Source of the DNA: Eledone cirrhosa
Taxonomy: Eukaryota
Assembly (NCBI GenBank): GCA_964016885.1
Contig: OZ024742.1
Location: forward strand, 71,920,001 to 71,984,000
Length of the DNA stretch: 64,000 bases
Direction: 5' to 3'
Shown: positions 1 to 64,000 of the stretch, piece by piece
Layout: each line of letters starts with the position of its first letter
How positions within the stretch are numbered: the first letter of the stretch is position 1
Position numbers and translations under genes: made by a program
Notes under the pieces: generated by a model
Told to the model about the DNA's origin: nothing
The model's input: the letters and a program-made list of their open reading frames with translations, nothing else
The model's database searches: none

Positions 1-1750
1 AATAATAGATGATAGTGACTTCAGTATTCTGGCTGGTGATTCTAATTGACATGTTGGGCAGCACCAGGGTGGCTACTTCAGAATGCATGGTGGCTATGAA
101 TATAGCTACAAAAAGGATCACCTACCAATCAAGTAAGCACATAAACTAGATTGACTTCAACATCATCATCCTCACCGTTTAACATCCATTTTTCCATGCT
201 AGCATGGATTAGATGAGTTGTTCTGTTGTGAGACAAGTCATATCAGGTGACTGTGTCTTGCTCATACAGAACTGGTCTGGCTTGGATTCTATGGATGGAT
301 GCCCTTCCTAACACCAACTACATTTACAATGTGTACTGAGTGCTTTTTGTCGTGACACCTACACGGCCACTTTACAATGTGGGCTGGGTGCTCTTTGTTG
401 TGGAACCAAAGCGACCACTTTACAGTGTGGGCTGGGGACTCAAGTGGCAATTTGGGATATTTGTTAGAAAACAGGATAGGCAGATGGTTATGAATGCTAA
501 ATATTTTTCCAGAAATGAATGAATGAACTATACAATGTAAACTAGTTAGTAACGTCAGAATAAGAACTAGACTGAATTAGAAACAGGAACATCTAGAGAA
601 AGAGGGTGTAGAATCTAGAGGAATTCTCTGTCAAATATAGGTTAAAAAAACTTCTAAGTGATGCTTATAAAGAAAGGGATTGACAACCTTCTGCTAGCTA
701 CTGATGAGATACATGGCTGAAGAAAGGTACCAGCTATACTAAAGATGACTTGGTGGTGGAATTTTACTGTAAATAGAGCCATTAAAGTTATGAGACAGAC
801 ACAGAAAGACTGAAAGAAAGGGGACAGCAAGGAATCAATTAGCTAAAAGAGGAGCTAGATAACATTATAATTTAGATAATTATAACTAGATAATTTTTAT
901 AGTGAGAAAAGAACTTGAAAGCTTTGTCAATGTCCTATAATGTAAGGATGTGGTGTTGCATGCAACATTCTGTATTGCAAAGCAGTGTGTCTGTGAATTA
1001 GGATGTCATTGGGGAAAGGTTTGTTTTGAATTACACTGATGCACTGAACCTCAATAATACTCAAAAGAAAGGGGCTTGGACATATTACTATGAAAAGTTA
1101 CTGAATGGGGAAAATGAGTGGAAGGAAGAACTACCTCCAGTTGACTCAACAGAAAACTGACAGCTTATAGGGTCAAAAAAGCAACCAGAGGAATATGAAA
1201 AATAGAAAAGCTGTTGGACCATCAGAGTTAGTTGCTGAAATCATCTGGGGAAGTAGGACTCTAGCTATTCATTCACATAGTCAATCAGTAATATGTGGTG
1301 TCACCCCCAATGACTGGTGGATCAGTATAACCATTAATTATTACAAAGGAAAAGATAATGTTCTAGAAAGGAGCAACAACAGATATAAAACTGATGGATC
1401 AAGTCATGTAAGTAGCAAAAACAGTCCTAGTGCAACTAATTAGGGAAAAGTAAAATTTGATGAAATACAGTTTGGTTTTGTGTCATAAAGGGGTAGCATA
1501 GATGATGTCTTCTTAGTGCGACAACTTCAAGAAAAGTTCTGAGCTAAGTGTAAGATGTTATACCTAGCTACCCTTGATTTGAGAAAGGCCTTTGATAGAG
1601 TATCGTGATCTTTTATCTGATGGTCATTTAAAAAACTGGGTGTAGATGAGTGGCTTGTGAGAGCTGTGCAAGCCATATATAGAGATACTGTCATTAAAGT
1701 GAGAGTAGGTAATGAGTTTAGTAAGTGTGCAGGTGGGTGTTCATCAAAGC
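1..1750 (+). mobile_element. Degraded RTE-clade LINE (endonuclease and RT N-terminal relics), interrupted by a SINE
   Basis: Translations ILAGDSN*HVGQHQGGY..MHGGY (APE motif) near 10-110; MKNRKAVGPSELVAE at 1195; EIQFGFV..SIDDVFLVRQLQEK..LDLRKAFDRV and LGVDEWLVRAVQAIY at about 1460-1720; many stops and frameshifts. Confidence 0.8.
161..440 (-). mobile_element. SINE 3' half with RTE-type tail and internal ~42-bp tandem units
   Basis: Reverse complement ends in GGATGTTAAA..GATGATG; contains GGATGCCCTTCCTAACACCAACC, shared with copies at 2088, 20890, 42733, 54470 and 55222. Confidence 0.75.
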
Positions 1751-2087
1751 TAAAATGATTTTTTCACAAATGGCTGTTTTCCTTAGTAGCAAGGGTTGGA
1801 GTATATATAAAAATCCCTCTTTGGTCATAAATGACCATGGGATTTGCACCTAGAACATTCCCCTCTGAGGCACAAGTTCATTTGTGGAAGACCAGCAGTC
1901 ACCCATGCATACCGATCGCCTCTCTCCACACCACCAATGTTTTCCAAAGGAAAGGCAATGGTCGATACACTAATGATGCCAGAACTCATTTCTACAGCTG
2001 AGTAAACCGGAACAACATAAAATAAAGTGTCTTGCTCAAGGCCACTACGCATCCCCAATCACCATACTTCTCTCCCACCTAAGTCTA

Positions 2088-2370
2088 CCGCCCACACTGT
2101 AAAGTGGTCGTGATGGTTACATGAAAAAAAGCGCCCAGCCCATACTGTAAAGTGGTCATGTAGGTTTAATGACAAAAAGCACCCAGTACACATCGTAAAT
2201 AAGGTTGGCATTAGGAAGGGCATCCATCCATAGAAACCAAGCCAGAACCAGTTCTGTATGAACAAAACACGGTCACCTGATCTGACTTGTCTCATAACAG
2301 GACAACTCGCCTAATCCATGCTAGTGTGGAAAAATGGATGTTAAATAGTGATGATAATGATGATGATGAT
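2088..2370 (+). mobile_element. SINE 3' half, same family as 161-440, opposite orientation
   Basis: GGTTGGCATTAGGAAGGGCATCC..ATGGATGTTAAA followed by a (GAT)n tail; a minus-strand SINE core fragment (GTGTCTTGCTCAAGG) lies at about 1984-2056. Confidence 0.75.
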
Positions 2371-2911
2371 ACATACATACATGGATGCACAATAGTTTTG
2401 TAAACTTTAAACCTGGCGGCACCAATACCTCCCCTGGCGGAACTAATACCGCCCCTGATTTTTTTTCTAAGTCAATCTGACTGCGTTGAAAAAGAATGAT
2501 GGAGGCTTTCGACCCATTGAGCAATGTCTTTAGATGTCATGACTAGCCTGCAGGTCAGTCATAGTGGGCCTAAGCGAGTAGTTATGTCCTGTCCAGTTTG
2601 GAGTAGGCGTTAAGTGTGAATGTGAGGCAATTGTTCATTCAGCCAGACACTTCATTGATACCTGGACGATGTGACACTGGGGTGTGCTGTCGGTCGCTTC
2701 GTTCTCTCTTTTGTTGCCTAATTTCTTTTTTCTTTTCCTCTTCCTTACATAGCATTCTGCCAATTCATAGTCTACATACACATGTGCATGAGCGAAAACA
2801 ATTAATTGATACTCTAAATATACATCATGTATTTAGAGTATTAATTTATCATGCCGAAATTGCGACTAAAGACAGTTTCACTAGTTTATTCTGATTAGAA
2901 ACCAATCTCTG

Positions 2912-3055
2912 GCTAAATATGTAAAAAGCTACATAAACGTTGATGTAGAATAAAGTTGAAATAACATTTGAAAACCTCAGTCTAAAAACCAGTTAATTTC
3001 TTTGGTAGTTTCATAAAACACACTTATTCACCGTTTACATGTGAAAACGGTAAGT
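2912..3055 (+). other. Putative non-coding upstream exon and splice donor of zinc-finger gene 1
   Basis: Block conserved with 15459-15598 of the paralog; AACG|GTAAGT donor at 3049/3050 (CACG|GTAAGC at 15592/15593); matching acceptors TTTCAG| before 5940 and 18585. Confidence 0.45.
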
Positions 3056-4944
3056 TGACAAATGTTTATTTTAAGTCTGTATTAATATGTGTAAATAATA
3101 GAATTATGTTCCACTTAGGCTGATTCAGTAATTATATAGAAGTGAAAACACAACAGTGGGAAAATATATCTCATGATCTTGACATATTTACATCTAAGTC
3201 GAGTGTTACTTACACTATAAAATATATTATAGATTTGGTGAACATCATTATTTTCAAACCTTTTCGTGTTGCTAATCAGGCATCGATATTCCATTCGCCA
3301 CCACGTAGTCTGAAATAGGTGATTAAACTCATTTAAACAATAAGACATCAACAAGATTATTCTAAAGATACTAATAACATTTATCTGTATGTATAGCTTT
3401 GCTTTAGTCATAATTCTTTAAGATACTTTCAGGTGTATCTTTTGTAATTACTATAATACAGTCGTGATCGGTATCGTGGAATGTCAAAAGTGTAGGTGTT
3501 CCTTTTCTTTTTCTCTCGCTTTGATCATATATTTTTGTACATTATAACTGTCAGGTTCCTAGCAATAATTAATTGTATTTTTTATGTGTTTATATTTTCA
3601 TTCTGTAAGAATTATAAACAATCTGTAATGTTAATATAATAAATATATATATATTGACAGATAAAAAAATGTGAGAACTACAGTTTGGTTGACAAATGGT
3701 CTATATTAAGAATATCCAAGTAGTTAAATATGTAATCATTTTTCGTAGCAAAATACTTGAAAGTGTTTATCAGTCTATTGTTATAGCTTCACTAAAAGAA
3801 ACTGTAATTTTGTATTAGATATCTATATGACAATACCTCGTAGTTTAGAGAATGGTCTCGAATGAACTTACTGATTTATTTTACAATGTTTAATCGCTTC
3901 TTTCAAATTATAATTGCTTATGACAAGATATGAACAAACGTTATATATATTTCAACGAACAAAATACAAAGAAATTACACACTTCTTTCTGAATATCTCG
4001 AACTGTGATAACTATATAAGATTTTTTTTCCTTCCTTCTATGTTTATATATACATACATATACATACATATATATATATTTACATATCACCAACTAGTCG
4101 ACAAAATATCGCACCCTGGGGATATATAAAACTTCAAACAACTTAAAACATAAGGAATCTGACTAAAATCTAACCAAATCTTTATGGTTAATTTATAACA
4201 TATAGTAGTAATCCCAAGAAACACACGATATCTACTTATAATTCTTACAGAATGAAAATATAACACGGTGTGAACAAATGCCAATTATATTGCAAAAATA
4301 CAAAATACTCGGTATTTATATACAACACTTTCTGAATATCTCGGAATGTGATGACTATGTCAGCACGGAAAGTTATTGTAAAATATAGTAGTAATTCTTC
4401 ACATATATATTCACAGACCCCCCCCCCCCCCATCGCCTCTGTGGTGCCGTATGTATTATCACCTGACCATATTCTACTTCCAACATGTTTTAGCCTGTAA
4501 ATATATCGATGTTTATTTATTTTTCTGTTTATATTTAACCATGGAACCCAATACGCATGATTAGTTGTATATACGACGGACTTCTGCACAGTTTCTGTCT
4601 ACCAATTTCTACTTTAACGTTATCTTTATGTCCACCTATAATAGCTACCTTCCAAATAAGCTACAACATTAAACATCACTTGCAAAGTAACAAACGATAG
4701 ATGTTCATTTTCTTGACATTTGAACATTATTCTATGTACTATACACGCACCTTTTATGAGTTGTAGTGCACCTGAGCACTGTACACAATAATTTCATTAT
4801 TATTATTATTATTATCAAGACATTTTTCAACAATTCAACTGTCATTATTCACTACAGTAGAATCACTTGAGAACTTTTTCTGTTAACGTTGTTTCTTCTT
4901 AATTCAATAATCTTTTTTGTTCATCGATATATGGTTTCTGTTTC

Positions 4945-5215
4945 TTTGATCACAGGTCTACTCAGTCAGGGCTGACCTGGGGTTAAACAACAGCAATGAA
5001 TCACTGAGGCAGCCTACTTGTGGTCGTTCAACTAGCTAGAAATAAAAGTTAAATTTCCCTAAAATTACTCCTTTCAGTCTGGAAAATTGAGGACTATATT
5101 GGATAATATAGCCATAGATTATTTTATAGAAAGAAGGATAGGGTGGTTACGGCTGGAATGTTTTTTGATCATAGATCTACCCAGTCAGGGCTGACCTGGG
5201 GCTAAACAACAACAG
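4945..5215 (+). mobile_element. SINE-like repeat with GGGCTGACCTGGGGCTAAACAACAAC tail (duplicated tail)
   Basis: Tail motif at about 4965-4995 and 5183-5213; homologous copy at about 29450-29645; absent from the paralogous intron. Confidence 0.6.
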
Positions 5216-5279
5216 TGAATGGCATTTCTAGAGAGAGAAGAATGTCATCGGCTATTATTCTGTAGTTTAACAGTGTAGT

Positions 5280-5870
5280 GCACTCTACATGTGAGTGGAG
5301 TTCTACTGAAGCAGGTGAAGAAATTTAAGTATCTTAGGGCTGTGTTTATGAGTGATGGTAGGTAGGAGGCTGAATTAAGTGCTAGAATTGCAGGAGCTGG
5401 TGCAGTAATGTAAAAGCCAGAATCGTTATCTTCAATTTGGTATTTGTGGCAACTGTTATCTAAGGTCATGAATTTTGGGGAATGATTGAAAAAATATGAT
5501 CATGAATACAAGTGACCGATATGGGGTTCTTCTGAACGGTCTTTGGGGCTACATTACTTGATAGAGTGCGTAGCTCGGAGAACAGAGAGCTACTCTATGT
5601 AGAGCCACTACTTTTCCAAATTGAGAGATTGCATCTCCGATAAAATGGTTAGAATGTCTCAGAAAAGAATCGCTGGACAGATTTTACAGGCTAATCTAAC
5701 TAGCAGGACACTCAAAGCAAGATTGTTGGATAACATCCATGAGCTTGACTGATCTCACTTGGGGATCCAGCTGGATGTATTGGAGATGGTTGCTTCTGAC
5801 AGGACCCTCTAGAAGGCATGTTTGTGGATTCTGCCCCCACAATCCTCCCAGGAATAAGTGGGCAAAGAAG
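5280..5870 (+). mobile_element. RTE-clade LINE 3' fragment (Expander/Rex3-like)
   Basis: Translation VSGVLLKQVKKFKYLRAVFMSDGR*EAELSARIAGAGAVM, then degenerate MGFF..VFGATLLDRVRSSE C-terminal motifs. Confidence 0.7.
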
Positions 5871-6242
5871 AATCTTTACCTTTTAAGTATCTTCTTATAT
5901 ATCTTATACTGTTCTTTTTTTTATTTTTTATTATTTCAGAATATCAAGTGACATTGGCATAAAAGAGTGTATTTACTTTAGTTGTGTCATCAGCATTACA
6001 GTGAAATATATCCTCTAAACTGGGATTAATAGCAACATTTCTCTATTTCACTATCTGGAATATGTACAAAATGATTTTTCTTTCTCATTAATCTTGAACA
6101 TATTACAAAGGAGTTTACAGAATCTTCAGATATTGTCAAAGATCATTGCTGATGGAAATATAGCTGTAGAAATATTTGTTTGGAATAAAATATAAAAAGA
6201 AAAAGAAAAACATCTGTATATTGTGTTGAGCAAAGGAAAATT

Positions 6243-7331
6243 ATGGAAAATGAATTATGTGAGAACCAAGATAAATTTGAAACAGAGTCAAAAAGGATTG
6301 ATTTTCTTGATAAAAAGAAAAAGAAAACATCACATGAGTGTGATATTTGTAAAAGGTCATTTTCCCTAAAAGGTAACCTTAATGCTCACAAACGTATTCA
6401 TACAGGAGAGAAACCATATCATTGTGATATCTGTGATAAATCATTTACTTTAAATGGTGCCTTAACTATACACAAACGTATTCATACAGGAGAGAAACCA
6501 TATCACTGTGATATTTGTGGAAAATCATTCACTCATAAAAGCCACTTAACAAGACACAAACGTATGCATACAGGAGAAAAACCATGTCAATATGATGCCT
6601 ATGCTAAATCACTCACTAACAGCTGTCAAATAAATACACACAAATATATTCATACAGGAGAGAAACCATACCGCTGTCATATCTGTAGTACATCATTCTC
6701 TGTACATAGTGATTTAACTAAACATAAACATATTCATATTGGAGAGAAACCATATCAGTGTGATATCTGTGATAAATCATTCTCTGAAAAGGAAAGCTTA
6801 ATAAGACACATACGTGTTCATACAGGAGAGAAGCCATATCACTGTGATATTTGTGGTAAATCATTCTCTGAAGGAGGTGTTTTAACTACACACAAGCGTA
6901 TTCATACAGGAGAGAGGCCATATCAATGTGGTGTCTGTGGTAAGTCATTCTCCAGAAATGATCATTTAACTGAACACAAGCGTATTCATACAGGAGAAAA
7001 GCCATATCACTGTGATGTCTGTGGTAAATCATTCTCTAGAAATGACCAACTAGCTAAACATATACGTATTCATACAGGAGAGAAACCATATCACTGTGGT
7101 GCCTGTGGTAAATCATTCTCTAGAAATGATCAATTAACTAACCACAAACGTATTCATACAGGGGAGAAACCATATCATTGTGATGTCTGTGGGAAATCAT
7201 TTTCTAGGAATGATGAATTAACTAAACACATACGTATTCATACAGGAGAGAAGCCATATCACTGTAGTGCATGTGGTAGATCATTCTCTCAAAGAACTAA
7301 CTTAAATAGACATGTTTGCATTAATATATAA
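6243..7331 (+). CDS. Tandem C2H2 zinc-finger protein, 362 aa, 12 finger units (unit 4 degenerate, unit 12 C2HC-type), no KRAB/BTB/SCAN domain
   Basis: Intact ORF with CxxC-x12-HxxxH repeats and TGEKPY linkers; N-terminus MENELCENQ shared with the paralog at 18954. Confidence 0.93.
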
Positions 7332-7568
7332 GAATAATTGTATCAGTATCAAAATTCTGCTCATCATAATTAGACCCCAGCAAATGAAATATTTAATTTT
7401 TGTTGATCAAATTAAATTTTTTCTCTCTTGTTATAACAAATAATTTTATTAATATTAATACTTTCTTATGATGTAATTTAATAATGTAATTAACATACTG
7501 CAAACATACCCCACATGGAAAAGTTTCAGTATTTATAAATATCTTTATTTATACTTTCCCATTTGGGG

Positions 7569-9853
7569 CTTCTTCTTCTTTTCGTATCTTCAAAGCATGT
7601 GGTTATATGACAGTTTCCCATTTCTTTACACAGTCCTTTGCATTATTATTAAATTCTGCGAGATCTTTTAAGCTGCACTGATTGGGTAGAGGAGGGCAAA
7701 CAAGGCAGTGCTGCATCGTATGGCCCTCCTCTCCACATTCGCAGATGGTTGGGCCCCGGTCTTGTAGCCCCATCTGGCCATAGCAGCTTCTGATCGCCCC
7801 ATTCCTGTTCTCAGGTGGTTGAGTGTCTTCCACTGGACCCTTGGTGCTTCTGAGCCAGGAGGGAAGGCTTCAGAAGGGGGGGGATTCCCATGTCAATAGG
7901 AGGGGAGTCATTCTCTAGCTTTCTAGTCCATAGCTGTAGTCTGGTTTCTTCCTGAGATGTTGTTAGGGGCTGGACATGGCTGAGGAAGCTTCTCCTTGAC
8001 TTCAGCCGTTGGGCCGGAGGTTCACATCCGTGAAGGAGGTGGCGTTCATCACTGATAGCCTTTGTGATCTCTACTCGGCTGGCAGCTTCCCGTCTCACAT
8101 CTGCAGAGGCAATACCACCGAGGAGATGCAGGTTGTTCGGGTTGGTAGGCTTCGGGCAACCAGTGATCAAACGGCAGGTGTTGTTCAACGCTGGGCCTAG
8201 TTTACTGGCATGGCCAAGGCAGTACATCTTAGTGTGTGTGCTGTGGCTCCCCATTTGGAGTTGGTCAGTTTCCGTAGGATGTTGGGGAGCTGACTTTCAA
8301 TTTGGTGTTTTTGATGTGTTCCTTGAATGAGAGGGTGTGGTCCAGGGTTACGCCAAGGTAGACAGGATTGGTGCAGTTCTCAAGTGGTGTTCCTGACCAT
8401 GTGATGTTAAGAGGTCGGTTGGCTTCCTGGTTCCTGAGATGGAACGAGCAGGCTTGAGTCTTCGTAGGGTTGGCGTGCAGGTGGTTGCTCTCGTAGTAGA
8501 GGAGTAGCTCATCCAGGGCTGAGTTGAGGTTTGCTTCTACTGCTTCGAACGTACTCTCTTGGGATGTAACACAGAGGTCATCAGCGTAGATGAACCGCTC
8601 AGTGTTCTGGTCCATTGGCTGGTCATTGGTGTAGATGTTATATAGTAGGGGAGCCATCACACTACCTTGAGGTAAGCCGTTCCTTTGTCGTCGCCAATGA
8701 CTTTGCTTGTTGTTCAGGGTAACATAGAAGCACCTGTCTTTCAAGAGGGCTCCAATGAGGTCTGTGAGTGCCAGGTCTTTTGTCAGCTCCAAGATCTTTT
8801 TCAGGAGGAAGCGATGGTTCACAGTGTCGTATGTGGCCGACAGATCAACAAAGACGGCTCCAGTCTTTTCTGAAACCCATCTTCAATGTGCTGAGTGAGA
8901 TTCAGGAGTTGGCTTAGTCAGTCCGGTGGTTTGGGAGTACTGAAGTCGGTCTACCTTTGGTCTTGGCTGTTTGGTGGTGGATTTCCCATTGAGCAACAGC
9001 TGATATGCAACTTGGTTGGCAGTGATGGTGTACTGCTGTTGTGTTGGAGTTGATGGGTTGTTGCTGATTTTCTACATTAGACTCCATGCCTTTTTACTGT
9101 TTTTCGTCATATCAGTTGTCTCCAACAGGTTTTGCCATTTCCGTTGGCGGCATTCTGATAGGGAGGTCATGAGTGCCTCACCTACTTCGATGGTACTTTC
9201 AACAAAGGGGTCAGATCAAATCAAGCTGGTTGCTTTCAGCCCATGCTTCCACTGCATCTCCATCTGCATTGTTATTAGCATATCCCCATTGTGTGCTGTG
9301 GCTGTTGAAGTCTCCGATCACAATCTTTGTTTTCCAGATGATGGTATTTCTGCCATCACGAGAGGTGTGAGAGGTGGTTTGTAGACTGAGGTGATGGTAA
9401 TTCCTCTGAGCTCAGCGGTTAGGACTTCGATGTTATTATCATCATTCTTTGATGATGATTTGATGATTGTCCCATTTTTTGCTACCATGATGCTTCTATA
9501 TTTCTCATGTGGTCTTTCTATGAGGGTAGTAATTCCTTCCACATGAGGGCGGGGATGTTTAGGTCCATGGTGGGTTTCTTGTAGGCACACTGATGCTCTC
9601 TGCAGAGTTTTGCAACAAGTTCTTCTTTAGTTGCAGATAGTCCTTCAATATTTATAGATATGATAGTCAATGCTGGCCTTAGAGGCTGGCGTTGGCCTCT
9701 CTTCATGCTCCGGACTGGTAGGCTACCGTCATTCGTTGAGCTTCTGGACATTGCTTGTCTTTCGCCTCGGCTTTGAAGTGTTTGGTAGAATTCGCAAGTA
9801 AACGTGGGTATTACTTGACAGGGATCACGACGTGAACGCTTCTACCTTGATCC
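7569..9853 (-). mobile_element. RTE-X-like LINE with both termini present but two internal deletions
   Basis: ORF start LTIISINIEGLS..CLQETH and IVIGDFNSH (APE); GLPQGSVMAPLLYNIYTND and FIYADD (RT); 3' tail GATACGAAAAGAAGAAGAAG; flanks GGGG..TAAACA join to match paralog sequence GGGGTTAAACA at about 20625. Confidence 0.9.
9784..9853 (-). ncRNA. HDV-like (CPEB3-type) self-cleaving ribozyme at LINE 5' end
   Basis: Minus strand GGAUC-AA-GGUAGAA-GCG-UUCACGU-CGU-GAUCCCU-GU-CAAGUAA-UACCCACGU-UUACUUG-CGAA-UUCUACC: P1, P2 (7 bp), P3, L3, P4 (7 bp) and catalytic CGAA in nested double-pseudoknot order. Confidence 0.88.
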
Positions 9854-10647
9854 TAAACAGCCTAAATCTTCATAAAATAAATATTTTCCCCTTTTTCAGT
9901 ATTTCTATAATTTTATGAATATTGATACTTTAGAATATTCAGAAAATTATATATCAAGAGGAAAAAAAGCCTAGTAATTTGATCAACACAGTATTTTTTA
10001 TATTATCACAACTGTAATTCTAAATTCTTTCAATACACTCATATATATTCCATATAACATATTTCTATAAAGGGGATGAAGATATTGATTTATTTGACAT
10101 TGTGAGTAAATAGTTCACCAACACTAGAGAGGTTGTGTTCTTGAAAAAGGAAAAGTCTTCTTGACCCTATTGTAACATGATTTATACATGTAAATGTCGT
10201 TCCTACCACCAGCCACCTTATATGAAAAATGGGTAATATAATTTATGAATTATCCTCATCGATAATTTAATTTCCATTCTGCATACTGTCATACAATATA
10301 TCACCACATTTTCTCAATCATTTGTCATCTCAACTGTAAGGCTCAGAATCCTAAATTATGATCTCACTATTTTTTTTTTTTTATATTTACCATTGGAATT
10401 TAAATAAAGTTGATTTGCTTTGAAATTATTCTTTTACTATTTTTTATATGTAGAAAATCTAACCAACGTTCATGTTGACAAAATCATAAGCTATAGAATT
10501 CACAGACTTTATTTATCCTAAATTAATTTACTTCTCAATAAATTTTGAAGTTTTTAAAACTTTTGCAACTTCAAATTTTATGTAGCAGACATATTAGATT
10601 TTAAATATGGAAAGTATATATTAGGTGGATGAAAGAATGGTATTTAA

Positions 10648-13600
10648 CTAATGTATTGGTATGCGATGGGGCCCACCCACAGCCACGGCGGACAGAATGG
10701 AGAAGGCGTTTCCCCGGAGGACAGCAAGGGAGACGTGCTGGAAAAGCCACTCCAACTCGCGGGGCTCACACCTGCGGCTGGCCAGCTCAGCGCCTATGGT
10801 GGTGAGTAAGGAGGTAGCTCTTGGGCCGAGGACACCAGAAGTTTCCACTGCCAGGGGAACGACCACAAACCTGAAATGAACTTTGCTATCTGTTTACTTT
10901 AAAGCTATATAATTTTGTGACAGTATTTTATACTAAATACTTGATATTAGATGTTATCATGCAGTGAATAAGTGATAAATAATAGGTTACCATGGAATTA
11001 CAAGGGTAACAGCTCATGAGCAATGATATCAAAAAGTTTTCAACTGGAACAAACAGGGAAGATTATATATGATATATGATATATATATATCTATAACATC
11101 ATTATTATTTAACATCCTTCTAGCAAGGGTTGGAGGGATCGTTACAAACTGAATCAGTAATTAATGTGGAACTATCGACTTCTCAGAAGGGCCGGAACCT
11201 GCATATCACATACTTTCCTGAGCTTTACCAAGTGCATTTTATTGTGATACGAGCAGTAGGGAGGTTGGCATGTCTTTGACAGCTGAAGAGTGCTCCTGAC
11301 CCTTTGGCAGGTTTTCTATGGCTTGAGGTCTTTCCTATCACCAACACCAGAGATGTTATCATGCCGTTGTCACAACTTTTTTGGCAACGTTTCCACAGAA
11401 AGGTGTCCTCCCCATTGCCAACCACTTTACAGGGTGCTCTGGGTGCATTTTCATGGCAACAGCAATAGAGGTGGTGTGGGTAATTGAGACTTTACTGAAG
11501 AATCCTCTCTACCCCGTTGAGGTGGGGAAGAGTAAGAAGGTGATAAGTATGATTTCATGGGTGTGACAAGTAGGATGCGATTTGACAGGAGGAAAAGGAG
11601 TGACCTTTGATAGTGTGGGGGAGGGATACTCTTATGATAATAGCTATTAAGGGTGATGACTAGTGTGTAAAAAAAAAAAAAATTATACAACAAAAAATGG
11701 GCCGAGAGAGCTTGTTAGCTTTGGTTGGCAGTCTGGGAGAAGGGTTACTCTGATTTCCAAACTGAAGTAGATGGGACTTCTTAGTCACCTTGGTGACAAC
11801 CATCCAAGTAGCCAATGGCTTCATCCTTGTGACGCAGACAGATGAGCTGCAGCTCAGTATCTAGCATCTGAGTAATGGCCAGAAGAGGATTTGGGACACA
11901 CCGATGCCACTTTTTTCCACAATGAGAATTATGGACTTACAGAATCATATAGATAAACATCGGTGCTGTTGTCCATGGTTGCCATCCCTCAGCAATAAGG
12001 ATGGGAAAAGACCAGATCATTAATGTGTGTATTATATATATACACACACACACACTCATACACATCATAATCATCATTTTATGTCCCCTTTCTCCATTTG
12101 CATGGGGTGTGTTGTCATGATCTGAAGCCAGATGGGCTGGAGCAATCAATCTTGCTTTTTACATTCCATATTTGGCTTCATAATGCTAGCCATTGTATAG
12201 AGTATGTAGAGTGCATTTTTCATGATTCTAGCATAAGTGTTTTTTGTGGTACCAGCACTACTACTTTACAGAGTGGAGTGGGTGCATTTTATCATGGTAT
12301 CCATACTAAACCTTTACAGGATGCACTGTGTGCATTTTTTATGGCACAAGCACTAGAGAGGTTGTCACATGCTAAGCCAGACTGGAGAGCCCTCTAAAAC
12401 CCTATATTTTCTCCATTCAGTTCCAATTGTCAAACACTGTAGCCTCTAGTCAGGCAAAGCATTAGGTGCTTGTCATCAACAATCAACAAGATTGAAATTG
12501 CCTGTCCTGTTTTGAATCTTACGCTCAGGATCACAGTGGTTAAGGAGGATTCAGTCCCTTTTCTTGCTTTGAGGCTCAAAAGCAACATCGTTTTCTCAAA
12601 AGTAACATCGTTTTCTGCCCTTTAACAAGCCTCTCTGTTCTCTCCAGTTGCCCACATGCACTGACACCTGGCACCTAGTCAATCATATGAAACGGCTCCA
12701 TGATGAGTCAATTGCAAATTAATTAAGGATGACATTTCTGCTGCAGTGTGTGTGGTAGATTCGAACAGCAAAGTCTTACAGCTCATACTGGAAGTCCTAG
12801 TCGCTCCACCTGAAACATCCTGATATCAGAGACATTTAAGCTTTAGCCAGTCATATCTTCTTAGGATTCAAGTGTCTCCACATAATATACTGTAAACAAG
12901 ATAAACTTTGTATACGGCAGATGCACAAGATCAGCAAGCACTGGTAGCACATATGAAATAGATTCTCCCAATTGCCTGGGATGTTCCATCAAATTTGTTG
13001 ATAGCTTTTGTTACCTAGGTGACCTTACCAGCTGTAGAGAATGCTCTGAAAGTGTGATAGCCAGAGTCAGAATAGGCTAGAAGAAGTTTAGGGAGCTTTT
13101 ACCTCTACTGACAACAAAGGGCTTCTCTTTCAGAGTGAAGGGTATACTATGATGCCTATGTGCAAACTGCAATACCATATGTCAGTGAGACATGGGTCTT
13201 GTCTGCAGAAGATCATTGAAATCCAGAAAGATATGAAGTGAATGTATAATGAATCTTGTAGCATAAGTGAGTTTAAAGAAAAAATTTGTATTAGAGGAAT
13301 CCAGTGTAGTGTACAAGAGAGAAGGCTGCAATGGTATGGTCATGTGATGTGTATGGAAAATGACAACTGCATAAAAGAGTACAGAGAAATTGCAGTGGAT
13401 GGGACGCCTGGAAATAATAGACCTAGGAAGACATTGAGCCTCACCAAGGTTCTTTCATTGTCCGGAATTACCTGTCAATCCCTAAGTTATTGTATTTCCT
13501 TAGAGTTAGTCCCTCTATCAAATTCTTGACATCTCTCCAATGCTTCAACAATCTAATATTCAGTGAGCTCAAGGGTTTGGTCAATCTCCAACTCTCTCCA

Positions 13601-14620
13601 GAATCCCGCGACCAAGCTGCCTTACCCAAACAGTTTGGAGGTCTCAGTTTGTGTAAATGTACTTCATTGTCCCTACCTTGCTTTCTTTCCTCCATCCATG
13701 CCTGCTCCCCTTTGGTAGGTGACATCCTCTCCTGTAGTGAAATCTGTCCACGCCTTGAACCTTGGGTGACACCTAAAAGTCAAATTCTAGGTCACCATCC
13801 TTTTCGGTGTGGACAGGTTCATGTGTGGGTGATCCCTCGAGGCAGGGAGACAGAAAGCGACAGGTATATAAAGCCTATATTTTCCCATGTTTTACACACA
13901 GGAGATCAGAGCTGTACTCTATAGACAAGCTATGTAAAGATTCACTGCTATATACAGGCCGCAGAGGTCTACAGACAACCACAGACCATTACTCTCCCTC
14001 TCTCCTGGTCTCCGACTACACCAGCCTCATGAACCAACAACAACATAACATTGTCAACCTTCGCAACTCGTGGTAACTTGTTTATTGTTCTTTTTGACTG
14101 AAGTGAAGTAAACCTTTTTATATATAAAGTAATTCAGCCATTCTTGTTATTTCATCTAACAATTTTTACTAAATACCCTTCCAAGTTAGGAAGGAGTTAA
14201 ACTCCTTCCTAACTTGGAATAGTTCTACCAGGGAGTTGGATGAAGCTTTACTACAGTGATGAGAGCTGGGTTTGTCAATCCCAGTTACTGATGAGGATGG
14301 ACGGAAGCAGAGAGTATGGGACAATCTGTGTTCAAGGGAAACTTTCAACTCTCTCTTTGATCTTTCTGATCAATTTTCTAGGTGCCTCTTACTTTCTGCT
14401 AGCGCAAAGTTCTCGAGACTTTTGACGGAGTTGGGCCACTGACAGCGAAGTTCTTGCCTTCACTGGCGGCTCACCTTACTGAGGTTTCAGGTGACGCCTG
14501 TGAAGCCTCGCAATCACCCGTGGTAATGCTGCGAGCGTGTTGACTTGCCTGAAAGTGTACAGTTAACCCCCAGGGTGTGTGGTGTTGCCGATTGTCACAC
14601 TTGGGAGTGAATTGCTCTCC
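10648..14620. mobile_element. Scrambled fragments of CRE-type (restriction-like endonuclease) non-LTR elements, interleaved with other repeats
   Basis: VPLAVETSGVLGP..FQHVSLAVLRGNA (10648-10866, minus); QAALPKQFGGL..LPCFLSS (about 13600, plus); KQRVWDNL (about 14310, plus); AITRGNAASVL (about 14510, plus). Confidence 0.7.
13020..13435 (+). mobile_element. RTE LINE 3' fragment
   Basis: SVIARVRIG*KKFRELLPLLTTKGFS and VQERRLQWYGHVMCM..GNNRPRKT. Confidence 0.75.
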
Positions 14621-14799
14621 CCATCTTTTTTCCTTCTTTTTCTTTCCTTTATCATTTTTGTTCCCGAATTTATATTATTGTGTTATTATACACGGTTTAG
14701 ACATATTTGTCCTTCTGAACGAATTGCGAGCAATTTTTGATTTTATTTATGCATTTGTTATGTTATTTATGTATATATTTAAAACATATTTGCGACATT

Positions 14800-14807
14800 A
14801 TATACAT

Positions 14808-14848
<41 letters not shown>

Positions 14849-14875
14849 CAAACACACACACATATATATATACAA

Positions 14876-14909
<34 letters not shown>

Positions 14910-15242
14910 GCTGAAGACAGCATATATATTTGTAGGTATGTATATTCCCTCTGATAGTTTGTAAAATTTTTACATAGATCTATATGATATACATACCAAC
15001 ACACACATATATATCCTAGAAACGATCGTAAAATGATGAATTTTTTAATATAAGGAACTGTTTCTTTGTTTTTATTCATTGTTTTTATTAATTTATCTTG
15101 ACTCTGTTTTCCTGTGATTTTCATAGAAAAAATTTTTGAATACATCTCTTTTCATGATATTTGGATTACATTGAGTTCTTGATACGGATTGGACACTACC
15201 GTATATTTTGGTAGATTTATCTACACACACACACACACACAC

Positions 15243-15292
<50 letters not shown>

Positions 15293-15335
15293 TTATATAT
15301 ATATATACATACACACATATATATATACATACAGA

Positions 15336-15370
<35 letters not shown>

Positions 15371-15410
15371 GAATGTATATGTACATATATATATATGTAC
15401 ATATACATTG
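14800..15410. repeat. (TA)n/(CA)n microsatellite blocks
   Basis: Visible at 14800-14910 and 15222-15405. Confidence 0.95.
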
Positions 15411-15672
15411 TGTGTCGAAACAGTGGCTAAAGATATTATGACAAGATACGAATATCCGGCTAAAGATGTGAAGTTACATTATACGTTGATGTGGAAGAAT
15501 AAAGTTGATTTAAGATTTGAAAACCTCATTGTAACAACCAGATAATTTCATAAAAACACACATCTATCATTCACCGTTTACACGTGAACACGGTAAGCTG
15601 ACAAATATTTATTTTAAGTCTGTAATAATGTGTGTAAATAATTACTTTCTTTATTAAATAACAGAATTATGT

Positions 15673-15943
15673 TGGAAGAGGTTATGTACCCGGCAAGAAT
15701 CTCAGACACCATGAGTTGCGGCTCGAGTTAAGACAATTTGAAATCTTTTCCACCATCAATTGTTAAAAAATAAGTTAAAATCATTTAGTCGTCCGTCCGT
15801 GACGTACGTTACGCTTTAGTTACATACACACACATCTATACGTAAATACACAAACAGATACAGACTACAGAAGGAAGGGGCTGGTGAAACGCTATAGCGA
15901 TGTGTTGCGTCCCTATAGGGTTTACCGGCTACATAGCCTATTC
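15673..15943. mobile_element. Unclassified ~270-bp insertion specific to paralog 2
   Basis: Interrupts GAATTATGTT|..CACTT that is contiguous at about 3100-3116; contains GTCCGTCCGT and a small terminal hairpin GGCT-ACAT-AGCC. Confidence 0.4.
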
Positions 15944-16679
15944 GAATTAAATGTTTCACTTGGAAGTGAGAACAACATTGGGGAAAATACAGCTTGTCGT
16001 CTTTACTTTTGTCTAAAGGATAATACTTCGGAACTGAAATGTTGAGATGTTATTTTTTGACAATCCAAGGTCGACTATTACATACAATATAAAATAAACT
16101 CTAGATTTGGTGAACATCACATTATTGAACCTTTTTGCGTTGCTAATCAGATAACGATATTCTATTCTCCACCACAGTCTGAGATCGGGGATTAAACAGA
16201 TTTAAACAGTAATAAGACAAATCAAGAAGACTATTCTAACGATCCTAATAATAGTCATGTGTATATTTTGTAATTACCATAATACAGTCATGGTCGGCAT
16301 CATGGAATGTCAAAGAAGTGTAGGTGATGTGAGAACTACAGTTTGGTTGACAACTGGTCTATATTAAGAATATCCAAAATAGTTAATAAGTTTTCATAGC
16401 AAAATACTTGAAAGTGTTTACCAGTCTATTGTTACAAGTTCATTAAGAGAACTGTAACTTTGTATTAGATATCTATATTACAATACCTCGTAGCTTAGCG
16501 AATGGTCTCGAATAAATATTTGTTTAAATATGTTTAATCACTTATTTCAGACAATGTAGTTGTGATTAGAATTGATATGCATATCTTACTAGCAACATTA
16601 AAAGCTTTCATTTTTGTGTTCTTTCATTCCAAGAATACTATCATGGTGCGATATTTCAACATTATAATCTAACAAAATA

Positions 16680-16866
16680 GGGGGGTGGATTGACAGTATC
16701 GGTAGAGGGTCGGACGCCATGCTTTTCAGCAAATAGTTACAGCCCTTTATGGTCTTGAGTTCAAATCCCGCCGAGGTTAACTTTGCCTTTCATCCTTACA
16801 GGGTCGATAAAATAAAGTACCAGTAATACACTGGGATAATTGTTGGCCTTGTGCCAAAAGTAGAAA
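16680..16866 (+). mobile_element. tRNA-derived SINE with conserved central domain (Meta-domain-like)
   Basis: B-box GAGTTCAAATCC; GCCTTTCATCCTT..GGGTCGATAAAATAAAGTACCAG; 19-bp TSD ATTATAATCTAACAAAATA at 16661-16679 and 16867-16885. Confidence 0.85.
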
Positions 16867-17494
16867 ATTATAATCTAACAAAATACTTGGTAATTACACA
16901 GTTCTTTCTGAATATCTCGGACTATGATGACTATATCAGTATGGAAAGTTAATGTAACATAGTATTAATCCCAAGAAATACACGGTATTATACTTCTTAC
17001 AGAATGAAAATATGACATGGTATGAACACGTCATTTATATTTCAGTATACAAACTAACAAAATATTTGGTATATATATATACAGCACTTTCTGAATATCT
17101 TGGAATGTGATGGCTATGTCAGCATAGAAAGTTAATGTAAAATTTTGTAGTAATTCTTCACATATATATTCACAGACCCCCATCTCCTCTATAGTGCTGT
17201 ATGCATTATCACCTGACCATATTCTACTTCCAACATGTTTTAGCCTGTAAATATATCGATGTTTATTTATTTTCCTGTTTAAATTTAACCATGGAACCCA
17301 ATACGTATTATTAGTTCTATATATGACAGACTTCTTCACAGTTTCTGTCACCAAACTATACTTGTAAGATATATTTGACTTCAACATTTTGTCTTTATGT
17401 CCAGCTACAACAGCTACCATGTAAAGAAGCTACAGTATTAAACAACAATTGCAAGGTAACAAATGATAGAAACCAAGATATGTTTAACAATTCA

Positions 17495-18360
17495 ATCATC
17501 ATTATCAATGTATGTCCGCTTTCCATACTGGCATGGGTTGGGCTGGTTATCATGATCTCTGAGCAGACAGGCTGGAGTGACCCCATCTTGCTACTACATT
17601 CCATAATTGGCATGGTTTCTTCAGTTAGATACCCATCCTCTTTTTCTTTTCCTCTTTTTTTGTGTGGCAGCAACACTAGCATTTTACAGAATGTGCTGGG
17701 TGCAATTTTTCATGGGAACCAGCACCCCCATTTTACAGAGTATACTAGGTGCTTTTTTGGTGACACTAACACTGTACTGGGGGAAGTTTATCATAGCACC
17801 AGAATCAGAGAGGTTGTCACATGTTCATCCAGACTGAAGTGTCCTCAAACCCAATATTGTTTCAGTTGGACCACCAACACTAGCCTGAGGTCTCTCATCA
17901 TGTTTACTTCTAATGTTGCAGTGCTTATACCGATGAACAAGTACTTTGTATTATGGGATATTGCCAGTGAGCTTGGTCTTGTGTCGTCTCCTTTGTGAGG
18001 TTCAGTTTCTTGAGGCCATTCTTTGCAATTTCATGCCGTGTTTTCCTTAGTCTCACTCTTTCACAAGTTCCCATTTAAAGCCCTTAGCACTTTTTAATCT
18101 CTCTCACTCCTTGTTCATCACATTATCATACCAGTGCAATTGTCTCTCTTGTATGCTACATTCAATCCCTCAGCTTGCTCATGTTCTGTTGTAAATGTAC
18201 ACTAACACTACACATCCAGCCAAGCATGCATTCATTTCTTTTTAACTGTCACAAATAGCTGCACTCAAGGCTTGTGTTTCAGGACCATGCAGCATAATAG
18301 TTTTGAGCACTAGCATTATATAATCTGCCTTTCACTCAGAGAGGGAAGGATTTTTGTTCC
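17495..18360 (-). mobile_element. Degenerate SINE tail plus RTE LINE 3' fragment
   Basis: CATCATTAT..GTCCGCTTTCCATACTGGCATGGGTTGG SINE tail; reverse-strand RTE C-terminal coding relic at about 18000-18360. Confidence 0.55.
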
Positions 18361-18953
18361 CATCTTTTTCCAATGTATGGGACCCCAGGATTGCAGTATC
18401 CAACATATTCTTTTTAGCATGTCAATCAACCACTGAGATGCTTAATCATTGTCACAAAAGTTAAATTGTTTAGGCATGAGTTTATATTTACAGTTTATCA
18501 ATATAAAACTGTAGTAAGATTCCCTTTTGAATCTCAACTTTTAAATATCCACTTACATCTTATACTGTTTCTTTTATATTTCAGAATATCAGATGACATT
18601 GACATAAAATAATGTTTATATTAACTGCACCATCAATATTTATCATCTTTTAAAGACTAAAAGAAGGAGCTATACACAATATATTCCTGTTTCTATAAAT
18701 CTGTGTTAGAATTATTATGAAATATATCCTCTGAACTGAGATTAATAGCAACATTTCTATATTTCACTATCTGGAATATGTACAAAATGATTTTTCATTC
18801 TTATTTATCTTGAACATATAAAGGAATTTACAGAATCTTCAGATATTGACAAAGATAACAGTTGATGGAAATAAATATAGCTGTAGAAATATTTGTTTGG
18901 AATAAAATATACAAAGAAAAACATCTGTATATTGTGTTGAGTGAAGTAAAATT

Positions 18954-20390
18954 ATGGAAAATGAATTATGTGAGAACCAGGTTAAATTTGAAACAGACTC
19001 TAAAATGATTGATTTGTCTGATATAAAGAAGGAGGAAGGAGTAACAACATATGACTGTGATATTTGTAAAAAATCATTCTCTCTAAAAAGTAGCCTCATT
19101 CCTCACAAATGTGTTCGTTTAGGTAGTAAGCAATATCCCTGTGATATCTGTGGTAAATCATTCTCTTATAAAAGTCACTTAACTAGACACAAACGTATTC
19201 ATACAGGAGAGAAACCATATCACTGTGACACCTGTGGTAAATCATTCACAGTTAATAGTGATTTAACTAAACACAAACGTATTCATACAGGTGAGAAGCC
19301 ATATCACTGTGATGTCTGTGGCAAATCATTCTCTACTAAAGATCAGGTAACTAAACATAAACGTACTCATGCAGGAGAGAAAGCATATCATTGTGATATC
19401 TGTGGTAAGTCATTCTCTGGAAAAGTTCACTTAAATATACACAAACGCATTCATACAGGAGAGAAGCCATATCGCTGTGATGTCTGTGGTAAAGCTTTCT
19501 CTAGAAATGATGAATTAACTAAACACATACGTATTCATACTGGAGAGAAGCCATATCACTGTGATGTCTGTGATAAATCCTTCTCTACCAACGATCAGTT
19601 AACTAAACACATACGTATTCATACAGGAGAGAAGCCATATCACTGTGACATCTGTGGTAAATCATTTGCTTTAAATGATCACTTAAATAGACACAAGCGC
19701 ATTCATACTGGAGAGAGGCCATATCACTGTGGTGTCTGTTGTAAATCATTCACCGAAGGGGGTGCTTTAAGTAAACACAAGCGTATTCATACAGGAGAAA
19801 AACCATATCATTGTGATGCCTGTGGTAAATCATTCTCTAGAAATGATCAATTAAAAAAACATATATATATTCATACAGGATTGAAGCCATATCAATGTGA
19901 TATCTGTGGTAAATCATTCTCTTTAAACGACCAGTTAACTAAACATAAACGCATTCATACAGGAGAGAAGCCATATCCTTGTGGTGCCTGTGGTAAATCA
20001 TTTTCTAGAAATGATCAATTAAAAAAACACATATATATTCATACAGGATTGAAGCCATATCACTGTGATAACTGTAGTAAGTCGTTCTCTAGAAGAGATC
20101 ATTTAACTAAACATAAACTTATTCATACGGGAGAGAAACCATATCACTGTGATGTCTGTGGTAAATCATTCACTGCAAGTAGTGATTTAACTAAACACAA
20201 ACATATTCATACAGGAGAGAAGCCACATCATTGTGATGTCTGTGGTAAATCCTTCTCTAGAAATGATGAATTAACAAAACACAAACGTGTTCATACTGGA
20301 GAGAAGCCATATCATTGTGACATCTGTGGTAAATCATTCTCTCAAAAAACTAACTTAAATCGACATATATGCAATCATACAGAAGAATAA
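18954..20390 (+). CDS. Tandem C2H2 zinc-finger protein, 478 aa, 16 finger units
   Basis: Intact ORF with TGEKPY linkers; paralog of 6243-7331 with homologous 5' and 3' flanks; fingers 10 and 12 are near-identical. Confidence 0.93.
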
Positions 20391-20889
20391 CTCTACCAGT
20401 GTCAAATTCTGCTCATGGTAATTAGTGCACAGCAAACGTAATATATATTTTTTTATTGATCAAATAAAATTTTTCTCTGTAATTATTTGTTTATGTAATA
20501 ATTTTATTAATATTGATACTTTCCCATGATGTAATTTAGTAATTTTATTAACATGCAACAAACATACTCCTCATTGGAAAAGTATCAATATTTATATACA
20601 TTTATGTTGATACTTTTTGTGTGTGGGGTTAAACAAACTCCTTGAAGAGTTCATGAAATATATTGGTGAGATAACCTATCTCTGTTATTAATATAAACTT
20701 TGAGAATATTCATATATATATTAGCTAACAAGACCCACCTTCCCATAAGCACAGGCTAAAGCATACACATAGTATGCACAACCTTCACCTTCATCCCAAC
20801 TTCCATTCACCTCCTACATCCTAACACTCCACCCTCACACATGCTCATATACCCACCTTCCCAATCCCCATACACCTCTTCCACCAAAG

Positions 20890-21155
20890 TCCCCAGCCCA
20901 TACTGTAAAGTAGTCGTGATGGTGACATGACAAAATGTGCCCAACCAACACTAAAGTGGTCGTGTAGGTGTCACAACAGAAAGCACCCAACACAATGTAA
21001 ATGTGGTTGGCATCCAGCTGTAAAAATCAAGCCCAAGTCAGTTCTATATGAGCAGGACGTGGTCACCTGACCTGTCTTACAACAGGACAACTCGTCTAAC
21101 TCATGCTAGCATAGAAAAATGGACGTTAAGTGGTGGTGATGATGATGATGATGAT
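20890..21155 (+). mobile_element. SINE 3' half (RTE tail family)
   Basis: GGCATCCAGCTGTAAAA..ATGGACGTTAAG followed by (GAT)n. Confidence 0.75.
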
Positions 21156-21584
21156 ATTTCTATAAAGTAGAAAAAAGTATTAACATTTGACATTGTGGGT
21201 AAAGAATATTTGAGAAATTTATTTTTATGAAGCAAAGATAACATCACTACATTAGTTAAACCATATAATATTTCATCATAATAATAGGAAATATTTTATT
21301 TTTATCTTTATTTCTGTCTTTAACATGAATTTTTATTTATTCGTATCCTGTTTGGGTCTGACAACTTGCATTCTTGAATCCCTTAGAGAATCAACTTAAC
21401 CAGAGTTGGCTGCCAGGATTTAAATATATAAGAACATCTTTTTGTTCTTGATTCTTTATTAATTGCTTTCTGTTTTATTTTCATTTTTATTTCTATATTT
21501 GTTTTATTATGTATTTTAGGTTTTACTTTATCATTCTTCATGTTTTACTTATAAATTCTTATCTTTATATGTGTTCATATATAA

Positions 21585-23580
21585 TCATCACCGTTTATGT
21601 CCATTCTTCCACGCTAGCATGGGTTAGACGGGTGCCTTTTACCGCCTACATGATCACTCTACTGTGTGGACTGGGTGCTTTTTTTGTCGTGACACCTACA
21701 CGACCACTTTACAGCGGGAGGGGTGGAGGCATACTGTCTATATGCGTCAGCTTTGGCTTGTACCCTTGGGAAGTCGGGTCTTCTGTATTACTGTGTAACA
21801 CCAGAGGTCTCAGTCCTGTGTCATCACCTTTGAGAGGTGTAAGTGGGCAAGATCAGCTTTTATCACCTCATCCCAGGTCTCCTTGGGTCTCCCCACTCCA
21901 AGGCTTCCATCGACTTTTAGCATTCTACACTTTTTTATGCATCATGTCCACACCAACGTAATCTCCTATCTTGCACACAGCATTTGATTCCTCTTATGCC
22001 TAGTCTCTCTTAATTCTTTTATGCTTTGCCATTCATGTATATTACTATTATATATATATATACCAAATTACTATTTTGAGAATTTGGTTGGTGTAAACTG
22101 TCATTAAAATCGAGTGTTGCGGCGCGCTGCCGATAGCGGTTTTTAGACACACCGGACCAATGAAACATTTGTTAATACAAATGGAATAAACCCTACTGTA
22201 TAGCCGATTCATGTTATTCTTCACTCCTTTATTATATAAATATATATACTTATCTGTAAAAGTGTGTTGAAACAAATATACTTTGGAAGGGTCATGCTGC
22301 CAATAAAATATGTACTTCAACTTATAAATTTCCAGTTCGTTCGTAAATAACCAAATGGTTGTTTATTTATTGTGACTTCCTCAGTGAATAATTTGTTGTT
22401 TTGTGTCTCTCCTTTGTTCTATCCTACAAGTGAGACAAAATAACAAATTAGAATGATTCCTCTTATATTCAGTTTTTCTCTCAGTCCATCCAAGCATATT
22501 AATGTCACACATTCATCAGAGCATGCATTTCATTTCTCTTCAGCCTCCACATTTACTGCCCATGTTTCATTTCTTGCAACATTACATTTCACATGCAGTC
22601 AGCCTTTTGTTCATAGAGAGAAACCATTTGTTATCAACAGAAGCCGTTGTTCTCTGAACTTTTTCCATCCTGTTCAAATTCTAACTTCTATAGTTTCAGG
22701 GCACGTTTTACACTGCTAATTCAGTTACATACATAACAGAAGCTACCAACTACATCTATGAAGCTTTCCCAGGATTTAAGAAAGTTTACTACACTTGGAC
22801 TCATACTACTAGCTATCCTTGTGCATCTCCCACATATAAAGTGTACTTTTTGTTAGTTTGCCCACAATCTCATTACATCTCGTGTTTTCATGTTTTACAT
22901 TGTATAGAGTTCCTACTTACTTCTTTTCTACATATTGAGCATGGCCACTACCCTCATGGTACCATTCCTACTTATTAAAACTTTGGTCTCTTCTGAGTTT
23001 AATCTGAGGCTGTTTGATTTTAAGTTGTTTGCACGGTAAGAATTTCTTCTCTCTAGCTTTTCTACAAATTCAGCAATAAGAACAAGGTTGGCAGCATATA
23101 GAAGTTCCCATTGACTTCCAATTTTATATTCCTGTTATGGCCTAGAGAACTATATATAATAAACAAGAGTTGGTTGAGGACGAAACCTTAAAGAACACCT
23201 CTCTGCACATTGAATTTCTCATTAACTCATAACCTATTCTGACTTTGCTAATTGCATGTGTACATGGCTTGCACTGTTCCCACAAACCACTCATCTACTC
23301 CCAATTTCCTTATAGACAACAGCTGTTAAACTCTGTCAAACTCCTTTTCCAGGTCAATGAAACCTAAATATAATAGCTTATACTTGGCTAGGAATTTCTC
23401 TTATAGCTGTCTCACTAATATGAGAGTTTCTGTAGTGCACCTTCCTGGCACAAAATCAAACTACATCTGTTTTAATTTGACTCTTTTCCTAATTAGTCCT
23501 GCTATCAGTCTCTCCATCACTTTCTTCACTTGCTTTATCAGTTTTATGCCTCTGTAGTTGCACATTTCTACAGCAAACTG
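21585..23580 (-). mobile_element. Nested SINE/RTE relics with an inserted Penelope-pLTR-like fragment (about 22230-22440)
   Basis: SINE tail at 21585; reverse-strand RTE RT motifs (WELLYAANL, FIDLEKEFDRV); 22250-22430 is homologous to the arms and loop at 32520-33016. Confidence 0.6.
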
Positions 23581-23740
23581 TCAGTGCTAGTATTAAAAAA
23601 TGCTTACAGTACATGTAAAGGGTGTCCAACCAGAGAAACCATGCCAAACTGGAACATATGAATTGGATGTGGTCAATGACCCGTCTACTCTTAGATCACA
23701 ACTTGTGAAATCCATGCCATGAATGTAAGACGGTAATAAT

Positions 23741-23920
23741 TATTTCTACTTTTTGGCACAAGGCCAGCAATTACCCAGTGCATTACTGTACTTTATTTTA
23801 TCGATCCCCGAAGGATGAAAGGCAAAGTTAACCTCGGCAGGATTTGAACTCAGAAGAGCCGTAACTATGCGTCAAAGCATGGTGTCCGACCCTCTACCAA
23901 TACTGCCAATCCACCGCCAT
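23741..23920 (-). mobile_element. tRNA-derived SINE, same family as 16680
   Basis: Reverse complement of the 16680 element; 17-bp TSD TGTAAGACGGTAATAAT at 23724-23740 and 23921-23937. Confidence 0.88.
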
Positions 23921-25264
23921 TGTAAGACGGTAATAATGATGATTAACTACCACTATCACTCTTATAATAAATACTATTGTGTATTTATGTATAATTTGTG
24001 ACATACAATGCAAGATTAGTCCAATCTTATTAGAGTTGACTTTGGTTAAAATATATGTACTGCATCATTGTTTCAATTTTTGTTGAGATTCTCCAGGGTG
24101 GCATTGGTTCGTTGACACTTTTTGAGGCTATTTTCTATGACCAGATACCCTTCCCCATGCTAGTTTTTAAATTAGGTGCTTTTTATTCCACTTGTCTTCT
24201 CATGTCAAACTGTTGAACTGCGAGACAAATATGACTGCTACCAAAGCACTAACAATGTGAAAACGTGCACAAACACACACACATAATATATAATACATTG
24301 TTTGAGAAAAAATGCATTCAGAATGACACTTGTGCACTTTGTCTCATAAGAAAAAGACTTGGAAATGTTAGCATGAGAGGTTGCTGGGTGAAAAGAATGA
24401 GTGGAAAGAGGGACTACTCCCAGTAGAACCAACAGAGATATCCTATATTGAGGTTGACAGTTATATTGTTAAAGAGTTAATATGAAGAAAGGGAAACCAA
24501 TAGTTGTAAGGATGCTGAAAATATCTAGTGATATGGCTTCATTACATGAATGGCGTAACACTATCATGACTGCTATAAAGGCAAAGGTGATACTCTACAA
24601 AAGAACACCTACAGAGGTATGGAATATGCTGTGGGGAGTTACTACCTATTGAACATGGCCATTTATTTGATGGCAACAAGATTTTGCCTTCTGTACTATT
24701 TACTAAAACCTTTGTCTTTGCAAAGTTTCTTCTCTAGGTCTTTGACAGTTTTAGCTATTAGTACTTGCTACCACATCTGCTGGTTTTAAATTCCTCTGTA
24801 GTGACCTGGAGAACTATAATAAACAGGAGTAGGCTAAGAACTAAGCCTTAATGTACTCCTACTAACATCCTGAATTCCTCTCAAAGCACATTGCCTACTT
24901 TCACTTAGCTTCCGACACATCTTTCAGAATTCTTTCATTTATACCTAGTTTTCTTCAAGACCATCAAATGGTAAAGAATGCTACTCTGTCAAAGACCTTT
25001 CTAGATCAACTAAAGCTAAACATTGTGACCTACTTATAGCTAGAAAACCTCAAGGCATGTATAGACCATGTGTTTCAATTTGTTTTGAAAATAATGAACA
25101 ATTTTCAGGAATTTAGTAATAATTTGTTAAGCTGATATTTGGAAAATAACTGAAGAAAAGGTTGTTACATAAAATTACGAGAGAAAGCTTTAATTTAACT
25201 ATAAACGTTATAAGGAGCAGTGTTGTATCATAAAATAAGGAAGTGGGTTGGTATAAAAAAAAGT

Positions 25265-26013
25265 GGCACTACCATGCTATTAGCTGTCAGAAGTGAAAGT
25301 TTTGTCAACATTCTCAATCGTAAACATCGTTTATTTCCGTATTACCACGCGTTATTTTAATAAAGCATATCAATGTAAGTGGAGTTACTTAAATGAAAAT
25401 ATAGGTGGCCCTTAAAAGGGCCAAATTAGAAAACAAGTCATGGTTATCAAATATTTAATCATTTATATTTTCATAGTCATGGTTATCAATGTAGAAAACA
25501 AGTCATTTTCACCAACAGTGGAATTACTTCTGACAGCTAATACCATGAACTTAAATGAATTTTCACCAACAGTGGAGTTACTTCTGACAGCTAATACCAT
25601 GAACTATATTTTCATAGTCATGGTTATCAATGCAGAAAACAAGTCATTTTCACCAACAGTGGAGTTAACTTAAATGAAAATATAGGTGGCCCTTAAAAGG
25701 GCCAAATTAGAAAACAAATATATGGTTATCAATTTTTTTCACCAACCCTATACATGAAATTGATAACCATGACTATGAAAATATAAATGATTAAATCCAA
25801 TTTATTTGATAACCATAACTTGTTTTCTAATTAACTTAAATTTGTTTTCTAATTTGGCCCTTTTAAGGGCCACCTATATTTTCATTTAAGTAACTCCACT
25901 TACATTGATGTGCTTTATTAAAATAACGCGTGGTAATACGGAAATAAACGATGTTTACGATTGAGAAGGTTGACGAAACTTTCACTTCTGACAGCTAATA
26001 GCATGGTAGTGCC
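25265..26013. mobile_element. Merlin-type non-autonomous element (MITE), GGCACTAC family
   Basis: Long TIRs GGCACTACCATGCTATTAGCTGTCAGAAGTG..; 8-bp TSD AAAAAAGT at 25257-25264 and 26014-26021; the GGNRM terminus plus 8-bp TSD fits Merlin. Confidence 0.8.
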
Positions 26014-26317
26014 AAAAAAGTTAATCTACTTGTAAATATGAGTATTTTGTCATAAATGTAAGATTATACATAAATTTCTCAGTGAATTTTTTTTTTTTTT
26101 TTTTCTTTTGGCAGACGTTAAGAATTAACATGAAGAAATTGAAGGTCTTTTGCTATTTAATACTCTCATTGTGGCACACTTTTGTTCTTTATTGTAGTCT
26201 GATAAACATAAACTGCAATAGTTAAGTCTTCCTTCCAGTATGTTTGCTTGTGAACTTTTAAAAGATTGTTACTGCTAAATGATTCGCCACATATTTCAGT
26301 TAAAAAGTTTTTCTCTA

Positions 26318-26671
<354 letters not shown>

Positions 26672-27007
26672 TTAAGTCAGTAATAGAAAGAAAACATTTC
26701 CCAAAAATATGTGATTTTTCTCCAGTGTGACTACGTATGTGGCTAACAAGATGAGAATTTTGAATGAAAGTTTTCCCACATATTTCACAATGAAACTGTT
26801 TTTCTCCGGTGTGTATTCTTTTGTTCTTAAGTTACCGTTAGAGACAAATGATTTCGTACATATTTCACAGCTAAAAGATTTTTCTCCACAATGTATTTTT
26901 TTGTGTTTCGTTAAATGTCCGTTACAGGCAAAATCTTTCCCACATATATCACAATGATTGGGCTTTTCTCCTGTGCGACTACGTTTGTGAACTACAAGTC
27001 GAGAATT

Positions 27008-28046
27008 GGCGATATCCAATTTTAGCGGCCTAAATGCCGCTTACTTGCTGTAGTTGCTGCTTACTTCAATGTATGAGGCTATTCCAACAAATTTACATTC
27101 CCTTTTTTTTAGCCGTTAAAAGAAATATAGATTTATTTATTGTTTTTTTTTTGTGATTTATTTGCCACTGGGGCATAGATTTATTTATTTGCCACGTTTT
27201 TGTTTGTTTTTTTTTTTTTTTTGCGATTTATTAGCCTTTTGGGGTCACACACACCCCCGTAGAAAGTGTGCGACCTTTCTGCCAGGGAGCACAGAGAGAG
27301 GAGGGTGCTCCCTTCTTCTCTTACCTGTACAAACCATTTGTTGGCCGGCGACATATCCCCACAGTTTCCTCGTTCTTTCATACTTATCCTCTTCAACTAC
27401 ACATGGATATTTGTCTTACTGTGGAGAAGGAATTAGAAACAGTTTTATCAAAATTCACTGCTATTCGGGAACATACAAAGCGAACTTTGGGTGACATACC
27501 AACTTCTGTTGATAATATAAGGAAAGCAATCAGTGAAGGTATTTATTACATTTTGATTGCATTTTTATTACAACCACTAATACTTACTATTATACCGAGG
27601 GGCCCTGCCCGTTCGGGAAAGGCTCTACAGACACGGATTCCGAGACGGAAACCCCTTGGAAAAGAAATGTCCCAGATGCGTTTGCAACGAGGAAACTGTG
27701 GGGATATGTCGCCGGCCAACAAATGGTTTGTACAGGTAAGAGAAGAAGGGAGCACCCTCCTCTCTCTGTGCTCCCTGGCAGAAAGGTCGCACACTTTCTA
27801 CGGGGATGTGTGTGACCCCAAAAGGCTAATAAATCGCAAAAAACAAACAAACAAAAACGTGGCAAATAAAGAAATCTATGCCCCAGTGGCAAATAAATCG
27901 CAAAAAAAAAACCAATAAATAAATCTATATTTCTTTTAACGGCTAAAAAAAAGGAATGTAAATTTGTTGGAATAGCCTCATACATTGAAGTAAGCAGCAA
28001 CTACAGCAAGTAAGCGGCATTTAGGCCGCTAAAATTGGATATCGCC
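27008..28046. mobile_element. Merlin-type MITE with ~365-bp TIRs and captured cargo
   Basis: Arms 27008-27374 and 27686-28046 are near-perfect inverted copies starting GGCGATATCC; 8-bp TSD CGAGAATT at 27000-27007 and 28047-28054. Confidence 0.88.
27403..27538 (+). pseudogene. RMND5: Captured first coding exon resembling RMND5 (GID/CTLH E3 ligase subunit)
   Basis: ATG-initiated MDICLTVEKELETVLSKFTAIREHTKRTLGDIPTSVDNIRKAISE followed by a phase-1 donor GAAG|GTATTT; resembles the RMND5A N-terminus MDQCVTVERELEKVLHKF as recalled from memory. Confidence 0.72.
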
Positions 28047-28320
28047 CGAGAATTTTTAACAAAATGTTTCCTACACATTTCACAATGGACCCATGTGTAA
28101 TGATTCTTGTTCAGTACCTGTTTCACTACGTAAATGTTTCTCATCACTCTCTGTCTGTGTAACTGTATGTATATGTGTAAAATCAGGTGTGTTAGATGTG
28201 TCTAAGTGATTGACGCACTCCATATTTTTGAAGAGTTCTTAAAAGTTGACAAAAATCTGATTATAATCTATCTTGTCTCAGATTACATGAGTAGAAAATA
28301 TACATTATAGATATATTTTC

Positions 28321-28456
28321 GGCACTACAATGCTATTAGCTGTCAGTCGAAGCAGCCGATAAAAGCAAAACATCGTTTATTTCCGTATTACTACCACGCG
28401 TAAGTGGAGTTACTTAAATGAAAATATAGGTGGCCCTTAAAAGGGCCAAATTAGAA
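28321..28456 (+). mobile_element. Single arm of the GGCACTAC Merlin-type family
   Basis: GGCACTACAATGCTATTAGCTGTCAG..GGTGGCCCTTAAAAGGGCCAAATTAGAA matches the 25265 arm. Confidence 0.75.
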
Positions 28457-28525
28457 TATACCGCTGCGTTTTTACAGTTTTACTAGTTACACATATACAC
28501 ACACACATATATATATATATATACA

Positions 28526-28605
28526 CATGGTGTCCCCTCCAAAATATATACACACTTTGATTACTTTGCTGTTGAAGTGTGTATACATTTTTTTGGGACA
28601 CTGTG
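28526..28605. mobile_element. Tiny Tc1/mariner-like MITE
   Basis: Imperfect TIRs GTGTCCC..AAAATATATACACACTT / AAGTGTGTATACATTTT..GGGACAC in TA-rich flanks. Confidence 0.5.
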
Positions 28606-30318
28606 TTTGTGTGTGTATATATATATATATATTGGGGGAAGGGAGAAATTTTTGGATGCTATACCTGACATAATAAAAAAACAAAATACACCCCTAACAT
28701 TTGTCGGAATATCAATCACGAGAGTAGATAAATAAATATATAAATACATAAATAAGAAATGATAGAAAAGGAAAAGAAAATCCCTACATTATGTAATATT
28801 CCTAGTCACCCCTAAATTTCAAAACCGGGAGGGAAAAGTCCGAGGGTTAAAATCCCAAATGATAGGACCTCAAATACTAGTGTATCCCTTCGCATTTCAG
28901 TTTAAAGCAATACATATGATCGCTTTGATGACTCTTATTCGTTTCTAAGGGTCTCGTTTTTTTCTCTTCAATTCAATTAAGAAATATATATATATATATA
29001 TAATTAGTATTATTATTAAAATTAAATACCATTTATTCTGCGGCAGAGAGCTTCATCTTCTCCATCATTCGCTCCTCCAGAATCGTAGTACTCGTCGTTA
29101 TTGTATGTGTGTGTTTCTGCGTATATATATATATGTGGTGTGTATGTGTTTGTGTGTATATGTATATATGTTTGCGATCGCCACTCTCGCCCTTCGTGAG
29201 GAGAATGCTATGTACATATGTATATATATATGTGTGTATGTGTGTGCTTGGAATATTTATCAATGGTTGGTATATCGATGAACCTCTGATAGGCTTATAC
29301 AGAATTAATGGATCTCGTATGGGTTCCTTTCGTTTGATCACCAAGAACTACCCACACATTTGAATTTATAATGTAAATGGTTAAATGTTTCACAAACACT
29401 TGTACTCCCTTACTTTAACATACCCCTCCCCCATATACACATACTATGTGGGCACTCAGTTTGCTAGAAATAACAGCCAATTCTTTCCGCCCACCTTTAA
29501 AAAAATATTAAGAAAGAACACGATGTCCGATAATGTACTTATTAGATACACCTAAAACGACGGGATGGTCGTGGCTGGAATACCGTTGATCATAATGGAA
29601 TTCTGTGGTTTCGCCAAGGTTGACCTAGGGCTAAACAACAACAATAACGTAATCCCCAAGCAGAATCTATAAACAGACTAAAAAACAGCTTGTAAAAAAA
29701 AAAATGATATTTACCTGATAAAGAGGTAGGAAGCAGCTAGTGTTGATTTAAAACAGGGTATTATATATATATATATATATATATATACTGTTGGTTGCTG
29801 ATGTGTATTGAATTATGATGACAGACTGTTGTCGAGCACGAAATTAACCAGGTTCTTGTTTGAGAAAATGTATCGTTGCAGGTTTTACCTTTGTCCCTCA
29901 GGTGAAGGGGCCTTACTATCATGGAACGGGAATATTGTGATGGGACCCGACTTTTCCCCGCCCCTTCGGTCTAGCCCCGCAGGTACAGTCGAGTCCGCTT
30001 AAGAGTATACTCTTAACCGGACTAAGTAAAAATATTCCATAGTATTATTATTTTGAGTCTTTCAATGATTAATAATCGCTTTATTATCGTTTAAAATGCA
30101 AGTCAACAAAACTCTCTTGCAACATTGTAGAGTGAATGTAAAATTTTATAAGCTTCAGCTTTGAGAAACTATTCTCACCATTTTCCATCGATACTGGAAG
30201 TGTGAAAAGGATGCTCAATGCAATAGCATCATTTGAGTGATATAAACATTTTTGCCGATTTTAGAACTATTCCAGTTTATCATTTTTCCGAACTTACAAG
30301 GAAAAAATACGTATATAC

Positions 30319-30497
30319 GAGAAAAATGGCGCCAAACTTTTCCTTTTAAAAGAATAATGTGATTTGTCACGTTGTGTTCACGTGATATTACCTCTAAATA
30401 TGTGTATACGCATATACGTATACACATATTTAGAGGTAATATCACGTGACAAATCACATTATTCTTTCAAAAGGAAAAGTTTGGCGCCATTTTTCTC
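30319..30497. repeat. ~180-bp near-perfect palindrome
   Basis: GAGAAAAATGGCGCCAAACTTTTCC..GGAAAAGTTTGGCGCCATTTTTCTC with a small indel. Confidence 0.9.
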
Positions 30498-30841
30498 CAG
30501 AGAATAGCGAACATTTCAACAAATGCAGGAGAAATGAAGAAACAGATAAGAAAATGGCAAGTAATATCAAATAATTATTAAAAACGTTACAGGAGTCGCA
30601 TTACACAAATAATTAAGTTTCATACATACATATATATGTGTGTATGTATGTATATATATGTATTTTATCTGATGAAAGCGGTGGCCCTTGATATATGTAT
30701 AAAATAAATATAGTTTCCATTTATTAATATATTGTATACGTCATTGTTAACTCTAGGCTAATTTCTGCAAACCCAAATACAACGTCAAACGCAACTTCGT
30801 TAAATGTTCTAAATCAAGAAACTATTATTCCTATCGTAAAT

Positions 30842-31348
30842 AACTTCTCCAATCCAATTCCTTCTATAGATAACACTAGGTCACTTGTTAATAACTCTGT
30901 TAATTTCTCTAATCGCAATTGTAATTGCCCTGTTAAAAATAAATGTCCTCTCAACAACCATTGTCTTGAAAAAAACTTAATCTACGAATGTAAAGTTATA
31001 ACTGACACCAATTCCTTTACCTATTTTGGCTCCACTTCCACCTCCTTTAAAGCTCGTCTTTATAATCATCATTCGTTTTTTAAATACCAACTTAAAAGAA
31101 CCAACACGGTACTCTCAGAACTCATATGGTCCTTGAAAGACAAAAATATTAACTATAACATCTCTTGGAGGAAGGTTTGTTCTGCTTCTACATACTTGAA
31201 TGCTTCTCTATCCAAGACATGTAATCTCTGTTTATGTAAGAAATTTACCATTATATCTAATTTAGATTCTATAATAAATAGACGCACTGACTTGTTTTCT
31301 CTCTGCTTGCATAAATTCCACAGAACATTCCATAAAGTATACAGCTAA
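30842..31348 (+). mobile_element. Penelope-like element GIY-YIG endonuclease relic
   Basis: Open frame NCNCPVKNKCPLNNHCLEKNLIYECKV..YFGSTSTSFKARLYNHHSFF..TVLSELIWSLK..ISW..CNLCL. Confidence 0.8.
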
Positions 31349-31864
31349 TATCTAATACTTTACAAATTTAAAATCCTTTTCTCAAAGGCACATATATATA
31401 TTTATATACATATATATTTCTTTAAAAATATACCCATCTTTCTACCTTATTTCAATGTTATTTATTATACATTATATAATACTAGTTACTCATTCTATAT
31501 CACTCCTATTTATCACTTCCCTTTCTTTCTTTTTTTCCTTTTTTCTTTTAATCCATTCTTTACTCTCATCTCCCTCCTCTTTTTCATCCTTACCCCCCCC
31601 CCCCCTTCAATTTTTTTCACAATATCCCACATCAATCTAAAACTACTTTTCATATGTTGATTTAAAACTGCACTATTCACAAGTGTTTTTTAACCTTCAT
31701 ATCATGTCTCCCTATTTTATCTGACCAAAACGCAAATGTCATCGCATGATGATATTTGTTTTTGAAATGCGCATAATAAAATATATGGAACTCTTTTACC
31801 ATCTTTTGATCTTATATATATATATATAATATTTATTTTATTATACTTATTTCGAAGACATATG

Positions 31865-31970
31865 TCATTTGTATAATATCTGCCCTACGTGTTTTCTTCC
31901 GACAAAAATCCATGCAAGATGTAAATATCCGTTGATATGAGATCATGTAGGGCAGATGTTATACAAATGA
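31865..31970. mobile_element. Small MITE-like hairpin
   Basis: 24-bp inverted repeat TCATTTGTATAATATCTGCCCTAC / GTAGGGCAGATGTTATACAAATGA with one mismatch. Confidence 0.55.
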
Positions 31971-32009
31971 AATGGGAAAATGATACCGTCTTTCTTGTTT
32001 ATTATTATA

Positions 32010-32100
32010 ACCCGCCGAGGATAACTTTGCCTTTCATCCTTATGGGGTCGATAAAATAAAGTACCTGCTGGCCTTGTGCCAAAGTAGAAACAATTATTAT
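32010..32100 (+). mobile_element. 5'-truncated SINE of the 16680 family
   Basis: CCCGCCGAGGATAACTTTGCCTTTCATCCTT..GGCCTTGTGCCAAAGTAGAA. Confidence 0.75.
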
Positions 32101-32412
32101 AATAAAACTCCGGATAAACATAAACTGTTGAGTGTTTGTCATGTCTTATGAAAGAGTCAGCAGATTTTCAATCAACCAACTTTCCTTAGTTGAATATGTA
32201 TGTATATATATATACGTATATTTTCTTTAATATTGCAACATTAAAGGAATATATCCTTCTGAAAGAATCGCGAGCAATTTATAATGTCATTTAAGCATTG
32301 GTAATATTATTTATATATATATTTAAAACATATTTGCTATGTTATTCTACTGTAAATTTATTTATATGCTTTGTATATATTATATATACACAAATAATGA
32401 ATCTGTATATTA

Positions 32413-33012
32413 AAACATCGTTTGTATTATTCAATCAGTTTATTGAACAACTAGAATGCTCATAATCAAGTACTTTATATATATATATATCGTTTCTGAA
32501 TTTGTTTAGCAAGATTCTTTATCTGAAATCGTGTGTTGAAACCGATATTGTTATACTTTGGGAGGGTCATGTTGCCAATAAGAAACACACGCACCAGTTG
32601 TTTCACTTCAATTTATTATATATTTATAAATTTACAAATTTATAAATTTATAAATTTCTGGTTGGTTGGTTGGTTCCACAACCAGATAGTTGTTTATATA
32701 TAGTCATAGTCCTTTCGTCACACACTCTGTGACCTCTTCAGTGACTGTGTGTCACACAGAAACAAAATGGCGTAGGACAGAACAAAGGAGAGGCACAGAA
32801 ACAAAGAAAGGAATCCCCAGTCACTGAAGAGGTCACAGAGTGTGTGACGAAAGGACTATGACTATATATAAACAACTATCTGGTTGTGGAACCAACCAAC
32901 CAACCAGAAATTTATAAATTTATAAATTTGTAAATTTATAAATATATAATAAATTGAAGTGAAAGTAACTGGTGCGTGTGTTTCTTATTGGCAACATGAC
33001 CCTCCCAAAGTA

Positions 33013-33048
<36 letters not shown>

Positions 33049-33103
33049 ACTTGATTATGAGCATTCTAGTTGTTCAATAAACTGATTGAATAATACAAAC
33101 GAT

Positions 33104-33107
<4 letters not shown>
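32413..33107. mobile_element. Palindromic non-coding Penelope-pLTR-like element
   Basis: Inner arms 32550-32747 and 32818-33016, outer arms 32413-32477 and about 33043-33107; each inner arm carries a hammerhead core. Confidence 0.7.
32819..32863 (+). ncRNA. Minimal type I hammerhead ribozyme (mirror copy at 32702-32746, minus)
   Basis: AGUCA-CUGAAGA-G-GUCACA-GAGUG-UGUGAC-GAAA-GGAC-UA-UGACU: stem I AGUCA/UGACU, core boxes, 6-bp stem II. Confidence 0.65.
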
Positions 33108-33134
<27 letters not shown>

Positions 33135-33269
33135 ATGTGTGTGTATGTATGAATCTCTATATATATATGTATGTATATCTATATATATGTGTGTGTGTAT
33201 GTATATATATGTGTATGTATATATGTGTGTGTGTATGTATATATGAATCTATATATATATATATATATG

Positions 33270-33326
<57 letters not shown>

Positions 33327-33329
33327 TAT

Positions 33330-33938
33330 GTCAGGTCACCAGTTGGTGCTACTGGTAACATGTATCCCAGTACAACCTGTCTCATGGTCGGGTCGTTGGC
33401 GACTAAACTGGCAACCCCACCAAGGTTTCTTGGTGAGGAGGGTGACTTTGGACATCCTGCAGGACTAAAAACAAAACCTGTCAAAGGACAAAGGACCTCT
33501 TAAGAGTCAATGGCCATCCAAAATCACCGGGAGAGATGACCCCTTAGCCTTTGTAAAGGCAGAATTCTAGGAGAAGGAAAACTCTGATATAACACCTGCA
33601 ACCCTGATGGTATCCAATGATGTTGGCTTGTTCTTCTTTTTGGTAAATATCATCTTGGTTAAGAGAGTGGGACTGGCTTTGTGCAGTGCCCTTCCTCACT
33701 ATAAAAGCTTCACGGCACAGGTATTGCTTTATATCTGGAGATCTCTTAGCACTTGTCGTCACATGGTGCCATGGGCCCAGCACTATGTGTCAATGATTGT
33801 CACAGGTGTAGTGTTTGTACCAGAGTTTTCAAGTCGCTGGCTGGACTAAAAAGTCACACTCGTTCAGCGTATCGGTAGGGGTTCTCCTACATGGATATAA
33901 AGTCATGGCCGTACTCGAAAACGAGTTGGCAGCCACCA
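33330..33938 (+). mobile_element. Non-autonomous bipartite RTE derivative (5' UTR joined to 3' end)
   Basis: TAAACTGGCAACCCC and GAGAAGGAAAACTCTG 5'-UTR-type motifs; 3' end TACTCGAAAACGAGTTGGCAGCCACCA matches the LINE 3' end at 59521; homolog at 58870-59497. Confidence 0.65.
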
Positions 33939-33939
33939 T

Positions 33940-34540
33940 ATATATGTGTGTGTATATATGTGTGTGTATGTATATATATGTATATATATATATATGAAGA
34001 TAAATTAATGGAGCCATAGAGTCGCGTTATTCCCTGTAAATTATGTGCTCAAAGGGAACGGAATCCTATACATATTGTATATGTATATGCATGTATATGT
34101 ATATATATATGCATGTATATGTATATATATATATGCATGTATATGTATATATATATGCATGTATATGTATATATATATATGCATGTATATGTATATATAT
34201 ATATGCATGTATATGTATATATATATGCATGTATATATATATGCATGTATATGTATATATATATGCATGTATATGTATATATATATGCATGTATATGTGT
34301 ATATATATGCATGTATATGTGTATTTGTATATGTGCGTATGTATGTATATATATGAATATATATATATATGTGTATTTGTATATATGTATATGTGTGTAT
34401 GTATGTATATGTGTGTATGTATGTATATATGTATATGTGTGTATGTATGTATATATGTATATATATGCATGTGTATATATATATAGATGTAATCTGAATT
34501 TTATAGATGTAATCTGAATTTTATAGATGTAATCTGAATA
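33940..34540. repeat. TA/TGCATG minisatellite and about three copies of the 20-mer ATAGATGTAATCTGAATTTT
   Basis: Directly visible. Confidence 0.9.
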
Positions 34541-35604
34541 GTATGGTAGAATATTAAGTGTTAAATGTTAATTGAACAAGTACTTTCATGCTTTCGCAAT
34601 CTTCAGGTTCATATTCTGTGGTGACAGTCAAGTTTACAATTTTCAACTGTAATGAGATGGGTAAATTTTGTGCCTTATATACAGTGAAAAGCGGCTACAG
34701 AATGCTAAATCTTGCAAACCGTATTTCGACCAATTGGTGTTTAGTTTCACTGGATTACTGAAGCTGATTGGTTTAGGCGTCATGGTTGGTTGAGCATGTC
34801 TAACGGCTTCTATTTGGCTCTATCCAAAGCATCAATTGTTTTGCTATTTTTAGAAATGATGTAAATAGCATTTTCTAGGGTTTTTATACCCCTAAGAATT
34901 ATTATTGTTCATGGGTTGGAATTTATCAATAAAATTATTTTCTTTGATTTTTCTCTTGATTTCACTTGGCCTGTTTAATTTGTAGAATGGAAATATTATA
35001 AATATTTTCTGACCACATGTTGCTAGATGTTTACTCAGGGGTATCTGACGGACATTTGGGTCTCTGATTTGCTGTCGGTGCACCCGTGCACGTTCCGATA
35101 GTGCATTTCCAGTTTGATCGACATATAGTTCTTCACAATTCGGGCATTTAATGCAATAAATTAGATTTCTGCTTTTGCAGTTCATATTTGCATTTGGGAA
35201 TATTTTTCAAAATTCCAACCCAAGCTAAATGAACAATAATAATTCTTAGGGGTATAAAAACCCTAGAAAATGCTATTTTCATCATTTCTAAAAATAGAAA
35301 AACAATTGATGCTTTGAATAGGGCCAAATAGAAGTCGTTAGACATGCCCAACCAACCGTGATGCCTAAACCAATCAGCTTCAGTAATCCAGTGAAACTAC
35401 ACACCGATTGGTCGAAATACAGTTTGCAAAATATAGCATTCTGTAGCCGCTTTTCACTGTATATAAGGCACAAAATTTACCCATCTCATTACAGTTGAAA
35501 ATTGTAAACTTGACTGTCACCACAGAATATGAACCTGAAGATTGCGAAAGCATGAAATTATTTGTTCAATTAACACTTAACACTTAATATTCTACCATAC
35601 TATT
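34537..35604 (-). mobile_element. 5'-truncated Penelope-like element: GIY-YIG fragment between inverted pseudo-LTRs
   Basis: ORF 34892-35185 CKSRNLIYCIKCPNCEELYVDQTGNALSERARVHRQQI; inverted arms 34537-34924 and 35210-35604. Confidence 0.88.
34573..34611 (-). ncRNA. Minimal type I hammerhead ribozyme (mirror copy at 35530-35568, plus)
   Basis: UGAAC-CUGAAGA-UUGC-GAAA-GCAU-GAAA-GUAC-UU-GUUCA: stem I UGAAC/GUUCA and palindromic GUAC stem III. Confidence 0.7.
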
Positions 35605-35941
35605 TCATTCTAATACAATTATAATTTTAAAGGATTATAAATAAAACGAGTAAATCAGACAAAGTTGGAATTCCTTTTATTAATATAATCTTCTATACAC
35701 AATCATACACACCCGTGTATATTTATTTATATATATATGTATATATATAGCTTTTAAGCTATTTTGTCGTATCTCTGTTCAGGAACACACCACTTATATT
35801 AAATTTATCTCCTTGGAGCTTTGTAAAAGTCTGAGAGATTGGCTACATGTTTTATATATTTTTTTTTGTTTAGATGGAAGACACAACAAAGAAGATGAAT
35901 ACAAAGATGAAGAAGATAAAGATAAAGATAAAGATGAAGAA

Positions 35942-36335
35942 CCTCACTGCACCGCACTGCACAGCACCGCACTGCACAACACCGCACTGCACAACCCCAC
36001 ACTGCACCGCACCGCACTACTGCACTGCACCACATCACACCACACTTCACCACACCCCATAAAACATACAACACTACACCACACTACTCCACACCACATA
36101 ACACCACAACACAACACACCATTCCTCACTACTCCACTCCACATAAAAACACACTACTATAACACAACACACCACTCCTCACTACAACACACCACACTAC
36201 TCCACACAAACACACCACACTACTCCACACCACATAACAACACAACACACCACACCTCACTACATCACACCACATAAAACATACCTTACTACATCACACC
36301 ACACTACTCTACACCACACACCCCACATAACACCC
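35942..36335. repeat. Degenerate CAC(C/T)A / CACTG pentamer array
   Basis: Directly visible; similar arrays at 37498-37850 and 38840-39050. Confidence 0.9.
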
Positions 36336-36339
36336 CAAA

Positions 36340-37497
36340 ATTTTTCCTCATCTTTTTTTCATGTGTTATCAACTAATCCGAACTCCAAGATGTTTGTTAT
36401 TGACTCTCTCTTCATGGAAAACTTAGGTGGATGCACTTCTCTCATTTAACCCCAGAGTTTTCTCATGTTATCAACGAATATGACCTCCAAACCAGTTGGA
36501 AATGATTAGTTGTTCTAGGAAAAAGGAGGGGGTAAAGCAGGTGGAAAAACCATTGTCGTTTTGTAGATATATACCCTAATGATTTTTCTTCGGTCTCCTT
36601 TTGAGTGCTATCAACTAATCTGACCTTTTAGTTGCTCTGAATCAATTTTTTTTTTCTGGGATTTGGAAACTAAAATTAAATCTAGCCCCAACACTAAACT
36701 CTAAATCTAAACCAAACCAAGCTAAATCTAAATATAAACATTACCCCAACCCTTAAACTAAACCCTAAACTATACCCCAACCATAAAACTAAACCCTAAA
36801 CATTACCCCAACCCTAAAACTAAACCCTAAACTTTACCCTAAACCCTAAACTTTACCCCAAACCTAAAACTAAACCCTAAACTTTACCCCAAACCTAAAA
36901 CTAAACTCTAAACTTTACCCCAACCCTAAAACTAGACCCTAAACATTACCCCAAACCTAAAGCTAAACCCTAAACTTTACCCCAAACCTAAAGCTAAACC
37001 CTAAACTTTACCCCAAACCTAAAGCTAAACCCTAAACTTGACCCCAAACCTAAAGCTAAACTCTAAACATTACCCTAAACCTAACCCAGGGAAATAAGTT
37101 GATTGGAAGCATCTAGGAGGTCAGATTAATTAATAGCACAGGAAATAGCATAGGAAATAGCATAGGAAATAGCATAGGAAATAGCACAGGATATTAATAG
37201 CACAGGAAATATACCGAAAATGATTATGTCCCACAACATGTGAGTGGGGTGTAGATCTGCAAAACTCTTTCCCTCTCCTCTTTCTCCAAAGCTAGTTGTT
37301 TTTGACTAGTTTAGAAGTCATATTCACTGATAACGCATGAAAATAGAATCAAAGAGAAAATTCCGAGTAAGCAGGGGTTATCCGGGTGAAGGGGGGAACC
37401 ACCTCACCCCGCCGTTTTCCTGGGGGGAGAAAGTCAGTTTCAGGCATCTTGGAGATTGGATTAGTTGATAGCACATGAAAAATAGGATGAAAAATGT
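36340..37497. mobile_element. Foldback-like element with three-module TIRs and a telomere-like central minisatellite
   Basis: Modules at about 36360, 36462 and 36605 are mirrored at about 37410-37477, 37275-37340 and 37087-37139 (GTGCTATCAACTAAT motif); core 36690-37085 of ~30-bp CCCTAAA-containing units. Confidence 0.65.
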
Positions 37498-39099
37498 TCA
37501 CATCACATCACATCTCGTCTCGTCTCGCCTCATTTCACCATGCCACACCACATTTCATCACATCACATTTCACCACGCCACATTTCATCACATCACATTT
37601 CACAACACCATATCACATCACATGCCATCACACCACATGCTACCACACTACATCCCACCACATTCCACTACACCATATCCCCCACCCTACATTGAACCAC
37701 ACTCCACTCCACTCCACCACACTCCACTACACCACACCACTGTCCACTACACTAAACCACACTCCACTACACTACACCACACCACTGTCCTCTACACTAA
37801 ACCACACTCCACTACACTACACCACACCACATTACACCACACCACACCACTGTCTATTCGACTGTTTTCTATTTCGTAGGTATGTCCAGTTACAGTAAAA
37901 GAAAGTTATTTCAAAGGATCTGAGTAAGTAAACACTTCATTGACCATCATTTTAAGCAGAATCTCAGTGTAGTTTTAAATTGACCTTTTCATATGATTAC
38001 ACCTCAGTCTTAATTTAATCACCTGTAGATGGATGCTACATGTAATGTTAAAATTAGTTAAACACTGTTTCCCCCTTCTCATCACATGTGGATGCTACAT
38101 GTGTATTGTTAACATTAATCTAACGTTGCCCCCCCCCCCCCCCCCCCCCGCCTCACCATATCATACCACACCACATCACACCATGTTGTACCACACCAGA
38201 CCACATAACACCATGCTATACCATATATATATATATATGAGCTCCCCACTCGTTATATTAACTGTATCTCCTCAGTGTTTCGTGAAAGTCTGAGAGATCA
38301 GCTATATATATGTTTACAATTTTTTTTTTATATTTAGATGGAAAAGAAGAAAAAGACGACGAAGCAGATGACTAAAATGAAAATGACGACAAAGACACGG
38401 GAAACGAAGATGACGAAAAGAAGAAAGTATGATCTCAGTTCAGTCTAAACCTAATGATTTATAGATATGATCTTAGTTCAGCCTTAACCTAATGATCTGT
38501 AGATACAATCTATTTAGGTTTAACTTAAACATTCAAAGATATTTGTATATACTTTTGTTGATGTTTGACATTATTTTTTAGTTATGAAATAGCTTATAAG
38601 CTACATTATAGGATCACAGTGCATGAGCACACTGCTCTTTAAATTAACTTTATCTCCTCAGCACTTTGTAAAGTCTGAGAGATAGGCAACACATATGTTT
38701 TACATTCTTTGTTTTTGGTATTTAGATGGCAGAGGAGAAGATAAAGGCACAGAAGAAGTCAAAGGCACAGAAGAAGACAAAGAAAATGAACAAGAAGAAC
38801 AATTATTATTACTATTATTATTGTTATTATTATAATCAAACTAAGCCACACTACATCAACCTATACCATACCACACCACACTGACAAACATTATACCATA
38901 CCACATTATCCAACACCACACTACGAAACACTGTACGACCTCACATCAGACCATGCTATGAAACAATATACCATACTACACTATACAACAATAGACAACA
39001 CCACACAAGACTATGAAACACTATACTTTACCACACTATATCACACCACTCAAGCTAGAGAGGATCAACTTTTTTCATGGAAAGTAGAAAACCTAACTT

Positions 39100-42000
39100 T
39101 AAGCTAAAACCGAACTTTAAAAATAACACTTACACTTGCACTCACACATGCTCTAACAGTGAACTTAGCGCTAACATGAAAACTAACACAAACACAAAAT
39201 CTGAAAACTAACATTAAATAGAAAACTAACACAAACACTAACCTGAACACTAACACTAACCTGAACACCAGCACTAAAACTAACACTACCGTAAACACTA
39301 ATACAAACACTAACACTAACCTGAACACTTACACTAAAACTAACATTAGCACAAACATTAGGCTGAACACTAGCACTAAAACTAACACTACCATAAACAC
39401 TAACACTGACCTGAGCACTAACACTAAAAGTAACACTAACACAGACACTAATCTGAAAACTGATACTAACCAGAAAACTAAGCTAACATTAACTTCAACA
39501 CTAAAACAAAGACTAATCTAACAGAGATACTAACACAAATATTAACACAAAAACAAACACTAACACAATCTCTAACACTAACACTAAAACTAACATTAAC
39601 TTGAACACTAACTCTAACCTGAAAACTAAGCTAACATTAACCTGAACACTAACATAAACACTAATGCTAACACTAACAGAAATACTAATGCTAACATTAA
39701 CGCTAACCTTAACACAAAAACAAAGACTAACACAATCACTAACACTAATGGAAACATCAAACACTAATGCTAACAGAGATACTAACACAAATATTAACAC
39801 AAAAACAAATACTAACACTAACACAATCTCTAACACTAACCTTAACACTAAAACTAACATTAACTTGAATACTAACACTAACCTGAACACTTACACTAAA
39901 ACTAACACTAACTGAGATACTAACACAAATATTAACACAAAAACAAACACTAACACAATCTCTCACACTAAAACTAACATTAACTTGAACACTAACTCTA
40001 ACCTGAAAACTAAGCTAACATTAACCTGAACACTAACACAAACACTCATGCTAACACTAACAGAAATACTAATGCTAACATTAACACAAAAACAAAGACT
40101 AACGCTAACACAATCACTAACACTAATGGAAACATCAAACACTAATGCTAACAGAGATACTAACACAAATATTAACACAAAAACAAACACTAACACAATC
40201 TCTAACACTAAAACTAACATTAACTTTAACACTAACCTGAAAACTAAGCTAACATTAACCTGAACAGTAACACAAACACTCATGCTCACACTAACACTAA
40301 CAAAAATGCTAACACTAATACAAAATCAAACACTAACACGAACACTAATGGAAACACTAACGCCAACGCTGGCACTGATGAAGATGGCTATGCTGGTACA
40401 AACACTAGCGCAAATGTTGACACAATCGATTACACTGACACAAACACTAACGTGAATACTGATGCAGGTGCAAAGGCGAATGCTGACAAAGACTCTGATG
40501 CACACGCTGATGTAAATGCTACACAGACTCTAACGCTGATGTGGACACTGACACAAATACTCACACTGATATGGAAAAAGCAAATGCAGACACTAATGCA
40601 AACACAGACGCAAATGTTGATGCAGATGTTAAAGCAAACGCAAATGCTGACGCAAACGATGACAGCGATGCTAATGTGAACCTTAATGCAGACGTAAACA
40701 TTGACGTAGAAGTTAAAGGAAACACTAATGAAAATGCTGACGCAAACGCTGACACAGACGCTAACACATGTTAACACAGATGCTAACGTAAACACTAATG
40801 CAGATGCTAATATAAACACTGACGCAGACGCTAACATAAATGCTGACACAGATGCTAACGTAAACGATGATGCAGATGCTAATGTAAACGATGACGTAGA
40901 AGCTAACGTAAATGCTGACACAGACGCAAATGTAAATGCTGACCCTGATGTAAATATAAATACAGATACAGACACTGACACAGACGCTGACATAGAAGCT
41001 AACACAAACGCTGACACAGACACTAATGTAAGCGCTGACGTAGAAGCTAACGTAGATGCTGATGTAGAAGCTAACGTAAACGATGACGTAGAAGCTAACG
41101 GAAACGCTGACATAGAAGCTAACAAAACGCTCACGTAGTTGTTACGTAGAAGCAGGCGTAGAAGTTAGCGTTTACCCTTACCGCCGAAGCTGATCTCCAA
41201 AATGCAATTGCTGATGCGGATTGCTGAAGCCAAAGCCAAGCTAACACTGACGCAAATGTTGAGGCAGTATTGCCGGGCGCTGACGTGTATGCTGACGCTA
41301 ACACAAATGCTGATGCGGATGCTAAGGCTAACGCTAACGCTGACGCAAATGCTGAAGTTAACGCTTACATGGGATATGCAGACGCTGCAATGATGCGGAC
41401 GCCACAGGAAAGGTTAATGGAAACGCTAATGCTAACGGAAAACGCTGACGTAGACGTCACGGAAACGCTGACGTAGAAGCTAACGTAAATGCTGACACAG
41501 ACGCTAATGTAAACGCTGACACAGACGCTAACGTAAACACTGACGTTAACTGAAACGCTGACGCTGATGTAGATGTAAATACTGATGCTGACACAGACGC
41601 GGTCGGAAACGCTGACGTAGAAGCTAACGGAAACACTGACATAGACCTTAAAGGAAACGCTGTCGCAAACGCTAATGTGAATGCTGATGCAGATGCTGAC
41701 GCAAATGTTAACCCCTACACAAATGCAAACGCTGACGCTAACATTGACTCAAACACTAATGCAAACGCTGACACTGAGGGAAATGCTGACACTGACACAA
41801 GTGCTGACACGGACACTAATGATAATGCTGACTCAGAAGCTGACGTAGACATAGGCACTGAAACTAACACTAATGTTGACTCAGACGCTAAGGGAAATGC
41901 TGACACAATCACTATCACCAATGCAGACGCTGACGCAAATGCTGACATAGATGCTGACACTTACGCAAACACTAAGGCTAATCCAAACACTAACGCAGAT

Positions 42001-42215
42001 GCTAACACCAGTCTACATAGACACTAACACAAAAGCTTACATAGACGCTTATGCAAATGCTAACGCTGATGCAGACAGTAACTCAAACAGTATCTAAGAG
42101 TAACAGTTACAGTAACACTAACAGTGACAGTAATGCTAACAGTAACACAGTCACTAACAATAAACTTACCATTAACAGTAAAACTTACCCTAACACCAAC
42201 CCTAAATCTAACATT
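39100..42215. repeat. 3.1-kb degenerate hexamer array (AACACT grading to GACGCT/AACGCT)
   Basis: Hexamer periodicity throughout; internal duplications of about 300-360 bp in 39500-40300; ~24-bp superperiod in 40770-41130. Confidence 0.9.
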
Positions 42216-42732
42216 AATCCAGAGAAAAAAGTCATTTGCAATCACATTTAAGGTCACTCTTTAAGATATAGAAGATAGGCATTATATTTTAATGATTTTA
42301 ATTTAAAGAGAATCACGCTATACGATGCAACACAATAACACACCACACCACACTAACCTACACTATACCAAACCAGATTATACCATACCTTGGTAAATTT
42401 ATGATAGGTTTCCATGTTATAACTACACCAAACTAAACCACACCATAACAAACTACACCATACTACATCACACCATGCTATTGAACTCAGTGTGAACAAT
42501 TTTCTTCCTGCTTTTTTTGTCTTTTTTTATGTGTGTGCTTACCACCCAATCTGACACTAAAAGTGTTCGCAATTAACTATTTTTTGCACATATTATCAAT
42601 GAAGACTTTGAAAGCTGTTGAAAATGACTAGCTTTGTAGAAAAAGGAGGGTGGAAAGTGGGTGGAAATACCATTCACAAAGCTTGTCATTTTTGATTGCA
42701 GTGAAAGTCATATTTGTTGTTAATATGGTAAT

Positions 42733-43065
42733 GGAGGCACATGGCTTAGTGGTTAGAGCATTGGCCTTGCAATCGAAAGGTTGTGAATTCAATTCTCAGA
42801 CCAGGTGGTGTTGTTTCTTTGAGCAAGACACTTTATTTCACATTGCTCCAGTTTACTCAGCTGTAGAAATGAGATGATAGGGACCCCAGTCCCTATCATT
42901 CCACTGCAAAGAGGTCGTGTAGGTGCCACGGCACAAACCACCCAGCACTCACTGTAAATGAGGTTGGTGTTAGGAAGGGCATCCAGCTGTAGAAATCAAG
43001 CCAGAATCGGTTCCCGTCCCACCCTTGCAAGCAGGGAAAAGTGGACGTAAAATGATGATGATAAT
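42733..43065 (+). mobile_element. Full-length tRNA-derived SINE with CORE-like domain and RTE tail
   Basis: A-box TGGCTTAGTGG, B-box-like GAATTCAATTC, TTGAGCAAGACACTT core, GGACGTAAAATGATGATG tail. Confidence 0.85.
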
Positions 43066-43129
43066 GGTAAAAGCATAGTCGGCTGTGAGCATGTTGGAGG
43101 TTGGAAAACCATACCACATTAAACTACAT

Positions 43130-46100
43130 CAAACTACACCATACCAAACTACACCATACTACATCACACCATGCTATTAATCTCAGTGAGAACATTTTTC
43201 TTCCTGTTTTTTTATTTTTCTGTGTGTGTGTGTGTGTGTGCTTACCACCCAATCTGATATCAAATGTGCTCACAAATGACTATTTTTTTACACATTATCA
43301 ATGTATATAACATGGAAACCTATCATTTGCAATAGGTTCCCATGTCATAACTACAACAATCCAAACCACACTATAACAAACTACACCATTCTACATCACA
43401 CCATGCTTTTGATCTCAGTTTGAAAAATTTTCTTCCTGTTTCTTTTTTTTTTTTTGTGTGTGTTCTTACCACCCAATCTGACATCAAAGGTGCTGCAATT
43501 GACTATTTTTCGCACATATTATCAATAATTATGACATGGAAAACTGTCGAAAATGACTAGCTTTGTAGAAAAAAGAGGGAGGATGTGGGTGGAAATACCA
43601 TTTACAAAGCTAGTCATTTTTGATTGCAGTGGAAGTCATTTTTTGTTAATATGCTAAAAGCATAGTCCACTGCGAGCATCTTGGAAGTTGTATTAGTTGA
43701 TAGCACATTCAAAAATGAAGGAAAACATTTTTTTCTTACATAAATCAAAGTGGAAATTTAATTCCTTACTTATAACAAAGCACACCACACCACATTAATC
43801 TACCCCAAACCACACCATATCAAACAGCACCATATTATGGTAAATTTATTACAGAACACCCACTCCTATCATTTAGATCACACCATGGTATGGACATCAA
43901 TGTGACAAATTTGCTACCTGCTTTTTTTTTTTTTTTTTTGTGGTTACCACCCAAACTAACATCAAAGGTGCTTGCAAATGACTATTTTCCAACATTATCA
44001 ATGAATATGACATGGGAATCTATCGTTTAGAATTGGTTTCCATTTCATAACTTCACCAAACCAAACCACACCATACCAAGTTACACCATACTACATCGCA
44101 TCAAGCTATTGATCTTGGTGTGAAACATTTTTTTCCAGTTTCCTTTTTTTTTTTCTGTGTGTGTGTGTGCTTACCACCCAATCTGATATCAAAGGTGCTC
44201 ACAAATGACTATTTTTGTACACATTATCAATGTATATAACATGGAAACCTCTCATTTGCAATAGGTTCCCATGTCATAACTACAACAATCCAAACCACAC
44301 TATAACAAACTACACCATTCTACATCACACCATGCTTTTGATCTCAGTTTGAAACATTTTCTTCCTGTTTCTTTTTTTTTTTTTGTGTGTGTTCTTACCA
44401 CCCAATCTGACATCAAAGGTGCTGCAATTGACTATTTTTCGCACATATTATAAATAATTATGACATGGAAAACTGTCGAAAATGACTAGATTTGTAGAAA
44501 AAAGAGGGAGGATGTGGGTGGAAATACCATTTACAAAGCTAGTCATTTTTGATTGCAGTGGAAGTCATTTTTTGTTAATATGCTAAAAGCATAGTCCACT
44601 GCGAGCATCTTGGAAGTTGTATTAGTTGATAGCACATGCAAAAGTGAAGGAAAAAATTTTTTTCTTACATAAATCAAAGTGTAAATTTAATTCCTTACTT
44701 ATAACAAAGCACACCACACCACATTAATCTACCCCAAACCACACCATATCAAATAGCACCATATTATGGTAAATTTATTGCAGAACACCCACTCCTATCA
44801 TTTACATCACACCATGGTATGGACATCAATGTGACAAATTTGCTACCTGCGTTTTTTTTTTTTTTTTGTGGTTACCACCCAAACTAACATCAAAGGTGCT
44901 TGCAAATGACTATTTTCCAACATTATCAATGAATATGACATGGGAATCTATCGTTTAGAATTGGTTTCCATTTCATAACTTCACCAAACCAAACCACACC
45001 ATACCAAGTTACACCATACTACATCGCACCAAGCTATTGATCTTGGTGTGAAACATTTATTTCTCGTCTCCTTTTTTTTTTCTGTGTGTGTGTGTGTGTG
45101 TGCTTACCACCCAATCTGATCAAAGGTGCTCACAAATGACTATTTTTGTACACATTATCAATGTATATAACATGGAAACCTCTCATTTGTAATAGGTTCC
45201 CATGTCATAACTACAACAATCCAAACCACACCATTCTACATCACACCATGCTTTTAATCTCAGTGGGAAAAATTTTCTTCCTGTTTCTTTTTTTTTTTTT
45301 TGTGTGTGTACTTACCACCCAATCTGACATCAAAGGTGCTGCAATTGACTATTTTTCGCACATATCAATAATTATGACTAGGAAAACTGTCGAAAATGAC
45401 TAGATTTGTAGAAAAAAGAGGGAGGATGTGGGTGGAAATACCATTTACAAAGCTAGTCATTTTTGATTGCAATGGAAGTCATTTTTTGTTAATATGCTAA
45501 AAGCATAGTCCACTGCGAGCATCTTGGAAATTGTATTAGTTGATAGCACATGCAAAAGTGAAGGAAAACATTTTTTTCTTACATAAATCAAAGTGGAAAT
45601 TTAATTCCTTACTTATAACAAAGCACACCCCACCACATTAATCTACCCCAAACCACACCATATCAAACAGCATCATATTATGGTAAATTTATTACAGAAC
45701 ACCCACTCCTATCATTTAGATCACACCATGGTGACAAATTTGCTACCTGCTTTTTTTTTTTTTTTGTGGTTACCACCCAAACTAACATCAAAGGTGCTTG
45801 CAAATGACTATTTTCCAACATTATCAATGAATATGACATGGGAATCTATCGTTTAGAATTGGTTTCCATTTCATAACTTCACCAAACCAAACCACACCAT
45901 ACCAAGTTACACCATACTACATCGCATCAAGCTATTGATCTTGGTGTGAAACATTTTTTTCCAGTTTCCTTTTTTTTTTCTGTGTGTGTGTGTGTGCTTA
46001 CCACCCAATCTGATATCAAAGGTGCTCACAAATGACTATTTTTTTACACATTATCAATGTATATAACATGGAAACCTATCATTTGAAATAGGTTCCCATG

Positions 46101-49100
46101 TCATAACTACAACAATCCAAACCACACTATAACAAACTACACCATTCTACATCACACCATGCTTTTGATCTCAGTTTGAAAAATTTTCTTCCTGTTTCTT
46201 TTTTTTTTTTTTGTGTGTGTTCTTACCACCCAATCTGACATCAAAGGTGCTGCAATTGACTATTTTTCGCACATATTATAAATAATTATGACATGTAAAA
46301 CTGTCGAAAATGACTAGATTTGTAGAAAAAAGAGGGAGGATGTGGGTGGAAATACCATTTACAAAGCTAGTCATTTTTGATTGCAGCGGAAGTCATTTTT
46401 TGTTAATATGCTAAAAGCATAGTCCACTGCGAGCATCTTGGAAGTTGTATTAGTTGATAGCACATGCAAAAGTTGAGGAAAAAATTTTTTTCTTACATAA
46501 ATCAAAGTGGAAATTTAATTCCTTACTTATAACAAAGCACACCACATTAATCTACCCCAAACCACAACATATCAAATAGCACCATATTATGGTAAATTTA
46601 TTGCAGAACACCCACTCCTATCATTTAGATCACACCATGGTATGGACATCAATGTGACAAATTTGCTACCTGCTTTTTTTTTTTTTTTTTGTGGTTACCA
46701 CCCAAACTAACATCAAAGGTGCTTACAAATGACTATTTTCCAACATTATCAATGAATATGACATGGGAATCTATCGTTTAGAATTGGTTTCCATTTCATA
46801 ACTTCACCAAACCAAACCACACCATACCAAGTTACACCATACTACATCGCATCAAGCTATTGATCTTGGTGTGAAACATTTTTTTCCAGTTTCCTTTTTT
46901 TTTTCTGTGTGTGTGTGTGTGCTTACCACCCAATCTGATATCAAAGGTGCTCACAAATGACTATTTTTTTACACATTATCAATGTATATAACATGGAAAC
47001 CTCTCATTTGCAATAGGTTCCCATGTCATAACTACAACAATCCAAACCACACTATAACAAACTACACCATTCTACATCACACCATGCTTTTGATCTCAGT
47101 TTGAAAAATTTTCTTCCTGTTTCTTTTTTTTTTTTGTGCGTGTTCTTACCACCCAATCTGACATCAAAGGTGCTGCAATTGACTATTTTTCGCACATATT
47201 ATCAATAATTATGACATGGAAAACTGTCGAAAATGACTAGCTTTGTAGAAAAAAGAGGGAGGATGTGGGTGGAAATACCATTTACAAAGCTAGTCATTTT
47301 TGATTGCAGTGGAAGTCATTTTTTGTTAATATGCTAAAAGCATAGTCCACTGCGAGCATCTTGGAAGTTGTATTAGTTGATAGCACATTCAAAAATGAAG
47401 GAAAAAATTTTTTTCTTACATAAATCAAAGTGTAAATTTAATTCCTTACTTATAACAAAGCACACCACACCACATTAATCTACCCCAAACCACACCATAT
47501 CAAACAGCACCATATTATGGTAAATTTATTACAGAACACCCACTCCTATCATTTAGATCACACCATGGTATGGACATCAATGTGACAAATTTGCTACCTG
47601 CTTTTTTTTTTTTTTTGTGGTTACCACCCAAACTAACATCAAAGGTGCTTGCAAATGACTATTTTCCAACATTATCAATGAATATGACATGGGAATCTAT
47701 CGTTTAGAATTGGTTTCCATTTCATAACTTCACCAAACCAAACCACACCATACCAAGTTACACCATACTACATCGCATCAAGCTATTGATCTTGGTGTGA
47801 AACATTTTTTTCCAGTTTCCTTTTTTTTTTCTGTGTGTGTGTGTGTGCTTACCACCCAATCTGATATCAAAGGTGCTCACAAATGACTATTTTTGTACAC
47901 ATTATCAATGTATATAACATGGAAACCTCTCATTTGCAATAGGTTCCCATGTCATAACTACAACAATCCAAACCACACTATAACAAACTACACCATTCTA
48001 CATCACACCATGCTTTTGATCTCAGTTTGAAACATTTTCTTCCTGTTTCTTTTTTTTTTTTTTGTGTGTGTTCTTACCACCCAATCTGACATCAAAGGTG
48101 CTGCAATTGACTATTTTTCGCACATATTATAAATAATTATGACATTGAAAACTGTCGAAAATGACTAGCTTTGTAGAAAAAAGAGGGAGGATGTGGGTGG
48201 AAATACCATTTACAAAGCTAGTCATTTTTGATTGCAGTGGAAGTCATTTTTTGTTAATATGCTAAAAGCATAGTCCACTGCGAGCATCTTGGAAGTTGTA
48301 TTAGTTGATAGCACATTCAAAAATGAAGGAAAACATTTTTTTCTTACATAAATCAAAGTGGAAATTTAATTACTTACTTATAACAAAGCACACCACACCA
48401 CATTAATCTACCCCAAACCACACCATATCAAACAGCACCATATTATGGTAAATTTATTACAGAACACCCACTCCTATCATTTAGATCACACCATGGTATG
48501 GACATCAATGTGACAAATTTGCTACCTGCTTTTTTTTTTTTTGTGGTTACCACCCAAACTAACATCAAAGGTGCTTGCAAATGACTATTTTCCAACATTA
48601 TCAATGAATATGACATGGGAATCTATCGTTTAGAATTGGTTTCCATTTCATAACTTCACCAAACCAAACCACACCATACCAAGTTACACCATACTACATC
48701 GCATCAAGCTATTGATCTTGGTGTGAAACATTTTTTTCCAGTTTCCTTTTTTTTTTCTGTGTGTGTGTGTGCTTACCACCCAATCTGATATCAAAGGTGC
48801 TCACAAATGACTATTTTTGTACACATTATCAATGTATATAACATGGAAACCTCTCATTTGCAATAGGTTCCCATGTCATAACTACAACAATCCAAACCAC
48901 ACTATAACAAACTACACCATTCTACATCACACCATGCTTTTGATCTCAGTTTGAAACATTTTCTTCCTGTTTCTTTTTTTTTTTTTTGTGTGTGTTCTTA
49001 CCACCCAATCTGACATCAAAGGTGCTGCAATTGACTATTTTTCGCACATATTATAAATAATTATGACATGGAAAACTGTCGAAAATGACTAGATTTGTAG

Positions 49101-52100
49101 AAAAAAGAGGGAGGATGTGGGTGGAAATACCATTTACAAAGCTAGTCATTTTTGATTGCAGTGGAAGTCATTTTTTGTTAATATGCTAAAAGCATAGTCC
49201 ACTGCTAGCATCTTGGAAGTTGTATTAGTTGATAGCACATGCAAAAGTGAAGGAAAAAATTTTTTTCTTACATAAATCAAAGTGGAAATTTAATTCCTTA
49301 CTTACAACAAAGCACACCACATTAATCTACCCCAAACCACACCATATCAAATAGCACCATATTATGGTAAATTTATTGCAGACACCCACTCCTATCATTT
49401 ACATCACACCATGGTATGGACATCAATGTGACAAATTTGCTACCTGCGTTTTTTTTTTTTTTTGTGGTTACCACCCAAACTAACATCAAAGGTGCTTGCA
49501 AATGACTATTTTCCAACATTATCAATGAATATGACATGGGAATCTATCGTTTAGAATTGGTTTCCATTTCATAACTTCACCAAACCAAACCACACCATAC
49601 CAAGTTACACCATACTACATCGCACCAAGCTATTGATCTTGGTGTGAAACATTTATTTCTCGTCTCCTTTTTTTTTTCTGTGTGTGTGTGTGCTTACCAC
49701 CCAATCTGATCAAAGGTGCTCACAAATGACTATTTTTGTACACATTATCAATGTATACAACATGGAAACCTCTCATTTGTAATAGGTTCCCATGTCATAA
49801 CTACAACAATCCAAACTACACCATTCTACATCGCACCATGCTTTTGATCTCAGTGGGAAAAATTTTCTTCCTGTTTCTTTTTTTTTTTTTTGTGTGTGTA
49901 CTTACCACCCAATCTGACATCAAAGGTGCTGCAATTGACTATTTTTCGCACATATCAATAATTATGACATGGAAAACTGTCGAAAATGACTAGCTTTGTA
50001 GAAAAAAGAGGGAGGATGTGGGTGGAAATACCATTTACAAAGCTAGTCATTTTTGATTGCAGTGGAAGTCATTTTTTGTTAATATGCTAAAATCATAGTC
50101 CACTGCAAGCATCTTGGAAGTTGTATTAGTTGATAGCACATGCAAAAGTGAATGAAAAAATTTTTTTCTTACATAAATCAAAGTGGAAATTTAATTCCTT
50201 ACTTATAACAAAGCACACCACACCACATTAATCTACCCCAAACCACACCATATCAAACAGCACCATATTATGGTAAATTTATTGCAGAACACCCACTCCT
50301 ATCATTTACATCACACCATGGTATGGACATCAATGTGACAAATTTGCTACCTGCTTTTTTTTTTTTTTCTGTGGTTACCACCCAAACTAACATCAAAGGT
50401 GCTTACAAATGACTATTTTTCAACATTATCAATGAATATGACATGGGAATCTATCGTTTAGAATTGGTTTCCATTTCATAACTTCACCAAACCAAACCAC
50501 ACCATACCAAGTTACACCATACTACATCGCATCAAGCTATTGATCTTGGTGTGAAACATTTTTTTCCAGTTTCCTTTTTTTTTTCTGTGTGTGTGCTTAC
50601 CACCCAATCTGATATCAAAGGTGCTCATAAATGACTATTTTTGTACACATTATCAATGTATATAACATGGAAACCTCTCATTTGCAATAGGTTCCCATGT
50701 CATAACTACAACAATCCAAACCACACTATAACAAACTACACCATTCTACATCACACCATGCTTTTGATCTCAGTTTGAAAAATTTTCTTCCTGTTTCTTT
50801 TTTTTTTTTTTTGTGTGTTCTTACCACCCAATCTGACATCAAAGGTGCGACTATTTTTCGCACATATCAATAATTATGACATGGAAAACTGTCGAAAATG
50901 ACTAGCTTTGTAGAAAAAAGAGGGAGGATGTGGGTGGAAATACCATTTACAAAGCTAGTCATTTTTGATTGCAGCGGAAGTCATTTTTTGTTAATATGCT
51001 AAAAGCATAGTCCACTGCGAGCATCTTGGAAGTTGTATTAGTTGATAGCACATGCAAAAGTGAAGGAAAAAATTTTTTTCTTACATAAATCAAAGTGTAA
51101 ATTTAATTCCTTACTTATAACAAAGGACACCACACCACATTAATCTACCCCAAACCACACCATATCAAACAGCACCATATTATGGTAAATTTATTGCAGA
51201 ACACCCACTCCTATCATTTACATCACACCATGGTATGGACATCAATGTGACAAATTTGCTACCTGCTTTTTTTTTTTTTTTTTGTGGTTACCACCCAAAC
51301 TAACATCAAAGGTGCTTGCAAATGACTATTTTCCAACATTATCAATGAATATGACATGGGAATCTATCATTTAGAATTGGTTTCCATTTCATAACTTCAC
51401 CAAACCAAACCACACCATACCTAGTTACACCATACTACATCGCATCAAGCTATTGATCTTGGTGTGAAACATTTTTTTCCAGTTTCCTTTTTTTTTCCTG
51501 TGTGTGTGTGTGTGTGTGCTTACCACCCAATCTGATCAAAGGTGCTCACAATATTTTTGTACACATTATCAATGTATATAACATGGAAACCTCTCATTTG
51601 TAATAGGTTCCCATGTCATAACTACAACAATCCAAACTACACCATTCTACATCACACCATGCTTTTGATCTCAGTGGGAAAAATTTTCTTCCCGTTTCTT
51701 TTTTTTTTTTTTTTGTGTGTGTTCTTACCACCCAATCTGACATCAAAGGTGCTGCAATTGACTATTTTTCGCACATCTCAATAATTATGACATGGAAACC
51801 TGTCGAAAATGACTAGATTTGTAGAAAAAAGAGGGAGGATGTGGGTGGAAATACCATTTACAAAGCTAGTCATTTATTATTGCAGCGGAAGTCATATTTT
51901 TTGTTAATATGCTAAAAGCATAGTCTACTGCGAGCTTCTTGCAAGTTGATAGCACATGCAAAAATGAATGAAAAATTTTTTTTATAACATAAATCAAAGT
52001 GGAAATTTAAATCCTCACTTGTAACACAGCACACCACAGCACACTAATCTACCCCAATCTACACCAAAACCATACTTCACTATATGGTAAATTTATTACA

Positions 52101-52250
52101 AACACCTATTCCTACCATTTACATCACACCATGGTACGGACATCAATGTGACAAATTTGCTACCTGCTTTTCTTTTTTTTTTTGTGGTTACCACCTCAAA
52201 CTAACATCAAATGTGCATACATATGACTATTTTTTTTCCACTTATACATA
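43130..52250. repeat. Satellite with ~920-bp unit, about 10 copies, degenerate edges reaching about 42330 and 53040
   Basis: Anchor AAATGACTAG..GTAGAAAAAAGAGGGAGG at 43551, 44480, 45394, 46308, 47231, 48159, 49083, 49984, 50896 and 51807. Confidence 0.97.
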
Positions 52251-53149
52251 ATTATGACATGGAAACCTGTCGAAAATGACTATCTTTGTAGAAACTTCAC
52301 CAAACTACACCATACTACATCACACCAAGCTATTGATTTTGGTGTGACAAATTTTCATCCGGCAATTTTTAAAATTTTTTTTAATTTTTTTATTGTGCTT
52401 ACCACCCAACTTGACATAAATGGTGATCGCAAATTACTATTTTATGCACATATTATCAATGGTTATGACATGGAACCCTGATGAAAATGACTAGCTTTGT
52501 AGAAAAAAGAGGGAGGATGTGGGTGGAAATACCATTTACAAAGCTCGTCATTTTTTATTGCAGCGGAAGTCATATTTTTTGTTAATATGCTAAAAGCATA
52601 GTCCACTGCGAGCATCTTGGAAGTTGATAGCACATGCGAAAATGAATGAAACATTTTTTTTCTAACATAAATCCTCACTTATAACAAAGTACACCACAGC
52701 ACATTAATCTACCCCAATCCACATCATAACCATACTTCACTATATGGTAAATTTATTACAGAACACCTACTCCTACCATTTATATCACACCAATGCTCGC
52801 AGTTGACTATTTTTTTCACATATTATGAATGAATATAACTTTGAAACCTATCGTCAATCATTAGCTTTGTAGAAAAATGAAGGCAGAAAGTGGGTGGAAA
52901 AACCATTCACAAAGCTAGTCATTTTTAATTGCAGTGAAAATCATATTTGTTGTTAATATGCTAAAAAAATAGTCAATTGCAAACATTTTGGAGGTCGGAT
53001 TAGTTGATAGGACATAAAAAAACAAAGGAAAACAAATATTGTCTATATGTTCCTGTGGAAAGTCGGGTCTTCTGTATTACTGTGTGACGCCAGAGGTCAT
53101 GGTCGTGTGTCATTGCTGTTGAGAGGTGCAATTGGGAGAGGTCGGCTTA

Positions 53150-54412
53150 GAAATATTTACTTCTGCGTTTACAGATTGATTTTTTTTTTTTAGTGTCAGA
53201 AGATCCCATTAAGGGTGAAAGCAGCCGATTCTTTGCTTAAACTTTAATCTGTTATTTTAATAAATATTTGCTCTACGGTTCTTATATATTTGATATATAT
53301 TTATCCTTATCGAGCCCTCTTTGGATGTGAGTCTTCAAATTTATTATTATTACTATTTGGCTCCCTTGACTTATATTCATCATGCAGAAACATCTGAATA
53401 TTTCTACAAAGAACATACCTGTACCAAGCAGGAAGAAATACCTAAAACTACATCTCCACGAACCAAAGTATCGTCTTCCTGTCTTCCTTTGGTTGCAACG
53501 ATTTTTGAAATATTCACAGATTGATTTTTTTTTTTTTTTTTTTTTTTTAGTGTCAGAAGATCCCATTAAGGGTGAAAGCAGCCGATTCTTTGCTTAAACT
53601 TTAATCTGTTATTTTAATAAATATTTGTTCTACGGTTCTTATATATTTGATATATATTTATCCTTATCGAGCCCTCTTTGGATGTTAGTCTTCAAATTTA
53701 TTATTATTACTATTTGGCTCCCTTGTTTATATTCATCATGCAGAAACATCTGAATATTTCTACAAAGAACATACCTGTACCAAGCAGGAAGAAATACCTA
53801 AAACTACATCTCCACGAACCAAAGTATCGTCTTCCTGTCTTCCTTTGGTTGCAACGATTTTTGAAATATTCAGATTGATTTTTTTTTTTTTTTTTTTTTT
53901 CTAGTGTCAGAAGATCCCATTAAGGGTGAAAGCAGCCGATTCTTTGCTTAAACTTTAATCTGTTATTTTAATAAATATTTGCTCTACGGTTCTTATATAT
54001 TTGATATATATTTATCCTTATCGAGCCCTCTTTGGATGTTAGTCTTCAAATTTATTATTATTACTATTTGGCTCCCTTGGTTTATATTTATCATGCAGAA
54101 ACATCTGAATATTTCTACAAAGAACATACCCGTACCAAGCAGGAAGAAATACCTAAAACTACGTCTCCACGAACCAAAGTATCGTCTTCCTTTGGTTGCA
54201 ACGATTTTTGAAATATTTACTTCTGCATTCACAGATTGATTTTTTTTTTTTTTAGTTTCATAAGATCCCATTAAGGGTGAAAGCAGCCGATTCTTTGCTT
54301 AAACTTTAATCTGTTATTTTAATAAATATTTGCTCTACAGTTCTTATATAATTGATATATATTTATCCCTATCGAGCCCTCTTTGGATTTTAGTCTTCAT
54401 ATATATTATTAT

Positions 54413-54415
<3 letters not shown>
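53150..54415. repeat. Tandem repeat with ~355-bp unit, about 3.5 copies
   Basis: Anchor GATCCCATTAAGGGTG at about 53202, 53559, 53913 and 54264. Confidence 0.95.
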
Positions 54416-54469
<54 letters not shown>

Positions 54470-54472
<3 letters not shown>

Positions 54473-54835
54473 AGAGCATTGGCCTTGCAATCGAAAGGTT
54501 GTGAGTTCAATTCTCTCACCGGGTGATGTGTTGTTTCCTTGAGCAAGACACTTTATTTCACATTGCTCCAGTTTACTCAGCTGTAGAAATGAGATGATAG
54601 GACTGGGGTCCCTATCATTCCACTGCAAAATGGTCGTGGAGGTGCCACAGCAAAAAAGCACCCAGCCCACACTGTAAAGTGGATGTGGAGGTGCCACGGG
54701 AAAAAAACACCCACCACTCACTGTAAATGAGGTTGGTGTTAGGAAGGGCATCCAGCTGTAGAAATCAAGCCAGAATCAGTTCCTGTCCCACCCTTGCAAG
54801 CAGGGAAAAATTGGACGTAAAATGAAATGATGATG
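54470..54835 (+). mobile_element. tRNA/CORE-like SINE of the 42733 family
   Basis: Highly similar to 42755-43060. Confidence 0.85.
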
Positions 54836-54837
54836 AA

Positions 54838-55150
54838 TGCTCCCAGCTGTGGTCACCCTATAGTATCAAACTAACCATGGAGCTTGAAGCAATCCAATGA
54901 AGCTACACCAAGAAGGTTGCCACGATGAAGGAGATAAACTACTGGGAGAGTCTAAAAGAACTGAAACTCTAATCCTCGGAATGAAGACGGGATAGATATG
55001 CAATGATATACATATGGAAAATCCTGGGGGCATTGAGAGCTGGACCAATTCTCAAACAGGACGTCACTGTGTGGTACCAAAGGTCCCGTCTTCTACATCT
55101 AGAATCAGGAGCAGCTATTGCAATAGCCTGGGGTTCGGCCCTCAACTTGG
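54838..55150 (+). mobile_element. CR1-group LINE 3' fragment
   Basis: SQLWSP..LEAIQ*SYTKK and YAMIYIWKILG motifs; homologous to 58250-58578 in the opposite orientation. Confidence 0.7.
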
Positions 55151-55221
55151 TTTTCAAAATTTAAATTTGTGTTTCCTATTCATCAATGCTTCAAGCAAGC
55201 TATAAAACTCTGTTATATTTC

Positions 55222-55560
55222 ATCATCATCATTTTATGTCAGTTCTTCTACGCTAGCATGGGTTGTCCGGTCGGCTGACCTTGTCTTGCTCATATGGGAA
55301 CTGATTCTGTCTTGATTTCTACAGCTGGATGCCCTTCCTAACACCAACCTCATTTACAGTGAGTGCTGGGTGTTTTTTTTTGCAGTGGAATGATAGGTAC
55401 CCCAGTCCTATCATCTCATCTCATTTCTACAGCTGAGTAAACTAGAGCAATGTGAAATAAAGTGTCTTGCTCAAGGAAACAACACATCACCCGGTCCGAG
55501 GATTAAACTCACAACCTTTCAATTGCAAGCCCAATGCTCTAATCGCTGAGCCATGTGCCT
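55222..55560 (-). mobile_element. tRNA/CORE-like SINE of the 42733 family, inverted
   Basis: Reverse complement runs from head GAAGGCACATGGCTCAGCG to the GATGATG tail. Confidence 0.85.
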
Positions 55561-55579
55561 TCTATTGTTGGCAATGTTA

Positions 55580-56490
55580 GGTCAGGTGACCATGTCTTGC
55601 TCATAAAGAACTGATTTTGGCTTGGTTTCTACAGCTGGATGCCCTTCCTAATGCCAAGCTCATTTACAGTGAGTACTGGGTGTTTTTTGTTGTGATTCCT
55701 CCACGACTACTTTACAGTGTGGACTGGGTGTTTTTTACCGTGTCACCATCACGACCACTTTACAGTGTTTCGGCCTGTTCTCATGAAAGATATATTGGCA
55801 GGTGGGATGGAGTGGTGCATACTGTATGTATGTTTCAGCCTTGGCCTGGGCCCGTGGGAAGTTGGGGTTTCTGTATTACCTCATAACGCCAGAGATCTTG
55901 GTCCTGTGTCATTGCCTTTCAGAGGTGCAATTTGGCAAGGTCGGCTTTTATCACTTCATCTCAAGTCTTTCTGGGACTTTATGTAGCTGTCATCCTTCAT
56001 ACGAATCACATGTCCATACCAACATAATCTCCTCTCCTGCACACAACATTTGATTCCTCTTATGCCTAGTTTCTCTTTCAGTTTGTTTATGCTTTGCTGT
56101 TCGCGTATATTACTATAACACATCCATCGGAGCATACAAGCTTCATTCCTTTCTAATCTACGCAAGTCTTCTACACACAGCGCCCAGCTCTCACTACCAT
56201 GCAACATTGCTGTTCATATGCACACATCATACAGTCTACCTTTTATTCTGAGGGAAAAGCCTTTTGTATCCAGCTGTGGCAGTAGCTCCCTCAACTTCTT
56301 CCATCCCGTTCTTTCAGAACACCCCCCCTCCACTGCTAATTCGGTATTGTTTTTACCAAGTCCTCCCAGACTTTGATGTCACTTGTTTTCAGTGATAGTT
56401 TGCTGCTTACTGTCACATGTAAAGCCTACATTCTTAACTAAACTTCCTGAGATCCCACTATATCTCTTGTGTACCCATAGTTTGCATATG
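55580..56490 (-). mobile_element. SINE-tail/RTE 3' composite relic
   Basis: ORF 55956-56207 MLHGSESWAL..LERNEACMLRWMC..VQERRLCWYGHVIRM. Confidence 0.75.
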
Positions 56491-56537
56491 GGGAAGAGGA
56501 TGAGACACACACACACACACACTCATATATATATATA

Positions 56538-57518
56538 CTAGCCGAATTACCAGCGCCTTGCTGCGTTTCACACATTTTTTTGTAAGAAAATGATGATTGA
56601 TTTTAAATCAGTGATATAATTTATGGAGAAAAACTCAATATTACTCAATGTAAAATATAATGCATGAAAAATTGGAAAACATCATTTTTTGTAATATATC
56701 AAATCAAAATTGCATTATTAAATCTTATTCTTATTTTGTTTCTTGTAAATAATTTTTTCAAAATATCAATTGAAAACTTTTGTAAATAGGCATCATATCT
56801 TGTCATTTACCTATGGTTTAAGTTTCATATAAATCGAAAGGGAAAAGTTTTCAGCGGGGGTTTGTACTCCCGGGGAACCCTTATAGGGGGTTTAACGACC
56901 ATTAAGGTGTCTTATAGTATTGAAATTTTGTGAATAGGCATCATATCTCTTCATTTATCTATGGTTTAAATTGCATATAAATAGAACCGAAAAAATTTTC
57001 AGCGGGGATTTGGTGAACCCTAATAGGGGGTTTAACCCCCATTAGGGTATTGTAATTTTATTGAAATTTGCTGAAATGATGTGAATAGGCATCATATCTT
57101 GTTTGCCTATGGTTTAAATTGCATATAAATCGAAGGGAAAACATTTTCAGCAGGGGTTTGTGCCACAGGTGAACCCTAATAGGGGGTTTAACCCCCATTA
57201 GGGTATTTTAATTTTATTGAAATTTGCTGAAATTTTGTGAATAGGCATCATATCTTGTCATTTACCTATGGTTTAAATTTCATATAAATCGAAGGTAAAG
57301 TTTCAGCGGCGGTTTTGTGCCCCCGATGAACCCTTTGATTAAAATGAAATATACTTATACAAGTACCCTTGGCAATGTAGTTTCAGAATATATATGGTTA
57401 TTGGGGTCTATCTCCAAAACCATAGGAGGAGTTCGTAAAATCTTGTTCCATTTATTGGCCAAACTTTTCACTATAGGGAGTTTAACCCCCATTAGGGTGT
57501 CTCAATATTATTGAAATT
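56538..57518 (-). mobile_element. Helitron-like non-autonomous element with four internal ~150-bp tandem repeats
   Basis: Minus-strand 3' end has a CAGC/GCTG hairpin then CTAG|T at 56538-56541; repeats AATAGGCATCATATCT at about 56785, 56933, 57084 and 57240; 5' end not located. Confidence 0.6.
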
Positions 57519-57521
57519 TGT

Positions 57522-57568
<47 letters not shown>

Positions 57569-57639
57569 AACACACACACACACACACATATATCTATATA
57601 CACAAACACACACACACACATATATATCTATATACACAA

Positions 57640-57672
<33 letters not shown>

Positions 57673-57999
57673 CACAAACACACACACACACACATATATA
57701 TACATATACACACATACACAAACACACATATTTATATCTTTTAGCAGAGCATTTTAATATTGCCACTCAATGAAAACCCTTTGTTTGTTTGGAATAAATG
57801 AATCTTGAAAATTAGGAGTGCCTGTCAGTGTGTATGTGTTTGTCTACTTAGCATCAATTTACTACCCTCCCCTACCACCAGAAATGTATAAATACCACCA
57901 TATTACATTGACAGTCGGTTTTTCTGATGATTTCCTCCAAATGAAACAGTTCTAGTCCTGTTGAAGCCATTTCTATATTAAATATATATATATATACTC

Positions 58000-58578
58000 T
58001 TTTAGCTGTTCCAGCCATCCGGCTGAGACCATGATTGGGCACTGCCCTTGTTGCTACACATTCTATCTCCAGCCTGTGTTGGCTGGCCATTGATGTAAAA
58101 GGGAGTTCGTTGCTGCTGCCCTTAGGTTACCTTTGTACCATGATGTGGGCTCATCCGGGATCCTGGATAAAAGGGTGTCGAGAAGTTTCTTGAAAATATC
58201 CACGGCCACACCATGTAGATCTCTCAAATCCCTCGGCAGTTTGTTGAAGAGTTGAGGGCCTTTAAACTCCAGTTTATTGCAATATCTGCTTCTGGTTCTA
58301 GATGTGGAAGACGGGACCTTTGTCACCACAGTGACGTCCTGTTCGGGGGTTGGTCTCGCTCTCAATACCAAAGTTTGGCGCTAGTCCCTCCAGGATTTTC
58401 CATATGTATATCACTGCGTATCTCTCCCGTCTTCGTTTCAAGGAGTAGAGTTTCAGTTCTTTTAGCCTCTCTCAGTAGCTCATCTCCTTCATCGTGCAAT
58501 CCTCTTGGTGTAGCTTCGTTGGATTGTCTCAAGCTCCGTGGTTAGTTTGATACTATGGGGTGACCACAGCTGGGAGCA
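58000..58578 (-). mobile_element. CR1-group LINE 3' end
   Basis: LKLYSLKRRRERYAVIYIWKILEG and FKGPQLFNKLPRDLRDL..FKKLLDTLLSRIPDEP. Confidence 0.8.
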
Positions 58579-58869
58579 ATAGTCCAGGCGGCTTAGGACA
58601 AATGGCCTTCATAGTATCAACATGGTCTCCTGGTCTCTTATATAGAAAACCTCAAGTAAAAAGTCAAGATTTGTTTCGATTTAACAGAGCAGGAAGAATT
58701 CGCGTCAGAATATTCCAACCAATCCAGCCTATATCAGCTGAATAAATATGTATATGGAGATATATATATACACACCCACATGCACATATATATATATATA
58801 TATACACACACGCACGCACACACACATATATATACACACACACACATACATACACGCATGCATGCATAC

Positions 58870-59497
58870 ATGATGGCTGCCCCCTCGTTATCGAGTATGG
58901 CCATTGCACGATATACCATTATTAATAATTATTAATTAATTCTATCGTGCAATGCCTGTGCATGAAGATATTTTTTTAAATGGGGAAAGACTGTGCACTG
59001 AGCCAATCCCACTCTCTGAGCGACAGTAGCTATAACCTGAAAAGAAGAAAAGATCAACATCATAGGTAACTACTAAGTCGCAGGTTTTATATCGGAGTTA
59101 TCCCAGTTTCCTGAGTTGCCTTCTCCTAGAAGAATGCCCTGACAAAGGCTAGGGGTCCTTCACTCCCAGTGGTTTAACCGCACGATCGGGTGTCCAGCCC
59201 GATTATTTCTATGTCCCTGCGCATGTACATACACATGCACCCATGTATATACACATATACATATACATACATATGTACATGTGTATATACATATTTACAC
59301 ACTTTTAGATGGCCGTTGACTCTTATGAGATCTTCCGCCCTTTGTCAGGTTTTGTCTTTTGTCCTGCAGGGTGTCCAAAATCACCCTCCTCATCAAGTAA
59401 ACTTGGTGGGGTTGCCAGTTTAGTTGCTGACGACCCGACAATGCGACAGGTTGTACTGGGTTACATGTTACCAATAGCACTCAAGAGTGACCCGACA
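58870..59497 (-). mobile_element. Bipartite RTE derivative, homolog of 33330-33938, interrupted by a microsatellite
   Basis: Shared 5' and 3' segments in reverse orientation. Confidence 0.65.
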
Positions 59498-59520
59498 TAC
59501 ATACATACATACATACTACA

Positions 59521-61985
59521 TGATGGCTGCAAACTCGTGTTCAAGTATTGCCATCGCCCGATAAAATGTTCAAAAATGTGAAGCACAAATGTGACTCTTT
59601 AAACCAGCCAAATACTTGCACCCTCTGGCACACACATGGCAACTTTAGGCTCCCCCGAAACCTTCCATTGCTTTGTTCTGGCTGTATGTTCACATGTATC
59701 TTTTAAGACCTCCCATGCTTGTACATTTCTTACACCTTTTCAGATCATGATCTACATGAGGTCTACTGATATGACTTTGTTCATGTCTAATCAAACCAAC
59801 TTTGCTCAGGCTGACTCGACCACAGTGCTGGCAAACCAGATGATGTTCAACAGCAGGCAGTTCAGAACAGTCTCAATCCTCACCTTCCTTTTCAGTGTTA
59901 GGTGTTCTCTCCGACGAGTTTCAAAGTGTTCACCACCTGACTTGATCAAACGTCTCCACTTCACACGCTCGTCAGCCATTTTCTCCCATTCGTCCCAAGC
60001 CAAGGTGCCCCTGATACAGTCCCGGTACCGCCTCTTTGGTTTATGTGGTGGTCGCCTTCCTTCACACAGTTCTCCATAGAGAAGTTGTTTTGGAATACGA
60101 TCATCAGACATCCGGACCACGTGACTGCACCACCTCAACCGATACCGAAAGATTATGCTCTCTATAGTCACGCACCTACTCCGTTCTAGAACTTCCAAAT
60201 CACTGGCGAACATTTTCCACCACACCCCAAGTAACTTATGAAGAGATTGTTGGTGAAACCTCTCCAGATCCTTGAGGTGCTTTCTGTATGTGACCCACGT
60301 TTCACAAACATAAAGTAAAGAGGAGACGACACAGGTCAGATACACTTTCACCTTGGTTTCGATAGTGATACCTCGTCTGGACCATAAACGTTGATGCATC
60401 CGTCCAAAAGCATCACTGGCTTTCTTGATTCTTAAGGATATTTCATTATCATGTGTGCATGAAGTGTTCAACGGACTACCAAGGTAAACAAGCTTGTCAG
60501 CAACTTTTAGCCTCTTTCCGTACACGTACACACTTGGTGCAGTGTACTCGTTTCCAGGTACTGGCTGATACATCACAACAGTCTTTTCCAAGCTTATTGT
60601 GACGCCCAAAGTGCTGCAAGCTGCAGAAAAAGAGTTCATAATATGCTGCATGTCACTTTGTGAGTGTGCAAAAAAATCGCAGTCGTCTGCATACAAAAAC
60701 TCTCGGATTATAGATGTTAATACCTTTGTGCTTGTACCAAAGCGCCTGGTGTTGAACAACCTTCCTGAAGTGCGATACCTGATGTAAACCCCATGAGAAC
60801 AATATTTGAATGCCATGAGAAACACTATCGTAAAATATAAGGAAAACAGAATTGGAGCCGGAATGTCCCCCTGCTTCACTCCATTTTCAACTGATATTGG
60901 TTCAGAGTGCTACCACCAATACTGACCAAAGCCTTCATGTCATCATGGAAAAGATGCAGAATCTTCTACCCTACCTTGGATTTTTTTCCCACAACGCAGT
61001 TCGGTTGACAGTGTCAAAGGCCTTTGTCAAGTCAACAAAGACCTGGTAAAAGTCCATACATTGTTCGATACACTTCTCTTGCAGCTGCCGAGCAGAAACG
61101 ATCATATCCACTGTTCCTCTTTCATTTCTGAACCCACACTGCGATTCAGGCAACACATTCAGAGCAACTCTTGCGATCAATCTATCCATCAATATTCGAC
61201 ACGACTTTACCAACTACTGAAAGAAGGGATATGACATGATAATTGCCACATTTGTCCTTGCCGTCCTTTCCTTTGTGGAGAATCACCATGAGCGCATCCT
61301 TCTTGCGGGACATTCTCATCTTCCCACACCATTTTCATGAGGTCAGTCAGGCGCTGCGTGAAGTTTTCACTACCACACTTCAAAACCGCTCCACTCAGAC
61401 CATCCATACTAGGAGACTTACCACAGTTCAGCTTATGCACAACAGAAGTCCCCTCTGCAAGAGAAGATACATTAGCCATCTCATATGCTTCACTGGTTCA
61501 ATAGGAATGGAACAAATGAAATCATCAACCTGGGATGGTTGGTTTAAGAGCTCATCAAAGTGATCTCTCTATCTGTCGAGTGTCTTTTGGGTCGCGCAGT
61601 AAGTGCTTGCCATCTTTCGATCTCAAAGGGGCCACTGGAGAGCTGAAAGGGCCATACACCTCGGTGAGTAAAAAGTGCGGCAGTTTCACATTGTTGCCGT
61701 CAGATGCCACTTGAACTTCATCTGCTTTGTTGCTCCACCAGGTATTTTGCATAGCCCCGAGTTTCACCTGCACTTCCTTCTTTACCTGTCTGTAACGCTC
61801 ATAATTGTCACCAACAGAGCTACCATCTTTAAGAACTGCATCAAGTGCCTTTTGTTTTCTGTTTAGCAGAGCCTTGACCTCCTGGTCATTCTCATCAAAC
61901 CAGTCCTTGTTTTCTTGTGACAAAGCCAAGGACCTCTGCTGAAGCCTCATAGACCGAGCTCCTGAAGTCCTTCCAGTTGTTCTCA
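59521..61985 (-). mobile_element. RTE-BovB-like LINE, 5'-truncated and frameshifted
   Basis: NKDWFDENDQEV; LPESQCGFR..GTVDMI..RQLQEKC..FVDLTKAFDTV; KQGDIPAPILFSLYF..RYRTSGRLFN..FLYADDC; DDRIPKQLLYGEL. Confidence 0.92.
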
Positions 61986-62639
61986 TACACGCATACATAC
62001 TTACATATATACATACATGCATACATCCATCCATCCATACGTGTATACATACATACATACATACATACATACAATGGTTAAAGTGTTTGACTGACGACCA
62101 TAAGTTCATGGGTTCATATTTGGGACCGGGTAGTTATTGAATCAACCTGATATCAATGTTTATTATACAGCACACTTCCTCGTTGGTATATGACACATAG
62201 TAATATCTAACATAGTACCCATCTAATCTGTTATAATATGATTTACCTTTCTTCTGTGAAGGCACATGCCTTAGGGGTTACGGTACTGGACTAACCATTA
62301 TAAAGTCATGGGCTCGTTTCTTCGATCCTGAAGCATGTTGCGTCCTTCAGTAAAATACTTTAGTTCGTGTAGCATCTTCTACCAGGACTTGCGGCAGACA
62401 GATAATATCAGTAATGGAAAAAACCTTGTTTCATTAGTATGACCTGGAAATCAGTTCCACTCTATTTATCTTCTTTATTAAAGGCAATCAAATTATTTTT
62501 TTAAAATTCTTTTTCTTATTTTTCTATGTTTGTTAAATAAATTCCAAAATATCGAACTAAATTGAAATTTTGTAATAAAATTTCCATAAAAGTTAATGTT
62601 TACAAAACAATAAAATGTAATAAAATGTATTGAAGTCGA

Positions 62640-62913
62640 TTTTTGAAAAATGGATAATGCTATAAGCAGACCTTACAATATTGTACCACAATTTTCCTTC
62701 GTGCAAAAGTGGGCAGCCGAATTTAGGAAAGGATAGGGGATTCTTGAAGATGACCCAATGTCTGGACATCCTACAACTGCCACTACCGAGGAAAACATTG
62801 ATCTCAGTACTGCAACACCGGTGGAAGAAATGTGTGGAACGCAAGGGAGACTATGTTGAAAAATAAACCCCATTTGGTCACATTCCATGAGAGTATCTTT
62901 GTCAACCCTCGTA
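62640..62913 (+). mobile_element. Internally deleted mariner relic
   Basis: WAAEFRKG*GILEDDPMSGHPTTATTEENI (HTH region) fused to LQHRWKKCVERKGDYVEK* (C-terminus); terminus ..AACCCTCG-TA. Confidence 0.8.
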
Positions 62914-62948
62914 TCTTTGCGCAATATACGTAAAGATACAGAATTGCG

Positions 62949-63262
62949 GGCACTACAACGCTATTAGCTGTCATATTTGTTGGTGAAAAAAAATTTGATT
63001 ATAAAACTTAAATTTGTTTTCTATTTTGGCCCTTTTAAGGGCCACCTATATTTTCATTTAAGTAACTCCACTTACATCGATATGCTTTATAACCATGACT
63101 TGTTTTCTAATTTGGCCCTTTTAAGTCTTCCCTATCTCTCTCAAAAAACCGCGTGAAAACTCCACTTACGCGTGGTGGTAATACGGAAATAAACGATGTT
63201 GACGAGTGACGTCACCTTCACCTGTTTTCCACTGGACTGACAGCTAATAGCGTTGTAGTGCC
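62949..63262. mobile_element. GGCACTAC Merlin-type MITE, short rearranged copy
   Basis: 25-bp TIRs GGCACTACAACGCTATTAGCTGTCA; internal modules shared with 25265-26013; no TSD between its own ends. Confidence 0.75.
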
Positions 63263-64000
63263 ATATTTTATACACCAGAATTCTTGTTGTTCACTGGTTA
63301 CTCTGGCAACTAACATAACGCGTGGCTTCCATTTCAAGTTTAGCGGCAAAATAAAGAAGAGCCAGGAAATTTAAACGTTCATACGTTGGTGATTAAAATC
63401 TATTTCTCACTGTCCTGTAAAACGTGGAACCAATTCACGATATAACGTAGTTTTTGATTAAATGAAATATTTAATATGTGTGCTGGAACACCGATCCTAA
63501 AATGTGTAGATCAATGTTTGCTATTCACAAACATTAACGTTCACCTCTTGAAATAATTACTACACACTGTACAATTACATACATTAAAGATATAAAGATA
63601 GCAAACAAGCGGTGTCGCCGACAATGTTTCCCTTTCTTAAATGACACCAGTGACACGTTAAAGGTTTCTGATATAATTTAATACATTTAGAAAAACCTTC
63701 TTTGGTATCTATTTGCGTCATCAATTGTATCCAGCCCATGGTAAAAGAAACAAAATCACACAAAAAGTGATTATTACGTATAAAGGAATGAGTCTAGCTA
63801 CCTTCTTACTTAACTTGATAGAAATAGCCATATTTTACTTGGAAGAATAGTCGAAACTGTGATCCTAGATAAATATACATATGAAGTCACGGATGGAACA
63901 ACGTTGAATATAAGTCTGCTCAATTATGCTGACCTCAGAGTTAGCAACACCGTCTTGGTTTATATTTTATTCAAAACAAATAACCTTAATTCTCATACAG

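Follow-up and report, generated by a model that had tools for sequence, protein, structure and literature searches.

The 1039-bp element at positions 27008-28046 of the 64,000-nucleotide stretch of Eledone cirrhosa DNA that we analyzed (the window) is a short, transposase-less deletion derivative of a young Merlin family that carries the first coding exon of RMND5, fused to the 3' end of a LINE. Host sequence with an identifiable parent lies between the terminal inverted repeats (TIRs) and is flanked by a target site duplication (TSD), as in Pack-type elements, and the TIRs are long, variable in length and recruited from internal sequence, as in foldback elements. The route of capture and any regulatory effect of the cargo can be argued in conditional terms: we consider reasonably probable an account in which a young Merlin would have received an RMND5 cassette delivered by a LINE, copied it from arm to arm, and now carries it as a likely neutral passenger. 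An earlier note had described the element and its RMND5 cargo, both of which stand; it had not picked up the parents that carry a transposase, the cargo of LINE origin, or the repeated mirroring of the arms.

Layout of the element and source of its exon

The element ends in GGCGA...TCGCC and is bounded by a perfect 8-bp TSD (CGAGAATT, 27000-27007 and 28047-28054), as the earlier note had recognized. Its arms are 96.7% identical over 368 aligned columns, with 311 bp between them. The TIR of ~365 bp that had been claimed is thus real as a length of inverted sequence, but only ~120 bp of each arm is Merlin's own; the rest of each arm, about two-thirds of that length, derives from a LINE 3' end, as do the last ~100 bp of the interior. 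The parts are as follows.

26230-28143 (approximate bounds), minus strand: decayed C2H2 zinc-finger array, with frameshifts and stops, split by the element
27000-27007, plus strand: left TSD, 8 bp, CGAGAATT, from comparison of the flanks
27008-27128, plus strand: Merlin-own left end, a true TIR of ~95 bp and subterminal sequence mirrored from the right end, based on the 95-bp TIR of short copies L130-L133 and the ends of parent L118
27129-27374, minus strand: LINE 3' end with its tail repeats, mirrored into the left arm; LINE copy L116 matches 27233-27334 at 88% identity
27372-27402, plus strand: last 31 nt of the RMND5 5' leader (~165 nt in the parents), from alignment with the host
27403-27538, plus strand: copy of the RMND5 first coding exon, with ATG, 45 codons and 1 nt; 7 residues unlike the host
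27539-27586, plus strand: GT donor and first 48 nt of RMND5 intron 1 (85 nt in older copies)
27587-27827, plus strand: internally deleted 3' end of an L1/Tx1-type LINE, comprising ORF2 (zf-RVT region) and 3' UTR, 80-87% identical to L116
27828-27926, plus strand: LINE tail repeats, terminating in ATAAATCT (27919-27926), a weak candidate for a duplication of the cassette's insertion site
27927-28046, plus strand: Merlin-own right end and TIR, from the short copies and the ends of L118
28047-28054, plus strand: right TSD, 8 bp, from comparison of the flanks

The LINE-derived part of both arms also contains a strong donor-like word, CAGGTAAGA, at 27736-27744 on the plus strand and 27322-27330 on the minus strand.

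From the ATG at 27403, 45 open codons and one extra base run up to the GT at 27539-27540. The host gene was located through its CTLH family, and 70 kb around it were used for alignment. Positions 27372-27586 are identical to the host (G000:C5:79536305-79536519) at 205 of 215 positions, spanning leader, exon, donor and 48 nt of intron, so the earlier proposal of an RMND5 exon 1 retained together with its donor and adjoining intron is borne out. The peptides of element and host agree at 38 of 45 residues. By itself, the 45-aa peptide finds no match in a word-indexed protein search, has RMND5A as its top PDB match (E=0.047), and yields 40 matches in a full HMMER search, the best of which equals the host's 45 residues exactly. 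The host exon that follows exon 1 matches human RMND5A in the PDB with an E value of 1.3e-12, and two CTLH exons lie farther downstream in the host gene. Judged by sequence, the source gene of the captured exon is RMND5.

The position of the donor is fixed by a contig of run X1, a run whose kind of sequencing is not on record, since this contig carries host exon 1 without differences and continues into the letters of exon 2 exactly there. Another X1 contig extends across 740 bp upstream of RMND5 exon 1 (L145:74-815), where a divergent transcript is possible. Older copies differ from the host in their version of intron 1 (L118 against host C5:79536520-79536556), being more SINE-like than the present host, and the cargo may preserve an older allele of this intron. 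An intronic SINE and the linkers between the zinc fingers would suggest an octopus host.

A young Merlin family and the mirroring of its arms

The earlier note gives GGNRM ends as characteristic of Merlin. The accessible part of PMC8101967 does not contain this word and gives a terminal GG, a TSD of 8 or 9 bp, and TIRs of 24-462 bp as Merlin features; in our family, the left ends of 44 of the 47 complete copies start with GG. The assignment to Merlin is supported by transposase-bearing parents (L064-L067, L118 and L121), which share their termini and 8-bp TSDs with the short copies. Because their transposase contains PF12762 (DDE_Tnp_IS1595; E=5.8e-12 and 46.3 bits on L066, with a cut-off of 27), an identity as MULE, hAT or P was rejected. 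Matches to the Merlin/IS1595 domain adjoin matches to the RMND5 junction. Relatives of the transposase number 110, nearly all with PF12762, and the nearest named ones come from snail (44-45%).

The least rearranged copy, L118 (C10, 2894 bp), is composed, in order, of a TIR of ~70 bp, the transposase, ~165 nt of RMND5 leader, exon 1, 85 nt of intron, ~700 nt of LINE 3' end, the tail repeats, and the TIR. Its junction between transposase and RMND5 was found by motif to be identical at 20 of 22 transposase-end loci, and alignments show the same junction at the two loci that the motif missed. A search for transposase ends lacking the cassette gave none at the 22 family loci, the weaker matches being short elements of a sister family. 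The transposase is open from start to stop in none of the 13 copies examined, which counts against our account; in L066 it is open through the putative DDE residues, with a frame shift in an A-run near the end. The copies, with their 8-bp TSDs, would have been spread by a Merlin transposase that works in trans on GG ends.

The interior of the element gave 551 first-look candidates; 40 were scored, and nearly all of these are 98-100% identical. The exact 27-nt junction between intron and element occurs 91 times on 13 contigs (0 in the control), including 25 inverted pairs within 4 kb, counted by eye, which leaves ~66 places, and the exact 23-nt terminus occurs 131 times. These counts confirm the mobile, multicopy family that had been anticipated, and its cargo proves to be RMND5 exon 1 plus the LINE 3' end. 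Both ends are in hand for 47 complete copies, which are not a random sample, 21 having come from the exon search. Their TSDs are perfect 8-bp repeats in 28 cases, have one mismatch in 9 and are worse in 10, and none extends to 9 bp; the whole exon is present twice in 21, once in 10, partially in 4, and not at all in 12. Since 60 exon copies (68 before the removal of overlaps) diverge from the majority by only 0.65% on average, the family must have spread recently.

Single members show further events. At L067:1763-2380, one family member has inserted, with its own TSD, into the RMND5 exon of another, and at L072:1645-4675 the arms enclose 3 kb of inserted DNA in which a helicase-like frame was read by eye. 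L026 (C2) and L101 (C1), on different contigs, have a TSD in common (TTAACTTT) and possibly moved or were duplicated together with their flanks.

Most copies have a left end that mirrors their right arm. The TIR measures ~70-95 bp in the oldest and shortest copies and 367 bp in the window copy, and derived copies exceed the quoted 24-462 bp: the common 1.7-kb form has arms of ~790 bp at 98% identity, each with the exon, and L065 (3828 bp) is a whole palindrome with two transposases and an intact TSD. The mirrored sequence ends at points that vary among at least seven copies or types, lying inside the LINE piece in the window copy, in the RMND5 leader in the L014 type, L064 and L101, and inside the transposase in L066, L070 and L121. 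Fifteen variants are each shared by exactly two of 26 arms (13 copies), and 7 of them fall in both arms of one element, against an expectation of 1 in 25 for each (P ~8e-7), a pattern that, at the level of sequence, shows copying between the arms of one element. This homogenization is only partial, as the mean arm distance is 1.2% within elements and 1.5% between them. Break repair that is templated by the opposite arm and runs past the old TIR would extend the inverted repeat; from the pattern observed, we infer that this route would have produced arms of 0.37-1.9 kb with varied end points and would keep the two arms alike.

The mirroring does not require the cargo, since an unrelated Merlin family, with ends GGCACTAC/GGCGCTAC, also forms long and whole-element palindromes with two mirrored transposase domains (L073:1752-5036, L074 and L075, on C28, C1 and C4 of G000). 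Short elements of this second family lie in the window at 25265-26013, from 28321, and at 62949-63262. The one at 25265-26013, 1 kb from the RMND5-carrying element, bears its own 8-bp TSD, for which reason a composite of the latter with neighboring GGCACTAC-type elements was rejected. Also observed was a sister family that lacks RMND5 (L125, L126, L134 and L176-L182; ends GGCGATCC/GGCGATAC; transposase at ~71%), whose arms include the transposase end. Several of its short copies may ride inside another repeat, since they share the TSD AAACCCTT and an identical flank.

In its GG ends, 8-bp TSD, DDE_Tnp_IS1595 transposase, and the short TIRs of its oldest copies, the family resembles the Merlin/IS1595 elements in the accessible part of PMC8101967, from which it departs in its derived arms of 0.8-1.9 kb (against quoted TIRs of 24-462 bp), in the host exon and LINE piece within these arms, and in one copy with two mirrored transposases. 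Galileo and other foldback elements, as far as PMC3573991 is available, likewise have TIRs lengthened by internal sequence, and repair from the other TIR has been proposed for them. Unlike Galileo, a member of the P superfamily with arms of its own sequence of up to 1.26 kb in that source, the Merlin family draws the recruited sequence from a host exon, from the end of a LINE and, in some copies, from the transposase.

Entry of the cassette into Merlin

The LINE piece carries a zf-RVT domain (PF13966, E=3e-7 on parent L097) and gave 4289 first-look candidates at ~85%. In L116, a nearly full-length copy in which frames resembling an endonuclease and an RT were read by eye, the 3' end matches the tail of the cassette. 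Four observations speak for entry through RNA: RMND5 exon and LINE stand in the same sense; the LINE is 5' truncated with an intact 3' end, and the cassette ends at its tail; intron and LINE share a 5-nt word at their junction; and an 8- to 10-nt repeat (ATAAATCT) flanks the cassette, just before the host-derived part (within 1 nt) and at the end of the tail. In this scenario, a chimeric RNA would have been copied by LINE reverse transcription into the 3' region of Merlin, a step that seems to us somewhat probable. Such an RNA could stem from a template switch onto unspliced RMND5 RNA or from an RMND5 transcript that terminated in an intronic LINE lost since then. Other observations count against this route. 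The intron is kept, and its junction with the LINE is not at a splice site. The flanking repeat is weak, with a shuffle P of 0.13 in L118 and 0.03 in L119, and it is AT rich and partly LINE tail. No empty element was found: the empty-site pattern gave 75 matches with at most three mismatches, none with the transposase-side letters, and five that were examined are ordinary family members. The host RMND5 intron, finally, has no LINE at the place equivalent to the junction.

The earlier note had read the retained donor and intron as DNA-level capture of the kind known from Pack-MULEs, which is not established given that the cargo is fused in sense to a 5'-truncated, tailed LINE. Under that reading, the LINE would have entered Merlin first, and gap repair or fork switching would then have overwritten its 5' part with RMND5 DNA, the subsequent events being the same. 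Exon, donor and intron are indeed contiguous as in genomic DNA, the microhomology at the junction is equally compatible with repair, the family clearly tends toward template copying, and gap filling and FoSTeST are published routes (PMC8277862, in its accessible part). However, the sense orientation, the start within the leader and the candidate flanking repeat would then all be coincidences, and a LINE behind the transposase without RMND5 is absent among the 22 loci. By our own weighing, the RNA route fits slightly better: a chimeric LINE retro-insertion is the origin to which we lean, and DNA capture is a possible but rather doubtful one. Either way, where cargo is joined to the end of a LINE, a retained intron does not prove that it was captured from DNA.

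The captured RMND5 stretch is covered by X1 contigs; contigs do not reveal where transcription starts, and a step in X1 depth near the captured 5' boundary was not taken for a start site.

An insertion of LINE origin would resemble the chimeras of mRNA and LINE-1 5' ends described in the part of 10.1101/2025.02.02.635956 at hand, in which a first exon precedes the LINE in sense within one insertion. Those human chimeras are mostly joined at splice sites, with a near full-length L1 and clear TSDs; here, the join lies 85 nt into the intron, the LINE measures ~700 nt, there is doubt about the TSD, and the insert went into a DNA transposon, by which it was then amplified.

Insertion site and possible effects of the cargo

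The window copy splits one finger of a minus-strand zinc-finger array, as the earlier note had seen; the array is already frameshifted, decay that is independent of the insertion because three of its seven linker spacings are not multiples of 3. The copy would have landed antisense in this decayed array, with the RMND5 exon on the plus strand and the fingers on the minus strand. With the exon antisense and the array frameshifted, neither a fusion with nor a knockout of a working gene is indicated, unless the frameshifts are assembly errors, and the fusion with the zinc-finger gene that had been considered is unsupported. More generally, the earlier note had suggested that a mobile cassette of ATG and donor makes fusion transcripts with target genes. 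ATG, frame and GT are intact in 52 of 60 exon copies, which the youth of the family would explain although the copies may still be used, and the host itself uses the donor. Apart from the antisense position in the window, the captured piece starts downstream of what is presumably an ETS-type core promoter word in host RMND5, and in two-exon copies the long arms would fold over the donor. Among the X1 matches listed, no loose end shows the element exon spliced elsewhere. We regard such a fusion cassette as very improbable.

The exon itself likely evolves neutrally, judging from its variants, which number 9 silent, 27 replacement and 3 stop among 60 copies and match the 22% silent expected without selection. 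All six fixed differences between element and host exon are replacements, whereas the protein of a relative equals the host's 45 residues exactly; zero silent changes among six is mildly odd (P 0.23 for one lineage).

Folded as RNA, the window copy pairs 357 of 367 left-arm bases with the right arm and leaves the exon in the loop, as had been proposed, although this is the minority form: the exon lies in both arms in 21 of the 47 complete copies and in one arm in 10. The RNA of a two-exon copy is predicted to form a duplex of ~790 bp containing dozens of 21-mers that match the host message perfectly, and inverted repeats of the RMND5 exon, of which the family has dispersed dozens, would form double-stranded RNA if transcribed. 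Palindromic copies might accordingly act as hairpin genes whose read-through RNA, through small RNAs or editing, regulates the host in trans, or the host sequence might shield the element. The two-exon form would lend itself to this: in L014, for instance, both arms contain the exon and show 98.4% complementarity along 791 bp, and the two strands hold 58 and 22 perfect 21-mers to host leader and exon. Yet the exon bears no signal of selection, the mirroring recurs in the unrelated Merlin family, and the 12 exon-less copies of 47 have spread too, so that we consider hairpin genes unlikely. Equally unlikely, in our judgment, is the bolder idea of a relay between transposon classes, from LINE reverse transcription through Merlin to TIR extension, making dispersed hairpins that would silence RMND5, a CTLH E3 ligase gene, via small RNAs or edited duplexes. 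Run X1 has contigs of element type across the exon, one of them through the donor into the intron. They were rejected as a sign of expression: copy-proportional background fits them, since the depth ratio of a neighboring SINE to the element (~22 in X1) resembles that in X2-X4 (18-20). Depth ratios of 75-124 in X2-X4 are not copy numbers.

Gene capture by TIR elements of animals is already known. Tan et al. 2021 (PMC8277862) report 370 animal Pack-TIRs, 87% of them hAT or Tc1/mariner, and the portions of the supplements available hold no Merlin entry, the word being confined to a column heading of Supplementary Data 2. Like those Pack-TIRs and Ssk-FB4 in the same source, our element holds a traceable piece of a host gene, transposed far from its parent; unlike them, the cargo sits inside a transposase-bearing element, is fused to a LINE, and occurs in both TIRs at 60+ places. 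GingerRoot elements, in the accessible part of PMC6839031, also are TIR elements with exon-plus-intron fragments, often acquired with loss of the transposase region, which here is kept beside the cargo. The literature searched, including the parts of PMC8101967 and PMC13282606 at hand and with subscription journals, Repbase and bioRxiv supplements outside its scope, contains no Merlin with host-gene cargo and no RMND5-carrying family. What is new is the Merlin case, with its LINE-fused, arm-copied cargo.

Merlin thereby joins the TIR superfamilies that carry host exons in animals, and it does so at high copy number and with the cargo in a transposase-bearing element. The six fixed letters that separate element from host exon make expression and small-RNA feedback directly testable. 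Intermediates within one genome, in which the cargo is seen becoming part of the TIR, mark a plain path by which a captured exon can turn into a host-gene inverted repeat.
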